Below, piece after piece: positions 1-64,000 of a stretch of DNA of 64,000 nt. The notes under the pieces were generated by a model that saw nothing but the letters and a program-made list of their open reading frames with translations, did no database searches and had not been told where the DNA came from. The stretch covers positions 928,001 through 992,000 of the forward strand of contig OZ244587.1 of the NCBI GenBank assembly GCA_965218095.1, in the 5' to 3' direction. Each line of letters starts with the position of its first letter. Positions within the stretch are counted from its first letter, which is position 1. The translations under genes and the position numbers were made by a program. This DNA comes from Candidatus Poribacteria bacterium. GTDB lineage: Bacteria > Poribacteria > WGA-4E > PCPOR2b.

Positions 1-1
1 C

Positions 2-406
2 CTTGCCTCCGCGAGCGTTGAAGACATCGAAAGCATTTACGGTATTGGGCCCCGCCTAGCAGAAAGTATCATTCATTTCTTCCAACAACCAACTAATCAG
101 GCGCTCCTGAAACGGTTAAAAGCGGCGGAGCTTCAATGGGCAACCGGGTCAAGTGAATCTTCAGAGACATCAGCAACTTTCCTTTCTGGTAAAACCTTTG
201 TGCTAACAGGTGCGCTTTCGACGATGACCCGGTCCGAGGCCTCCAAAAAAATCGAAGAACGTGGTGGGAAAGTCAGTTCTAGCGTCAGCCGAAAGACAGA
301 TTTCGTGCTCGCTGGCGACTCAGCCGGATCCAAATATGAGCGCGCCATCCAACTTGACATCCCGATCTTGACGGAAGAAGCGTTCATTGAAAAGCTATCC
401 AATTGA
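2..406 (+). CDS. ligA: NAD-dependent DNA ligase, C-terminal part (HhH + BRCT); truncated by window start
   Basis: Open frame from nt 2: LASASVEDIESIYGIGPRLAESI (HhH), then FVLTGALSTMTRSEA...GGKVSSSVSRKTDFVLAG...GSKYERA (BRCT). Confidence 0.95.
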   Translation, partial: LASASVEDIESIYGIGPRLAESIIHFFQQPTNQALLKRLKAAELQWATGSSESSETSATFLSGKTFVLTGALSTMTRSEASKKIEERGGKVSSSVSRKTDFVLAGDSAGSKYERAIQLDIPILTEEAFIEKLSN

Positions 407-531
407 GTTTCCCGCTTTCAATCTATCCGCTTTTATGCTATACTCCCAATAGCGCCTGAAAAACACATCGAACTTTTTTCTCAGAAGCGGGTTTTACAAA
501 CCGTAAATCTGATGAGAAAAGGAGTATAGGA

Positions 532-864
532 ATGCAGCACGACGATGTCGAATACTTAATGCCCCTTACCAGGGATGCAGACTCTGAAGTTAGAAAAGGG
601 GCCGTCCGAGAGCTTTGTCCCTATGAACTCAAGTTCAATAGTCAACCTGTCTGGGATCGGCTAATCGAAATGGTAAAAGCCCCGGACGCAGGCGTGCGTC
701 ACAATGTCCTGCATGTGCTCTGCGACGGTTCCCCGAGGCAAAGAGAAACCGAAATTGTGCAAGCACTCGAAGGAATGTACCAGGACCCTGATGCGAAGCT
801 GCGACGACAGGTTCGTAAAGTTCTCGCACAATATAGGCATACCGGAAATGTTAATGTGCTATGA
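532..864 (+). CDS. Small HEAT-repeat protein
   Basis: Repeated D-x-D-x-x-VR motifs (DADSEVR, PDAGVR, DPDAKLR); AGGAG RBS upstream. Confidence 0.8.
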   Translation: MQHDDVEYLMPLTRDADSEVRKGAVRELCPYELKFNSQPVWDRLIEMVKAPDAGVRHNVLHVLCDGSPRQRETEIVQALEGMYQDPDAKLRRQVRKVLAQYRHTGNVNVL

Positions 865-1067
865 AAGTCCACTATAGCATATCGGGGAAAATATGAAAAC
901 GAGGCTGTGGCTGGACTCAAGTCATCTTTGAACCGATCCGGTTCAAGCATATGTGGTATCTCAGAAGCAGTTGTTCTGAGAAAGATCCGCAAGGGGAGTC
1001 TTGAGGATTGGTGACCTTGTGTTTAATCTGTAACCCAAACAATAGAAAAAGAATAGGAGAATGAAAA

Positions 1068-1205
1068 ATGAGAGGTAATAAGGGAAAAGGCGGTAAATCG
1101 CTAGACAGTTCAAATAAAGGTGTTGTCAAAAAGACAGCGACCAAAAAAGGACGTAAAGAAAGAAAGCTCGCTAAGCAAGAAAAACGAGCGCAAAAAGAGT
1201 ATTAA
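1068..1205 (+). CDS. Small 45-aa Lys/Arg-rich protein, below the ORF track cutoff
   Basis: AGGAGA at 1055-1060, ATG at 1068; MRGNKGKGGKSLDSSNKGVVKKTATKKGRKERKLAKQEKRAQKEY*; followed directly by a terminator-like structure. Confidence 0.6.
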   Translation: MRGNKGKGGKSLDSSNKGVVKKTATKKGRKERKLAKQEKRAQKEY

Positions 1206-1212
1206 ACGACCA

Positions 1213-1297
1213 GGCGATAGCACACAAAGAAGGGGGGCCGAGGTACATTGCCTCACAACATATCACGGTCTTTGCTTTGTGCTATCGCCCTTTTTTT
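1213..1297 (+). terminator. Long-stem intrinsic terminator-like structure
   Basis: GGCGATAGCACA (1213-1224) pairs with TGTGCTATCGCC (1278-1289); T7 tract at 1291-1297. Confidence 0.65.
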
Positions 1298-1315
1298 GCA
1301 AGGAGTCATCGCGTC

Positions 1316-4300
1316 GTGGAATTTACCCTAAACCAGAAAAAAGCGCATGATCTCAATCGTCACATCAGCGTGACCGCTGGGGCGGGGTCCGGGAAAACAG
1401 CGGTATTGGTTCACCGATACCTCAAGATCTTGCTTGAAAAGAATCTGCGTCCCAATCAAGTTGTAGCAATCACGTTTACCGAGAAAGCCGCAGCTAAATT
1501 GAAGCAGCGCATTGTTCGGGAGATCAACGCGAGGTTAGAAGAAGGGAATCACAGCACAAAATTAGAGGCAATCAAGGCCGGAATGATCTCTGCACAGATC
1601 TCGACGATCCATTCATTTTGTGCACGCATTCTGCGAGAATATCCTGTTGAAGCGGGCGTTGACGCTGGCTTCAATGTACTCCAAAGGATCGAGCAACAGT
1701 TTATCCTCAATGAGATCATCGATTCAACGCTTAAGTCGATCGCTGACCGACCAGCAGGTGACGCAATGCGTGAAAAACTTGCTGACCTGCTGCGGATATT
1801 TGGAAAGAGGCGACTTGAGGAGCGCTTATACCAACTGGTTTCTCAGCGTGAGGCTGTTGATCGACTGATACGTGATTTGTACAATCTGACAGATGCAGAG
1901 GTACTGGATTATTGGCACGAGTTTGCACAAGCGAAATTGTTGCAGAGTCTAAGCGATCAGTTTCCCATTGAGCGTTGGCTGCACTGTCTGGACACAGTAT
2001 TGGTAGTCGTTAAGGGGAAGAACGCAGCGAAGGTTCGAGAACTGGCGGCTCGGATTCAGCCGGATCTGGGAGCGCAAGATGCGATTTCGATTCTCGGTGA
2101 GATTGCCCCCCTCCTGTTGACCCAAAAGGGAGAGATCAGCAAACGCGATTTTATTGGCGCCCGTGTCAAAACTGACGAGATCGAAGCGGAAATCGATTTC
2201 CTTGTCTGTGCTGCGAACCACTTTCAATCCTTCCCGGCTTTCACTGATGACGATGTCCTGCTCATTCGCGTCACTCGCCCACTACTGGCAATCTATGATC
2301 AGATCCAACATGTCTACGAACGCCATAAACTCCAACAGGGACAACTCGATTTTGATGACCTGCAGATTAAGGTCAGGGATCTGTTGCAGAATGAGTCAAT
2401 CTGTGCACGACTGGTCCAAAGATACCCTTACATCATGGTTGACGAGTATCAGGACACCAACCGCTTGCAGTACGAGATTCTCAAGCCGCTGATTTCCGAT
2501 TTCCAATTGGGGAACCTGTTCATCGTGGGCGATCAGAAGCAGAGTATCTATGGATTTCGCGGGGCAGATGTGCGTGTGTTTCACCAAACACGACAGGAAA
2601 TGACTGCGTATCAATCCCAATACCGAGGGCATCAGGACGAGTTTGTGTGGTATGATGAAGAACTCCAGGCTAATGATTCGGAAAAACGTGGTGACATCCA
2701 TCTGCCTGAAAACTTTCGCCTGCTCCGAAACCTCGTCGGTTGCATCAATCTGGTCTTTCAGCCACTTATGGAGACAGCAGGGGTGAACGAGTTTGAGGTA
2801 GTCTATGAGCCGCTGATCAAAGGGAGAGCCACTGATCAACCCGGCGATGTAGAGCTCATCATCGGTTCAAAAGGGCAAGCCGGCAGCCATCTGCAGCCTC
2901 CCATAGACGAAAATGAGTTAATCGGGGCACGCATTCGCCAACTGATTGGGGCGAGTGCAATGATTTGGGAGCGTAATGGCGATGAGGAGACTCCCCGTCC
3001 GATCCGATATGGCGACATTGCTATCCTTATCCGCAGCCGTACCCACTTACCCGAGATCGAGTCTGCCTTGCTCAATGCAGAAATTCCGTACAAAATCACG
3101 GGGGGCATCGGGTTTTATCAGCGGCAGGAAATTTACGATATTGGTAACTACCTGCAATTCCTCGTCAACCCTGATGACGATGTGGCACTCGCCGGGGTTC
3201 TCCGCGCACCGTTCTTTGGAATTTCGGATGTGGAGTTGTACGAAATCTCGCAGCGGCCGGAACCTCGATCATTCTGGCAAAAGGTCCAAACCTACACCGC
3301 TGAACGAATCAGCAAATCATATAATACACAATACACAATACCCGATACGCATCACATTTCCTCCGATTCTCCCTCCTTCCAATCTCCAATCTTTTATGCC
3401 GTCGAGACTTTGCGACATCACCAGGAGATCTGTCATCGCCTGCCGATCAGCAGGCTTATCCGCAAGATTGTCAACGACACCAGCATGGTTGGGGTACTTC
3501 CTGTTGGGCAGCAGGGCAAGCAGCGGTGGGCGAATTACGAAAAGCTGTTAGATATTGCGAGGGAGTTTGAGAGCGCAGGGTTCACGGATTTGTTTGATTT
3601 CCTAGAGCGGTTGAATCTGCTAATCGAGGAGGAGGAACGCGAAGGACAAGCCACAACACAGTTGACGGAGGATACCGTGCAGGTGATGACTGTCCACGCT
3701 GCGAAAGGGTTTGAGTTTCCGGTTGTGATCCTTCCACACCTCGATCGGCGATTTCGATACGATTCGGAGCCGTTCATCGATGACGTGCTCGGTATCAGTT
3801 TGAGTCCCACAGATCCGGAGAATGGCTACCAACAGAGTGAACCAACCGCTACACAGTTGATGCAGAACCGAGCAAAACAACGAACAGATGCAGAGGAAAA
3901 GCGGCTCTTCTATGTGGCAGCAACCCGCGCCCGCGATCGCCTCGTCCTGTCGGGGACGCTCGATTGGCGGGGAAACGCGGGAGGTTGGTTCGGTTGGCTG
4001 CTTGCCACATTGGGGTTCTCAGGGATGCCGCATGTCACTCGCGATCTCGATTCTATCGGGGAGGATGAAATCCAACATCCTGTCACAATCGAAGCCTTGT
4101 CGGGGGCTGGGACCACACCGATCTCCTTTGATCTACCGATTCGCATTATTAAATCCCTCGATGCGCTCGATTTCGTTGAGGAGGACACGCCCGCGCCACC
4201 GCCGCCGGCCGGGTTTCCAGCGTTCCACGTCGATTCATTGCGTCCTTCCCCTGTCAGCGAAACCTTCTCGGTGACGCAACTTGCAACGTATGCGCACTGC

Positions 4301-4960
4301 CCGACGAAGTTCTATTTGCAACACCGGATTCAGGCGCCAATATCAGATCTTGACCCCGAGAGTACGGCGAGAGGTACGGCGGTTCATGAAGTTTTGGCGC
4401 AGTTGCGGACGCAAGCGGATTGCGATCGGGATTTAGAGCCGCTGATTCGTGCCATGTTTGTAGATGTTTCGGTAGAGACGGTTCGTGAGCATGTCGAGAA
4501 TTTCCTGAATTCTGAGATCGGGGTGATGGCACTGAGTGCGGATGAGCGTTACTGTGAAAGGCACATCTACGCCCAAATCGGTTCGCACCTGATTAACGGA
4601 ATCGTAGATCGGCTTTTTAAGGATTCGGCGGGATTATGGCATCTTATCGATTATAAGACGGACGCGATTGACAGATCAGAGCTTGCCGACAGCGTAGCAC
4701 GCTATCGCCCGCAGATTGAGTTATATGCCCTGCTGGTCCATCGGCTCCACCCGCCGCAGGTAGTGATACCGGCCACGATCTTTTTCACGCATCTCGCGGA
4801 GCCGTATTCGATGGAGTTAACGGGGGAAGCATTGGAGGAGGTTGAGGGAGCATGGCTGAAGCGGATTGAGGCAATACAGGTCGGAACGTTTGAAAAGAAT
4901 GCGGAGCACTGCCCAATGTGTCCTTACTTTGTTGATAGCCAGTGCCTAGTTTCAAATTGA
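1316..4960 (+). CDS. addA: AddA/UvrD-like SF1 helicase with C-terminal PD-(D/E)xK nuclease
   Basis: AGAGSGKT, VDEYQD, VGDQKQSIYGFRGA, MTVHAAKGFEF, YVAATRARD; nuclease GIVDRL...IDYKT. Likely start is GTG 1316 after AGGAG 1301-1305. Confidence 0.85.
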   Translation: MEFTLNQKKAHDLNRHISVTAGAGSGKTAVLVHRYLKILLEKNLRPNQVVAITFTEKAAAKLKQRIVREINARLEEGNHSTKLEAIKAGMISAQISTIHSFCARILREYPVEAGVDAGFNVLQRIEQQFILNEIIDSTLKSIADRPAGDAMREKLADLLRIFGKRRLEERLYQLVSQREAVDRLIRDLYNLTDAEVLDYWHEFAQAKLLQSLSDQFPIERWLHCLDTVLVVVKGKNAAKVRELAARIQPDLGAQDAISILGEIAPLLLTQKGEISKRDFIGARVKTDEIEAEIDFLVCAANHFQSFPAFTDDDVLLIRVTRPLLAIYDQIQHVYERHKLQQGQLDFDDLQIKVRDLLQNESICARLVQRYPYIMVDEYQDTNRLQYEILKPLISDFQLGNLFIVGDQKQSIYGFRGADVRVFHQTRQEMTAYQSQYRGHQDEFVWYDEELQANDSEKRGDIHLPENFRLLRNLVGCINLVFQPLMETAGVNEFEVVYEPLIKGRATDQPGDVELIIGSKGQAGSHLQPPIDENELIGARIRQLIGASAMIWERNGDEETPRPIRYGDIAILIRSRTHLPEIESALLNAEIPYKITGGIGFYQRQEIYDIGNYLQFLVNPDDDVALAGVLRAPFFGISDVELYEISQRPEPRSFWQKVQTYTAERISKSYNTQYTIPDTHHISSDSPSFQSPIFYAVETLRHHQEICHRLPISRLIRKIVNDTSMVGVLPVGQQGKQRWANYEKLLDIAREFESAGFTDLFDFLERLNLLIEEEEREGQATTQLTEDTVQVMTVHAAKGFEFPVVILPHLDRRFRYDSEPFIDDVLGISLSPTDPENGYQQSEPTATQLMQNRAKQRTDAEEKRLFYVAATRARDRLVLSGTLDWRGNAGGWFGWLLATLGFSGMPHVTRDLDSIGEDEIQHPVTIEALSGAGTTPISFDLPIRIIKSLDALDFVEEDTPAPPPPAGFPAFHVDSLRPSPVSETFSVTQLATYAHCPTKFYLQHRIQAPISDLDPESTARGTAVHEVLAQLRTQADCDRDLEPLIRAMFVDVSVETVREHVENFLNSEIGVMALSADERYCERHIYAQIGSHLINGIVDRLFKDSAGLWHLIDYKTDAIDRSELADSVARYRPQIELYALLVHRLHPPQVVIPATIFFTHLAEPYSMELTGEALEEVEGAWLKRIEAIQVGTFEKNAEHCPMCPYFVDSQCLVSN

Positions 4961-5064
4961 TAATTGTTAAGTGTCTCGGCACCTATCGATTTGAAAGGGG
5001 AAAGTTCGGCTCACCTATGACGACAGGATGTTTGGCTCTCGCTGACGACATTCTAACAGGAGCG

Positions 5065-6999
5065 TCAACCTTCGTCAGCCGGCTGGATGGAAGCTGTGAC
5101 GCCTGCCGTCGCTGGAACAACCTGCAGCGGCGGAAGTTCTGGATAGTTCCCGCGCGCCGTCCTCCACGTAATCAGCCCTTCGATGATCATCCACACCTGC
5201 AAGGCTTCAACAGCAATGCCAAATCCAAAAAGCAGGTACTTTCCAGTAAACAACCATCCTGTTTCGGGGTTAAACATCTGCCAGAACATCGCCCACGCCG
5301 GCATAATCAACATCACCGCCATCGGAAGCGCTGCAAACCAGATCGGTTTATTCCGCCGCAGCAAATAGAATACCGTCACCATAAAGGCAAGTCCCGCCAA
5401 CAATTGGTTCGTTGCGCCGAAAAGGGGCCAGAGGATTAAGCCGCCGCTTCCGGGTCCCTTTGGCCCTGGCATCAGGGCAACGACACCCCCCAGGAACAAA
5501 GCGACGCCGGTTGCCACGTATCGATTGGTGAGCGGTTTAATCTTGACTGTTTGCGCAAGTTCCTGGATGACGTAGCGTTGTAGACGTGTTGCGGTATCCA
5601 GAGTCGTTGCTGCAAAACTTGCTACCAGCACCGCCATTATCGTGATTGCCATTTTCAGTGGGATGCCGACGCTCGCAAGGAAATTGCCACCACCTTCGAC
5701 AAAAGCGCCGACCTTTTTGGCAAGGCTGTGACCTGCCCATCCACCGACAGTTGTCACCGTGCCATCGGCGTTTGTGACCGTTCGGGTCATGGCGTACCGT
5801 GTCCGCCAGGCGTCCTGGTATTTGACCTGTTGTCCAGTCGTAGCGTTGATGACTGGTTGGAAGGTGTAACTCGCTCCGGCGCCACTCCGCGTGAAAAGCC
5901 CCATGCCAATTCCGGCGCAACATGCGAGGATGACGATCACCGCAAGTCCGCCTTCAAGCAGCATCGCGCCGTAGCCGACATATTGGGCATCTCTCTCCGA
6001 AGCAACCTGCTTGCTGGAGGTGCCGGAACTCACCATGCAGTGGAAACCGCTAATTGCCCCGCAAGCGATGGTGATGAAAAGGAAGGGCCAAATCGGGGGG
6101 GCGTCTGGTGGAATGTCGGGGGCGATAGCCGGTGCAGACGCGAAGAGGTTTGCCCCCCCTGTGAAACCCGCAATACCAAGACCTAAGACAAGCAGAAGCA
6201 AAGCCACGATTAATTCATGGCTGTTGATAAAATCGCGAGGCTGAAGCAGCGTCCAGACAGGGAGGACGGAGGCGATAAAGCAGTAGACAAACAGAACCAA
6301 TGTCCAGATGACTACCGCGTTGAGAAACGTTTGACCCAGCAACGGAACGCCGAACCACTCCGAAATGTTAATCGGAAGCAGGTACGCGCCGACCGCCATC
6401 GCAATGTACATCACTCCCAACGCGATGATGGAAGGCACCAGAATATTCCCACCTCTTCGATAGATCCAAATTCCAATGGCAACCGCAAGGGGAATCTCGA
6501 TCCAAACCGAAAGCACCGATTCAGGATAGATTGCGAAGATAATGGCGATGACCAAACCAAAAATAGCCAAAACAACGGTCAGCGCCATGAATAAGATGGT
6601 TAAAAACAGCAGCTTGGCGCGCGGCGTGATCATTCGTCCCGCGATGTCGCCCACACTTTGTCCACGATTACGGAGGGAAACCACCAAAGCGCCGAAGTCG
6701 TGAACAGCGCCGATAAAAATTGAACCTAACACGACCCAGAGCAGGGCAGGCAGCCACCCCCAAAAAACCGCAATCGCGGGTCCAACGATGGGGCCCGTTC
6801 CCGCAATGCTGGTGAAGTGATGTCCGAAGATAATCTCCTTCTTCGTGGGAAGGTAGTCCACGTCATCACGTAGTTCCTGGCTCGGCACCTTTGCCTCCGG
6901 ATTGATGCCAAAGATCTTTCTCGCTAACCATCGTCCGTAAGTGTGGTAGGCGACGATAAAGCCAAAAAAGCTCAACAGAGCGATAATCAGTGTGTTCAT
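5065..6999 (-). CDS. cstA: Carbon starvation protein A (peptide/pyruvate transporter family)
   Basis: GHHFTSIAGTGPIVGP, QPRDFIN, FITIACGAISGFH, LWPLFGATNQLLA; AGGAGG precedes ATG 6999. Confidence 0.95.
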   Translation of the reverse strand: MNTLIIALLSFFGFIVAYHTYGRWLARKIFGINPEAKVPSQELRDDVDYLPTKKEIIFGHHFTSIAGTGPIVGPAIAVFWGWLPALLWVVLGSIFIGAVHDFGALVVSLRNRGQSVGDIAGRMITPRAKLLFLTILFMALTVVLAIFGLVIAIIFAIYPESVLSVWIEIPLAVAIGIWIYRRGGNILVPSIIALGVMYIAMAVGAYLLPINISEWFGVPLLGQTFLNAVVIWTLVLFVYCFIASVLPVWTLLQPRDFINSHELIVALLLLVLGLGIAGFTGGANLFASAPAIAPDIPPDAPPIWPFLFITIACGAISGFHCMVSSGTSSKQVASERDAQYVGYGAMLLEGGLAVIVILACCAGIGMGLFTRSGAGASYTFQPVINATTGQQVKYQDAWRTRYAMTRTVTNADGTVTTVGGWAGHSLAKKVGAFVEGGGNFLASVGIPLKMAITIMAVLVASFAATTLDTATRLQRYVIQELAQTVKIKPLTNRYVATGVALFLGGVVALMPGPKGPGSGGLILWPLFGATNQLLAGLAFMVTVFYLLRRNKPIWFAALPMAVMLIMPAWAMFWQMFNPETGWLFTGKYLLFGFGIAVEALQVWMIIEGLITWRTARGNYPELPPLQVVPATAGVTASIQPADEG

Positions 7000-7050
7000 T
7001 CTTACCTCCTTTAGTTCGTAAACTAAGTGATCTGTTTGTAGGTCCGCATA

Positions 7051-7099
7051 GGGTTTCTGGACCTGACAGGTTTCCAAAACCTGTCAGGTCCAGAAACCC
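7051..7099. repeat. Perfect 23-bp-arm palindrome (REP-like)
   Basis: GGGTTTCTGGACCTGACAGGTTT-CCA-AAACCTGTCAGGTCCAGAAACCC. Confidence 0.9.
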
Positions 7100-7300
7100 C
7101 GGCCGAACCCCTTTATAGCAAACCAACCACTAAGCTACCACCTATAAAAGGAAATAGCACAAATCTTCAGAATGCTGCGGATTTTTTGACCAGAGATCCA
7201 TAGCATTCTGCTAATCCGTTTCGTACCCAAGCATTTGGTCATCAAGCAGTGGGCGCATGGGTATTAGGTTCTTTAGTTCGGGTTTCCGCATGTGTTGTCC

Positions 7301-9917
7301 TTATGTTGTAAGTGTAATGTTTCGCCAGATTTGATCTCTTGATTGGGATTTTGTATCTCTGGCTTTAATTGCGCTGGGAATTGCGCTTTGAAGTTGGTTG
7401 TTGAATTTGATTTGTGAAACAGGTTTATTACCGTTGTCCTCACAAAATTGTTTATAGGTTTCATAGAGTTCTTGGCGTCGGATGGTACTGCCTGTTTCTT
7501 CTTTAATATATTCTTGGGTAAACGCATAGACCGAATCGTTGCTGGATTTGTACTTCTCCATTTCCTCCATTGTGAATTTTGAGGAGGTAAAGCCGTTCTT
7601 CCTGAAAATCCTGTTGATACCTATGATGGCAAGGTTGAAGAAGGCAGACAGGTTTTCTTCGGTGGTAAGCGTAGTTCTCATGTCCACGTTTTTCTCCTGT
7701 CCCTCAAACTTGTTGGGGAACGGGATAAATTCCCATTTCCGATAGAATCCGTGTGTTCGGTCATTGGTTCGGGGTGCGGTATTGGCAGAGAATAAGAGCT
7801 TGCTGTAAGGCTTAAAGAAGAACAGGTCTCTGTTTTTGCGTTTACCGTCTATCTGGTCGCCTGACGCAATCATCTTGAGGTAGGTCGAATTTTTGATTTC
7901 GGATGCAGAAATATCAGCAAAAACATTTGCAAGTTTCCCGAAGATTTCTGCACGTTTGAATCGGTTTTCATCTAATTCTTGGAGTGGAATATGCGTGACA
8001 TTCTCATTTCCAATTAGGGCAGTAATGAGATTGAGTAAGGTTGATTTACCATTTGCACCTTCACCTAGAAACATGAAATTTTTCTCGTAAGTTAGTATCG
8101 GTGTATAGGCAGTATCCGGCAATCTCATAGATAAGATCGATGCAATCTATTGGAACAACGCTTGCAATGAACCGTTGGATTTCTCTTGTAGCGTTTGTAA
8201 GTTTTGGCTTTTGGGTCTCCGGGTTGATGACTGGTTCACCTGTATTTGGGTTGATTTCGTAGGCTGCATCAGGTTTATATGTTACTGCGATTCTAGTGAT
8301 TGAATGGTAGTAAGGTGTGTGTGGTTTTAATTTGGATGTCCGAATATCAAAAAGTCCATTTTTGATATTGAGAATGTACTTGTTTTGCTTAATAGCTTTG
8401 GCTTCAATTCGGTCTCTGGTCTTGAAATAGTCTATAGTCTCCTTCTCCGTGTCGGTTCTTTGACACCTCGCCTAACCGTTTTTGAGTCTCGCTCATGACG
8501 AAATTCTCGCCGGTATCCCGATAGACACCTTGCTCGTATCGGTAGAGTTGTTCCGCAGTCCAGATGAAGAACTCGTTGTCGAGAGAGATTTCGTCTGCCA
8601 TGCGTTTGGGGAGGTATCCGCCGTGTCGGTCGTAAGAGAAGAAGCGTTTGGGGTTGTTTGCTAAACGTGCATCTTCGTATTGGAGCCCTTTCGCAGCTTT
8701 AATCCAATACTCTAATTCGTATATCAGTCCTCTTTGGATGTAATCGGAAAGATCGACTGATGTTTCTTCTGGCGGTCGTCTTAGTCGTGCGATACGGATT
8801 TCTGGGTAAGAGGTAACCGTTTCGCCTGTCTTGTTATCTACTCTCTGATTGAATGCTGATGGATTGTTCTTTGCAATTTCCTTCCATTTTCGCATGAGTT
8901 TCTTTGCGGTGTTTACTGCACCTCGTTCACCGGCTTCTGATGAATCTGAATCCGCAACGAAGATAATCTCTTTTACTTTTCCGGTTGGTGCGGCAAGTCT
9001 CTCGATTTGGTCGTTTGTCCATGAGATAGTTACAGGGGATACGATTGTATAGTCATTTCCGAAGTGCTGATTGGCTAATATCGCGTCCACGATGCCCTCA
9101 GCGACGATGATTTTGTCTCCCTGCTTAATTGTATCCTCGCCCCATAAAACGTGCCTGACGGCTAAATCTGAGACAAATGGGTGCTTCTCGCTTTGGACGA
9201 GGTGCTTCACGTACTTCTTATAGTCCTCGATTTGGGGGTTGATAGATCTTCCGATTGAAAATACTGGTTGGCCTCGGAACCAGTATGGGAAAATGTATCG
9301 GTCTTGGTATCTATCTCTCAGGGTATTTCTATTACTTTCAAAGAAGAGTCCGGTTGATAGGATTAGTTCTCTATCTTTGACTCCGGTTCGTTCATACAAT
9401 TTTTGTACAAGCCAGCGACCGCCGGGTGGGGCATAGCCAAGTAAATTCTGTTTGATTACTTCGTCGCTAATTTTACGGTTTTTGAAATACTTTTGTTGCT
9501 CTGGTGTCATGTTCTCATGATATAAGTCATGTTCTCATGATATAACTTGAATGCTTCTAGCATGAGCTCTTGAACAGGCTTTCGTTGTGACATTTCGATT
9601 CTTCGGACTCCTTGTTGTTCTGGTGTCTGACCGGGAATGTTGATAGCATATTGATCTGCAAGTGATTCGATTGCTGTCGCATAGTCGCAGTTCAATCGAT
9701 CTTTCTCGTATTCAACAACTTTTCCGCCGCTTTCACAACTGAAGCAATGCCAAAGCTGTCCGGTTGGTGTAACTTGTAAGCATCGTCCGCCTTCTGATGC
9801 GTGGTTGTGGCTCCCGGAATATCGGTCTCCTTCTTTTTTAAGGCTCTCGAATTTCTGGATATGGCTTATGATGTCAACCTGGTTATTGATGAGGTCAAAG
9901 TCGATTTTGTGATTCAT
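7301..9917 (-). pseudogene. Phage/plasmid primase-helicase (CHC2-like Zn finger + DnaG/TOPRIM + D5_N + SF3 helicase), frameshifted three times
   Basis: Fragments: WHCFSCESGG; RYIFP...IVAEGIVD...ADSD (TOPRIM); unlisted frame ILNIKNGLFDIRTSKLKPHTP (D5_N, ~8090-8445); FLGEGANGKST, LLFSAN (SF3). Breaks at a 20-bp duplication (9506-9545), ~8447 and ~8090. Confidence 0.85.
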
Positions 9918-9928
9918 AGTCCATGCTC

Positions 9929-10370
9929 CTATGTCTTTCGTAAGGAAAGAATGATGTCCTTTCCTTTCTTCGCCTGCAACAGCAGTTTGGCTGAAGTTGC
10001 CGGCAACTCCGGCTTAGAGATTATGGGCAGTTCCTCATCGTGCTCAAGCTGTAAGGCAATTTTGGTTTCCTTGGCCTCAATCTTGATTGGCTCCAGTTTC
10101 CCAATGAGCCGATAATGGTGTTTACGCACCTGAATTATCCAGCAGTAGTTTGGTTTGACGGGTACGATGACCTTTTCTACGTCCTGTTCTTTGACATTGA
10201 TAATTTGTTCTCCGAAACCAAAGGGGCTTCCATCAAGTGAGCGGTAAAAGCCCGGGGGAGGAAAGATTTGGAGTACGTAATAAATGTATCTGGGAAAACC
10301 GTGCGCAAAACTACCTGCGCTGAAGAACCGTCCTCATCCACCACCCGAAAAATAAACGCGAGTTCCGAAT
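9929..10370 (-). pseudogene. Truncated, frameshifted phage-like hypothetical gene upstream of the primase
   Basis: The 9929..10129 frame extends upstream (GFGEQIINVKEQDVEKVIVPVKPNYCWIIQVRKH...), overlapping the non-HicA tail of ORF 10177..10545. Confidence 0.45.
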
Positions 10371-10545
10371 CTTTGCTACTTCCATGAGAAACTTTCGTTT
10401 CAACGATTTTCTGACCCTGATGATAATATTCAAGATAGATATGGTCGTGGCTTGAATCCTCGACAAATCCTAAAGTGCGTAACACCTGTCGGAACTTTCT
10501 CTTTGAAATTGTTCTTATTGCTGCCAATGTTCTTATTGCTGCCAA
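10177..10545 (-). pseudogene. HicA-like toxin N-terminus fused to unrelated sequence
   Basis: KRKFRQVLRTLGF...SHDHIYLEYYHQGQKIVETKVSHGSSKD is HicA-like; the expected C-terminal helices are missing after SKD. Confidence 0.55.
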
Positions 10546-10555
10546 GATGACCCCT

Positions 10556-10948
10556 TCAAAAGAGTCGCTCTAAGAACTCTAGCCTAGACAAAAGGTGTTG
10601 TCCAAATCGATCTCTCTGGTTTCTCAACCGGAAATAGTCCCTTTCTATTGAACGAAGCAGATTTGTCTCGGCTTTCACCGCTGTATCGCCCGTTGCAAAG
10701 AAGCCGCGTTGCGGAATCAAAGCAATTATCTCATTGTCATCTGCCTCGTCTGAAAATTCTAGCAAAATAGAAAGTTTCTTCTTGGGGAAATGAATAAAAT
10801 CTAATTTGTATCGAATCAATTCTTCTTCTCCATGCTCTGGTTCAACATCCAAATCGGGATGCACAGTCGAAATCCATGCTTGAAGGTCTTCTTTACTTTT
10901 GGCTTTATGCCAGACGTCAAAGGGAAATGAAACTGTTACTTCGGACAT
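10556..10948 (-). CDS. HicB-like antitoxin-fold protein
   Basis: IIALIPQRGFFATGDTAVKAETNL matches the HicB pattern (GxT-x-x-x-A-x-x-NL); adjacent to the hicA-like gene. Confidence 0.55.
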   Translation of the reverse strand: MSEVTVSFPFDVWHKAKSKEDLQAWISTVHPDLDVEPEHGEEELIRYKLDFIHFPKKKLSILLEFSDEADDNEIIALIPQRGFFATGDTAVKAETNLLRSIERDYFRLRNQRDRFGQHLLSRLEFLERLF

Positions 10949-11002
10949 CAGTTATCCCTCACTTTTGATGTGTAATCCATCAGGTTTTGTGCTAACAACT
11001 CG

Positions 11003-12619
11003 TCACTCCACAATCCTCGCTTCTTTATCCCGACAGATGACGACATGCTTTTTCCACTTAACATCATCCCTTTCGGGAAAATCCTCCCGGTAGTGGGCGC
11101 CTCGGCTTTCCGTGCGTATGATTGCCGCTTTCGTGATCAACGCCGCAACATCGCGTATATTTTGGAATTCAAACCCTTCGATGCTGTCCCAATCACAATT
11201 CAGATCTAATTCCGCCAATTCATCGGTGGCCGCCTCCAGATCATCCCGGCACCTGAAAATCCCAGCGTTCTGCCACATGGTCTCTTGAATGATTTTTTTG
11301 GCGGCTTCAACGTCAAATTCCCGGGGTGCGGCTTGATACGTTGAAACTTCATCATCAGACCGAATCCGTAGCTTTGTATAGTCTTCCTCCCCGATCGTCT
11401 GGGCATACTCAACCGCAGCATTCGCAGCCCGCGCTCCAAACACCAGACACTCAAGCAAAGAATTGCTCGCTAGTCGATTTGCCCCATGAACGCCCGTGCA
11501 GGCAACCTCCCCGCAGGCGTAAAGCCCCCGGATGTTCGTCTCGGCGTTTAGATTCGTGCGGACGCCTCCCATCATAAAATGTGCTCCTGATCGAACCGGG
11601 ATGACATCTGTTGTAATGTCAATGCCATAATGACGGCAGGTGTGATAGATCGTTGGAAAGCGACTCCCTATGAAGTCGGGTGATAAATGGGTCACGTCCA
11701 GATAAACACAAGGCGATGCCGTTAATTGCATCTCGTTAAGAATCGCACGGCTCACGACATCACGCGGCGCAAGCTCCTCCATCTCATGGTATTTCCCCAT
11801 AAACTGTTCACCGCGCGAATTGATTAAGACGCCGCCCTCTCCACGCACCGCTTCAGAGATCAAGAAGTAGGGCACACCCATCAGGAACAGGGTTGTTGGG
11901 TGAAACTGGACAAATTCCATATCCATCATTTCACAGCCTGCTCGCCACGCCGCTACAAAACCGTCCCCCGTAGCAACATCGGGGTTGGAGGTGCATTGAT
12001 AGACACGTCCAACCCCGCCTGACGCGAGGATGGTGGCTTTAGCAAAAATGCAGTGAAGCGTGTCCTCGATAAGCGCAACCACGCCGTAGCACCTATCCGC
12101 TTGCGTGATAAAGTCGATAGCGAAGGCGTGCTCGATTACCTGCACCCGATCTTGCGTCTTGAGGTGATTGGCTAGCACATTTGCCGTCTCTTGACCGGTG
12201 GAATCGCCACGGTGGACAATACGTCGTCGTTGATGTGCCGCTTCCCTTGTGAATCCGAGCGCCTCCCCCTCCCGGTCGAAGTTTGCTCCCCATTTAATCA
12301 TCTCCGAGACCCGTTGAATGCCTTCTTCGACCATAATCCTGACGGCGGTTTTATTGCAGAGCCCAACCCCCGCTTTGAGTGTATCTTCAGCGTGGAAAGC
12401 AATTGTGTCATCCGCACTCATGGCAACAGCAATTCCGCCTTGTGCATAGCGTGTGTTGCTCTCTTTCAAGACACTTTTGGTAATCAACAGAACATCGCCA
12501 TGCTGATTGGCTTCAATCGCTGCCCTTAGCCCCGCACTCCCGCTGCCAATCACCAGAAAATCGGTCTCGATTCGCCGTAATTTCTCTGAATCAAAACGGA
12601 CAATATATTGATGACTCAT
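11003..12619 (-). CDS. nadB: L-aspartate oxidase
   Basis: GSGSAGL, SNTRYAQGGIA, EFVQFHPT, LISEAVRGEG, ELAPRDVV, GVHGANRLASNSLLE, ESRGAHYR. Confidence 0.97.
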   Translation of the reverse strand: MSHQYIVRFDSEKLRRIETDFLVIGSGSAGLRAAIEANQHGDVLLITKSVLKESNTRYAQGGIAVAMSADDTIAFHAEDTLKAGVGLCNKTAVRIMVEEGIQRVSEMIKWGANFDREGEALGFTREAAHQRRRIVHRGDSTGQETANVLANHLKTQDRVQVIEHAFAIDFITQADRCYGVVALIEDTLHCIFAKATILASGGVGRVYQCTSNPDVATGDGFVAAWRAGCEMMDMEFVQFHPTTLFLMGVPYFLISEAVRGEGGVLINSRGEQFMGKYHEMEELAPRDVVSRAILNEMQLTASPCVYLDVTHLSPDFIGSRFPTIYHTCRHYGIDITTDVIPVRSGAHFMMGGVRTNLNAETNIRGLYACGEVACTGVHGANRLASNSLLECLVFGARAANAAVEYAQTIGEEDYTKLRIRSDDEVSTYQAAPREFDVEAAKKIIQETMWQNAGIFRCRDDLEAATDELAELDLNCDWDSIEGFEFQNIRDVAALITKAAIIRTESRGAHYREDFPERDDVKWKKHVVICRDKEARIVE

Positions 12620-12711
12620 TATGAATTTGACGCGATCGCGAGGACCGCATGCTACGCACTTTCGTTTAAGCTTTGAAAACAGCGCCTAATCCGACAGCTA
12701 ATCGAGCAACC

Positions 12712-13122
12712 TTAGAAAACACCAGCAACCTTTATAACCTTTCCGTTCCCTTCGGCAACCCGCGTTCCATCTTCCAAATCAATATACGCTTCAGCCTCAA
12801 TGAGGCGTTTGGTAATTTTGACCCGATTGGCCGTAACGATTAATTTATTTCCTGTCAATGCAGGCCTCTTGAATCGTATTTCAAGTTGTGCTGTCACGGC
12901 GGGGCCATCAAAGCTCGCAACGCCCACATAGGTAATGGCCTCGTCCAGGAGCGTGCTCAGGATGCCACCGTGTATAACATTTGCCCAGCCTTGAAAATGG
13001 CCTGATGGGGTACACTCGATCTTGACCTGCGTCCCATCGGGAGCAATATCCGGATCTACTTGCAAGCCAAACGGGTTTTCCTTACCACAAGCAAAACAAC
13101 GGTGGTTGTTCTCAACACGCAT
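12712..13122 (-). CDS. PaaI/hotdog-fold thioesterase
   Basis: CFACGKENPFGL...HGGILSTLLDE. Confidence 0.9.
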   Translation of the reverse strand: MRVENNHRCFACGKENPFGLQVDPDIAPDGTQVKIECTPSGHFQGWANVIHGGILSTLLDEAITYVGVASFDGPAVTAQLEIRFKRPALTGNKLIVTANRVKITKRLIEAEAYIDLEDGTRVAEGNGKVIKVAGVF

Positions 13123-13124
13123 CC

Positions 13125-13345
13125 GTCAAATCCCTTAGACCAGAAGTTGCCTTGTCGAATGTATGACCTCGCAGCAACAGAAAAAATGCTCTCGCTCGAA
13201 ACTTGTGCAATAACCTCTTGCAATTGGACAAGGCGTTCAGTAATCTCCTGAACTTGTTGTGATTGTGGGTATTCTTTGGCCAATTTCTCCCAATCATCGA
13301 ATGCGACAGTATACCGTCCTTCTTCAAATGAGATTTGACCTGGCC
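13125..13345 (-). pseudogene. Fragment of a TPR-like protein
   Basis: Frame reads EEGRYTVAFDDWEKLAKEYPQSQQVQEITERL; no intact start or end; next to a MITE. Confidence 0.4.
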
Positions 13346-13364
13346 AAACCCCTGAGCTGTCTTA

Positions 13365-13492
13365 GAGCCTATCTAAAAAGTCTGGGGGCAAACATCAAAC
13401 CAACCCCGATTAGGACAGCGTTGGTGTCCGAAATGATGAATTTTCGTCAATGCCCGTAAACACTGGGTTAATCTGAATTATTAGATAGGCTC
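13365..13492. mobile_element. 128-bp MITE with IS5-family-like ends and TTA target duplication
   Basis: tta-GAGCCTATCTAA ... TTAGATAGGCTC-tta; 12-bp perfect TIR (17/20 extended); no transposase. Confidence 0.8.
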
Positions 13493-14031
13493 TTATACGG
13501 TCACGTATCATTTTTTGTCTTTCCAATAAGATTGGAAGAACGTCTATTTCAAAATGAGATTCAGGTTCGGATTTTGTAACAATGGCACCCGTTGTTCCTG
13601 TTATTTTGATTTTTATGACTGAACTTATTGCGGGTAGTTTCTTGGAAGTCTAATAGAGCGCAGAGAAGAATTTCCTCGTTAAGGTGCAAGATATTCTTCA
13701 CTTTTTAGATGGTCAGCCTAAGGCGTTACGCACTTCTTGATCAAGCCTCTCTGCACCTGCATCTTGAATCCTGATCATGACACACGATACAAGTCGATGA
13801 GCAGTCGGCACCCCTGATCCATCGGGGATGCAGATAAATCGTGAAAGACTGGAACTAACTGCGTAACTCCTATCCCTTTTAAGTTTCTGAGCTTAACATA
13901 AATTTACATTGTAGCACACTAGATGATAAAAGGCAAATGAAATCAAGTACTCCTCTAATCATTATAAATCGGGTTCAGCGGTCTGTCAACACCTGTTGAT
14001 CCAAAGCGGGTAATTTTTGTTGATAATTCTC

Positions 14032-14060
14032 TTGACAGAAAAGCGAATATTTTGTAAACT
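14032..14060 (+). promoter_or_regulatory. Sigma70-type promoter
   Basis: TTGACA-17 bp-TAAACT upstream of the 14145 gene. Confidence 0.7.
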
Positions 14061-14144
14061 AAGACCCTATGCAAAAAGTATATGTGCAGAAAGAGCTCTG
14101 CGCATAACACAATCCAGTTTTGAAAAGGAGAAGATTAATTAGAC

Positions 14145-15353
14145 ATGAAAAGGTTTTCAACCCTACTGATGTTTCTTATTTTGGGTGCCGGTGTTGGGTG
14201 TAACCAGGAACAACCGATTACAAATCTGGAAGTCGGTAGAGAGAAGTTGCTTGGCGCCGGCATGTCAATTGAAGCGGTCCAACACTTAAAACAGGCTGAA
14301 GTCGAAGAAGCCAAGACCGAAACCGAAAAAGTAGAGCCGCGAGCGCTATTACTCATTGCTTACTCGTATGCCCTGCTTACAGGTGATGCCCAAACTCATG
14401 GCATCGCAAACGAGTACAAACAGGAACGAGATAAACGGATAGCGTCATTAAACCAGGCCGAAATGAGAAAATTGCTTAATCTGCTTGATGAGCGGCATCG
14501 TACGCAGGACGCAACGATGCAGGCATTGGTTGACGCAGGAACAGTGGCTGTCCCGTTATTAATCGAAAGCATCGGTCGGAACAGATATGTAAAGATTCGA
14601 AATAATTTAGTCGAAATATTGCATCAGATTGGTTCCAAAGGATTGGATCAGGTTATCACTGCTGTCAGCGACGCCAATACGCCACCTGCTGTGAAGGTGA
14701 GCCTCGTCCGGTTGATTGCACGGATAAATGATCCGGGTGTAGTTCCATCCTTAGAAGCAATACGAAGCAGCAGTGATATTGGACTGAAGATGGAAATTAA
14801 CGTTACCCTTTATCAGTTTGGCAAAACAGAGTACAGGTCAGAAATCATTGGAGGTTTGAGTGAGAGCGATATCGTTGCGCGTCGGGCTGCTGCAAAGGCG
14901 TTGCCCATCATTAATGATGCTCCAAAAGATGAAATGATCAAAGCTCTCAGGGATTCTGATGCGAAAGTCCGTATGTATTCGGCACAAGGACTGGAAAAAT
15001 TTCCGACTCAAAACGCCATCAAGCCTCTCATCGAAATCCTTAAAGATAATACGGAGGAAGAGAATGTCAAACAAGCAGCGGTAAAAGCTTTGATTGCTCA
15101 TGGTGAACACGACTTTGGGAAAATTTTAGCACGGCGTTTAATTCAGGAATTACCCCATGCGAGTGAGCCAAACGATCGGATCCGGATGGTTCAGGTTCTC
15201 AAAAGCGATGCAGTTCAACAGCAGATTAAGACTGCCCCGAAAGCACATGATGATAATATTGAATATGATCTCTATCTGTATTATCATGAAAAAGAACAGA
15301 ACGATATGGTTAAAGAAGAGCTGAATGTCTTACTGAACGCGCTGGGGAACTAA
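14145..15353 (+). CDS. HEAT-repeat lipoprotein
   Basis: Signal peptide with lipobox-like GVGC; repeats ARRAAAKAL, DSDAKVRMYSAQGL, VKQAAVKAL; AAGGAG RBS. Confidence 0.8.
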   Translation: MKRFSTLLMFLILGAGVGCNQEQPITNLEVGREKLLGAGMSIEAVQHLKQAEVEEAKTETEKVEPRALLLIAYSYALLTGDAQTHGIANEYKQERDKRIASLNQAEMRKLLNLLDERHRTQDATMQALVDAGTVAVPLLIESIGRNRYVKIRNNLVEILHQIGSKGLDQVITAVSDANTPPAVKVSLVRLIARINDPGVVPSLEAIRSSSDIGLKMEINVTLYQFGKTEYRSEIIGGLSESDIVARRAAAKALPIINDAPKDEMIKALRDSDAKVRMYSAQGLEKFPTQNAIKPLIEILKDNTEEENVKQAAVKALIAHGEHDFGKILARRLIQELPHASEPNDRIRMVQVLKSDAVQQQIKTAPKAHDDNIEYDLYLYYHEKEQNDMVKEELNVLLNALGN

Positions 15354-15673
15354 AGGCTGTGGGGAAATGTCTGTGTCCTCTTATTTCCGCGTGTGTCTCC
15401 TACTGGTTCGTAAGTTCGACCTTGGGTTTATGGAGTGCAAGGTGATGAAGACTAAAAAATCAATCCGGTAATCGAAACGCCTTGAACTGAGGTTCAGACG
15501 AATCACTCAAGTTCACTCGAAGTAGATTAACACGTAGTCTTAGTCGTCTCAAAAGGACAGTCGCTAAAGTGTAATTGACGAAATAAATTTCCAACGATTA
15601 TCTTGATCTTCTTTGTCCCAACACAAATTTTGTACTCCAAATGAGCCCACCGATTTCTTACACTTAATAGGAC

Positions 15674-16300
15674 TTACGCAAGCTCCATACGAATCGCAGG
15701 AGATTTGAGTTGTTGTCGTAAATACTCCTCCAACACTCCGTGTTTGACCTGATAAATGGTTTGCTGGGTCTGATACGCCACGTGCTCGAGCCGAATCCAA
15801 ACGAATAATGCACAACCAATATGGTTGCGAACAAACCGTGCCACTCGGCATTGACAACCTTCAACTCTTGTCAACTGTTTGGCTTGCCGGTGAAATTGCT
15901 CAATCTTCCAGCGCTAGTTACACGCCTGTTGTGCAACCGAAGTGTCGTTTTGAGCCAAGTCGTTGGCCACAACATAATCCGTGCGTCTGTTAGAAGACGC
16001 GACCCAGAAAAGTTTCACCCCCGATCTTATCGGGATTCAGAGCACCTTGTGATGCTTGGGAAATCCGCTGATTTTGAGAAGTTTCCCGCGTCGGATTTCG
16101 GTCTCACTCCACTGCAATCCATCAACACACGGGTAAGGCTTTTGCGCATTGGAATCATCCACCCCGATAAGATCGGGATTCGAAGCAACCTGACGATTGG
16201 ATTTCAGCGGGCAATAGTAATGTTTTCGGAGCCGCTCAATGTGTATCATCAAATCTTTGGTGGCATACCAGCAATCCATAAGGAGAGTTGCTTGTGATAA
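15674..16300 (-). pseudogene. IS701-family transposase, 3' half only
   Basis: LLMDCWYAT...YYCPLKSNRQV...RWKIEQFHRQAKQLT...CQCR...RNHIGCA; internal stops and two 27-nt insertions. Confidence 0.8.
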
Positions 16301-16304
16301 ACTA

Positions 16305-17135
16305 GGTTCTGTTGACATTTCAAGGGAGCCATATAAGAGTGGCGACAAAGCTGAGAAATCCAAAATAACGGACAGCTAGCTTCTCAAACCGAGAGACAAA
16401 CCGAGAGAAGATACGACGATACCATTTTATCTTGTTGATGAAACATTCAACCCGATGTCTCTCTTTGTATAAGTGTTTGTCATACGTTCTTTGGTCAACA
16501 CGATGACTTTTTGGCGGTATCACCGCAATCGCTCCATTCGCCTCAATAACGGCGATAAAAGCGTCCGAATCGTACCCCTTGTCTCCAATCACATATTCAC
16601 TGTTATATCCGATTATCAACCCTTCCGCCTCAGTTATGTCATGTCTCTGACCGGGTGTCAGATGAATTCTTAGGGAATTGCCTAGTCCGTTAACTGTGAT
16701 GTGAATTTTTGTACTGAAACCGCCCCGAGACCGACCTAATGCTTGGTTTTCAGTGCCACCGTTTTTTTAAGGCACCAGCCGCACACGGGTGAGCGCGGCA
16801 GATGGTACTGTCCACAATAAGCGACTCGATATCGGGGTCAGAGGCAAAGTGGGGGGGCATCTGTGTGAAGATACCTTTGTCGCACCACCGAGCAAACCGC
16901 TTGTAGCGGGTGTTCCATTTGCCATAGGTGTCTGGTAGAAGTTTCCATTGAGCACCGCTACGAGTCACCCACAGGACGGCTTCGACGAAGCGGCGTGTAG
17001 CAGCTTCGTCGCCAACATAGATGGTGGGACAGCTAAGAAGAAACCGGTATATCTTATTCCATTGTTCATCAGGTAAGGTTATTGGCGTCATTCTTCTATT
17101 ATGCCACAACCTTATACTCAAATGTCAACAGAACC
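16305..17135 (-). mobile_element. IS5-family (IS427-like) element, ~830 bp
   Basis: ta-GGTTCTGTTGACATTT ... AAATGTCAACAGAACC-ta. Confidence 0.9.
16320..17091 (-). CDS. IS5-family transposase in two frames joined at an A7 tract (16762-16768; orfB is +1)
   Basis: orfA: RRFVEAVLWVTRSGAQWKLLP...DSTICRAHPCAAGA. orfB is open from 16766: ALGRSRGGFSTKIH...GDKGYDS...YKERHRVECFINKIK. Confidence 0.85.
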
Positions 17136-17321
17136 TATTTATTTTGCGTAAGTCCTAACTTAAAAATAGCCCGCTGCGGTTCTTTCCCTTCCCATTATGA
17201 AGTTCAGTTCTTAGCTTGGAGGCAAGCGAGCTCTGGCTGATTCGCAAATGGGCGCTTCACACGATCCGACTTCCCTTTCTATCCAAGCCTAGTTACTATT
17301 GGTGCTCATCTGATTTTCCAT

Positions 17322-20300
17322 ATGAAAAAACGAAACGCACTTTTAATTCTGGTCACAATTATTCTTATTGCCCTCATCATTGGGGGCTTTTTTTTCTTGC
17401 GGTCTTCCTATCTCCTGAATCAGACCCGTCTGGTGTTAGAAACTCAACTTGAAAAACAGTTAAAACATCCGGTTACAATCGGGCATATATCGGGAAATAT
17501 GTTGACTGGTTTGAATATCGAACAGTTTGAAATTTCGGATTCGTTTGCAGAAAATCCCGCTCTAATTTCTCTTGATGAGATTGCAGTTAAATATAGATTA
17601 TGGAGCTTACTGCGGGGTAAATTCCTCATTACTCGGCTTGATTTGAAGGCACCCCAGGTCAATGCTCGTATAGATTCGGACGGCAATCTCAATTTGGCAA
17701 AGCTAATTCCGAAAGAGGGGACAGAATCGAGCGGCAAACTCCCTGTCCAGCCGTTAATATCTGATATCAGTGTCGAAAATGGCGCCATCAATTTTGACGA
17801 TGTAAAGCGGGCATTCAAAATTGCAATCAGTGGAATTCACAGTCACAGTCGTATTGATGGCCCGCTAGCGGGATGGAAGCATATCGGCAGCTTAGAGGTG
17901 CGAGACGGGCGTTTTGAACTGAATGGCGTTGAAACTCAGATTGATGAATTCAAAACTGAATTTGAGCTGCAAGAGAACGAGGGAGCGCTGCAATCATTCC
18001 GTTTGGCGCTGGGAAATTCCCTCCTGACCGTCGCTGGCAAAGCGACCAACCTTAGTAAACAATCCCCACTTGTAGAAACGCAGGTTCAACTCACCCTCGA
18101 TTTCCACGACGTGCAAAAAATCCTATCCACTCAAGAGGAGATAGAAGGGGTAGCAGAGGTAAACGTTGAAGCGAGTGGCACGATATCGGAAATCGTCGGA
18201 CAGCTCGGGTTCAAACTCCCCTTTGTCCAGTTAAACAATCTCCAGCTTGAAAACTTGATTGTGCAAGCTGAGTTCACACCAAAAAGTTTCCGTATTACCC
18301 AAATTGATGGGACGCTTGCATCAGGAAAACTAACAGGTGGGGCAGAGATCAACATTAATCCCGAAGGCGTTGATTCGCAGAACCTTGCGTACAAAGGATG
18401 GCTGCAACTTGCTTCCCTCCGGGCTGAACAGCTTCTACCGATGATCATTGACCTCCCTGAAGATTTTTTAGTCGTCAAGGGTAGGGTGGATGGTAAGATT
18501 CAATTCAGTGGCAGTAGTTCAGATCCACACGATATCGAGCTTGATGGCAACCTGAAATTGACCGATGCAGCGCTGAATGACGTACCAATCCGTGTTTCAG
18601 GGGCGCACTACATGATTGATGATGACCGCTTATCGCTTACCGCGAACCTCGACGAAGCGCAAATTGAACTCAATGGCAAACTCGGATTAGCCAGCCAGCA
18701 CGATCTGGATCTACGCATTACGAGCATCGATGTCGGAAAACTCGCACAGATTTTGCGGATACCCGATTTGGCTGGTGATGGGATATTCACCGGAAAAAGC
18801 ACCTCCGAAGTTTTGCTATCGGCTCACCTCAATATCCCGGAGGCGACATTGTTTGATGTGCCGATCGGCGTTTTGACAGCAGATTTTCATTACGCTGATG
18901 ATCGCGTTTTTCTGCATCCGGTACGCCTTATCAAGGGAGAAAGTGAATTAATTATAGAAGGAGTCGCCTGGCCTGAGGGGGATGTTCCTGTCGAATTGAC
19001 GGCGCGTATGCAGCCATTTCAGATTGCAGACTATGTCAGACTTGCAGGGGCAGATTATCCGATCGAGGGGGTAGCAACCGGAACGTTGGTGTTGGACGGG
19101 ACTTTAGGGTGCCTTGACGGTCGCGGGACGCTTCAGATTGTGAACGGAAAGGCATGGGATCTGGCGCTAGATCCGTTGACGCTTCCGTTAGAGATTGAAG
19201 ATTATGTCGTCAAAATCTCAGATTTCGAGTTATTGACTCGTGGACAGCGGGGTATCCTCACCGCACAGATCAATGCAGATCTGGACTATGAGATCGAGTT
19301 CCAGAGTGAGCCGATGCGACTGGGGGAGATTGCCCTTGCACGCAGGATGACAGACTTCCAATTGGACGCAGAGCTCGTCGTTAAAGCGAATGGCAAAGCA
19401 AACGCAAACGATCCACGGGTTAATCTGAGCGCTGACATCTCAAGTATCACCTATGCTGGAAAGCCACTGGCTGATGTCTATATTACTGGCGCCTTCATGA
19501 ACAATGCACTGAACTTTGAAGGCGCAGGCTTTGATGATACCTGCCAAATTCGCGGGGTATTGGAATCAGCAGCGGGAAGTCCGTATCAGATTGCGGTTGA
19601 TGGTACAGGGGTAGACGTTCTTCCTTTCCTGCGAATCTTTGACGATGCCCTTGGGGACTATATCACAGGCACAGCAGATGGAAACCTTGACGCCGCTGGA
19701 GCTCTGGAAGATCCAACACAATTTAAGTTAAAGATGTCCCTATCCAGGCTTGCCCTTGGGATCAATGAGCAGCAGTTGATTAACCCCTCTCCTATCAACC
19801 TGAACTTCGCAGACAACCTTTGGCAAATCCAATCCTTTGCGCTTGCCGATAGACGCGATCTCCGCCCATTCCTCAATGCGTCAGGCGCTTTTCGCGTCGA
19901 ACCTGCGAAGGGTTCTCCCTCTTTAGAAGGTCTTGAACTCTCGGTTTACCGGAGGGAAGTTAGCAGGAGGCGGCAAATGGACGAATTACGCAATACGCTT
20001 GATTTCACCGTAGAATCCGACGGTTTCGCACTCGAATACTTAGCCGACGTGTTGGCGTTGCCGCCGGTTATCTCAGGTACAGCAAGCTACAAACTCACAG
20101 GGAGCGGGAGATTTGACAACCCGCAATTGGCGTTGGATTGGGCGATTCCCAATCTCTCCCTCGAAACACCTGTTGGTCCCATTGCGGTCAGTGAGGCAGA
20201 AGGGCAGTTGGTCTATCAGGATGGAAGCCTGACTATTAACCTGTTCGATTTTCTGTTGCTTGGCAATCCGGTAGGAGTGCAAGGCGATGTGCAGGTAGCA

Positions 20301-23300
20301 CCTGATAATTTCCAATCTTCAGTCCTCAATCTTCAATCTTCGATCTCTAATTTTCAATTGGCTTCTCTGGATGAATTCTTTCCCCAAATCTCTCAGCTTG
20401 GGGGGCGTTTTGATCTCAAAGCACAGATTACAGGTGACCTGTCTCAGCCGGAGTTAATCGCCTCGATTCATGTGGCTCAAGGAACGATGCAACTCCTGGA
20501 TTTCCCACAACCGGTTGAGAGTTTGGAAGTCAACCTCCAGGTGTCGGGCGGGCAGAAGTCGTCACCTGAGTTAGTCACAATCGATCTGAAATTGGCTGAT
20601 TGGCAGCTTGGGGGTGGGCAGTATCATGCACAGGGGGATTGGCGTTTACCCAAAACAGAAGATTCTCTCCTCCGATCCAGAGATCGGAGTCTCGGACTCT
20701 CAGTTTACCGGAGGGGAGTTAGTGGAGGTCGATTGTCCCCCGCGAAGGGAGATTTCCCTAACCCTTCCTCAGATAAGCGGGGGAATCAGCCGGAAGCCTC
20801 ATTGCGCTCAATTCTTGATGCTCTGGAAGATAACGATTCCGTTGCGTTTCGGCTTCAACTTGATGGCACGGACGTGAATCTCATAGGGCTGGTGGACTAC
20901 GTAATGGGGCGAGATATTCCCAATATTGAGGGCAGAGTCGATATGACGCTTGAGCTCCAGGGGAGCGGTTACCGTCCGGATTTGGTGTCCGCAGCCCTTG
21001 TGTGTGATGATTTGCATATCAACATCAAGGATCGCGAGGTGCAGAATCTGGATGAAATCCACTTCCGTTTTGCAGATGGGGAGCTCAAGGTCGAACCACT
21101 TCAGATTGGAGGAGAAGACACAACCTGGCTCAATGCCGCAGGAACTATCGATGTCGATGGCAATATGGATTTTCTCCTGGAATTCGATCGTCTGCCATAC
21201 GCTGTGCTGATACCGGCAGTTACACTGACGCTCTTCGATCAATCCCTCCTTCAGTTGGACGGTAATCTAACCAGTCAGATTCAGGTGCAGGGTAATCTCG
21301 CGCATCCGATCATCATGGCAAAGTGGGAATCAGACGGTCGCCTTGGAAATGCCAAACTCAAGGATGTTGGATATGCAAACTATCAAGAGAGATTGCTTGT
21401 GGTGCGGAACACACAACGGATTGCTGGCGTAAGCAATTATTTAGATGTGTCCGGCAGAATTCCGATTAATCTTGCCTTTCAACCGCTAAATCTTCCGGAT
21501 CGATTTTTGAATCTACCTATTGACTTGCGAATGCGTGGTCAGCGCATCCCCCTGACCCCCCTTGCTTTGCTGTTTTACCCCTTGATTGAGGAGGCCATCG
21601 GTACTGCCGACATAGATCTTAAAATACAGGGGACAACAGCTTCGCCTTACCCGCAAGGGAAACTGTCCGTTTGGGATGGTATGCTGAAACCAACCGGTTT
21701 TGATACGCCCATTTCACAGGGGAGGATTGAATTGGTGGCGGACAGAGGAGAAATTCGCATCCCAAAACTCAGTTTTCAGATCGGCCAGGGGAAGTATGAC
21801 GCTGAAGTCAAATTGCGGATGAATGGACTTACCGCAACACATTTCGAGGTAAGTCGGTTCAAGGTCAACAAAGCAAGAATTTCTGACTTTGCTCGCGACC
21901 TCTCAACGGCGGAAACTACCTCTGATCCCGATATGTCCCGATGGGCTTGGGATTCAAAACAACCCCGACGGATCGGGGCAGAACCCGCCCCGATTCATCG
22001 GGGCTCTTCGGCAACTCAATCTGGGGATTTGAATGGATATATTACGGCGGAAGCCAGTTTGAACATCCCGGTAGATCAGTTTATCATCCCCGGTGAAACC
22101 GCATGGGCTCCCAAACTGATTACTCCATTCAATCCACCAAATGTGATTAAGTATGTAACGGGCAAGTTAAATATTCAGAATATCCTGGTGGAGGGCTTAG
22201 GCTACCAGATCCGGAACCCCAGATCGATTGAAATTCAACTTGCAAACCAGAGATTAAGCCTGAAAGATGGATTTATCTTAGAAGATCAGAAGCTAGCAGT
22301 AGACGATGCAAAGCGCCTTCGAGTGGCAGGCTTCGGAAGCTGGGAGCTTGGCAAAAAGTTGCTCTTTCACATCGGAATGAGAAATTTCGATCTCGGCTTT
22401 ATTTCAGGCTTCCTTCCGGATGCTTATGCCGTTCGTGGTTTTCTTAACGCATCGCTCGATATACGGGGGACGGATGCAGAACCGAAAATCGATTTCACGT
22501 GGGAAACTCCAGAACTATGGATTAACCAAGCGGAGGTCGATCAGTTTACCGGTAGTGTGGTGTATGAAGGTCGGAAGATACGGTTCGGTGGAAAACAAAA
22601 CAGTGAGGCGCGTTTTTCCATTGGAAGAAATCGTGCCAGTCTGTCCGGGCTGATTCCATTTCACTTGTCTCTGCTCGACCTCAAAGCTGAATCACTATCA
22701 CAGGATACTGAGGAAAAATCAGAGAAGATTGAAGGGAGATTAGATATAGTAATCGAAAATTTAGACTTCCTACCGCTCATTATACCCCAATTCGCCTTTT
22801 CGAACGGCGCCGGCGGAATTAATGTAACCCTTGGCGGTCAGATTCACTCACCGAAGCTCAAAGGGTTCGCAGATCTGAAAGACCTCGCCTTCGAGTTGCC
22901 AGATTCGCACATCAAGGTGGAGGATGCCAGTGTGAATCTTGATTTTACAAACAACAACGTGAATATTCAGCGCATCGAAGGGATTTTGAATGGTGGAACA
23001 TTCGATATCCACGGTGCGATACAATCCAATTGGCTAAATGTACAGCGTATGGATGTTTTCGCCAAATTGAGCGGTGGTACTACTTTTGAACAAACCGGTC
23101 TTTACTGGGTCAGGTGTCAGAAAGTTGATTTGGAGATGAAGGGTCCTGTCACGACAAATGGAAGTCTAAACCTCCCACCATTAAGCGGCTCAATCCGTAT
23201 TGATGAAGGACGATACGAGCAACACTGGAAGCAGTTGGTCGAAAGCTGGATTGATAAAGAAGCGGAGGTGCAGTTTGAAGTATGGTTCGATTACCCGGTC

Positions 23301-24107
23301 GTGCGCGATCTCCAGTTAGATCTTGATATCGTTGCCCCTAATAATCTCTGGGTGGAATCTAATTTGGGGAAAATCAAAGTCGAAGCATCGGTCAATGGTA
23401 AGATCGTTGGTCCGGTTCAAAACCCCGTTTTCAATGGGCGCGTCGAACTATTGGAGGGCGAACTTTCCCTCTTTGCCATCGACCACCAATTTGAGATTAA
23501 GGGCGGGTCGTACATAGAAAACAAGGATTCAATCGAATTTAACCCATGGTACGATATTACTGCTGAGACGGTTGAGCCAATACGGAATGTCAAGATTCCC
23601 AACACAGATGGGCAGATCCGCACAAAAGATCTAAAAATGACAGTGCACTTAAGTGGCTACCTTAACGGTAAGCATAGTCTAAAGCTTCAGGAGGAAGTTC
23701 TCAGAAAGGAAGCCGGCGAAGAGTATCAATTGACCCCGAGCCAGCTCCTTTCCATTTTAACATTAGGTGGCACAGATCCGTTTGCCTCTGAATCGTCGTC
23801 CGCAAGTGCGACCTCAGACATCTTCCTTCGACAGTCACAGCGATATCTCGGCAGTCGGCTCGCGAAAGTTACGGGGTTGAGTGAAACCCATCTCGACCTG
23901 AGCCCTGATGATTTTGAAAAGTCCCGATTTATCTTGACGAAAGAACTTTCTAAACGCCTCGCGCTGACTTATTCCTCTACCTTCCAACTGCACACTGAGC
24001 CTCGAATTGAAGTTGAATATCAGATTAGCCGGCATTTTGCCGTCAAAGCGGAAAGGAATGAGCAGGGGAAATACGGCATAGATCTTAAGCTGGAGCAGAG
24101 GTTTTAG
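17322..24107 (+). CDS. tamB: TamB/AsmA-like translocation-assembly protein (DUF490-like C-terminus), 2261 aa
   Basis: N-terminal TM anchor, long beta-rich body, C-terminal KELSKRLALTYS...VEYQIS...GIDLKLEQRF; next to an Omp85 gene. Confidence 0.8.
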   Translation: MKKRNALLILVTIILIALIIGGFFFLRSSYLLNQTRLVLETQLEKQLKHPVTIGHISGNMLTGLNIEQFEISDSFAENPALISLDEIAVKYRLWSLLRGKFLITRLDLKAPQVNARIDSDGNLNLAKLIPKEGTESSGKLPVQPLISDISVENGAINFDDVKRAFKIAISGIHSHSRIDGPLAGWKHIGSLEVRDGRFELNGVETQIDEFKTEFELQENEGALQSFRLALGNSLLTVAGKATNLSKQSPLVETQVQLTLDFHDVQKILSTQEEIEGVAEVNVEASGTISEIVGQLGFKLPFVQLNNLQLENLIVQAEFTPKSFRITQIDGTLASGKLTGGAEININPEGVDSQNLAYKGWLQLASLRAEQLLPMIIDLPEDFLVVKGRVDGKIQFSGSSSDPHDIELDGNLKLTDAALNDVPIRVSGAHYMIDDDRLSLTANLDEAQIELNGKLGLASQHDLDLRITSIDVGKLAQILRIPDLAGDGIFTGKSTSEVLLSAHLNIPEATLFDVPIGVLTADFHYADDRVFLHPVRLIKGESELIIEGVAWPEGDVPVELTARMQPFQIADYVRLAGADYPIEGVATGTLVLDGTLGCLDGRGTLQIVNGKAWDLALDPLTLPLEIEDYVVKISDFELLTRGQRGILTAQINADLDYEIEFQSEPMRLGEIALARRMTDFQLDAELVVKANGKANANDPRVNLSADISSITYAGKPLADVYITGAFMNNALNFEGAGFDDTCQIRGVLESAAGSPYQIAVDGTGVDVLPFLRIFDDALGDYITGTADGNLDAAGALEDPTQFKLKMSLSRLALGINEQQLINPSPINLNFADNLWQIQSFALADRRDLRPFLNASGAFRVEPAKGSPSLEGLELSVYRREVSRRRQMDELRNTLDFTVESDGFALEYLADVLALPPVISGTASYKLTGSGRFDNPQLALDWAIPNLSLETPVGPIAVSEAEGQLVYQDGSLTINLFDFLLLGNPVGVQGDVQVAPDNFQSSVLNLQSSISNFQLASLDEFFPQISQLGGRFDLKAQITGDLSQPELIASIHVAQGTMQLLDFPQPVESLEVNLQVSGGQKSSPELVTIDLKLADWQLGGGQYHAQGDWRLPKTEDSLLRSRDRSLGLSVYRRGVSGGRLSPAKGDFPNPSSDKRGNQPEASLRSILDALEDNDSVAFRLQLDGTDVNLIGLVDYVMGRDIPNIEGRVDMTLELQGSGYRPDLVSAALVCDDLHINIKDREVQNLDEIHFRFADGELKVEPLQIGGEDTTWLNAAGTIDVDGNMDFLLEFDRLPYAVLIPAVTLTLFDQSLLQLDGNLTSQIQVQGNLAHPIIMAKWESDGRLGNAKLKDVGYANYQERLLVVRNTQRIAGVSNYLDVSGRIPINLAFQPLNLPDRFLNLPIDLRMRGQRIPLTPLALLFYPLIEEAIGTADIDLKIQGTTASPYPQGKLSVWDGMLKPTGFDTPISQGRIELVADRGEIRIPKLSFQIGQGKYDAEVKLRMNGLTATHFEVSRFKVNKARISDFARDLSTAETTSDPDMSRWAWDSKQPRRIGAEPAPIHRGSSATQSGDLNGYITAEASLNIPVDQFIIPGETAWAPKLITPFNPPNVIKYVTGKLNIQNILVEGLGYQIRNPRSIEIQLANQRLSLKDGFILEDQKLAVDDAKRLRVAGFGSWELGKKLLFHIGMRNFDLGFISGFLPDAYAVRGFLNASLDIRGTDAEPKIDFTWETPELWINQAEVDQFTGSVVYEGRKIRFGGKQNSEARFSIGRNRASLSGLIPFHLSLLDLKAESLSQDTEEKSEKIEGRLDIVIENLDFLPLIIPQFAFSNGAGGINVTLGGQIHSPKLKGFADLKDLAFELPDSHIKVEDASVNLDFTNNNVNIQRIEGILNGGTFDIHGAIQSNWLNVQRMDVFAKLSGGTTFEQTGLYWVRCQKVDLEMKGPVTTNGSLNLPPLSGSIRIDEGRYEQHWKQLVESWIDKEAEVQFEVWFDYPVVRDLQLDLDIVAPNNLWVESNLGKIKVEASVNGKIVGPVQNPVFNGRVELLEGELSLFAIDHQFEIKGGSYIENKDSIEFNPWYDITAETVEPIRNVKIPNTDGQIRTKDLKMTVHLSGYLNGKHSLKLQEEVLRKEAGEEYQLTPSQLLSILTLGGTDPFASESSSASATSDIFLRQSQRYLGSRLAKVTGLSETHLDLSPDDFEKSRFILTKELSKRLALTYSSTFQLHTEPRIEVEYQISRHFAVKAERNEQGKYGIDLKLEQRF

Positions 24108-24171
24108 CAAATTGGCGCAGGAAGGATGGAAGGGACAAAAAGGAAGAATGGAATGAACGGGAGGGACTTGA

Positions 24172-26913
24172 ATGCAATACGCATTACGTTTCACGTTTCA
24201 TCTGCTGCTCATCAGCTTAATGATTGCGCTCAAGTCCGTTTGGGGACAACCTGAAGATGCCGCTATTGTTGAAATTCATTACAGTCTGAACGGTGAAATC
24301 ATCAATGCGTCTCCACTGCTCACCGATTTGCAGCGCAAGACGACAATTCAAGCTGGAAATCCAGTTTCCCGTTATTATATCCGCAAAAGCATCGAAGCGA
24401 TTTATGCAATCGGTCACTTTTCTCAGGTCAAAGCGGTTGTGACTCCTGCGCAGGATGGCGTACTATTGAGGTTCCGGCTCACAAGCAAAACACGAGTCGG
24501 AGAGATTGGGTTTACAGAGACCCGCCTAGATAAAGATCTATTCCTTGAAGTGATAAAATCTCGTCCGGGGAAGGAATATTCCGTCGAGATAGCAAAGGAA
24601 GATCAACAAAGAATTCTCGATTTGTACAAAGATTACGGATATTTTCAGGCGGCAGTTGGCCTGATTCCCTCTTCTGATTCAACGCCTAGTGGTAGAGTAG
24701 ATCTGCTATACGACATCAGCGAGGGGGACCGGGCCCATATTCAAGAAATCCAATTTGAAGGCGTGAAGTCAATCGAAGAGAAAAGGCTGGAGAAGGACAT
24801 CAGAAGCAAAAAGGGTAATGTCTACCAAAAGCAATCGGTTGATGACGATACTAGCCGCATTCGAGACATATACCGAAAAAATGGGTATCTAACCGTAAAG
24901 GTTGAATCTCGCTTGAATTATGATGATGAATCTGGGGCTGTTTCTCTGCTCTACAAAATTATTGAAGGGAAAAAAGTCAATGTCGAATTTGTTGGTGACG
25001 GTATTGATAGATCAGCGATTGAGAAAAAGCTAATCTTGTTCAAAAAGGACAGCTATTCAGACATGATCCTTAGCAGCACAGCCGGACAGATTCGTCGAAT
25101 CTATCAACAGAAGGGGTATTACGATCCGGAAGTGAACTACCAGATCGAACGGGAATCGAATTGGGAGGTTGTCATCCGTTTCGATATTGAGTTAGGTGAA
25201 GCCCCGCGTATTCGCCGCATCAATTTCGAGGGGAACCAAGCGTTTGATAATTCGGTACTCCTGGATCAAATGGAAACCCAACCTCGCAGTCGATTAATTA
25301 TCCCCGGATTCGGGTGGCTATTTTCTAAGGGTGTTTTCAACCCGGCGACTTATGACACGGATCGGCGTGCGTTGGAACTCTTTTATAAAAAAGCGGGCTA
25401 CCCGGAAGTCCAGATCACCACAGGCAAAGAGATTGACAAAGAGGATCAGCTCATTTTATACATAAAGATCGATGAAGGCAGACGGCAACTCATAGATCGT
25501 GTTTTAATCGAGGGTGCCACAATCTTTGAAACGAGCCAGCTATATGCAAAGCTCGCAGCGAAACCGGGAACGTCTTACAGCAAAAATATTGTCGGTCATG
25601 ATCAGCGTGAGTTCCAATCCCATTATGACCGAGAGGGATATATCTACACAAGTATTGAACCCCACTACCAGCAGGAAATACGCACGCTTACATATCGGAT
25701 TTCCGAGGGGGCGCAAGCCAGGTTCGGCAAATTCTGTTTCGATGGAGATAGGCGAATTAAACTCCATGTGCTGCGGCGAGAATTTGAAAGCCTCGGTCTA
25801 CGCGAAGGGGCGGTATTTAACCATGACAAGCTGTTTGTTGAATCCCGACAGCGTCTGTTGACCTCCGGACTTTTTCGAGCAATCGAGATAAAGGCGCCGG
25901 GGCGACTCGTTAAGGATACGGAGATTATCGACGTCGATGTGAGCGCTGAGGTTAGAAAACCAGGGTCAATTAGCGTGAGTGGAGGATATATTTCTTCTGA
26001 AGGAATTCGCGGCACGGTTGGTATCACCCATAACAACTTATTCAAGCGTAACATGAGAGCCGGTGGAAAAATCAGCAGAGGTACAAGAGGAAATCTCTAT
26101 GAGGTGACCCTGATTGAACCGTGGCTCAATCTGCCGCTCATTGGACATACCATCGGAACTTTTCGCTTGTTTAACGATAATCTGGAGGAACACGAAGATA
26201 TACGCGCACGCGGTGGAACAGCGAACCTTGCCAAACGGCTTGGACAATTTAGCAATCTTGCGATACAGTACAAATATCAAGATCTGCGCGACCGTGCTGA
26301 CCCTCCTAAAATCCAGACAACGGTAAGCAGTCTCGGTCTTGAGATTCATCGAGACAACCGCGATCACTTTCTCAACCCGAAGAACGGCTGGCTCAATGAA
26401 GGTGCGATAGAGTATGCGGGTGGATTTCTCAAAGGGGAAACCAGTTTTTTCAAATTTACAACAGACCATCGCTATTATTGGCAGTTCTGGGGGGATACTG
26501 TCCTTACCGGTGCAATTCGCTTCGGCTATGAAAGAGGACTCAGAGGAAACCGTGATGAGGATATTATCTCCTTTGAACGTTTCTATGCCGGTGGATCGAC
26601 AACAGTCAGAGGGTATGAGGAGAGGGGGCTGGGGCCTGAGGATGAATTCGGAAATAATCGAGGGGATGTGGTATTTATTTTCAATACCGAATTACGCTTT
26701 CCAATCTATAAGTTCATCGGTAGTGTCATGTTTTTCGACACAGGAAACGTCTGGAATGAACTCTCGGATATTGATGATGCTTTACCCCAATCGGCAGTGG
26801 GCTTGGGAGTGCGTTTAGATACACCTTTAGGACCCGCCCGTTTTGACGTTGGCGCGCCGCTAACAGGGAAATTTAAGCCCCGGTTTTATCTTCAGCTAGG
26901 TCAGGCATTTTAG
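24172..26913 (+). CDS. Omp85 family (BamA/TamA-like) outer-membrane protein with multiple POTRA domains
   Basis: POTRA motifs (LYKDYGYF, IYRKNGYL, FEGNQAF); barrel FYAGGSTTVRGY, ELRFPI, TPLGPARFD; C-terminal F. Confidence 0.92.
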   Translation: MQYALRFTFHLLLISLMIALKSVWGQPEDAAIVEIHYSLNGEIINASPLLTDLQRKTTIQAGNPVSRYYIRKSIEAIYAIGHFSQVKAVVTPAQDGVLLRFRLTSKTRVGEIGFTETRLDKDLFLEVIKSRPGKEYSVEIAKEDQQRILDLYKDYGYFQAAVGLIPSSDSTPSGRVDLLYDISEGDRAHIQEIQFEGVKSIEEKRLEKDIRSKKGNVYQKQSVDDDTSRIRDIYRKNGYLTVKVESRLNYDDESGAVSLLYKIIEGKKVNVEFVGDGIDRSAIEKKLILFKKDSYSDMILSSTAGQIRRIYQQKGYYDPEVNYQIERESNWEVVIRFDIELGEAPRIRRINFEGNQAFDNSVLLDQMETQPRSRLIIPGFGWLFSKGVFNPATYDTDRRALELFYKKAGYPEVQITTGKEIDKEDQLILYIKIDEGRRQLIDRVLIEGATIFETSQLYAKLAAKPGTSYSKNIVGHDQREFQSHYDREGYIYTSIEPHYQQEIRTLTYRISEGAQARFGKFCFDGDRRIKLHVLRREFESLGLREGAVFNHDKLFVESRQRLLTSGLFRAIEIKAPGRLVKDTEIIDVDVSAEVRKPGSISVSGGYISSEGIRGTVGITHNNLFKRNMRAGGKISRGTRGNLYEVTLIEPWLNLPLIGHTIGTFRLFNDNLEEHEDIRARGGTANLAKRLGQFSNLAIQYKYQDLRDRADPPKIQTTVSSLGLEIHRDNRDHFLNPKNGWLNEGAIEYAGGFLKGETSFFKFTTDHRYYWQFWGDTVLTGAIRFGYERGLRGNRDEDIISFERFYAGGSTTVRGYEERGLGPEDEFGNNRGDVVFIFNTELRFPIYKFIGSVMFFDTGNVWNELSDIDDALPQSAVGLGVRLDTPLGPARFDVGAPLTGKFKPRFYLQLGQAF

Positions 26914-27031
26914 CGCCTATCTGCGTCTACGAGGTGTCTTTGAAGGGGGTAACCTTGTCTTTTCAAAGGCGCTTTTTCTGTTTGTTGTTATGAGATTGGA
27001 AAAGAGGTCAAGAGCAATGGATAAGGATGTC

Positions 27032-27493
27032 ATGCAGAATCGGTTGTCACATAAGGAATCGGGTAAGTGCTTGTTAGTGGCGTTCCGATCCCGACTGACA
27101 CTTGCGCTCGTCAATGAATGCTCCGGTGACAAGTTTCAGATGGGTGACAGACGCTACCGAGACAAGGGCTATGGAGACTGGACAGGCTTTTACGATTGGC
27201 TCAAGGATTCCGATGGAAAGATTCTTGGCGTGCGATACTGGCCCTTTAGAGAAATTCATCTCCCGATTAAGAAACTATTTCAACTTCCTTATGTCGTTGT
27301 GGCAAAAGACAGGTCCTATATAGAGATCTACTTTTCAAACGATCACCAGGTAGATGCCCAATGTTCAGACGACCAGGACTTCGGTGCTAACAAGGTCTTC
27401 TTGACTGATCAGAGTGAGTTGGCTATCTCCTTCAGAAGACCCAGGCTGAACATTCAAAATCTATCAGCAACCTTGAAGGTGATTCCAAAGTGA
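27032..27493 (+). CDS. Hypothetical protein (start uncertain)
   Basis: Globular-looking aromatic-rich ORF (WTGFYDWL...GVRYWPF); no recognised motif. Confidence 0.5.
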   Translation: MQNRLSHKESGKCLLVAFRSRLTLALVNECSGDKFQMGDRRYRDKGYGDWTGFYDWLKDSDGKILGVRYWPFREIHLPIKKLFQLPYVVVAKDRSYIEIYFSNDHQVDAQCSDDQDFGANKVFLTDQSELAISFRRPRLNIQNLSATLKVIPK

Positions 27494-27615
27494 TTAAACA
27501 CGCGCTTGGTATAAAACCTTAGTTTTTGTCCTCGTATCATATCCGCCAATCCGAACTTTCACCCCATCAGTTTTACTTCCATATCTCACCTTTGAATGAT
27601 TCCCCGCTTAGCAAT

Positions 27616-30600
27616 TTAAGGTACAGGCGACTCCAAGATCAACAACCCCAAATCGCTCGGAAACACAGGCCCCGCCTCCGGCATCTGCTCCGCCCAGTAA
27701 ACTGCATGATCATCGGATCGGTGAATGACAAAGTTGAAGCCGATTCGGTTGTGCCGTTTGGTCTTCAGTGGATCGAATCCGCGAAGGACAGTGGCAAACG
27801 GGATGCGAGCCTCAATCGTATAGTAATCGGATCGCTGTCTCACCGCAACATTGAGATTCGCTGCTTGATAGTTCGGGATAAATTCCGGTGCGCCCTGTCC
27901 GATATAAGGTCGGTCACCCTGAAAACCTCCACCATTTGGACACATCCAGAATACATAACGGTGTGGATTGCTCTCCGCCTGCAAGTAGCTTGGCTTTTTG
28001 ACTGCGTCCGGTTGCAGATCGATGTGCAACTCCAGTGTATCTGCTCCGTGGTAGTATTCCAGTACATCTGGGACCACAACATTATCATCGTAGATCTGTG
28101 CGAGTAGATACAGGTAATCTCTGTCCCACTGTAACCAGAGGAGTCCCTCGTCTTGAGACGTTTCAAGTACATTTTCCAGGGGCCAACCGTCTTCATGTCC
28201 ATCGATGAGTACAGGACGGCTCGTATATGGCACCCAGGCAATCAAATTTGCACGGCAGTTGCTGCTGATCTCCACGTTGGTTTCGCCCGTGTCAATAAGG
28301 GCATCCTCATAAATCGCCGTGACGGTTTCCCCACCAATAAGTCCGAGAGAAGGTGAAATGCGAAACGCGCCATGTGATGCATCATCCGTATAGTGTGTTG
28401 TGTATTGTGTCTCGTGTGTTGCGGCCTTTGTCTCAACTTGTTGATTCGTTGATTCGTCGATTATCGTTCGCCCGTGCTGTGTTGAAAGCTCCCCTCGAAA
28501 AATGTGCGAATTCGTGCTCTCCTCATGCAGCGTGACCACCGTCTCCTGTGTTCCTGTTTTTACCCTTATGTCTGTCGATTCAATCATGAACGGATCAAGA
28601 TTCAAGTCTGCGTCTTCCAGCCGAAAGTAAAGTGTGGTTCCAACATTAAAATTCCGAACTGGCGTGCCGTCTTTCCGGATAATCACGAGATACCCACGAA
28701 CCCCTCTGTTGGTATACGCGCGATCTTCAACGACAGGATTGTTCACATTTGGAAAATTCGGCGTATAGGTTGCTCGGATCTCTTCGTCGCCTTGCACGTC
28801 AAGCGTCTCATCTGCGACCGGTGTCGTGCCGTATCGGGTTGGGACCGATCCGACAAAAACCCCTTCAGTCCCTGATTTTTTAGAAAGGGTGACCTCGACC
28901 CCATCCCGCGTTTTGTCGCCGGTGACGGTGATCTGGACTTCATCGGCTTCGACCACTGTGCTGAGAAGGAGATCCTCTAGCCAGAAGTAGATCGTTTCAC
29001 CCGCATTGAAGCTTCCCAATTCATGGGCAGACGCAAGCGCCCCCATTGTAGGGGCGGTGTTGAACCCCGTCCGAAGGGCGTCTTCATCAACAATCCGCAG
29101 CACGCCTGCACTACTGCCCAACACAACGGATTGGATCTGGAGCTGAACCCCTGTTTCCCCGGTTGTGGTAATTTCGTCGGTATATACGACGGTGATCACC
29201 TCTTTGTCTGTGACCTGCAGGATATGATCTGTGGCGAGTAGTGAGCGGTCACTGGTGACTGGTGACTCTCCTTTTTGGGTTTGTAAGTCGCCCTCAAAAA
29301 TCGCGCTGTTGGGCGATGTCTCACGCAAAATCATCTGAACTTCGTCAGCAATGACGTTTCCGAAGACAGTTACTTCTGCGCTGTCGGTCGCTGTTGGGTA
29401 TACATTCAGATCTTTATCCTGCAACCGAATCCTTAATTTTTCGCCGACATTGAAACTGCCGGCGCCAACAGAAAACCCGCTGATTATCTTGCGACTTTCT
29501 GCACTGTAGATTTCCAGTTTGCCGTTATCACCCGTTTCGACAGAGAGTTGTACCCGAATGGGCACCTGTGTCGCCCCCGTATCTTGCAGGGCATCGACAT
29601 AGGTGAACGTCACGATCCCTTCGCCCTGCACCTGTAAGATGTTATCGTTCGGAATTGGCGTGTCACCGTGGCTGGTTTTGACCTCACCACGAAAAATACC
29701 TGCGCTTCCCGTTACCTCAACCATCGTCACACGGATATTATCCCGAACTACGTCTTCGGTGAAATCGGTTTCAAACAATTGCGCCATTGCGTTTGTCGTG
29801 CTGAGGTCAGCATCCTGAATCTCCAAAATCAACGTGTCACCGGCTCGGACACGCGATATTTCGACGTTCCTGGCCGAAGCATAATCAAAATCCCGTTTAT
29901 TATGGACTTTGAGCGACCCTGCCGTGCCAACGTTCGCCTCACAGACATCCCAGATTTCAATATACGTTTCACCCGTTGATCGCAATTCGTCGACATAGGC
30001 TGCCCGTACCTGCTCGGCGCCTTGCACCTGTAGAATGCCATCATCTTCCTGCGGTTCCGTGCTGTAAGCCGTTTGGATCGAACCGAAGAAGGTACCATCC
30101 CCACCGGAGACACGGGGTTCTCCCCCTACAGATTGGAAAAGCTGCAGCGTTTCTTGATCGTTCAACGTCTTCCCAATGAGCGTAATTTCGACGGATTCAT
30201 CGACGATGTCCGCATCACGGAGGTGGAAGTAGAGTTTGTCGCCGGCGTTGAAGTTCTCCAAATCAGTGAGGTAGTTGGCTTTGACGATTTCAAGTCTCCC
30301 ATCTTTTCCGGATCTGACCTGTGCTTTGTCTATAACAGTGACCTGCGTTTCCCCAGAGCCCTGGAGCGCGTCAACATAACTGATTGTCACTATCTCTTTG
30401 CCTGTGACTTCAAGCATATCATTGGACGTGTCCGCGCCGGTCGCATATTGAGTTGCGCATGGCGCCATGAATTCCCCTGACGCTTCGGATGTCTCTTTGA
30501 GCGTGAGTTGATACCGATCGTTAAGTTGGTCGCCGCTCAAGGTAACACTGACAGTTTCCTGTCGATTATCATCGTGGTTCAGATCTGTGTCACGCAGGAG

Positions 30601-33600
30601 AATCGTGGGTGGAGTGCCGGCCTTAAAGAATTTCAGATTATTAACAATCAGGAGGTCGGTTGTCTGGTTCAAATCAATCTGTGCCGTATCACCAATCCGG
30701 ACGCTTGCTTGCGAGCTCACCGGGATGTTTGTTTCGCCGGTTGCCTGAATCTGATCTAGGTAGATTGCTACCGCCACCTGGGTGCCAACGGCTTGTAAGA
30801 CGCTGTCATTCGGTGTTGGGGCTTCGCTGTAAGCGGTGATAATTGATCCAACATATCGCCTCTGCTCCGGTTGGTAGGTCAGTTTAACGGGCTCGATCTC
30901 TTCCGTTTCTGGAATGACGAGATTGACAGTTATCTCTGTATTGCCGATCGTTGATTCACTGATTTGTCTAGGCAGATCCGGATCTTCGACCTGTATGTAA
31001 ATCACCTCGCCAAGTTGAAATTCCTCGATTGGTTCACCGGATGCTGTCGTTATGGCAATTGCCCCGTTTGCGCCGGTATTCACCGTGACAGTGGCGCTCA
31101 CGGTTTGGTCCCGTTGGGTGCTGCTATAGTACGGATCGATGTACGTCAAGGACACCATATCCTCGCCGCGAACCAACAAGATCGAGTTGTCCATCTCCTC
31201 ATCTCCTCCATAGGCAGTGGGAATCTTTGCAGCAAAGAGGGAACTGTTCGTTGCCAAATCATTCTCGGGATTATCATCCGCGAGGGCGCCGAAATCGGAC
31301 TCACGTAAGACGACAGTCGTCGATTGATTTTGGCTCTCGTTTCGTAATTCGGCTTCGATTGATTCCGGTTGATGGCGGTCTGTATTCCGTTCAGCGTCCC
31401 ACACACAGAGAGTCAGCCTATCACCGGCGTTAAAAGATGTTATCGGTTGGGTTGGGGGCTCATCCATCGGAGCGACCTGTCCGCTGATCTGGTTCAAGAG
31501 TTCAACTTCATTCCAGTGACCCGGCGGGGCATTGAGCTCCTTTGAGGCATAAGCGAACCACCCGGGTCTATTGTTCGCTAGTTTGAGGTCTGCCATGATG
31601 TAATTGAGACCGATAGAATCCCCAATCGCCGGTTGAAACCCATTGAGCGCGACATCTTTAGGAATTCTCGCTTCAAGGATGTATCCGCCCTCTGTCTTTG
31701 CAACTTGCGCTTCGATTTTCTCGTGATAGTCAATGTTTTTCGGAATGGCATCAAGATGGTGGTGTATCTGTGATGGATGTACGCGTAGTGGAGAACGCCG
31801 TGGATTAAGAATTGTAAAAATGAAATGGTGATCACTGGAGGTATACATCCCCGGCGATCTTTTTAAGGCAGCATCCACGAACAGATGCAGGGTTTCATTG
31901 TCGCTAGATTTTCGTCGGCTTCGATTTTTTCCGCGTATGCGTGCATACCGGTTGATAATTGCTGCGATGTAGAGGCTATCGTCGTCCCACTGTGTATAAA
32001 GCACCACAGGAGCCTCCACAGAGTTGTCATAGTTTTGAGGAAGCATTGGATAGAGCTGGGGCCATTCGTCTGCCACTCCATCAATCACCACCTCTTCGCT
32101 CATACGAACCGCTCGACCCCGATCTCGGCGATCTGGATTGTTTAGTCCTGTTGATTGGTCGAAGGCAAGGTTTACTCCTCCTGCTGGATTGGCCTCCAGG
32201 ATGGAGACCTCAGAAACCGCTGCATTCGGACCCGCCAAGCGGTTAAAGTTCAGGGCAATCTCGGCATCGGCATAAGCCTCACTCGGAATTGCATACATGT
32301 AGGAATCCGCTTTGCCTTTAGGAAGTTCCATCGCATCATGTAGAAGAAACCCATCAACGTCAAGATTCTGTATCCGCCCGCCCCCTTTTTCCTGGAGGTA
32401 GGTTACGTGCACCCAGTATAGCCGCGATGGTTCTAAGCCGGTGTATCTGATTTCGACCGTATCGTAATGATAGGCGAAGCTTTTCTGGCTGGGTGTATTA
32501 CCGGCGTCCACGTTGTCCGCATCATCACCTTCTGGCAGCAGGTAGCGATTTCCATCACTTATACCTCTATCAAACGCAAAGCCCCGGTCCAGGTGAGGTG
32601 CAAAGGCATTGCCAGCCTCCCCCAGATTTTCATAATGCATCTGTACTGCGTTGTAATCGCTTAACCTGTCATCAACAGGAGGCGGCAATCGGTAGTTATC
32701 AGTGAAAATCTCAAATTCTCGAATTTCAGGATAATCACCATACCAATCCCCTCGTTCAATCCGTAGGCGAACATAACGTCCCAATATCGGTAGATGGAAC
32801 CGGCGGAGATGCGTCACCGTCTCATCGGCGAGTATGTGGGACACAAAAATCTCTGTGTAATCATGTCCGTTGTCGCTGACGGAAAAGTGATAACGTTTGA
32901 GGTTGTTTCCGGGGCCATCCGTCGTGAGACGCACACCGTAAATTTTCTGATTCCCGCCGAGATCGCCTGTCACGTCAATTGCCCTTGTTGGGGTTCTGTA
33001 AGAGATCCCCGTCTCCTTCCTGACATCCGCTTGCTTTACCGCTTTCTCCATCCGTTGAGCGGCAATCCATTTCGAGCCTTCAAAGAGGAGGAGATCTGTC
33101 AGTTTCGGCAATTCGGCAGGATTGTAGTTCGCATCAATCGCTTGGATTGGGCTATGGGATTCATAGCGCACACCGACGCGAAACTCATCTTTCTTCAATT
33201 GTGGCTTGTTGCTAAACCAGTCGTTGATAACAACCTGCACCCAACGCGCCTCTACCGGGAAGAAAGCCTGCCACGTATATGTGTACTCACGAGAGCTCCC
33301 ATTATAAGAAAAGGCGCGGTCAAATTGTTGTTTGGCACGGTCGGTCTGAACGAGTAAATCATACTGTTTGGGACCACTTTCATCGGCATTTTCAAATAGA
33401 ATTTCCGCGTTGTCAATCCTATAAACAAATCCCAAATCATATGTTGTAAAAATCGGATCCGTCCGCAGAATATCCGTGTAGTGTAGGGGTTCATTATCGA
33501 GTGTGCGTACAGGTTTGATAAACACCTGATCGACGACCGAGACGACTTCTCCACGCGGATAAAAAAGAAATCCGAGTAACAGGGCGCTCCCGCCGAGTAT

Positions 33601-33618
33601 CAGATATTTGAGTGTCAT
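27616..33618 (-). CDS. 2000-aa secreted/anchored protein: discoidin-like domains, two CBM9-like domains and eight ~130-aa Ig-like repeats
   Basis: N-terminal hydrophobic segment; GRYVRLRI...IREFEI (F5/8-like); IDG..DEW...QWD..LY...EARIP twice (CBM9-like); eight modules FNAGD..L.D.D.N...L.ET..SG.F.G...LQV.G...Y.D. Confidence 0.8.
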   Translation of the reverse strand: MTLKYLILGGSALLLGFLFYPRGEVVSVVDQVFIKPVRTLDNEPLHYTDILRTDPIFTTYDLGFVYRIDNAEILFENADESGPKQYDLLVQTDRAKQQFDRAFSYNGSSREYTYTWQAFFPVEARWVQVVINDWFSNKPQLKKDEFRVGVRYESHSPIQAIDANYNPAELPKLTDLLLFEGSKWIAAQRMEKAVKQADVRKETGISYRTPTRAIDVTGDLGGNQKIYGVRLTTDGPGNNLKRYHFSVSDNGHDYTEIFVSHILADETVTHLRRFHLPILGRYVRLRIERGDWYGDYPEIREFEIFTDNYRLPPPVDDRLSDYNAVQMHYENLGEAGNAFAPHLDRGFAFDRGISDGNRYLLPEGDDADNVDAGNTPSQKSFAYHYDTVEIRYTGLEPSRLYWVHVTYLQEKGGGRIQNLDVDGFLLHDAMELPKGKADSYMYAIPSEAYADAEIALNFNRLAGPNAAVSEVSILEANPAGGVNLAFDQSTGLNNPDRRDRGRAVRMSEEVVIDGVADEWPQLYPMLPQNYDNSVEAPVVLYTQWDDDSLYIAAIINRYARIRGKNRSRRKSSDNETLHLFVDAALKRSPGMYTSSDHHFIFTILNPRRSPLRVHPSQIHHHLDAIPKNIDYHEKIEAQVAKTEGGYILEARIPKDVALNGFQPAIGDSIGLNYIMADLKLANNRPGWFAYASKELNAPPGHWNEVELLNQISGQVAPMDEPPTQPITSFNAGDRLTLCVWDAERNTDRHQPESIEAELRNESQNQSTTVVLRESDFGALADDNPENDLATNSSLFAAKIPTAYGGDEEMDNSILLVRGEDMVSLTYIDPYYSSTQRDQTVSATVTVNTGANGAIAITTASGEPIEEFQLGEVIYIQVEDPDLPRQISESTIGNTEITVNLVIPETEEIEPVKLTYQPEQRRYVGSIITAYSEAPTPNDSVLQAVGTQVAVAIYLDQIQATGETNIPVSSQASVRIGDTAQIDLNQTTDLLIVNNLKFFKAGTPPTILLRDTDLNHDDNRQETVSVTLSGDQLNDRYQLTLKETSEASGEFMAPCATQYATGADTSNDMLEVTGKEIVTISYVDALQGSGETQVTVIDKAQVRSGKDGRLEIVKANYLTDLENFNAGDKLYFHLRDADIVDESVEITLIGKTLNDQETLQLFQSVGGEPRVSGGDGTFFGSIQTAYSTEPQEDDGILQVQGAEQVRAAYVDELRSTGETYIEIWDVCEANVGTAGSLKVHNKRDFDYASARNVEISRVRAGDTLILEIQDADLSTTNAMAQLFETDFTEDVVRDNIRVTMVEVTGSAGIFRGEVKTSHGDTPIPNDNILQVQGEGIVTFTYVDALQDTGATQVPIRVQLSVETGDNGKLEIYSAESRKIISGFSVGAGSFNVGEKLRIRLQDKDLNVYPTATDSAEVTVFGNVIADEVQMILRETSPNSAIFEGDLQTQKGESPVTSDRSLLATDHILQVTDKEVITVVYTDEITTTGETGVQLQIQSVVLGSSAGVLRIVDEDALRTGFNTAPTMGALASAHELGSFNAGETIYFWLEDLLLSTVVEADEVQITVTGDKTRDGVEVTLSKKSGTEGVFVGSVPTRYGTTPVADETLDVQGDEEIRATYTPNFPNVNNPVVEDRAYTNRGVRGYLVIIRKDGTPVRNFNVGTTLYFRLEDADLNLDPFMIESTDIRVKTGTQETVVTLHEESTNSHIFRGELSTQHGRTIIDESTNQQVETKAATHETQYTTHYTDDASHGAFRISPSLGLIGGETVTAIYEDALIDTGETNVEISSNCRANLIAWVPYTSRPVLIDGHEDGWPLENVLETSQDEGLLWLQWDRDYLYLLAQIYDDNVVVPDVLEYYHGADTLELHIDLQPDAVKKPSYLQAESNPHRYVFWMCPNGGGFQGDRPYIGQGAPEFIPNYQAANLNVAVRQRSDYYTIEARIPFATVLRGFDPLKTKRHNRIGFNFVIHRSDDHAVYWAEQMPEAGPVFPSDLGLLILESPVP

Positions 33619-33703
33619 CGGAGCGGGTTCTCCTCAAGTGTGATGTTGTAGAGCAAGTAATATTCTTGTTTTCCTAATTCGTTCATTCGCCGATTCGCTG
33701 ATT

Positions 33704-36094
33704 TTACAGACCGAGCTCTCGCCGAAGCGCCATTAAACGCTGATTGATCTTCGTTTTGTTGAGCCGGTTGCCCTCAAGATACTCTCGAAATTCCGGTGGC
33801 AGCACGGCAGGGATCATTGAACGAGAGTTCGCTTCCCGCAGGGAAAGGAGTCTCATGAACTCATTCATCTCTCGGGAATAGTCCGGGACAAAATCCGTCA
33901 TGGATTCGGTGAGATCCGCCTCAGTCACGGCCTGGCGGTTACTGCGTTTCGCAATGTTATAGCTTCGCTGCACGATAGCCGCAAGGTCGCTGGTGCTGAG
34001 TCCCTTTGTATATTGATCGGCAGCAATTCTCCCAAAATCGATATTTTGGACATCAATCGGGAGCGATTTGCAAAACATCTCCAGAATCTCAGAACGTTCG
34101 GCCTCTGTGGGGGGGAGAAAGATCAATTTGTAATCAAAGACCCCACTTCTCCGAAAGATTGGGTCCATCAGATCCGGACGGTTCGATGCCCCGATCCATA
34201 TCACTTTACCGTGCAACGCTGGGTCATTGATTGCATTCAATAGCTCAACGGGCAACACACTGTCGAAGCGATCCGGCTGCATATCCACCCGTACTGTCCC
34301 AGCCTGATCAATTTCATCGATAAATGCAACGACAGGCGTAATCGCCCGAATAAAGTTGATAGCGAACTTCAAGTTTCGCTCATAAATGCGTTCCTCAACA
34401 CCAGGAACAGCGTATTCCATTCCAAGCCCTTCACGTGCATTTTTCAGCCGCACAAATGACATATTTCCGTGACCTGCGAGCAGCTTCGCGGCTAACAGCC
34501 TGCCCGTACCGGGAATGCCTAAGAAAAGCATCCCGCGTGGCACACGCCGGAGATCGCCTTCATTCATGGCGGCGCCGACGTCCCGAATGACATCAACCAC
34601 ATGGTCCAGACCGCCAACCGCTTCCAGATCAGAAGAAGTGCTGCCGACTTCGAGAATGCCGCGGCTGAAAATCTCAACGCTTTCACGGCGGTAGCTTGTG
34701 ACCAACTCGCGGGTAATTGGCTGTCGCATCTCCTCTGATTGCAGCGCGACGTCGTGTATACCGAACAGGTTCAATCCTGCTGTATCTCTTGCCAATTGCT
34801 CTTTACTCAGATCGGCGGCAAGAGTGAGCCGGGAAGTCAATTGGGCGTGATTTTCGGGCGGTTCCCCAACCGGGAGATTCATCAGATGCTCAATAAACGT
34901 CAGCTGCTCATCGTAGTCAGGAAATGGAATCTCGACGACGGGTATATCGGGATTCCTGGTCAGGGCTGGCTGGACTTCGGCGAGGTTTTGCGTCACCAGC
35001 AGAACAATATGTTTTTGCAGGCGCATATCCAGATCCATCGCCCAGTGTTGAAACGTGTCGAGGAACAGCAGCACCTCCTTTTCGAGCGTGGTTAGTTCAG
35101 CATTCGGCACAATCTTTTCCACAAAGTTAATCACCAATCCAACCTTCGCGTGTTCCTGATGAAGGAGTCCATCGAGTTTTGTGCGTAACTCCTCGTTGGG
35201 GGGGAGTTTACCGGTAATGAACTTATCTTCATGCAGATTCCAGTGAACAACCTTTGAGTTAATCGGTATGCGCACCGGCTGACTTTCATCTTCTCCAAGC
35301 GCCTCCCACACTGCCTTATCAACCATCACGCGGTTTCCGTATGCATCCTCGCCTGAAAGCTCAAATGCATGCGGTTCTCCGGGGGAGATGCGATCTCCGG
35401 GTGATTCAATCTTCAACTTTGCCAATGCGCCGGGAACCACCGTGATCTCCCCAGATTCTGCGGTTACTTTGCCGACTACAGCGCGGACTTTACCTTCGCC
35501 TACCTTTGTCGCAGTGAAGACCCCGGCTGGTGTGACAGATCCAATATTGCCGATGACACGCCACTCCGCTTGCCGAACTCTGATTGCATGCCCTGAACGG
35601 TCATAGGCAGTGAGGGTGAACTGTCGCATCTTTCCTGATGTAATCACGCCCTCTCTCGGTGAAATCTCAAGCCGCAGGATCTGATCGGTTACGATCTGGA
35701 TCGGCTCCGATTCCGCGCTCACTTCCCCAACAGTCGCACGGATTCGTGTGTTCCCCACTTGATTGGGGATAAACGTCCCATCAGGGCGAAATTCTCCCAT
35801 TGGTGGGATGTCGCTGACCTTCCCTTCCCACGCCTCTTCGTGGGGAAGTAAGCCCAACAACTTTTGTGCTGCTTTCCACCGATTCACATCGGGCCAAATG
35901 ATTCCCTGCGAAGGGCTATATCCAATCACGAGATCGCAGCCGAGGGTGTTCAGTTGCTCCATCAAATAGTACAACATCGGCAGGTAGCCGTAGATATCAT
36001 CACGGGCGAGGTCATGCGCGTTAAAATGCAATAGAAACTGATGCGCCGCTCCCGCTTTATATTCTGAGGCAATCCGAGGCCAAAACTGGGACAT
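33704..36094 (-). CDS. AAA+ ATPase with inserted Ig-like (Big_2-like) domains
   Basis: Walker A GIPGTGRL, Walker B FIDEID, ASNRPDLMDP; insert LEISP...QFTLTAYD..G...W...G.F.A...G...V.A; AGGAGA before ATG 36094. Confidence 0.85.
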   Translation of the reverse strand: MSQFWPRIASEYKAGAAHQFLLHFNAHDLARDDIYGYLPMLYYLMEQLNTLGCDLVIGYSPSQGIIWPDVNRWKAAQKLLGLLPHEEAWEGKVSDIPPMGEFRPDGTFIPNQVGNTRIRATVGEVSAESEPIQIVTDQILRLEISPREGVITSGKMRQFTLTAYDRSGHAIRVRQAEWRVIGNIGSVTPAGVFTATKVGEGKVRAVVGKVTAESGEITVVPGALAKLKIESPGDRISPGEPHAFELSGEDAYGNRVMVDKAVWEALGEDESQPVRIPINSKVVHWNLHEDKFITGKLPPNEELRTKLDGLLHQEHAKVGLVINFVEKIVPNAELTTLEKEVLLFLDTFQHWAMDLDMRLQKHIVLLVTQNLAEVQPALTRNPDIPVVEIPFPDYDEQLTFIEHLMNLPVGEPPENHAQLTSRLTLAADLSKEQLARDTAGLNLFGIHDVALQSEEMRQPITRELVTSYRRESVEIFSRGILEVGSTSSDLEAVGGLDHVVDVIRDVGAAMNEGDLRRVPRGMLFLGIPGTGRLLAAKLLAGHGNMSFVRLKNAREGLGMEYAVPGVEERIYERNLKFAINFIRAITPVVAFIDEIDQAGTVRVDMQPDRFDSVLPVELLNAINDPALHGKVIWIGASNRPDLMDPIFRRSGVFDYKLIFLPPTEAERSEILEMFCKSLPIDVQNIDFGRIAADQYTKGLSTSDLAAIVQRSYNIAKRSNRQAVTEADLTESMTDFVPDYSREMNEFMRLLSLREANSRSMIPAVLPPEFREYLEGNRLNKTKINQRLMALRRELGL

Positions 36095-36134
36095 TGTTTT
36101 CTCCTGAACCTGAAGGCTTTGATTTGTTGATATT

Positions 36135-36163
36135 ATCATAGCATGTGGGCTCGCAAGGCGCAA
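36135..36163 (-). promoter_or_regulatory. Sigma70-type promoter for the AAA ATPase operon
   Basis: Minus strand TTGCGC-17 bp-TATGAT with extended -10 TG. Confidence 0.55.
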
Positions 36164-36326
36164 GGGGTTTTCGTTTACCCTTGACATATTTTTGGCTGCG
36201 TGGGATAATGAAAACATAAAAACGGGAAAGGAAACGCTTCCGATAAAGGGTAAAGAATAAGAGAGAAAAACTGATAGATCCATTGGTCCATAGATCTGGA
36301 ATTGCTTACTCCCTTCCCTTTGAGTC

Positions 36327-36510
36327 TACAACTCCGCTTCGCGAGAGTCGCGGTGAAGCCGGATCTGCCCCGATCCATCGGGGAGTACGCTCCTACTCCC
36401 CATGTTCAGTGCCATGAGCAAGCCCTTCCGCGCTCCTGCCCATGCTCGCCCAAAGTGCCATACGGCTTCCCGGAAATGGAGAAAGTTCGAGAAGAAGCGA
36501 CTGGAGTTGC
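36327..36510 (-). ncRNA. Candidate structured non-coding RNA, family unassigned
   Basis: Nested helices GCAACUCC/GGAGUUGU, CGCUUC/GAAGCG, GAAGCCG/CGGCUUC, UGGGCGAGC/GCUUGCUCA, GGGAGUA/UACUCCC; G-U pairs favour the minus strand; GC-rich island between AT-rich flanks. Confidence 0.6.
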
Positions 36511-36640
36511 GCTGACATTTTCTTTCCACACTCCCAATAAGAAATTAGGTTGAGGAATACTTAGAGACGTGATACAATGAAGGTACAAAATATGAAGCAA
36601 CGGGAAGAATAAATGAGAAATAGAAAGGAAAAGTTGTCGA

Positions 36641-36967
36641 ATGTCTCAGTTTGTTAAAGCTGCGAAAACGACTGAAATTCGGACCGGTGATTGTCTCGGT
36701 GTTAAGGTCGAAGGCGTTTTTATTGGCATCTACAACATTAACGGGAACTATTACGTGATGAACAACATCTGCCCACACCTTGGCGGGATTTTAAGCTACG
36801 GTTTCCTAGATGATAACGTTATTACTTGTCCGCTCCACATGTGGGAATTTGATGTGAAGACGGGAAAATGCGTTTGGCCGGAGCAGGAGCGGCTCCCAAC
36901 CTATCTTGTGAAAGTCGAAGGCGAGGATATTCTTGTCGATGTCGATTTACCCCAATTTGCAGATTGA
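36641..36967 (+). CDS. Rieske-type [2Fe-2S] ferredoxin
   Basis: CPH...CPLH motifs; WEFDVKTGK. Confidence 0.92.
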   Translation: MSQFVKAAKTTEIRTGDCLGVKVEGVFIGIYNINGNYYVMNNICPHLGGILSYGFLDDNVITCPLHMWEFDVKTGKCVWPEQERLPTYLVKVEGEDILVDVDLPQFAD

Positions 36968-37088
36968 TGGGTCAGAAAACAGGGATACAAGGCAAGTGAG
37001 CCGTGTTTATACATCACAAAATCGCAGCGTCTCATCGATTCCCTGAACGGTTACCAAAACAGAAACGATTTAGAAGGAGTTGGAGTCT

Positions 37089-38045
37089 ATGGCATATTTA
37101 ATAACTGGTGGAATGGGGTGTATTGGATCTTACGTCATCCATGATTTCCTCAACGCCGGCGAAAAAATCGTTGTGTATGATTTTGTACATGATCTGACGA
37201 TCCCCAAGATGGTATTGACGGAGGAACAACTTGAACGGTTCACCTTTGTTCAGGGGGACATCGCTGATCTCCCCCATCTGTTGCGAACCGTTAAGGCGCA
37301 CGAAATTGATCGAATTATCCATCTTGCATCGTGGCAGGTTCCGGCGTGCAATGCCAACCCTCCCCGGGCATTGAAGATTGTCTGTGAAGGCACAATCAAT
37401 ATGTTCGAGGCGGCGCGAATTTTCAATCTCAAGCGGGTTGTCTGGGCAAGCAGCGTTGCAGTCTTCGGATCGCCGGAAGACTACGATTATCAGCAGATCG
37501 CGAATGATGCCCCACACTTCCCCAAGTTCATCTATGGGGCTTGCAAATCTCTCAATGAAAGGTATGCCACGCACTACTTTGACAACTACGGTGTGGACAT
37601 AATTGGGCTGCGGTTTACGGCGGTTTACGGTGTTGGCCGGACACGGGGGATGAGTTCATTCTCGACGCAGATGATCGAATCGGTTGCGTTGGGACAGCCT
37701 TACGTTTCACCCTTCGGTGACGATGCTATCGACTGGCAATACGTTGAAGATGTCTCTCGATCTATTGTGATGTCCTGTATCTGCCCATCCACGAAAACGC
37801 GGGTCTTCAATGTCAAGGGCGGTATCCGTCCCGTAAAGGAAGGTGTGGCTTACCTGAAGAAACTGGCGCCTGATGCACAGATCACGCTTGAGCCGGGCGT
37901 GTTTGGGATCTCATGGGATTACGATGCCACGCCAATCGCCGAAGAGATCGGATTCACGCCTGCGTACACGATGGAGCAGGGTATTCTGAAAACCTTCAAT
38001 CGTTTCCGTGAATTGGCGGGGTTGGATCCAATTCAGGAGACGTGA
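37089..38045 (+). CDS. NAD-dependent epimerase/dehydratase
   Basis: ITGGMGCIG, ASS, YGACK. Confidence 0.9.
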   Translation: MAYLITGGMGCIGSYVIHDFLNAGEKIVVYDFVHDLTIPKMVLTEEQLERFTFVQGDIADLPHLLRTVKAHEIDRIIHLASWQVPACNANPPRALKIVCEGTINMFEAARIFNLKRVVWASSVAVFGSPEDYDYQQIANDAPHFPKFIYGACKSLNERYATHYFDNYGVDIIGLRFTAVYGVGRTRGMSSFSTQMIESVALGQPYVSPFGDDAIDWQYVEDVSRSIVMSCICPSTKTRVFNVKGGIRPVKEGVAYLKKLAPDAQITLEPGVFGISWDYDATPIAEEIGFTPAYTMEQGILKTFNRFRELAGLDPIQET

Positions 38046-38156
38046 TTCGTGGAACGTGATGCGTATTGCGTTTCACGAAACTGAACCAGGAGGCCGAAGG
38101 GTGCCGCGAGCGAGAGGCTTTGCGTGCTGAACTGGTTGGTCAGGTCAGTGAGGCCC

Positions 38157-38405
38157 ATGCGCAGATTATTGGTACTCATAATGGCATTAATCCATCGAAT
38201 CGATGCAGTTCAGACGGCGCCAATCAGACAAATTAATAACGATCATACCGGACCGATGAGGGAATTTACGGAACTTCGTGCTGAACTCAACGGGCGACTA
38301 GATCGGTTGAACGACAAAATTGATAGACTATACAGGTGGATTATCGGTACCTTCGTTGCGGCTGGAGTGAGCGCGATTGTGTCTATTCTGGATGGATTTT
38401 TCTAA
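38157..38405 (+). CDS. Small coiled-coil protein with C-terminal TM helix (possibly degenerate)
   Basis: ELRAELNGRLDRLNDKIDRLYRWIIGTFVAAG; start uncertain. Confidence 0.45.
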   Translation: MRRLLVLIMALIHRIDAVQTAPIRQINNDHTGPMREFTELRAELNGRLDRLNDKIDRLYRWIIGTFVAAGVSAIVSILDGFF

Positions 38406-38528
38406 AGAGAATTGAAGAAAGGTTAAAATAGAAAGAAGGGTTAGATCTCCGAGTTAACGGAAAACTTTATCATGCTGGAGGATCGGATATGGCCGGTGCT
38501 TCAGCCACATCAAACCATGGGAGGTAAT

Positions 38529-39608
38529 ATGATGAAATTAGGTGCGTTCATGATGCCACTGCATCCGCCGGAGAAAGACCGGACAGAGTGTTTCGAAGAG
38601 GACATCGAATTAATCGTCCTCGCCGACGAGTTAGGATTTACGGAAGCCTGGATTGGCCAGCATCACACGGTCGCCTGGGAACCCATCCCGTCTAACGATG
38701 TGTTCATTAGCAACGTCCTGCCGCGCACAAAGAACATCCGTCTCGGCACCGGTGTATCAATTGTTCCGCAGCACCATCCGGTCAACATTGCCGTTCGCCT
38801 TGCACTCCTCGACCACCTTTCCCGTGGCCGTCTCAATTGTGGCTTTGGGCAAGGAGGTGTGGCGACCGACTGGGGGCTGTTCGACTTGCCGGACCCAAAA
38901 ACGCAGGGGTTGATGACCATTGAGGCAATCGACACCATCCTCAAGCTATGGCAAACCGACCCGCCCTTCGAGTTTAAAGGGGATTTCTGGAATATCAAAC
39001 TCGAAACGCTCGATCACGAGCGTGGGATTGGCGTCCTGCTCCAGCCTTACCAGAAGCCCCATCCACCGATCTCCATGAGCATTGTTAGAGGGAATTCCAT
39101 GGCGGCCCGCACGGCTGGTCAGCGGGGCTATATACCCATAAGCACGAATCTGGTGCCTGGTACGACGCTTGCGAATCATTGGGAGACCTACTGTGCCGGC
39201 GCCGAAGAAGCGGGTCTGCCCGTGCCAGAGCGCTCGAACTGGCGTGTGTCGCGTAGCATCTTTATCGGAGAATCGACCGACGCGGCATGGGAACACGCCA
39301 TGAATGGCAGCTTCGTGCGCGGATACGACTACTTGATCACCGTCCTCAAGGCGGCGAATATGCTGCACATTACGAAGCCTGATCCAGACTTCCCCGATGA
39401 CGAGATGACGCCAGAATACATGCTGAAACACCTGTGCATCATCGGTGATGTGGATGAGTGCATCCGTCGACTCCAGGAGGTGTGGGACGAGTCCGGCGGC
39501 TTCGGTACGTTGCTGATGATCACGCATGACTGGGACGACAGAGCCAAGTGGATACGTTCCCAGGAACTGCTGGCGAAAGAAGTTGTCCCTGCGCTCCCAA
39601 CGATCTGA
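38529..39608 (+). CDS. LLM-class flavin-dependent oxidoreductase
   Basis: ADELGFTEAWIGQHH, IRLGTGV, LDHLSRGRL, PYQKPHPP; GGAGG RBS. Confidence 0.92.
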   Translation: MMKLGAFMMPLHPPEKDRTECFEEDIELIVLADELGFTEAWIGQHHTVAWEPIPSNDVFISNVLPRTKNIRLGTGVSIVPQHHPVNIAVRLALLDHLSRGRLNCGFGQGGVATDWGLFDLPDPKTQGLMTIEAIDTILKLWQTDPPFEFKGDFWNIKLETLDHERGIGVLLQPYQKPHPPISMSIVRGNSMAARTAGQRGYIPISTNLVPGTTLANHWETYCAGAEEAGLPVPERSNWRVSRSIFIGESTDAAWEHAMNGSFVRGYDYLITVLKAANMLHITKPDPDFPDDEMTPEYMLKHLCIIGDVDECIRRLQEVWDESGGFGTLLMITHDWDDRAKWIRSQELLAKEVVPALPTI

Positions 39609-39645
39609 GGACAGGTAAGATCCTGATTCAGATTTGATACTAAAA

Positions 39646-39763
39646 TGTCACCTTGAGCGAAGCAAAGGGTCTCCGTTACCGTAACTGATGAGATTCTTCC
39701 CCCGCTACGTGGGTCTGGGGCTCTCGCGCAGCAGAGATGCGAGCAGTTGCGCTCAGAATGACA
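39646..39763. repeat. REP/MITE-like palindromic element with an internal insert
   Basis: TGTCACCTTGAGCGAAGC...AGATTCTTC...GCGCTCAGAATGACA ends, with extra internal hairpins. Confidence 0.65.
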
Positions 39764-39808
39764 GTTTATGATGCTTTTGAATTCAGAAGCGGTATAAGGA
39801 GACTAACG

Positions 39809-40303
39809 ATGGCATTTGATCCAATACTACAACGGCAAATCATGGGCCGCTTTGCGACAGGTGTCACGCTAGTGACCACGCGGGACGGTGAAAACATTTC
39901 GGGCATGACGGCGAACGCTATCATGTCTCTGTCGCTCGATCCACCGCTGATCGTCGTTTCGGTGGATTGCCAGAATAACATGCACGCGTGCCTGATAGAG
40001 GGCAAGTGTTTCGCGATAAATGTGCTGAAGCAAGATCAGGAAGAGATCTCTCGTCGGTTTGCAGCCCCTGGCCCAAAAGACTTTTCAGACTTGGAGTTGA
40101 CCGTGGCTGAGACCGGTGCGCCGATTCTGGTTGATGCGCTCGCATTTGTGGACTGTCGGCTTGTCGAGGTTGCCTCCGGTGGCGACCACGATATGTTCAT
40201 CGGTGAGCCTGTTGCGGGTGAGACGCACGACGGACAGCCGCTCATTTTCTATAGTGGACAGTACACTCAACTGCATCCACTGGCGATAGCAAAAAACCCT
40301 TAG
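39809..40303 (+). CDS. Flavin reductase-like protein
   Basis: MGRFATGVT...GMTAN...SLSLDPPL...GGDHDMFIGE. Confidence 0.93.
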   Translation: MAFDPILQRQIMGRFATGVTLVTTRDGENISGMTANAIMSLSLDPPLIVVSVDCQNNMHACLIEGKCFAINVLKQDQEEISRRFAAPGPKDFSDLELTVAETGAPILVDALAFVDCRLVEVASGGDHDMFIGEPVAGETHDGQPLIFYSGQYTQLHPLAIAKNP

Positions 40304-40399
40304 GTCGTGTAGAACTCACTGCTAATGGTGGCTTAGGGCCCGCTCCGCAAGGATTCTGCGAGGCGGAACTTGTTATTGCCCATTGAGAGGGAGAAAGCC

Positions 40400-41334
40400 G
40401 TGATAGATCGCTCGCAAGTTCGAGAAGCACTCACTGGCCCTGTTGCATCGGTCCATACCCCCTTTCAACGCGATGGCGAAATTGACGAAAAAGGGCTGAA
40501 GAATTTCATTAACCACGCCATTGACGCCGGAAGCGGGAGCATCATCTTGACCTATGGCGACAGCCTGTATTCGCTGTTGACCGATGAGGAAGTCGCCTCC
40601 ATCACCAAAGTTGTCGCACGACATGTGGCGGGTCGCGCCATGGTTATCGCGGCGGATAGACAGTGGTGGACCGGCAAAGAAGTAGAATTTGCCAAATATG
40701 CTAAAAGCGTCGGTGCAGATCTGCTCATGGTCTTGCCCCCCAACTGGGTGGCGTCCTGCACAGTGGAAACCTTCGTCGAACACTATGCCGCTGTCGCCGA
40801 ACACATCCCGGTGATGGTCGTGACCAACGTGTTTGCGCCTGCGCCAGACCTTGGCCTGGAGACGTTAAAAATCTTACGTGATGAAGTAGAGGGTGTCGTC
40901 GCCATCAAGGATGATATTTGTGGCGCGTTTGCCAGACGGATGGGGTTGCTGGTTTGCTGGTTTACGATCATTGGGGAGTGATTTCCGGGGGACTGAAGCA
41001 AAACCATTTGGACATCCTGCCCTATGGCTGCGATGGATATTTCTCCACCTTCATTCATTTCAGACCGGATATTACCCAACAATACTGGGGGGCAATTCAG
41101 GCGCAGGATTGGAAACGGGGCAAGGAGATTATCAAAAATTACGATATGCCTTATTTCGATTTCGTCGGTGGGTTGACGGGAGGAGGGGACGCTGGCATCC
41201 ATGGCACGCTTGAGTTATTCGGGATTGCCGGGCGGTGGCGCAGGAAGCCCTACCACACACTTGATGACGAGGAGATGGAGCGGTTGAAAGGTTTCTTCCA
41301 ATCCAAGGGCTTGTTTACAACATTAGTGACATAG
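40400..41334 (+). pseudogene. Dihydrodipicolinate synthase-family aldolase, frameshifted
   Basis: TPFQRDGEIDEKG...VAIKDD; the 8-bp duplication TTGCTGGT (40946-40961) splits it and removing one copy gives GLLVYDHW. Confidence 0.85.
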
Positions 41335-41436
41335 AGGGCAGGTTTTCTTGTCATCAAATACTTACACCTATGAGCATATGCGATCCATAGTATTCAGCTT
41401 CCGAAAACGAGATCTTCATTAGGGGATGGGAGATAA

Positions 41437-42180
41437 ATGGCAATGGCACCACCCGAATTTCAGTTTCTCGGCCTCCCCCATATCACCGCCATAATTCTAA
41501 CGATTATCATCCCCGTTGCACTTGCGGTGCTGGTGAGGAAAGCTGATTCACCAACAATAACACGTACGGTTTGCTACCTTTTAGGTGCGACATTACTCGC
41601 CGGCGAGGTCGGGCATTGGGGCTACCGGCTAGTCAGAGGGGGGTTCAGCTCGTTTGTGGAACAGTACCTGCCCCTCCACGTCTGTGGGCTTACGACATTC
41701 GCCATAGCGTTTGCGCTGTTTCGCCGAAGTCAAATCCTTTATGAAACCGCTTATTTCTGGGGGTTGGTCGGTACCCTCAACGCCATCCTTACCCCTCAAC
41801 TCGAGGTCGGCTTTCCTAAATACCGTTTCTTCCAATATTTTATTGCTCACAGTGGTCCCGTCATTGGTGTTTTGTTTGCCACCTTGGGGCTCAGAATGCG
41901 GCCAACTTTCAAGTCCCTATTCCGTTCATTCCTGATTATCAATGTCTACATGGTGTTCATCGCCGGCTTTAATCTGTTGCTGGGAACCAACTACATGTTT
42001 ATCTGTGAACCCCCTGATACGAACTCCCCGTTCTTTTTCGCGCCGTGGCCCTGGTATATACCAATTTTAGATGTTGTCGCTCTTGTGCTTTTCTTCGTTG
42101 TCTACTTGCCTTTTTTAGTCAGTGATTGGATCAGTTCTTCCCGCGGAAGGGAAGAAAAGGAGGGAATAATTGCGGATTGA
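41437..42180 (+). CDS. YwaF/TIGR02206-family integral membrane protein
   Basis: LPLHVC, A-ILTP, FIAH, NYMF, PWPWY. Confidence 0.85.
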   Translation: MAMAPPEFQFLGLPHITAIILTIIIPVALAVLVRKADSPTITRTVCYLLGATLLAGEVGHWGYRLVRGGFSSFVEQYLPLHVCGLTTFAIAFALFRRSQILYETAYFWGLVGTLNAILTPQLEVGFPKYRFFQYFIAHSGPVIGVLFATLGLRMRPTFKSLFRSFLIINVYMVFIAGFNLLLGTNYMFICEPPDTNSPFFFAPWPWYIPILDVVALVLFFVVYLPFLVSDWISSSRGREEKEGIIAD

Positions 42181-42228
42181 CATAAGTTCGTTGAGTTCAC
42201 ATAATCCGACGGATTGGAAGGAATATTG

Positions 42229-43548
42229 ATGATTAAAAACGATAAAAAGACAATCTTTGGTTGGTGCATGTATGACTGGGCGAATTCCGCCTACGCAACC
42301 ACCGTAATGGTAGCGATTTTGCCGATTTACTTCGCCGAAGCAATTGTGGGCAAAGAAGGTGTCCAAATCGGGAACACCGTTGTCAGTGCGGATGCCTTAT
42401 GGGGGTATCTCGTCAGTGCTGCGGCGCTTTTTGTGTTTCTATGTGCACCTATCCTCGGCGCCATATCCGACTTCTCTTCAGCCAAAAAGAAGTTTCTGAT
42501 GTCCTTTGCTTATACGGGCAGTCTGTTTGCAATGCTCCTCTATTTCTGTCAATCCGGAGATGTATGGAAGACCGCCGTTTTCTTCTTTATTTCACACGTT
42601 GGGTTTGTCGGGGCTAACGTCTTCTATGATGCGTTTCTACCCCAGATTGCCTCTGAAGATAGGATAGACTGGGTATCTAGCAAAGGTTTTTCGGTGGGGT
42701 ATATCGGTGGTGGGTTACAATTTGCCATTGCGCTCGGCTTGGTCGCTGGCCACCAAGCCATCGATCTGAGCGAGGCGCATGCTGCCCGGATTGGGATGAC
42801 CATGGCAGGGCTCTGGTGGGCGGGATTTACGCTATTTACGCTAAAAAACCTGGGAGAGGCGGAAGTTGTCGAAGATATGCCGGAAAAGTATAAGTCGAAA
42901 CCAAAGTTGGTTGCTTATACCGCAATTGGACTGACAAGAACATTCGCAACGATGAAAAAGGTCCGCCGCTTCAGGCACCTTTTGCTCTTTTTAATTGCTT
43001 TCATGATCTATAACGACGGCATCCAAACGGTCATCAAGATGGCAGCGATCTATGGAAAAGAAGAGTTAGAACTGTCTACGACGGTTTTACTGGTAACCTT
43101 GCTGATTGTCCAGTTTGTGGCTACCGGTGGCGCCTTGCTATTCGGCAAACTCGCCGGTAAAATCGGCACAAAACGTGCGGTGATGTTATCATTAGCTCTC
43201 TGGAGCGGTGTTGTTACCTATGCCTACTTTCTGCATACTGCCACTGAATATTTCATCATGGGGATTGTTGTCGGAATTGTTCTCGGCGGGTCACAAGCAC
43301 TTAGCCGTTCGCTTTACGGCTCTATGGTTCCGGAGGAAGCCAGCGCAGAGTTTTATGGATTTTATTCCGTGTTTAGCAAGTTTTCTGCGATCTGGGGACC
43401 TTTAGCTTTTGCTTTGATACGACAGATTACGGGCACGGCAAGATTATCTATCGTTTCATTGATGATTTTCTTTATCGTCGGGCTGATTTTACTTGGCTTC
43501 GTGGATGAGGAGAAAGCCAGGGAAGCCAAGCTTTCAGGCGCCTTCTAA
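42229..43548 (+). CDS. MFS transporter (Atg22/UMF1-like)
   Basis: WCMYDWANSAY, PILGAISD, YNDGIQT, GGSQALSRS. Confidence 0.92.
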   Translation: MIKNDKKTIFGWCMYDWANSAYATTVMVAILPIYFAEAIVGKEGVQIGNTVVSADALWGYLVSAAALFVFLCAPILGAISDFSSAKKKFLMSFAYTGSLFAMLLYFCQSGDVWKTAVFFFISHVGFVGANVFYDAFLPQIASEDRIDWVSSKGFSVGYIGGGLQFAIALGLVAGHQAIDLSEAHAARIGMTMAGLWWAGFTLFTLKNLGEAEVVEDMPEKYKSKPKLVAYTAIGLTRTFATMKKVRRFRHLLLFLIAFMIYNDGIQTVIKMAAIYGKEELELSTTVLLVTLLIVQFVATGGALLFGKLAGKIGTKRAVMLSLALWSGVVTYAYFLHTATEYFIMGIVVGIVLGGSQALSRSLYGSMVPEEASAEFYGFYSVFSKFSAIWGPLAFALIRQITGTARLSIVSLMIFFIVGLILLGFVDEEKAREAKLSGAF

Positions 43549-43578
43549 ATAGCTCCGTTCTCCTTTTCCGAAAATACT

Positions 43579-44124
43579 TCAGCGCCTATTATCTTCGCTC
43601 GCCTGTATACACTGTCCCCCCAAACTTACTGACACTCATTCGAGCAGCAACTTCACCCCCTCTGTCGAGCACCGTAACGTCTCCACCCAATTGACCAATT
43701 CCTAGTTGGACACCGTTACTTGTGTTTCTATCTTCTATGACAATTGCCCCACGATTACCGCGGCTCCTACCCAGGCTCGCTTACCCCCATGCCCCACTGA
43801 CTGTTACCCAATCCGCCTGAATCAGGGTACTTCCTCTGTTTTTCAGTCCGACCGCTATGCCAGTTTGCCCAATAGCAGCAACAGGCTTCCCATCATTACC
43901 AAGTACACCAGCACATCTCCAGCACCCGACGCATTGAGAACCGCCAGAGTTCTACCCGTTGCATCCACCACTTCCAGGCGGCTACGCTTCACTTCGTCAA
44001 ATTCGGCGGATTCTTTTTCATTTTGCGCTGTTGCATGATCATTGAGCATATTCGGCAACAACTGCCCCATGAATGCCAACAAACCACCTAACGCCATGTA
44101 TGCGAATTTCTGCTTAAATTTCAT
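43579..44124 (-). pseudogene. Decayed secreted hypothetical protein
   Basis: Signal peptide MKFKQKFAYMALGGLL...FDEVK..LEVVDATG; continues in a shifted frame with an internal stop through Gly-rich beta repeats (LGGDVTVLDRGG). Confidence 0.55.
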
Positions 44125-44136
44125 CGTTATTACCTT

Positions 44137-45051
44137 CTAACTATTCATTTTGGATCCCTTCACAATATGGGCTGCCTCGTAGACCTCCGGCCTTGCCTTA
44201 CGGGCGGTGCAGCAGGAGGAAGATCTCGCCTTTGAGAGCACCTCCCTGTTTACTTCCGTGACGATCATTCCTTCGTCTGGTAGGTGTTCATCAATAAGTT
44301 GCCCATTCGGATCGATTGCCAGGGACAGTCCGGGGAACCAGGCATTCCCGCTGTGGCCGGACTGATTCGCATAGAAGATATAAAGGGCATTATCGACCGC
44401 GCGAGCCGGCAGCAACTGCATCGCTAATTCCTTGTGAAACCGGGCTTGCTCCCCTTGATCTCCGTCGGATGTGATCTTCTCGGCGGCCCCACTGGCACCG
44501 ACGGGGATAAGGAAGAAATCGGCATCCTTTTGTGCTGCGACCCGGAAAATCTCAGGAAAGCGTAAGTCATAGCAAATCCCTACCCCAAACGTCCACCCCT
44601 GCGAAGTGACCACTGGAAATTCATTGCCGGGTGCAAACCATTGGCGTTCATTGGAGTTGGGCAGGTGAAGTTTTGAAAATGTTGTCAGGTAACCTTCCGG
44701 CCCGACGATCAGTGCGCTGTTGCGAAGACGGCCGTCGGCAGGCTCGATAGCGCCAACCACAAGGGTCATTCGTAGTTTGCGGCATAGAGATTCCAGAAAT
44801 AACACAGATTTCTCATATGCATCCACCGCAACTTTGCGTGCCTCTTCAAATGTTAGGTCCGATTTGTTCATCGAGCCGGTGATGCACTCTTCCGGGAAAA
44901 ATCCGAAACTCGCCCCTTTGGCGTACGCTTTGTATGACCATTCCTCCACGCGCGCCAGGTTCGCTGCCGGATTGCCCATTACGCTGTGCATCGCGACCGA
45001 TGCAACCCGGGTCGTATCGCTTCCCATCGTATTTTCCTCCTTCACAATCAT
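44137..45051 (-). CDS. Carbon-nitrogen hydrolase (nitrilase superfamily)
   Basis: Catalytic triad motifs FPE, KLHL, ICYD. Confidence 0.92.
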   Translation of the reverse strand: MIVKEENTMGSDTTRVASVAMHSVMGNPAANLARVEEWSYKAYAKGASFGFFPEECITGSMNKSDLTFEEARKVAVDAYEKSVLFLESLCRKLRMTLVVGAIEPADGRLRNSALIVGPEGYLTTFSKLHLPNSNERQWFAPGNEFPVVTSQGWTFGVGICYDLRFPEIFRVAAQKDADFFLIPVGASGAAEKITSDGDQGEQARFHKELAMQLLPARAVDNALYIFYANQSGHSGNAWFPGLSLAIDPNGQLIDEHLPDEGMIVTEVNREVLSKARSSSCCTARKARPEVYEAAHIVKGSKMNS

Positions 45052-45227
45052 CGCCTAACCAACGGATAAAACGACAGGTTCCTTTCTTTGTTCTTCGTAT
45101 CCTGGCGCTTTATAAGGACAGGACTATAGCAAAAACGTAAAAATTCCGCACCAGAAAAACGCATTCCTCCACCAGATACGTTTTGACAAACTATTGTGAG
45201 GACAATGCCTCTCCACCGCTTTTCTCG

Positions 45228-46619
45228 TCACTCGTTCTTTGCCCGCGCGGCGGCTTCTTTGCCGGCAATCCGACCATAAGCCAATCCGAGCCCCAGTCCG
45301 CCGGTATATCCACGGGTGTAGATGCCCCCGACATCAGCGCCCGCCGCATATAGCCCCTCAATCGGCGCACCGGTCGAATCGACGATCTCCGCTCTTGCAT
45401 TTACCTTCGCACCGCCGTAGGTAAACGTTGCGCCGGGCAACATGCGGATAGCGTAAAAGGGGGGCGTCGCGATTGGGTACAGTCCGCCTGACTTTGGCAC
45501 CACAAGTGACGATGTGTCCCCGGAAACACAAGCTGTATTGTATGCTTCCAGCGTCTCGAGCACCCGGTCATGGCGGACATTCCATCGCGACGCCATGGTA
45601 TCCGCCAGCGTCTCAAGCGTCATCGTTTCCAGCACCTCACCCCCGGCCTGACGAATGTGTTCGATTCGGCCGAGTTGCCGACCGGCACCGGGCCATGGAG
45701 TCGCATCTTTCCGGCGAATTGTCTCGTCGAAAATCAGAACCACGATTGCCTCCGGCTGGTGAATCGCCGCCTGCACAGTAACCTCATCCCCCAAAAACTC
45801 GTCGTCGAATCGCTCGCCGTTGAGATTGACGAAGATCGCGTACTCGCTGAAGTCTGGCTTGACGTGCACGAAATTGTGCAGGCCTGTCTCCGCCGGGGGC
45901 GCCGGGACCATGTGGCCGTAGAAACGACTGAATGGCCCGGCGGCAGCGGCGCCGACACCCAAGGCCGCTGTGAGTCCATCGCCGGTGCTGTACGGATTGC
46001 TGCGCACAATAACACGGTCGGCCCAGCGCCCGAAATAACGCGCACGCAGCTCAAGGCTGGCTTGAAATCCACCGGTAGCGAGGACTACGGCAGAAGCAGA
46101 GATTTCCAGAAACCCAGCCGGCCCCAGTGCAAACACGCCATTCACCTGCCCACGGGCATTCTGTCGCAGTTCGCTTAGGCGTGTGCGGGTAAGAATTGTA
46201 CCGCCTCCTTCGGTGATTCGCGCGGCCAGATGGTCCATCGCAGTGCGCGAATCCGGTGTGAGTTGGTAAACACGACGGGCGAACTTAAACGGCGGAAGGT
46301 TCGTCTTCTCCTCAGGCACCACGCCCTGGCGACCCAGCCAGTCAATACCTTCAAAAAAATTCTCAATTAGCGCCTGCCCCAGCGTCCGGTCGCCGCCGGG
46401 TTGCACACTGAGCCACGCATCCAGATTTTCGGCGCACCAGACACCCCCGCCAGAAGCCGCGGCTGAACCCCCAATTTCGGGAGCCTTCTCAAGGACGATC
46501 ACGCGGGCACCGGCTTCCTGCGCACTCAACGCGGCAGTGACTCCACCCATCCCTGATCCAGCGACAACAACATCTGCTGTTGTTCCTTTAACCTCATTCA
46601 ATTGCCCAGATCCAATCAC
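45228..46619 (-). CDS. FAD-dependent oxidoreductase (fumarate reductase/TcuA-like)
   Basis: VVAGSGMGG, LATGGF, TGDG, TFTYGG, GLYAAG. Confidence 0.9.
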   Translation of the reverse strand: MIGSGQLNEVKGTTADVVVAGSGMGGVTAALSAQEAGARVIVLEKAPEIGGSAAASGGGVWCAENLDAWLSVQPGGDRTLGQALIENFFEGIDWLGRQGVVPEEKTNLPPFKFARRVYQLTPDSRTAMDHLAARITEGGGTILTRTRLSELRQNARGQVNGVFALGPAGFLEISASAVVLATGGFQASLELRARYFGRWADRVIVRSNPYSTGDGLTAALGVGAAAAGPFSRFYGHMVPAPPAETGLHNFVHVKPDFSEYAIFVNLNGERFDDEFLGDEVTVQAAIHQPEAIVVLIFDETIRRKDATPWPGAGRQLGRIEHIRQAGGEVLETMTLETLADTMASRWNVRHDRVLETLEAYNTACVSGDTSSLVVPKSGGLYPIATPPFYAIRMLPGATFTYGGAKVNARAEIVDSTGAPIEGLYAAGADVGGIYTRGYTGGLGLGLAYGRIAGKEAAARAKNE

Positions 46620-46697
46620 TGTATCTTCCCTTTTCGTTTATGCAGAGGAACCAGATAAAACCCTTCACAACCACAAAAAACAGATACGCCCATGAGC

Positions 46698-48761
46698 TTA
46701 TAAGCCTATCAGTAGACTGCCCCCTTCATCCACATGAACGCGGACCCAGGGTTCGAGCCAGATGGTTGTATCCGGCTGCTCGATAACAGCAGGACCGGAG
46801 AAATCGACTCCCCAGGGGAGAAGCAAGCGATCGTAGATAGGACATTCAGCAAACCGATCTTCCACATAGACCGGTCTGGCACCTTTTTGGGCATTTTGCA
46901 AAGTAGTCTCCGGTCTGAGCAGGAAATCTCTCAGCGCCAAGTTCGGACGAACGCCAACCACGGACGTGCGGAGGTTCAGGAGGTGAATGGGGATACCCTC
47001 CAGAAGCGTTTCCAATCCGCCCAACGCCTCCTCGACTTGCCCGTATTGTCGGAGGTAGGCACGACGAAAGCTCTCCGCAATCAGATTGGGCGACACGGCG
47101 CCAGAGGGCAGCGGCGTGCGTATGACGTGCGTCTGCCCTTCATACGAAATCTCCGCTTCCCGCAGAATGCTGACCTGAGTGAGAGGAATCTGTGTTCGCC
47201 CAATCAACGCTTCTCCCTGTGCCAGATGTTCGGCAAAGCGTTCTTCTGCTTCGGTCGGGTCCAATTCAGAGAGGCGACGGTTGACCATTGTCACGAAGTC
47301 GTGCTGGAGGTCGGCAATGACACAGCCCCAAGCAGAGGCGATGCCAGGATAGTACGGGACCATCGCCTGGGGGACACCAAGCTCCCGAAGGAGGAAACTG
47401 ACCATCAATGGCCCACCGCCTCCAAAGGAGAAAAGGACAAAATCCCGCGGGTCGTGTCCGCGGTCAATAGAGATCCGCCGAATACTTCCGGCGATGTGGT
47501 TGTTGGCGACAGCGATGATTGCCAGCGCTGCTTCTTCCGTAGAAAGGCCAAGCGGTTTCCCAATTTTCTCCGTGATAACCGACCGAGCGCCATCGACATC
47601 GAACGAGAACCCTTTCGCCCTGGCGATGGGGTAATTCGGGTTGATTCGTCCCAAAATCAGGTTCGCATCGGTGACCGTTGGTTCGGTCCCACCCATTTTA
47701 TAGCAGACCGGGCCCGGTTCGGCGCCGGCGCTCTCCGGACCCACCTGGAGGATGCCCCCCTCATCAATGCAAGCGATACTGCCACCTCCTGCCCCGATGG
47801 TGTGAATATCGATCATCGAGACCATGATTGGAATGCCAAACTCCAGTTCTGTTCCGTTTGAAACCACCGGTTTCCCCTCCGTTACCAGCGACACATCCAG
47901 GCTTGTGCCCCCCATGTCGTAGCCAATCAGATTCTGAAAACCGCTCTCTGCGGCAATCTTGGTGGCAGCGATGACCCCAGCTGCTGGGCCCGATAGGATG
48001 GTATTCACTGAAAAGTCTCGGGCGGCGTCCACGGACATCATCCCGCCGTTGGACTGCATGATGAGGAGATCTCCGCTGTAACCACGTTCACCCAAGCGTT
48101 GTTGGAGCCTTGCTAGGTAGCGGCTGACTATTGGCTGAACATAGGCATTCACCACAGCAGTGCTCGTGCGTTCAAACTCGCGGAAAAGCGGGAGGATGTC
48201 CGCCGAGGCGACAATATAAAGGTGGGGCAGGCCTGATTCGAGGAGGGTTTTTGCCCTTTGCTCATTTGTGGGATTGATGTAGGCGTTCAGGAAGCTGATG
48301 ACAATTGCTTCAACGCCATCCGCAACAAGTGCTTCGGCAGCCGCAATGACTTCTGCTTCTGCCAGGGGAACGAGGATCTCTCCTTCTGCGGAGATCCGTT
48401 CGGAAACCTCTTTGCGCTGGTCCCGTGGAATCAAGGGTTCATAAGATCCACTCAGCCCATAGAGGTGAGGCCGATCCCGACGCCTGAGCTCCAGGATATC
48501 CCGAAAGCCACGCGTTGCAATCAGACCACAACGCACACCCTTTCGCTCCAGGAGGGCGTTGGTTGCCACGGTGGTGCCGTGAATCACCAGTTCGATATCC
48601 GCGTAGGAGACCTCAAGTGTGCCGAGGCCCACAATCAGACCGACCGATGGATCATCAGGTGTGCTAGAAACTTTCCCAATCTGTAGTTCTCGAAGGTTTT
48701 CATCCAGAACAACAATATCGGTGAATGTGCCACCAATATCCACACCAACGAGCTTTCCCAT
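46698..48761 (-). CDS. Hydantoinase/oxoprolinase A-type subunit
   Basis: DIGGTFTD, HGTTVATN, SGPAAG, DMGGTS, GAGGGS, PTVTDA. Confidence 0.93.
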   Translation of the reverse strand: MGKLVGVDIGGTFTDIVVLDENLRELQIGKVSSTPDDPSVGLIVGLGTLEVSYADIELVIHGTTVATNALLERKGVRCGLIATRGFRDILELRRRDRPHLYGLSGSYEPLIPRDQRKEVSERISAEGEILVPLAEAEVIAAAEALVADGVEAIVISFLNAYINPTNEQRAKTLLESGLPHLYIVASADILPLFREFERTSTAVVNAYVQPIVSRYLARLQQRLGERGYSGDLLIMQSNGGMMSVDAARDFSVNTILSGPAAGVIAATKIAAESGFQNLIGYDMGGTSLDVSLVTEGKPVVSNGTELEFGIPIMVSMIDIHTIGAGGGSIACIDEGGILQVGPESAGAEPGPVCYKMGGTEPTVTDANLILGRINPNYPIARAKGFSFDVDGARSVITEKIGKPLGLSTEEAALAIIAVANNHIAGSIRRISIDRGHDPRDFVLFSFGGGGPLMVSFLLRELGVPQAMVPYYPGIASAWGCVIADLQHDFVTMVNRRLSELDPTEAEERFAEHLAQGEALIGRTQIPLTQVSILREAEISYEGQTHVIRTPLPSGAVSPNLIAESFRRAYLRQYGQVEEALGGLETLLEGIPIHLLNLRTSVVGVRPNLALRDFLLRPETTLQNAQKGARPVYVEDRFAECPIYDRLLLPWGVDFSGPAVIEQPDTTIWLEPWVRVHVDEGGSLLIGL

Positions 48762-49047
48762 AAAATCGCCGCACGCCCCGATGAGGGATGCGGTCCTCCT
48801 TTCTTCCCACTGTGCCTGTTTCAGGCTGATCTTTTCATGTTTCCTTTGTGGTTTGGATACCGTATTAATGGTCAAGAGTATATGGCGGTAATCTCATTGA
48901 TTGCATCAGCCAAGCCCAGTTGACGAGTTCTTTCAGTAATAAGCCGGGAGTTGGCACCCTTGATGGAACGGTTATTTTACATAATACCCACTCCTATGCC
49001 TCAATGCAACATAAATTTACTTTGACTTTGTAAATAGCCACCAGTAG

Positions 49048-49167
49048 TACACTGTAAATTATGTTTTAACAGTAGGTCGAGATTCCAATCTTGACGCGAT
49101 TTCAGAGAGTCAATTTTGGGAAATTGACCTACAGTGAAATAACTATCATAATTTATTTTACAGTGTA
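49048..49167. mobile_element. ~120-bp MITE-like element enclosing a GTAG-type palindrome
   Basis: TACACTGTAAA (49048-58) / TTTACAGTGTA (49157-67); internal GTAGGTCGA...TTGACCTAC. Confidence 0.6.
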
Positions 49168-49312
49168 GTAGATCTGCCGATTCTCCTTTTTAATTTAGCC
49201 AAAGTCAGATTATGTTGTGTTTTTCAAAAATCCGCCAAATAAAAAGACAAAAAAATGCCCCAACCGACTCGAATCGATTAAGGAGGGAATTTTCAGGATT
49301 AAACTTTACGTT

Positions 49313-50362
49313 TCACGTAACCGCTTCCACCAACTCTCGCTCGCTGTAAAGCAGCGCACGGGCGAAAGTGTCTTCGCCGCGATAATCCGGATCGTTCCAC
49401 TGTCGTGGTGCACTGTAGTATGCCGTCACGAACTGGTCGTCCAACTTCACGGTGGATGGGTAGCCCAGGTCATTCTCGCCAAGGTCGTCGCAGATAATCA
49501 GCCGCCGCGTATCCCAGGTCTGCCCGTTATCTCTGCTGACCAGGGCTTGCACACCAAATGGTTCGTGTCGCACGCCGAAGAACATCACAACCCAGCCATT
49601 GGAAAGCAGCGTCAGATCGGCGGGATGCTCGCGGGCGTTGGTCACTGGCGCCGGCTCATCCCACGTCCAGCCGCCATCGAAGGAACGACATACCGCCAGT
49701 AGGGCACGTTGATCGCCCGAGCGCGTTGCTGCGAGGAGATCGCCATTTGGCAGCGGAAGCAGCGCCGTTTCGTTGTAACCGGCGGCAATCAAAGAGGGCT
49801 CACCCCACGTCCGCCCGTTGTCGTGCGAACGTAAAATATAAGCGTGATTGCCTGTCCCCCCAGTTTCTTCAATGTTACCCCCGTAAATCGGCAGGAGCAT
49901 TGCGCCGTCAGGCAGATTAACGATGTGACCGTAGGCGGAGTGCTTTTCCATTGGGGCGTAGTTGAGCGGTTGGGGTTCTTCCCACGTCACACCGCCGTCG
50001 TGTGACCATGTGACGCACATCTGCACGCGGCGTAGTTGCCGCGCCCAACTACCGTCTTCATCGTAAGATCCTTGGGCGTGGTAGGCAAGAACAACCGTTC
50101 CATCAGGCGCTTGACCGACAGCCGGATTGCGGTCGTCCACTTCGCTGTTTACAATGACAGTCGGCATACCCCATGTCACCCCACCGTCCGACGAGCGTAT
50201 CGCGTCCAGCCGTCCCGTGACGCCCACATGTCCCGCACCCGCACGCAGGACAGCAAGAATCTCTTCGCCGTGTGGATTGATAAGAACGGGGAAGTAGCCT
50301 TCATCGCGGCAGAGGTAAACTTCAGAAGCAGAGGAAAGTTGACGCAGATCAAGGGAATTCAT
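49313..50362 (-). CDS. BNR-repeat/sialidase-like beta-propeller protein
   Basis: Asp-box repeats SSDGGVTW, SHDGGVTW, SHDNGRTW, SFDGGWTW, SRDNGQTW; DLGYPS. Confidence 0.9.
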   Translation of the reverse strand: MNSLDLRQLSSASEVYLCRDEGYFPVLINPHGEEILAVLRAGAGHVGVTGRLDAIRSSDGGVTWGMPTVIVNSEVDDRNPAVGQAPDGTVVLAYHAQGSYDEDGSWARQLRRVQMCVTWSHDGGVTWEEPQPLNYAPMEKHSAYGHIVNLPDGAMLLPIYGGNIEETGGTGNHAYILRSHDNGRTWGEPSLIAAGYNETALLPLPNGDLLAATRSGDQRALLAVCRSFDGGWTWDEPAPVTNAREHPADLTLLSNGWVVMFFGVRHEPFGVQALVSRDNGQTWDTRRLIICDDLGENDLGYPSTVKLDDQFVTAYYSAPRQWNDPDYRGEDTFARALLYSERELVEAVT

Positions 50363-50486
50363 CAGTTAATCTCTCCTTATCTTATGGTGTATGGAATCGT
50401 CATATCGTTTACTTGAGTAAATCTGCCCACTCAACTACACGCCGCAGTTACTCCTTTCAGCAAATGTACTGTTATACCAGGCTGAA

Positions 50487-51725
50487 TCAGATGAGCCCCA
50501 GCACTTCATCAATTTCCGCCTGATACTCATAAACTTGGCAGGACTCCACCTCGCTCATCTTCACTGCCCGACCAACCCGGGCGGACTCAAATATGGCGTA
50601 AATCGCTGCCACATCTTTCAAGCCTTCGAGCCCATCTACCTCTACCTCCCGTCCATTGAGGATGGCTTCAGCCAGTTCGTAATATTCAAGGGCGATGATC
50701 TTCCAATCCACCTTGCTGTCCTTGTCGGTGATCCGGCCAGGAAAGAGATGTTCCGCCAGCGGTTCCAAGGCAAACCCATCTATGGATGCCAGAATTTCCT
50801 CCTGGCTCATCTCGTCCTCTGTCCTGCGCTTCATACTGACCCTGCTCCCACGTGCCCCAAAGCCGTTGATGCACCCTTGATCAGCCAAAATAAGTTGACC
50901 ACCATAGCTGCCGGAGCCGCCCCTGCTGACTAACCAGTTCACGGTCACACCGCTTTCCATCTTGAATATCGCCATCGAGGTGTCCTCTGCTGTCGCCGGA
51001 ACTTCAACGTCCATCGCCTGATGCCGGTTCTGGTAGAAGGTGTAGGTGTCACCGATGCTGTCCGACTTTCTTCTCACCGGCTCGACCAGCCACACATCGC
51101 CGTAGACCTCCGCTATATCTCCAAGTTGATAACGGATCTGATCCACAATATGAACGCCCATGTCGATAATCGGACCACCCTTATCCTTGAGATGGCGCCA
51201 GGGGGTAATGAAAATGGTATTGCCCCCACTCAGCGAGTGGAAAAGCCCCATATAGGGCGTGCCTATTGCGCCCGTTTTCAACAGATGGTTGACCAGGCGG
51301 GCGGAGGGGTCGCGCCGATAGTTCTCCGCCACCGACAGCACCCGGTCGTTCCGTTCGGCGGCATCAATCATCTTCTGACACGCCCCGACGGTGATCGCCA
51401 TCGGCTTCTCAACCATCACATGCAGCCCCAGATCCAGGGCTTGACACACAACGGTGTGGTGGACCGATGGGTCTGTCACCACGTCTACAGCAGTGAGATC
51501 GGGCGTCTGACGCGCCATTTCCTCCAAATCGGTGAAGATCGCTGGTCGGATGCCCAGCAGCTTTTCTGCTTCCAGGGCGGCGAGCTCGGCATTTTCGCGC
51601 TTAATGTCGCACAGGGCGCACAACTCAACGTTGTTGAACGGCGCCTGCGTAAGCTCTCGCAAACCGTAGAGGTGCCGCGTCCCCATACCGCCGCAGCCTA
51701 CCAATCCAAGTCTAATTTTGTCCAT
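50487..51725 (-). CDS. Gfo/Idh/MocA oxidoreductase
   Basis: GLVGCGGMG, VEKPMA, DMGVH. Confidence 0.92.
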   Translation of the reverse strand: MDKIRLGLVGCGGMGTRHLYGLRELTQAPFNNVELCALCDIKRENAELAALEAEKLLGIRPAIFTDLEEMARQTPDLTAVDVVTDPSVHHTVVCQALDLGLHVMVEKPMAITVGACQKMIDAAERNDRVLSVAENYRRDPSARLVNHLLKTGAIGTPYMGLFHSLSGGNTIFITPWRHLKDKGGPIIDMGVHIVDQIRYQLGDIAEVYGDVWLVEPVRRKSDSIGDTYTFYQNRHQAMDVEVPATAEDTSMAIFKMESGVTVNWLVSRGGSGSYGGQLILADQGCINGFGARGSRVSMKRRTEDEMSQEEILASIDGFALEPLAEHLFPGRITDKDSKVDWKIIALEYYELAEAILNGREVEVDGLEGLKDVAAIYAIFESARVGRAVKMSEVESCQVYEYQAEIDEVLGLI

Positions 51726-51755
51726 GCTATCTCCTTGTATCTTGATTCGCCTACA

Positions 51756-52550
51756 TCAACTGCCCTCATTCAACGCTTGAATTCCGGGCCAATCCCGCCA
51801 CATATCCTCACACGGCGGCTTTTCTTGCGTCTGATCGAGGTCTTTTTTCCTGAAGTCATACAACACCGCCTGTCGAATTTGCTTAGAACAATTGTGTCCG
51901 GCCGCATGCCCGATGCGGTGGTGCCAGAAGACAATATCCCCCGCCCCACCATGACACTCGACATAGGGCCACCGGTTGATGGATTCCAGGTCTGTTTCAT
52001 AACCCTCGGTCCGTTCATGCTTGTATTGTGAGTGAAAATCGTAATAAAATTTCCGGTGGCTTCCAGGCCAAACGGTAAATCCGCCGCCTCTTGGCGGAAC
52101 ATAATCAATGTACCCAACAACCCCGAGGTGGAAAGGATGCCCATCCACATGGCAGGTGGTGGGCTTTTCTGGTGCATCACCATAAGGCAGGGTGCAGTAG
52201 ATTCCCCGAATCCGGTCGGGAGTTTGCAGATTTCCCACCCCCAGAAACTGTTCTGCCATTCCCCACACGTTAGGGTCGGTGGCAAGCAGTTTCACCATCC
52301 AATCTTCGCCGCCGGGTTCGCGGAAATTCCATCGGAAGCCGGATTTCTGATTCATCGAATCTTCACATTCATCTTCCTTCTTAATGGGCCCGACCCAGGT
52401 CTCCGGGTTATGCCGATTGAGAGACGGTGGCGCCCCTTCCCACAATCGATCCCTCGCCCGTGCCATCAGATCCGGATCTAAAACTCCGCGCTTAATCAAG
52501 TAGCCTTCCCGTTTGAAGAATGCAACCTCCCCGCTGGATAATCTGATCAT
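51756..52550 (-). CDS. Phytanoyl-CoA dioxygenase (PhyH) family protein
   Basis: FFKREGY, HVD, VWPGSH, GDIVFWH..IGH. Confidence 0.88.
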   Translation of the reverse strand: MIRLSSGEVAFFKREGYLIKRGVLDPDLMARARDRLWEGAPPSLNRHNPETWVGPIKKEDECEDSMNQKSGFRWNFREPGGEDWMVKLLATDPNVWGMAEQFLGVGNLQTPDRIRGIYCTLPYGDAPEKPTTCHVDGHPFHLGVVGYIDYVPPRGGGFTVWPGSHRKFYYDFHSQYKHERTEGYETDLESINRWPYVECHGGAGDIVFWHHRIGHAAGHNCSKQIRQAVLYDFRKKDLDQTQEKPPCEDMWRDWPGIQALNEGS

Positions 52551-52563
52551 CGGTTGAATCTCC

Positions 52564-53661
52564 TCATTGGAGTTGAATTTGCGGTCTCAGGTCATTGATG
52601 TCTTTCATAAAATCTTTGCCGTCGTCAACTGTCAATATGTTTTTGTCCCCTTCTTCTTGCTCTAAAAGATCTGCCAGAGACCGATCCGCTTTAATGGTAA
52701 ATCCCGCATCTTTTATCATTTGTAGGGTTCGCGTTCTTGAAGCCCCCTTTGTATTCAGGTAGCCATCCACAAAAAGAGAGTTTGCCGGATAGAGCGCCAT
52801 GACCTCCATACTTCGTAGGTGCGCTTCTCGACCGGCGGCGATTCGGATTTCGGCCTCCGGATTCAAAAAACGGTACACGCACAGCACGCGGAGGCAATAT
52901 TCCGGACTGAGATCTGGGTCTTTCGAAAGCACATTTCCCGGAATGGGCAACAAAAAATTGACAGGTATCGATTGAACCTTCAGCTTTCGTAATGTTTTGG
53001 CGACCCCAATGACATCTTCCACTTTCTCTCCCATGCCCACGATGATTCCAGAACACAATTCCACGCCAACTGCTTGCGCCGCATGTAATGTATCAAGCCG
53101 ATCTTGATATGTATGGGTGGTACAGATGTTGGGATAATGCTTTTCCGATGTGTTGAGATTGTGATTCAGTCGATCTAAGCCAGCGTCCTTGAGGATTTGT
53201 GCCTTCTCCTTATCCATCAAGCCTGCGGAGAGACAGACTTGGATCGGATACCGGGATTTAATTCCTTTGATTAATTTTGCCAAATGCGCAACGCGCTTTT
53301 TTGACGGACCGCGACCAGCAAAGACCATACAGTAGCGATACGCCCCTGATTCGTAAGCACATTGGGCTTCAGCCAAAATTTCTTCATCGGGTTTAATTGA
53401 GTACGCCTCAATATTGGCGTTTGATGGCTTGGCCTGGGCGCAGTAATAGCAGTCTTCAGGGCAAAAGCCATTTTGGGCGTTATTGATGATATGAAGTTGC
53501 ACTGCTTTACCGGTGTATTTCTTGCGCACCTGATAAGCTGCATCAAGCAACGGGAGGAGTTCAACCTCGGGTGAAGTTAGTATCTGTAGACATGATTCGT
53601 CAGAAAGGGGTTTTCCCCCTAAACTTTTTTTTGCTAATTCATCATAAAACCTTCGTTCCAT
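52564..53661 (-). CDS. bioB: Biotin synthase
   Basis: CPEDCYYCAQ radical-SAM motif, NHNLNTS, CSGIIVGMGE, SIPVNFL, IRIAAGRE, ANSLFVDGYL. Confidence 0.96.
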   Translation of the reverse strand: MERRFYDELAKKSLGGKPLSDESCLQILTSPEVELLPLLDAAYQVRKKYTGKAVQLHIINNAQNGFCPEDCYYCAQAKPSNANIEAYSIKPDEEILAEAQCAYESGAYRYCMVFAGRGPSKKRVAHLAKLIKGIKSRYPIQVCLSAGLMDKEKAQILKDAGLDRLNHNLNTSEKHYPNICTTHTYQDRLDTLHAAQAVGVELCSGIIVGMGEKVEDVIGVAKTLRKLKVQSIPVNFLLPIPGNVLSKDPDLSPEYCLRVLCVYRFLNPEAEIRIAAGREAHLRSMEVMALYPANSLFVDGYLNTKGASRTRTLQMIKDAGFTIKADRSLADLLEQEEGDKNILTVDDGKDFMKDINDLRPQIQLQ

Positions 53662-53690
53662 CTGTTTTTCACAATCCTCTCTATTTTCTC

Positions 53691-53869
53691 TAGTTCCCAA
53701 GCTGTGATGCCCCCTTTGGCTTCGATCGATTGGGCAGTTGCCGAGCCATCCCGCCCATTCACGTCGGCAATGACGATTTAGGCTCATTCCTGTGCATAAA
53801 GCATGGCTGTCGCAGCACCAATACCTGCGCCCCGCCCGTGACGATGGGAATTTTATTCTCTAATCGCAT
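53691..53869 (-). pseudogene. 5' remnant of an SDR oxidoreductase
   Basis: RBS, then MRLENKIPIVTGGA / GIGAATAMLYAQE / KIVIADVN...IEAKGG across frameshifts. Confidence 0.7.
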
Positions 53870-53925
53870 TGTGCCTTCCTTCTGAATTTTCCTGTGGAGG
53901 AATGCGTGAATTTCTGTCGGGTATT

Positions 53926-53954
53926 ATTATAGCGGATTTTTGGAGAGTGATCAA
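53926..53954 (-). promoter_or_regulatory. Sigma70-type promoter
   Basis: Minus strand TTGATC-17 bp-TATAAT. Confidence 0.65.
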
Positions 53955-54007
53955 CAGGAATTTTTAGGAAAGGGTCGTGTCTTATACCGATTTCGGCTAA
54001 TTCAGTG

Positions 54008-54036
54008 TTGACAACACATTAGGATTTTGGTAAAGT
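54008..54036 (+). promoter_or_regulatory. Sigma70-type promoter
   Basis: TTGACA-17 bp-TAAAGT with TG before the -10. Confidence 0.65.
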
Positions 54037-54089
54037 AGTGGTGTTTTCCCAAGGCATCCAGACGAAATTTCAAAGGTTAAAACGGATCC

Positions 54090-54122
54090 AACCTTGCGAG
54101 GGTTTGGAACCTTTGCAAGGTT
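54090..54122 (+). repeat. Palindrome (REP-like) in a 5' leader
   Basis: AACCTTGCGAGGGTT-TGG-AACCTTTGCAAGGTT; the mismatches are G-U pairs on +. Confidence 0.7.
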
Positions 54123-54149
54123 AGTCAAGCGAATAGGAGTTGGCAAATT

Positions 54150-55268
54150 ATGATTGAGATTCGCAGCACCGGCTTGATCTATCGCAATCCGAAACCACAC
54201 CTTCGCGCCCGGCATGCGTGGCACCCGACGCTGGTGGTAATCGACCAAGACGAATTGATCGCTGCATTTGACATCGGTGAAGCGATTGAGAGTCTGGATT
54301 ACCGGACCTATCTCAGCCGCAGCCATGACGGCGGGCAGACCTGGGATGCCCCCGCGCCGATGTTCCCTGATAATCTGCTGCAACACCCGACGCGGCGCAC
54401 CACACACATTGCCCGGCCAAGACGGATGTCGGACGGCCAACTCGTCGCACTTATCGCCTGCTTTTACCGCGACGACCCAGAGCAGGGTATTTGGAACCCG
54501 GACACGACAGGAGTAGCCGAGATGGATTTGATGTTGGCTCGCAGCCAGGATGACGGTCGGACCTGGCAGCAACCTCAGCGCATCACGCCGCCGCTGGTCG
54601 GCCAACCGTTCGAGATCTGTCATAGCATCGTTGAGTTGAAGGACGGTCGATGGCTCGCGCCGATGTCATGCCTCCGAAGTTGGGATGGCCAGGCTCCCAA
54701 CGGCATCAAGATCATCGCGCTGGTTTCCACCAACCAGGGGCAGACCTGGCCGACATACATTGACATCATGGACGATCACGCCAACGGTATCGCTCACTTT
54801 GAAAAGTCGGTGGTACAGTTGGCTGATGGGCGTTTGCTTGCCGTGGGCTGGGCATTCGATGAACGAAGCGGCAAGACCAAAGCCGTCAACTACGCGATCA
54901 GCGAGGACGGCAAAACTTTTTCGACCCCGCCGCGTCCGACGGGTCTGAGCGGCGAAACCACCAAGCTGCTGGCGCTGCCTGATGGACGCGCAATTTGCGC
55001 GTACCGCGGCATTGACCCGCCTGGCCTGTGCAGCGTGGTCGTCCATCTTGACGGGGACCAATGGCGACACGACGAACCGCTGGCGCTCTGGCAGGGGGAC
55101 ACACCCACGAAAATGTTCGGACAGGCAGCCGCCGCAGATGAGCTGCGCGCCCTCAAGCTCGGGTGTCCCAACATTGCCCTGCTATCTGATGGTGACATAT
55201 TGGTAGCGTTCTGGTGCTACGAGGAAGAGGTCTACAACATCCGTTGGATACGCATCGCTGTCAGATGA
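54150..55268 (+). CDS. BNR-repeat/sialidase-like protein
   Basis: SHDGGQTW, SQDDGRTW, STNQGQTW, SEDGKTF. Confidence 0.9.
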   Translation: MIEIRSTGLIYRNPKPHLRARHAWHPTLVVIDQDELIAAFDIGEAIESLDYRTYLSRSHDGGQTWDAPAPMFPDNLLQHPTRRTTHIARPRRMSDGQLVALIACFYRDDPEQGIWNPDTTGVAEMDLMLARSQDDGRTWQQPQRITPPLVGQPFEICHSIVELKDGRWLAPMSCLRSWDGQAPNGIKIIALVSTNQGQTWPTYIDIMDDHANGIAHFEKSVVQLADGRLLAVGWAFDERSGKTKAVNYAISEDGKTFSTPPRPTGLSGETTKLLALPDGRAICAYRGIDPPGLCSVVVHLDGDQWRHDEPLALWQGDTPTKMFGQAAAADELRALKLGCPNIALLSDGDILVAFWCYEEEVYNIRWIRIAVR

Positions 55269-55353
55269 ATCAGAGTGGGTTCGTCGGAATGCGGCGAATA
55301 CATTGGGCAATATTGGTTCGCCGGCTCAAATCGCTACGAATGGAGGCTGAATC

Positions 55354-56271
55354 ATGGATAGAGCCGCACAAGTTTTGGAACGTTTGAAAGGACCGGTTGT
55401 CCCCATCAACGTTTGTTTCAATGAGGACAGCACAATCAACTATGCCGCGGTCGGAGATTATATAAACTGGCTGTGCGAAGAGAACACCCCCGTGCTTTTG
55501 CTGACTTACGGGAGCAGCGAATTTGCCAGCATCAGCGATGAGGAGCTCTGGGAGTTGACAGAAACGGTTGCTTCAGCCAACGCTGGACGCTCGCTCTGTA
55601 TTGCTTCTACCGGTTTCTGGAAGCCAGCGAAGACTCGGGATTTTCTGAAGCACGCTGACGCTGTCGGCGCTGACGCCGTCAAGGTGCAAATCAACCCCTG
55701 GCTGCCGAAGACGCGAGAAGCCCTGGTCGGATACTTCGACCTGATCGAAGGCGCTTCCAATATCCCCCTGCTGCTGTGGGGAGATGCGTCGCCACCGTTT
55801 CCCGTCGAGGTCGCGGCAGAGTTGGCGCAGCGTTCTAACATCGTTGGCATGAAGAACGACGCGCACCCTTTCTACGACTACTATGATCTGATTCGAGCCA
55901 CACGAGATCAGGATTTTGGTGTGGTCAGTGGCGGTCAGATGCGTAACTTCGCCTTTGGATACCAGATCGGCTCTCCCGCTTACCTGTGCCCCATCGCGCC
56001 TTTCCGTCCGGATATCGCTTTGCAGTTTTATCACTTATTGGTCGAAGGACATATTGATCAGGCATGGCAAATGGTCTTCCGTTATGAAGACCCCTGGTTA
56101 CAATGGGCAATTGTGCATGATTGGCTTGCTGTGATGAAGTCGACCGCACAACTCCAGGGGCTGTATCCGAACAATCGGCCCGCCCCGCCGAATCCCGCGC
56201 CGCCTCCGAGCTTACTGGATGAAGTGCGGGCGAAGTTGGAGGAGATCTTTGGGGCCTCGCATACACGGTAG
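55354..56271 (+). CDS. Dihydrodipicolinate synthase-family aldolase
   Basis: GPVVP...GSSEF...NIVGMKND (Schiff-base Lys). Confidence 0.88.
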   Translation: MDRAAQVLERLKGPVVPINVCFNEDSTINYAAVGDYINWLCEENTPVLLLTYGSSEFASISDEELWELTETVASANAGRSLCIASTGFWKPAKTRDFLKHADAVGADAVKVQINPWLPKTREALVGYFDLIEGASNIPLLLWGDASPPFPVEVAAELAQRSNIVGMKNDAHPFYDYYDLIRATRDQDFGVVSGGQMRNFAFGYQIGSPAYLCPIAPFRPDIALQFYHLLVEGHIDQAWQMVFRYEDPWLQWAIVHDWLAVMKSTAQLQGLYPNNRPAPPNPAPPPSLLDEVRAKLEEIFGASHTR

Positions 56272-56316
56272 ATTCGCGGAGAAGAAATATTCAACCTTGC
56301 TAAAAGGAGAAAAACT

Positions 56317-57426
56317 ATGTCAACCTATCGTGCCGCAGTTATTGGTCTGGGCAGAATGGGCAGCACTTTTGACGATGAGATTACCCAAGGCGGTTCGATT
56401 TTCCTGCCCTATTGCCATGGACCAAGTTACCATGCAGCCCCTAATGTCGAGTTGGTCGCCGGGGCAGACCCCCACGAGGAGCAGGCGTCCATCTTCGGTG
56501 AACGCTGGGGCCTGAGCCCTGACCATCTCTACAGCGACTACCGGGAGATGTTGGCGAAGGAGCAGTTGGACCTCGTCAGTGTATGCACGACAGCACGTAT
56601 CCGCGCCCACATCGTGCAGGGCGTAGCGCGCGCCGGAGTCAAGGCTATCTGGGCGGAAAAACCGATCTCCTTGACCTTGGAGGAGGCGGATGCGATGGTG
56701 CGTGTCTGCCAAGAAGAAGGAACCGCGCTGGCAGTCAATACCGCCCGCCGCTGGAATCCATTCTTCAGTGAAGCCCGGCGGCTAATTGACGCCGGTGAAC
56801 TTGGCGATATTCTGCAGGTGACCGTGTACGCCCAATGTGGTCTGTCCCATAACGGCAGCCACGCGATTGATATTCTGCGTTACATGGCTGGTGGAAATGT
56901 CGAATGGGTCTTCGGGGAGATGGAATCAGATGAAGCCGCCGCCGGTGAGGGCGATCTGATGGGGAACGGGTACCTTGGTTTTGATAACGGGGTACGGGCT
57001 TATCTCCGAAGTATGTCCTGTGGCGCCGCGTCCTGGGAGGTTGATGTCATTGGCACAGAAGGGCGCATCCGATCCCTGAATAATGCAGAGGAGTTTGAAC
57101 TTATCCGTACCATCCCCGGCGGTCGTCGAGGTCGCGGGGCACCGGCAAAGGTCCCCTTTCCCTGGCCCGTGCGGATGCAGGGCATAGGACTGACGATCGT
57201 CGCAGATCTGATTAACGCTATTGAGACTGGGCAACCACCAAAAGCTTCAGTCGAGGATGGACGCGCGGCTCTCGAAATTGCGGTGGCGTTGCGGGAATCG
57301 CATCGTCGTGGTGGCGTCAAGGTCAGCCTGCCATTGGCGGATCGAAGTTTGGGCATCCGTTCTACAGAGATTCGGAACGACGATGTGCCTGCACGAATTC
57401 GGCGGTTGCAGCAGGCGGGTTCGTAG
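56317..57426 (+). CDS. Gfo/Idh/MocA oxidoreductase
   Basis: IGLGRMG, AEKPI, NGSHAID. Confidence 0.92.
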   Translation: MSTYRAAVIGLGRMGSTFDDEITQGGSIFLPYCHGPSYHAAPNVELVAGADPHEEQASIFGERWGLSPDHLYSDYREMLAKEQLDLVSVCTTARIRAHIVQGVARAGVKAIWAEKPISLTLEEADAMVRVCQEEGTALAVNTARRWNPFFSEARRLIDAGELGDILQVTVYAQCGLSHNGSHAIDILRYMAGGNVEWVFGEMESDEAAAGEGDLMGNGYLGFDNGVRAYLRSMSCGAASWEVDVIGTEGRIRSLNNAEEFELIRTIPGGRRGRGAPAKVPFPWPVRMQGIGLTIVADLINAIETGQPPKASVEDGRAALEIAVALRESHRRGGVKVSLPLADRSLGIRSTEIRNDDVPARIRRLQQAGS

Positions 57427-57446
57427 AATCTCAAAGGGGGAATCAT

Positions 57447-57875
57447 ATGTCATCGGTTGTTGAACGCATTGAAGATCCCTCGCTTTGTGTAGTTCGGATA
57501 GGGCAGGGTGAACGGATTACCGGATTGTTGGCAGAGTTGCTGAACCCAGTTAATTTAGAGAGCCTTCACGAATACCGTCTGCCCGCAAACGCCGATGTCG
57601 AACTTCACTACCACGATTACGATGAATATTGGCTGTTTACGGCGGGCCAGCCGAAAGTCACGCTACGTCTCCCGACGGGGGTAACGAAGGCGTTGCTGCT
57701 TGAGCCCAGGGACATGGTGGCGTGCGTTCGAGGTGTGGAGCACACGCTGTGGGCGGACCACGAACTGGTTTATTTTCAGTTTTCGAGCGTCCTCGAAGGC
57801 GGCGAGCGCCATGGGCACCTGATTCGTGGGGCGCCTGGCTTGGCACAAGCTGGGAGCAAAGCACAAGAAACTTAG
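57447..57875 (+). CDS. Cupin-domain protein
   Basis: LHYHDYDEYW...GVEH. Confidence 0.8.
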   Translation: MSSVVERIEDPSLCVVRIGQGERITGLLAELLNPVNLESLHEYRLPANADVELHYHDYDEYWLFTAGQPKVTLRLPTGVTKALLLEPRDMVACVRGVEHTLWADHELVYFQFSSVLEGGERHGHLIRGAPGLAQAGSKAQET

Positions 57876-58075
57876 TGCTTTATGGCAGAAATTTGTGGAC
57901 ACCTGAGATCTCTGAAAAGGTTTGGAATCTTTTCAAGGTTGCTATCCAGATATTTATGCCTCAAACTACCGGGACAGCTTTCTCCATGAATTGATGAACA
58001 TATCGCCTGCGGCGAGCTATACTGTACCTGAAGCCGTTGGTATGCCCGATGCACACTTCGTTATGGAGGCTTATC

Positions 58076-59116
58076 ATGTATAAATGTGCATTTTTAGGTT
58101 GTGGTGGACGCGCCCGTGCGCATACCCACGCATACAAACATGTCAAACGCGGAGAACTCGTTGCCATCTGTGATCTCAATGAGGAACTCCTCCACGCTTT
58201 CGGAGACGATTTCGGTATTGAGAAACGTTACACCGACATTCATGAGATGCTGGATAAAGAGCGGCCTGACCTGCTTCACATCGTGACTGCGCCGGTGCTG
58301 CGGGGAACGAACCAATTGATCCGCTACCCGTTGATGAATATCGCATCAGAGCACGAAGTGCCTGCCGTGATTGTCGAAAAGCCGATTGCGGTGATGGGAG
58401 AAGATTGGCGTCAACTGAGCAAACTATGTCAGAATACCAAAACCAAATTCGCGGTGAACACGCAGCTCAATTTTCATCCGCCGAATCTGAAATTAAAGGC
58501 TGATGTCGCCGCTGGAGGGATTGGGGACATCAACTTTATTGATGCCAGTGCCCGTTCAACGCCGATTGATCAGGGCCCGCATGTGCTTCAACTGGTCTCC
58601 TCGTACATTGACAATTCGCGTCCGGTCAAGGTTTTCGGGCAAGTCTCAGGGGGCGAGCATCTGGATTCAGCCCAACCGTCACCCGACCATGCCACAGCGT
58701 CGATCACGTATGCCAATGGGGTTCGTGCGCTAGTCACATTTGGAACCAAGGGCTCGCCCGAAATTAGTGATAGCGAATCCGTATTCATGCACAAACGGGT
58801 CCGTATTTTTGGGAAGCGCGGGTTTGTCCATTGGTGGATGTTCGGATGGGAGCGTAACACATCGACGGATGGCTATAGTAGTGGAAAACACGATTACGGT
58901 GAGCAAGATGTCTTAGGACAGGCAGGCCTCACCGAAGCGATGTTCGATTGGCTTGAGGATGACGAAAAGGTACATCCCACCCACTTGGCGCAGTCGCTTG
59001 CGGAGTTTAATGCCATTTTGGGTGTCTATCACAGTGCATTGACGCACGCGCCCGTTGAACTCCCCTTTGACCCACCCGATGGATTGATCGAGTCTCTCAA
59101 AACGCTGCTGCTATGA
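58076..59116 (+). CDS. Gfo/Idh/MocA oxidoreductase
   Basis: FLGCGGRA, VEKPIA, DQGPH; GGAGG RBS. Confidence 0.9.
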   Translation: MYKCAFLGCGGRARAHTHAYKHVKRGELVAICDLNEELLHAFGDDFGIEKRYTDIHEMLDKERPDLLHIVTAPVLRGTNQLIRYPLMNIASEHEVPAVIVEKPIAVMGEDWRQLSKLCQNTKTKFAVNTQLNFHPPNLKLKADVAAGGIGDINFIDASARSTPIDQGPHVLQLVSSYIDNSRPVKVFGQVSGGEHLDSAQPSPDHATASITYANGVRALVTFGTKGSPEISDSESVFMHKRVRIFGKRGFVHWWMFGWERNTSTDGYSSGKHDYGEQDVLGQAGLTEAMFDWLEDDEKVHPTHLAQSLAEFNAILGVYHSALTHAPVELPFDPPDGLIESLKTLLL

Positions 59117-59425
59117 AATGAGCCAATAGGTGCATAGCCCGGAGTGTTTCAAACATTTTTCGCCCCGATAACTCTGTCTCGTTTGAGCTATCGGGGGATT
59201 TATCAACATCGCTGAAAAAGTTGTATCAGTTAGCACTTCCAAAGCGGATTGAGTGATAATCAGCGAATGAAATGAATTCTGTACAAACTCAACTAGAATC
59301 TGCATGACAGGAACCACTCGGTGTGGGCTTGTGCAACAGCCTGAACCTGAAGCAGATAATCACTTGCTACTGTTGCGAATTTGTGTATAAACTGGAATTG
59401 TATCAACAGAAATAGGAGGTTTGAA

Positions 59426-60256
59426 ATGACGTATAGTAACGTTCCTATCGGAACATCTAACCCCGGTTGCATTGTCATCTTAGTCGATCAATCTTGGTCA
59501 ATGAGCGAAGATTGGGGAACCGGAACGAAGGCAGAGCGAGCCTCCCTTGCTGTCAATCGTATCCTTGAGGAACTCGTTCTCGCTGGCCGGGCCGGAGATA
59601 TGATAAAGGATCGGTGTCACGTCTCTGTTATCGGCTATGGTGAACGGGTTGAATGCGTCGTTGACGGCATGATATCAGAGGTCGCATCATCACTCATTGA
59701 AGTCAAGAAAGTTAAAAAGTCCATTCCTGACGGAGCGGGTGGGATTGTTGAGGTTGAAGTAGAAATGCCGGTCTGGGTGCAACCAACGGCGAGCAATAGC
59801 ACCCCAATGCATGAGGCATTTGAACACGCCGCCGAAATTGTTCAACGCTGGTGCGACGATAAACCCGATGGTTTTCCACCAATTGTTATCAACATCACAG
59901 ATGGTGCCGCCACTCAGCCTGATTTGACAGCAGATGCCGCAAGAAAAGTCATGAATCTCCACACGACAGATGGCAACGTTTTGGTTTTCAACATTCATAT
60001 CGCTAATAGTATACACCAGGAGACTTTCCCACACAGCACAGCCCAATTGGTAGGTGATAGCTTGGCAGAATTTCTCTTCAGTCTCTCTAGCGTTCTGCCA
60101 GAGCCCTTGCGCGAAATGGCAAAAGAAGTGGGACTTCCGGCAGATCCCGATGCCCGATGTTTTAGTTATAATGCGGATGAAGTCACGATGATTAGGATCT
60201 TGGAGTTTGGTTCTTTGAGCGTAACACAGATACGAGCTCTTCCATCTCCTGTTTGA
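59426..60256 (+). CDS. vWA-domain protein (TerY-like)
   Basis: MIDAS DQSWS, TPM, NITDG; AGGAGG RBS. Confidence 0.88.
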   Translation: MTYSNVPIGTSNPGCIVILVDQSWSMSEDWGTGTKAERASLAVNRILEELVLAGRAGDMIKDRCHVSVIGYGERVECVVDGMISEVASSLIEVKKVKKSIPDGAGGIVEVEVEMPVWVQPTASNSTPMHEAFEHAAEIVQRWCDDKPDGFPPIVINITDGAATQPDLTADAARKVMNLHTTDGNVLVFNIHIANSIHQETFPHSTAQLVGDSLAEFLFSLSSVLPEPLREMAKEVGLPADPDARCFSYNADEVTMIRILEFGSLSVTQIRALPSPV

Positions 60257-60260
60257 AGAT

Positions 60261-61169
60261 ATGATTAAATTAACAGCGAGCTCCTTCATTACCCATAAAG
60301 AAGCGGAAAGCCTAGATGATTGTCAAGACGCTTGGGACCTGAATGATGAGAAGGGACGCTATACTATTGCAGATGGTGCGACCCGCTCCTTTTTTCCAAA
60401 GGAGTGGGCAACCCTGCTCGTAGAGCACTTCTGTGAAAGCGCCGAATTGTCTTTCACGGAAATGAATTGGCGAGACTGGATAGGCCCCATCCGACAAAAA
60501 TGGTATGAACAGGTAGAAAAGAGGGTGAAAGAGCGAAACCTGTTCTATCTCACAAATTCGTTCAACGCCCAAGAATCCGCCGTTTCTACTTTTATTGGCA
60601 TTGAATTCAATAAAGATAACGGTGCGTGGGAGGCTATGATTGTGGGTGATAGTTGCCTGTTTCATAAAAGCGATTCTGGGTTTGAAAGTTACTTGATAGA
60701 GAATTCAGCAGACTTTACGAATCGTCCCGAAGCTTTCGCTAGTTTTGAGAAGGACAATCACTCTGAGCCGACATTTATCCTTGGTAAAGCCAAACCCGGT
60801 GATACCTTTATCTTGGCAACCGATGCTTTGGCGAAATGGATTCTCGAACATAAGGAAGTTGGGGAATTAGATGCGGCACTTGATACCCTCAAAGCGGTAG
60901 AATCGGATGAACACTTCCACCAATTTGTCCATGAGGCGCGCCATAACGAAGCCATCCGCCTCGTTAATGACGACGTAACGCTTATGCTAATTTCGGTTGA
61001 AGAGGCTCAAAAGCCGGAAGAGACCGAACCAGAAGCACCCTCGGAAGCACAAACCCAACAGCAACAAGATGTCTTATTGCGTACTCTCTTTTGGGGAATC
61101 CTCGCAGGGGTTTTTGCGTTCTTCGTTGGGTTTATCATTCTTCTCTTGGTATTGCTCAATCAAAAGTAG
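60261..61169 (+). CDS. PP2C-like phosphatase with C-terminal TM helix
   Basis: CQDA, IADGAT, VGDSC, LATDAL, NDDVT; hydrophobic C-terminus. Confidence 0.88.
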   Translation: MIKLTASSFITHKEAESLDDCQDAWDLNDEKGRYTIADGATRSFFPKEWATLLVEHFCESAELSFTEMNWRDWIGPIRQKWYEQVEKRVKERNLFYLTNSFNAQESAVSTFIGIEFNKDNGAWEAMIVGDSCLFHKSDSGFESYLIENSADFTNRPEAFASFEKDNHSEPTFILGKAKPGDTFILATDALAKWILEHKEVGELDAALDTLKAVESDEHFHQFVHEARHNEAIRLVNDDVTLMLISVEEAQKPEETEPEAPSEAQTQQQQDVLLRTLFWGILAGVFAFFVGFIILLLVLLNQK

Positions 61170-61194
61170 CGAAATCGTTAAATTGGAGCAGTTC

Positions 61195-63618
61195 ATGCCT
61201 TGGCCAAGCCGGATCGATTATACACAGGCAGTACGCGATTTTCCTCATATCAGCATATTGGACCCAAAACTTAAAGGTGGAAACCCCCGGAGGGGTTCTA
61301 ACAACTACTTGATAGCTTACTCCGGCGGCTTTTCGATTGTGTTTCCGATTGAAGTGTTATCGAACACCTATGCGCTGCGGTGTTGGATTGCAGACATTGG
61401 GGATGCCGAAACTCGGTATGAAAAAATATCAAAGTATCTGGAACAACGCCGTTTGCCCTACTTTGTCGATTTTGCCTATGTTCCCAAAGGCATTCTGGTG
61501 AATGGTATTAAGTATTCCACCACGCGCATGGAATGGGCAGAGGGGGAAACACTTTGTGATTTTATCGAGCAAAATTTGCAGGATGCTAGGTGCTTGAAAA
61601 CCGCTGCGGCGGAATTTCAAAAGATGGTTGAAACCCTCCATACTCACCAAATTTCACACGGGGACCTTCAAGATGGAAATATCCTGTTCAAGCGAAACGG
61701 AACTGATGTCAAAATCAAGTTGATAGACTACGACAGTTTGTTCGTTCCGGCACTTCGTGGGCAACCTGATAACATTGTTGGGATTCCGGAGTATCAACAC
61801 CCTCAAAGAATAGCAGGCGGTGGGGGTGCAAACGAAAAAGTGGACTACTTTTCGGAGTTGGTGATCTATCTCTCCTTATTGAGCCTCGCGGAAAAACCCG
61901 ATCTCTGGAATCAGTTTGGGGATCGAACCGAAAAAGGGTTGTTGTTCATAGCCGAGGATTTCAAAAATCCAGACCAATCCGACGTTCTCCGAGAGCTTGA
62001 AAACCTGTCGCCGGATGTGAAGCAACTGGCTTCAAAATTAAAAGAATTTTGTAAGCTATCCATTGACCAATTGGAACCACTAGAAGCGGTGTTGCCAAAA
62101 ATCTCGCCGGCCCAGGTTGCTTACGACCTAGGTGTCACTTACCTTCACGCTCAACAATATAAAGCAGCGATTGACGAGTTCAAAAAGGCGATAGTCCTTG
62201 ACCCGAATTATAAAGAGGCACACCATGGGCTGGGCCTTGCACACTTAAAGATGGGTAGTCTTGGGGAAGCGAAAAGGGCAGCGGAAGCAGCTTTAAGAAT
62301 TGATCCGTACTATCAGCCTGCTCATCAACTTTTGGATGCTATAAAATCATCTAGTACCTCTTCTGTTGTGACTCCACCGCCTCCGCCTACAGGAATATCA
62401 AGACCGGTTTCCACAAATCCAACTTCTCAACCCTCTCCGTCTACGGGAGCACCAAGACCGACTCCCACAAATCCAGCTTCTCAGTCGTCTCCGTCCACGG
62501 GAACATCAAGACCGACTCCCACAAATCCAGCTTCTCAGCCATCTCCGTCCGCGGGAGCACCAAGACCGACTCCCACAAATCCAACTTCTCAGCCGGCAAA
62601 GCCGCAACCTACTTCCTCAAACCGTTGGCAGTACATTACTGGTGCTTTAGCTTTTGTCTTAGTGATTTGGATTGTGGCATTCGTAATCCAGATGAGCGAG
62701 GAAGATGAAGTGCTCCGCCGAAAACCGGGAGTTACTAAACCAATTCACCAAACTGCAAACGGAAACAATATCGCTGAAGAACGGAAACCAAAAGTTGCGA
62801 GACGAGAACCAAAAGTTGCAAAACAAGAACACGTTCCAAAGCCGGGGGCGATAGAGCCAACCCCCCAAACGGGGAACGAAAAGGGCACCGAAAATCCAAT
62901 TCCTATCACTCCCAGACCGGCAAGCGAAACAGGTTTTCCCGGCCAAAACCGAGAGTTGCAAAACCAACTCACCGAAGGGAGAACTGAACAGGACGAGGAA
63001 ATTCAGACTCAAATTGCTAGAGCCCACGACGAAACAGTAGCACTTCGTAGTCAAAACCAAAGATTGCGAGATGAAAACGAAAAGCTTCGTAGCGAAACCC
63101 GAATGTTGCATAACGATAACCAAAGGTTGCATAACGATAACACCACGTTACAGAAGCGACTAGACGAACTGACACAGAGTCCTGTTGAGTCAGTCCCTAG
63201 CCCCAGTTACGATCAACTTCGTGCAGAACCTCTCCAAGAGATTTCTCATAACGTCCGCCCTCGAGTAAGACTAGCTGCGATGTCTAAAAATAATCAAGGA
63301 TGCATTAACTTTAACAGGAACCAGCATCGCACAGCGATTAAACTTTTCCAAGATGCCATAAAGAACGATCCAAAATCTGCAATAGTTCACTACAACCTTG
63401 GTTGCACTTACTTAGCAATAACAGAGTATGCTGATGCCATAATTTGTCTTGACCAAGCAGTAGCTCTTGACCCAAAATTTAAAGAAGCGCACTACAACCT
63501 TGCTCTTGCTTTTCTTAGGCGGGGCCACCGTCAAGCGGCGATAAATGTGGCTCGAAAAGCCTTAAACATAGATAACAATTATCTGCCTGCTCGCCAGCTT
63601 TTAGACGCTATTGAATAG
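61195..63618 (+). CDS. Protein kinase-like domain + TPR + Pro/Ser/Thr linker + TM + coiled coil + TPR
   Basis: SGGFSIVF, HGDLQDGNI, LIDYD, YQHP; TPRs (LDPNYKEAHHGLG, DPKFKEAHYNLA); TM YITGALAFVLVIWIVAFVI. Confidence 0.88.
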   Translation: MPWPSRIDYTQAVRDFPHISILDPKLKGGNPRRGSNNYLIAYSGGFSIVFPIEVLSNTYALRCWIADIGDAETRYEKISKYLEQRRLPYFVDFAYVPKGILVNGIKYSTTRMEWAEGETLCDFIEQNLQDARCLKTAAAEFQKMVETLHTHQISHGDLQDGNILFKRNGTDVKIKLIDYDSLFVPALRGQPDNIVGIPEYQHPQRIAGGGGANEKVDYFSELVIYLSLLSLAEKPDLWNQFGDRTEKGLLFIAEDFKNPDQSDVLRELENLSPDVKQLASKLKEFCKLSIDQLEPLEAVLPKISPAQVAYDLGVTYLHAQQYKAAIDEFKKAIVLDPNYKEAHHGLGLAHLKMGSLGEAKRAAEAALRIDPYYQPAHQLLDAIKSSSTSSVVTPPPPPTGISRPVSTNPTSQPSPSTGAPRPTPTNPASQSSPSTGTSRPTPTNPASQPSPSAGAPRPTPTNPTSQPAKPQPTSSNRWQYITGALAFVLVIWIVAFVIQMSEEDEVLRRKPGVTKPIHQTANGNNIAEERKPKVARREPKVAKQEHVPKPGAIEPTPQTGNEKGTENPIPITPRPASETGFPGQNRELQNQLTEGRTEQDEEIQTQIARAHDETVALRSQNQRLRDENEKLRSETRMLHNDNQRLHNDNTTLQKRLDELTQSPVESVPSPSYDQLRAEPLQEISHNVRPRVRLAAMSKNNQGCINFNRNQHRTAIKLFQDAIKNDPKSAIVHYNLGCTYLAITEYADAIICLDQAVALDPKFKEAHYNLALAFLRRGHRQAAINVARKALNIDNNYLPARQLLDAIE
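62383..62595 (+). repeat. 54-bp coding tandem repeat, ~4 copies
   Basis: AGACCG at 62401, 62455, 62509 and 62563; encodes RPTPTNPASQPSPSTGAP variants. Confidence 0.9.
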
Positions 63619-63714
63619 GACGATCGAGGGTGAACAGTTGATTTGGAAGGGGAATTCATTAGTAATTTGTTGAGTTGTGTATGAGGCATCATATCTTAAT
63701 TACGGGGGGATTGG

Positions 63715-64000
63715 ATGGCGTTAAAAACCTGTTTGATGATTGGTGGCAGCGGTATGGCAGGTAGATGGATCCGAAACTTTGTCGATAACTTCAGCGATTG
63801 GATAAAGATTATTGGATTGGTGGATGTGCTGCCAGAGGTGCTGGAACAGCAGGGAGTGGCACTCGGTCTCAGCGCAAATCAACTTTTCACCGACTTTAAC
63901 GAAGCGTGCGCGACGGTCAAAGCGGACTTCTGCGGCGTTGCGACGCCCCCGCAATTCCATAGCCCTGCAGCCATCGCCGCGATGGAAAACGGAATGCCGG
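63715..64000 (+). CDS. Gfo/Idh/MocA oxidoreductase N-terminus; runs off window
   Basis: MALKTCLMIGGSGMAGRW...IGLVDV...ADFCGVATPPQFH...AMENGMP. Confidence 0.85.
   Translation, partial: MALKTCLMIGGSGMAGRWIRNFVDNFSDWIKIIGLVDVLPEVLEQQGVALGLSANQLFTDFNEACATVKADFCGVATPPQFHSPAAIAAMENGMP

Follow-up and report, generated by a model that had tools for sequence, protein, structure and literature searches.

Two 27-nt hairpin-forming segments within an IS701-like transposase gene of a Candidatus Poribacteria bacterium belong to a family of very short palindromic units that is dispersed throughout its genome. The family probably comprises mini-repeats of the REP or small dispersed repeat (SDR) kind that were moved by an HUH enzyme and are now fossil in this genome. 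For the two inserts themselves we favour, with moderate confidence, the more specific reading that they are lineage-specific REP-like mini-repeats which an HUH enzyme of the RAYT or IS200/IS605-like type would have copied and which are now fossil. Both are located in a stretch of 64,000 nt (hereafter the window) of a genome consisting of a single 6.35-Mb contig with 50% G+C, coded G000 in genome comparisons.

The initial annotation had described two 27-nt palindromic inserts in this gene, and both were recovered at the place reported. The inserts, their host and the adjacent mobile element have the following positions in the window:

15664..16302, minus strand: C-terminal fragment of an IS701-family transposase, a truncated pseudogene and host of both inserts
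16020..16046, minus strand: insert 1, a 27-nt unit made up of a 12-nt tail GGTGCTCTGAAT and a 15-nt hairpin CCCGAT-AAG-ATCGGG, flanked by CAA and GGTG
16163..16189, minus strand: insert 2, a 27-nt unit made up of a 12-nt tail GTTGCTTCGAAT and a 15-nt hairpin CCCGAT-CTT-ATCGGG, flanked by CAG and GTGG
16303..17124, minus strand: IS5-family element with two overlapping ORFs (NF033580), abutting the IS701 fragment

On the minus strand, insert 2 reads ...CGTCAG GTTGCTTCGAAT CCCGAT CTT ATCGGG GTGGATG... and insert 1 reads ...CACAA GGTGCTCTGAAT CCCGAT AAG ATCGGG GGTGAAAC... The core said to be common to both, GAATCCCGAT-NNN-ATCGGGG, is exact at 16019-16038 and 16162-16181 (minus strand), and the differing tails together with the inverted loop (AAG versus CTT) agree with the proposal that the two were inserted separately. 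Insert 2 could be placed in registers up to 3 nt apart (GGT) and insert 1 in registers up to 4 nt apart (GGTG), and the coordinates listed are those of the register that fits the family consensus. Insert 2 is in a benign frame and adds V-A-S-N-P-D-L-I-G after a Gln codon (Q|VASNPDLIG|V), while insert 1 reads VL*IPIRSG in the host frame and contains an in-frame TGA. As a single strand each unit folds into a 6-bp hairpin of -5.4 kcal/mol, with z scores against shuffled sequences of -1.5 and -2.5, a modest gain for so short a stretch.

Three lines of evidence identified both segments as insertions: (i) a paralogue about 70% identical to the IS701 gene (genome 2347619-2348175) is shorter by precisely 27 nt at both sites, and its two pieces match the NCBIfam profile NF049921 colinearly at positions 2-172 and 174-281 (E 5e-62 and 2e-30); (ii) the three open pieces of the window gene map to NF049921 positions 139-210, 211-243 and 246-317, the profile passing directly from 210 to 211 across insert 1; (iii) in an alignment with homologous full-length transposases, the best 120 of 275 matches at E<=1e-10, none of the 120 proteins had a residue in any of the nine columns of either insert. 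The profile scores of window and paralogue pieces are all below the whole-protein cut-off because the pieces are fragments. The refuting condition set in the initial annotation, namely intact homologues containing these residues, was therefore not borne out.

The upstream end of the IS701 fragment is cut by the IS5-family element, and a TAG nonsense codon interrupts the fragment at a position that is TGG in two other copies. The terminal ~100 nt of the IS5-family element gave more than 140 genome matches at 92-100% identity, which indicates a chromosome heavily loaded with this element. Two more IS701 copies, at genome positions 6250853 and 3784452, are 98% identical and have both inserts. In a fourth copy (genome 2599127-2599621) the 143 nt between the inserts are gone by recombination across the 20-nt repeat, so that the tail of insert 2 continues into insert 1 at its loop and right flank.

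Within the window, CCCGAT-N2-4-ATCGGG occurs four times versus 0.01 expected. Further members of the family were located as follows:

4034..4060, plus strand: degenerate 27-nt unit within addA, in frame, consisting of GTCACTCGCGAT and CTCGAT-TCT-ATCGGG
13813..13826, no strand given: intergenic hairpin with one stem mismatch, CCTGAT-CC-ATCGGG, likely a family member
21927..22025, plus strand: cluster in tamB with three hairpin cores at 21937-21951 (degenerate), 21964-21977 and 21989-22002
36362..36382, plus strand: intergenic unit of the 21-nt type, tail GATCTGC followed by CCCGAT-CC-ATCGGG

The tamB cluster contains an antisense tail of the 27-nt type at 21952-21963 and a sense tail of the 21-nt type at 21982-21988. 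The recurrences of the core noted earlier at 4046, 13812, 21963/21987 and 36368 are family members; the one at 59163-59196 has a 20-nt loop and turned out to be a singleton outside the family.

The over-representation of the core implied by the initial annotation was confirmed by a genome-wide count. Perfect copies of CCCGAT-N2-6-ATCGGG numbered 221 versus 0-2 for four scrambled control stems, and hairpins with one mismatch 284 versus 32-84. Sorted by loop length, there were 107 copies with 2 nt, 61 with 3 nt, two with 4 nt, 36 with 5 nt and 15 with 6 nt. Stem spacings above 6 nt were at a background of ~1.3 per nt except for two unrelated classes: that with a 10-nt loop is the interior of a repeated element, and that with a 19-nt loop belongs to TPR-like coding repeats with a period of 102 nt. 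The latter (CCCGAT-N19-ATCGGG every 102 nt at genome 3058359-3058665, 4131903-4132617 and 6200826-6201438) inflates naive motif counts.

In each unit, the hairpin CCCGAT-N2-6-ATCGGG with its 6-bp stem is preceded on its 5' side by 7-17 nt of non-palindromic tail. The tail is conserved on one side of the hairpin, and AAGTTGCTTTGAAT was present at 112 of 442 flank sides. Three types were distinguished. The 27-nt type (GTTGCTTTGAAT plus a 3-nt loop) has 69 tail-matched copies, 46 of them with loops of 3 nt, 13 with 2 nt and nine with 6 nt; the 24-nt type has an GTGCTTGCAT-like tail (30 copies) and the 21-nt type the tail AGCCTGC (36 copies). A search with nhmmer using the 27-nt type returned 71 matches with E<=1e-3, a number that rose to 117 with E<=1; a genome search with the tail only was swamped by chance matches. 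Loops of oriented copies are mostly CTT and in a few cases, including insert 1, AAG, for which a flip between the palindromic arms is the simplest reading. Gaps between neighbouring hairpins were below 200 nt in 51 of 504 cases versus ~8 expected, spread over 18-180 nt without a preferred spacing. Cumulative GC skew was too noisy to locate the origin or terminus for a replication-strand bias of the units. A CRISPR origin was rejected, as the arrays at genome 3424072, 3430572, 2101538 and 4772713 have unrelated repeats.

To find empty sites, 505 hairpin regions were compared with the genome itself by BLAST. A counterpart gapped at the hairpin was found for 33 of them, all pairs being just 67-84% identical. 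Among 15 filled and empty pairs that were aligned, the majority in non-coding repeats, clean gaps of 21 nt (eight pairs), 24 nt (two pairs), 27, 30, 33 and 35 nt were seen, and one pair was messy. Empty sites thus exist, both in the IS701 paralogue and in these mostly clean pairs. For the 27-nt type, 64 distinct contexts were compared, and position -3 was C in 55, -2 was A in 48, -1 was A in 38 or G in 19, and +1 was G in 62; the target flank of the 24- and 21-nt types is likewise CAR^G. As the empty sites keep CAR and G, these belong to the target. Units enter between CAR and G as discrete blocks with lengths of 21, 24, 27, 30 or 33 nt, and there is no consistent target duplication, since the junctions share just 1-4 nt. 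The direct GGT(G) repeat by which the inserts were said to be bounded holds at these two sites only and arises because in both IS701 targets CAR is followed by GTG, while the tail starts with G(T/G)TG; the general flanks are CAR^G.

Crude, ORF-based gene calls made for this analysis placed 133 of the 221 perfect hairpins (~60%) between genes, 78 within genes and 10 at their edges; the corresponding shares of 5000 random positions were 16%, 81% and 3%. Units land in intergenic DNA, in other repeats, in IS elements and in genes. The 27-nt type was oriented with transcription in 19 versus six cases between co-directional genes and in 10 versus three cases inside genes of more than 400 aa.

Coding copies of the 27-nt type were checked against orthologues from five relatives. 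Exactly 9 aa were absent at the insert AALSPDPIG of glycine--tRNA ligase (GlyQS) in both recovered orthologues of the sister genus g4, at VALNPDLIG of a GH3-like protein in both properly aligned g4 orthologues, and at AALSPDSIG of a SoxA-family protein in the one g4 orthologue that aligned properly. The AddA site (4034-4060) corresponds to a 9-aa gap in G002, the sole orthologue that aligned. The tamB cluster adds ~33 aa, which are absent from the orthologues of genus g5, G002 and G020. At these five sites, then, residues missing in relatives bear out the claim that copies occur in coding DNA. In two g4 genomes (G003 and G011, loci L013 and L014) the same spot of tamB holds a short insert of another kind, with tails of the GTTTCTTAAT type, and the position seems to be particularly prone to small insertions. 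A second IS701 family has an antisense 27-nt unit, in frame (PRSDRDSKQ), that was present in one of 120 homologues (best 120 of 275). Its five copies (genome 1079005, 3022989, 3851361, 5148966 and 5866445), one of which has a differing right flank beside the hairpin, all carry the unit, so this IS multiplied after acquiring it.

In long genes, all nine copies of the 27-nt type that lie in sense orientation share one frame, xALNPDxIG, and five of the nine directly follow a Gln codon (CAR). One of the two other sense frames contains TGA, and insert 1 is in this TGA frame. Preservation of the frame therefore looks like survival of tolerable insertions, that is, a result of selection and not of mechanism. 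The proposal that the element itself preserves the frame was accordingly abandoned, as was a length divisible by three as an intrinsic rule: 13 of the 69 copies with a 27-nt-type tail have a 2-nt loop and measure 26 nt, and in one of the empty-site pairs the gap is 35 nt.

The taxonomic range of the family was determined in 151 sampled genomes of the phylum; relatives of NadB, encoded in the window, are almost all from Candidatus Poribacteria MAGs. The motif TTGAATCCCGAT-N2-6-ATCGGG was present in 25 of these genomes, namely G000, 20 of 20 genomes of genus g4 (13-92 copies each), G001 (15 copies) and, as single matches, one genome of g5 and two of family f3. It was found in none of 100 genomes of family f2 and none of 15 from the other six families (f4-f9), and a reversed-pattern control gave no match in any sampled genome. 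By this sampling, the motif of tail plus hairpin is limited to one clade of one family.

Candidate mobilising enzymes were sought in G000 and in the sister genus. The Pfam family Y1_Tnp as a whole was uninformative because 28 of 31 relatives had matches. In G000, neither the four Pfam Y1_Tnp matches, one of which is IS200-like with other hairpins nearby, nor two further, weak tblastn matches have CCCGAT hairpins on both sides. Two of the four are bona fide RAYTs (NF047646, 124 and 167 bits; genome 626429-626902 and 6008890-6009357), each with other REPs of its own on its flanks, GGCGGGGC.. and GGTGGGGC.. (GGCGGGGCA..TGCCCCGCC and GGTGGGGC..GCCCCACC), of which the 9-mer and the 8-mer occur 84 and 259 times. 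Among 14 genes of G000 with hairpins on both sides, none was transposase-like when the first 200 aa were inspected by eye. The remaining Y1_Tnp match, a Y1-transposase-like ORF (genome 3422003-3422785), lies in an apparent CRISPR-cas locus beside the arrays at 3424072 and 3430572 and is followed by a long hairpin AGAAACCGAGTTTT..AAAACTCGGTTTCT, which also flanks Y1-like genes at the sister-genus loci L078, L081 and L085. A RAYT-like ORF of 174 aa (genome 249530-250051) has an internal repeat ..ATTRVALT.. / ..ATTRVAPT.., which suggests another small repeat inserted in frame.

In genus g4, an ORF of 152 aa matched NF047646 (REP_Tyr_transpos) with E 2.4e-20 and a score of 72.9 bits, slightly short of the 80 required by the cut-off. 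In G017, G018 and G013 it is flanked by units of the form GTAGTTG-CCYGAT-TT-ATCRGG, in direct arrays upstream and as inverted copies downstream. Orthologues of at least 75% identity were present in four of 10 g4 genomes, intact in these three and as a pseudogene with two stops in G003. No orthologue was found in G000 or G001, and the best tblastn matches of the protein in G000 were partial stretches of 22-34% identity. The co-occurrence of hairpin and RAYT sought in view of the initial annotation was hence observed in the sister genus, for the GTAG-headed variant only, and not in G000.

The four RAYT-bearing genomes have the four highest numbers of GTAG-headed units (204, 136 in G003, 119 and 100); the remaining g4 genomes have 91, 64, 31, 20, 19 and 18 (the last in G009), G000 has 10 and G001 none. 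Tail-type copies follow a different order: G017 92, G014 67, G009 61, G018 54, G015 44, G000 32, G013 28, G011 26, G003 25, G016 22, G007 15 and G001 15. As these counts do not track GTAG-unit counts or RAYT presence, the link between tail types and RAYT is based on the shared stem, and in g4 also the TT loop, and not on co-occurrence. The base after the unit is C for GTAG units and G for tail types, and the two may have differing cleavage contexts.

In the reading that we favour, an HUH tyrosine transposase of the RAYT or IS200/IS605 kind would copy the units as single-stranded hairpins, a step suggested by the sister genus, where a gene of this kind has GTAG-headed units with the same stem on either side. 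The cognate enzyme would have been lost from G000 with the copies remaining as fossils, which may still promote rearrangement, as in the IS701 copy that lacks the 143 nt between the inserts. Of the copies in genes, those in a tolerable frame alone persist (xALNPDxIG for the 27-nt type). Several points speak against the RAYT step: the 27-, 24- and 21-nt types, both inserts included, have no GTAG head beside the stem; the counts are at odds with it in G009 (61 tail-type, 18 GTAG, no RAYT), G001 (15 and 0, no RAYT) and G003 (25 and 136); the RAYT-like genes of G000 have no CCCGAT hairpins on their flanks; the 14 hairpin-flanked genes inspected by eye included no transposase-like one; and the bases that follow GTAG units and tail types differ.

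An alternative is that tail-type units are SDR-like and are moved by an agent other than the RAYT of the sister genus, be it another enzyme or an RNA- or repair-mediated route, which recognises the hairpin and CAR^G; the stem in common with the GTAG REPs would then reflect common ancestry or capture. We regard this as possible, though on the unlikely side. It would account for copy numbers that are decoupled from RAYT presence and GTAG-unit counts, with tail-type motifs but no GTAG units in G001, for the CAR^G flank of all three tail types versus the CT..C contexts of GTAG units, and for the G000-specific insertions in GlyQS, the GH3-like protein and TamB, which are younger than the split from the sister genus in a genome without such a RAYT. 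However, no candidate enzyme emerged from the 14 hairpin-flanked genes or the Y1 and tblastn matches of G000, loss of a RAYT with repeats remaining is known (PMC3733652), and the identical 6-bp stem, plus the identical TT loop in g4, argues for one recognising protein. A bolder version, which we consider doubtful, holds that a RAYT-independent, not yet recognised agent inserts a single hairpin plus tail at CAR^G. As self-propagating DNA that 'decorates' proteins in frame, the units (xALNPDxIG, 9 aa behind a Gln codon) would then be the smallest known and would still be spreading in RAYT-less Poribacteria.

It is very improbable that a larger IS or MITE with CCCGAT / ATCGGG as terminal inverted repeats (GTTGCTTTGAATCCCGAT...ATCGGG) left the units behind as scars or solo ends when it was excised or internally deleted. 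Variable loop lengths (2, 3, 5 and 6 nt) and the many units inside other repeats would suit such an origin, but no long element with these termini was found among spacings above 6 nt, which apart from the two unrelated classes were at background, the asymmetric conserved tail and uniform length per subfamily are unlike random deletion, and the units are cleanly absent from empty sites with no trace of target duplication. That the hairpins are immobile, made in place by template switching or selected at each locus as protein- or RNA-binding sites, is hardly credible: the intergenic enrichment and, for an RNA-level role, the 19 versus six orientation with transcription would agree with it, but identical 27-nt blocks occur in pseudogenes, IS elements and conserved enzymes, each with a precise empty site, and an Rfam search gave no family (a single match, E 0.7, was noise).

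The family can be compared with several known systems. REPs are palindromes of 20-40 bp, mostly GTAG/CGTC-tagged and intergenic and often associated with RAYTs; they can also be intragenic, single or grouped, and encode extra residues, among others in recBCD-type and tRNA-synthetase genes, and RAYT genes can vanish while repeats stay (Di Nocera et al. 2013, PMC3733652; REPs and REPtrons are also treated by Bertels & Rainey 2011, PMC3116915). The Poribacteria units resemble them in being small (21-33 nt), palindromic, present in high copy number, mostly intergenic and single or clustered, and in adding residues to some ORFs, in both cases also those of RecB-type repair proteins and tRNA synthetases. 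The 152-aa RAYT-like gene of g4 with its GTAG arrays has the classical REPtron arrangement outlined in PMC3733652. Unlike in REPs, however, the tails of the inserts and of most copies have no GTAG/CGTC tag by the stem, with just 10 GTAG-headed units in G000, and a RAYT flanked by the same repeats is absent from G000 and occurs in the sister genus for GTAG-headed units only. The units also differ from REPINs in having no inverted doublet at fixed spacing, and empty sites show single units.

Elements of the IS200/IS605 family such as IS608 and ISDra2 have hairpin-defined ends, insert 3' of a short specific sequence in an orientation-specific manner and make no target duplication; they have two different subterminal hairpins and carry genes. 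In the putative analogy, the Poribacteria units share with them the hairpin-defined end, the insertion 3' of CAR, the orientation specificity and the lack of target duplication, but have one hairpin and no gene. The SDRs of Nostoc and relatives, reportedly described by Elhai and colleagues in 2008, are said to be hairpins of 21-27 nt nested in each other, in other repeats and in genes, with no known enzyme. The Poribacteria units, at ~20-27 nt, hairpin-forming and nested in repeats and genes, are similar to SDRs as so described; they differ in the host phylum and in that a RAYT-flanking relative of the hairpin offers a concrete candidate mechanism here. Cyanobacterial small dispersed repeats are cited as ~20 bp in size and possibly mobile (PMC2884548; also PMC3116915).

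As had been proposed, the units are far smaller than MITEs, which measure roughly 50-500 bp versus 21-33 nt; in addition, no parent element and no consistent target duplication were found. The original report on Rickettsia palindromic elements is said to be that of Ogata and colleagues in 2000. These elements are ~150 bp long and inserted in frame in genes (PMC10969869). The Poribacteria units are likewise palindromic, in frame in unrelated genes including essential ones and translated into a conserved peptide, but far shorter (21-33 nt or 7-11 aa versus ~100-150 bp). The view that they are a novel kind of element was given up, given that accounts of 20-40-bp REPs, including intragenic ones (PMC3733652), and of ~20-bp SDRs (cited in PMC2884548) already exist. 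The family is set apart by untagged tails, single-unit insertion at CAR^G, a 9-aa coding module and the host phylum. A literature search returned no paper joining Poribacteria with REP, RAYT, REPIN or MITE, or with 'palindromic' outside CRISPR contexts.

REP/SDR-type mini-repeats are hereby extended to Candidatus Poribacteria. In the sponge-associated bacterium studied here, essential genes hold written-in blocks of 21-33 nt (glycyl-tRNA synthetase, TamB, AddA). The presence of tail-type, SDR-like units beside a classical GTAG-REP/RAYT system with the same hairpin provides a concrete means of testing how such tiny elements move. For annotation it is of relevance that units make lineage-specific loops of 7-11 aa, kill genes if the frame of insertion is wrong, and can be the cause of small deletions.

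Finally, the activity of the family in this genome was assessed with near-identical strain contigs from two other studies (X3 and X5), each 4-8 kb long and different at 11-43 letters. The contigs span four hairpins at two loci, the cluster in tamB and the 36369 hairpin, and had no indel there, although contigs can hide rare variants. Together with the 67-84% identity of filled and empty pairs, this speaks against the active mechanism postulated at the outset. The absence of strain polymorphism at the two loci, the age of the pairs and the missing RAYT point to present dormancy of the family in G000, following a period of activity later than the separation from genus g4. Differences that the strain contigs did show are the loss of 22 nt from the tamB-bamA intergenic region and, inside bamA, two tandem duplications of 12 nt (window 24126, 24676 and 26135); these are ordinary slippage unrelated to the hairpins.
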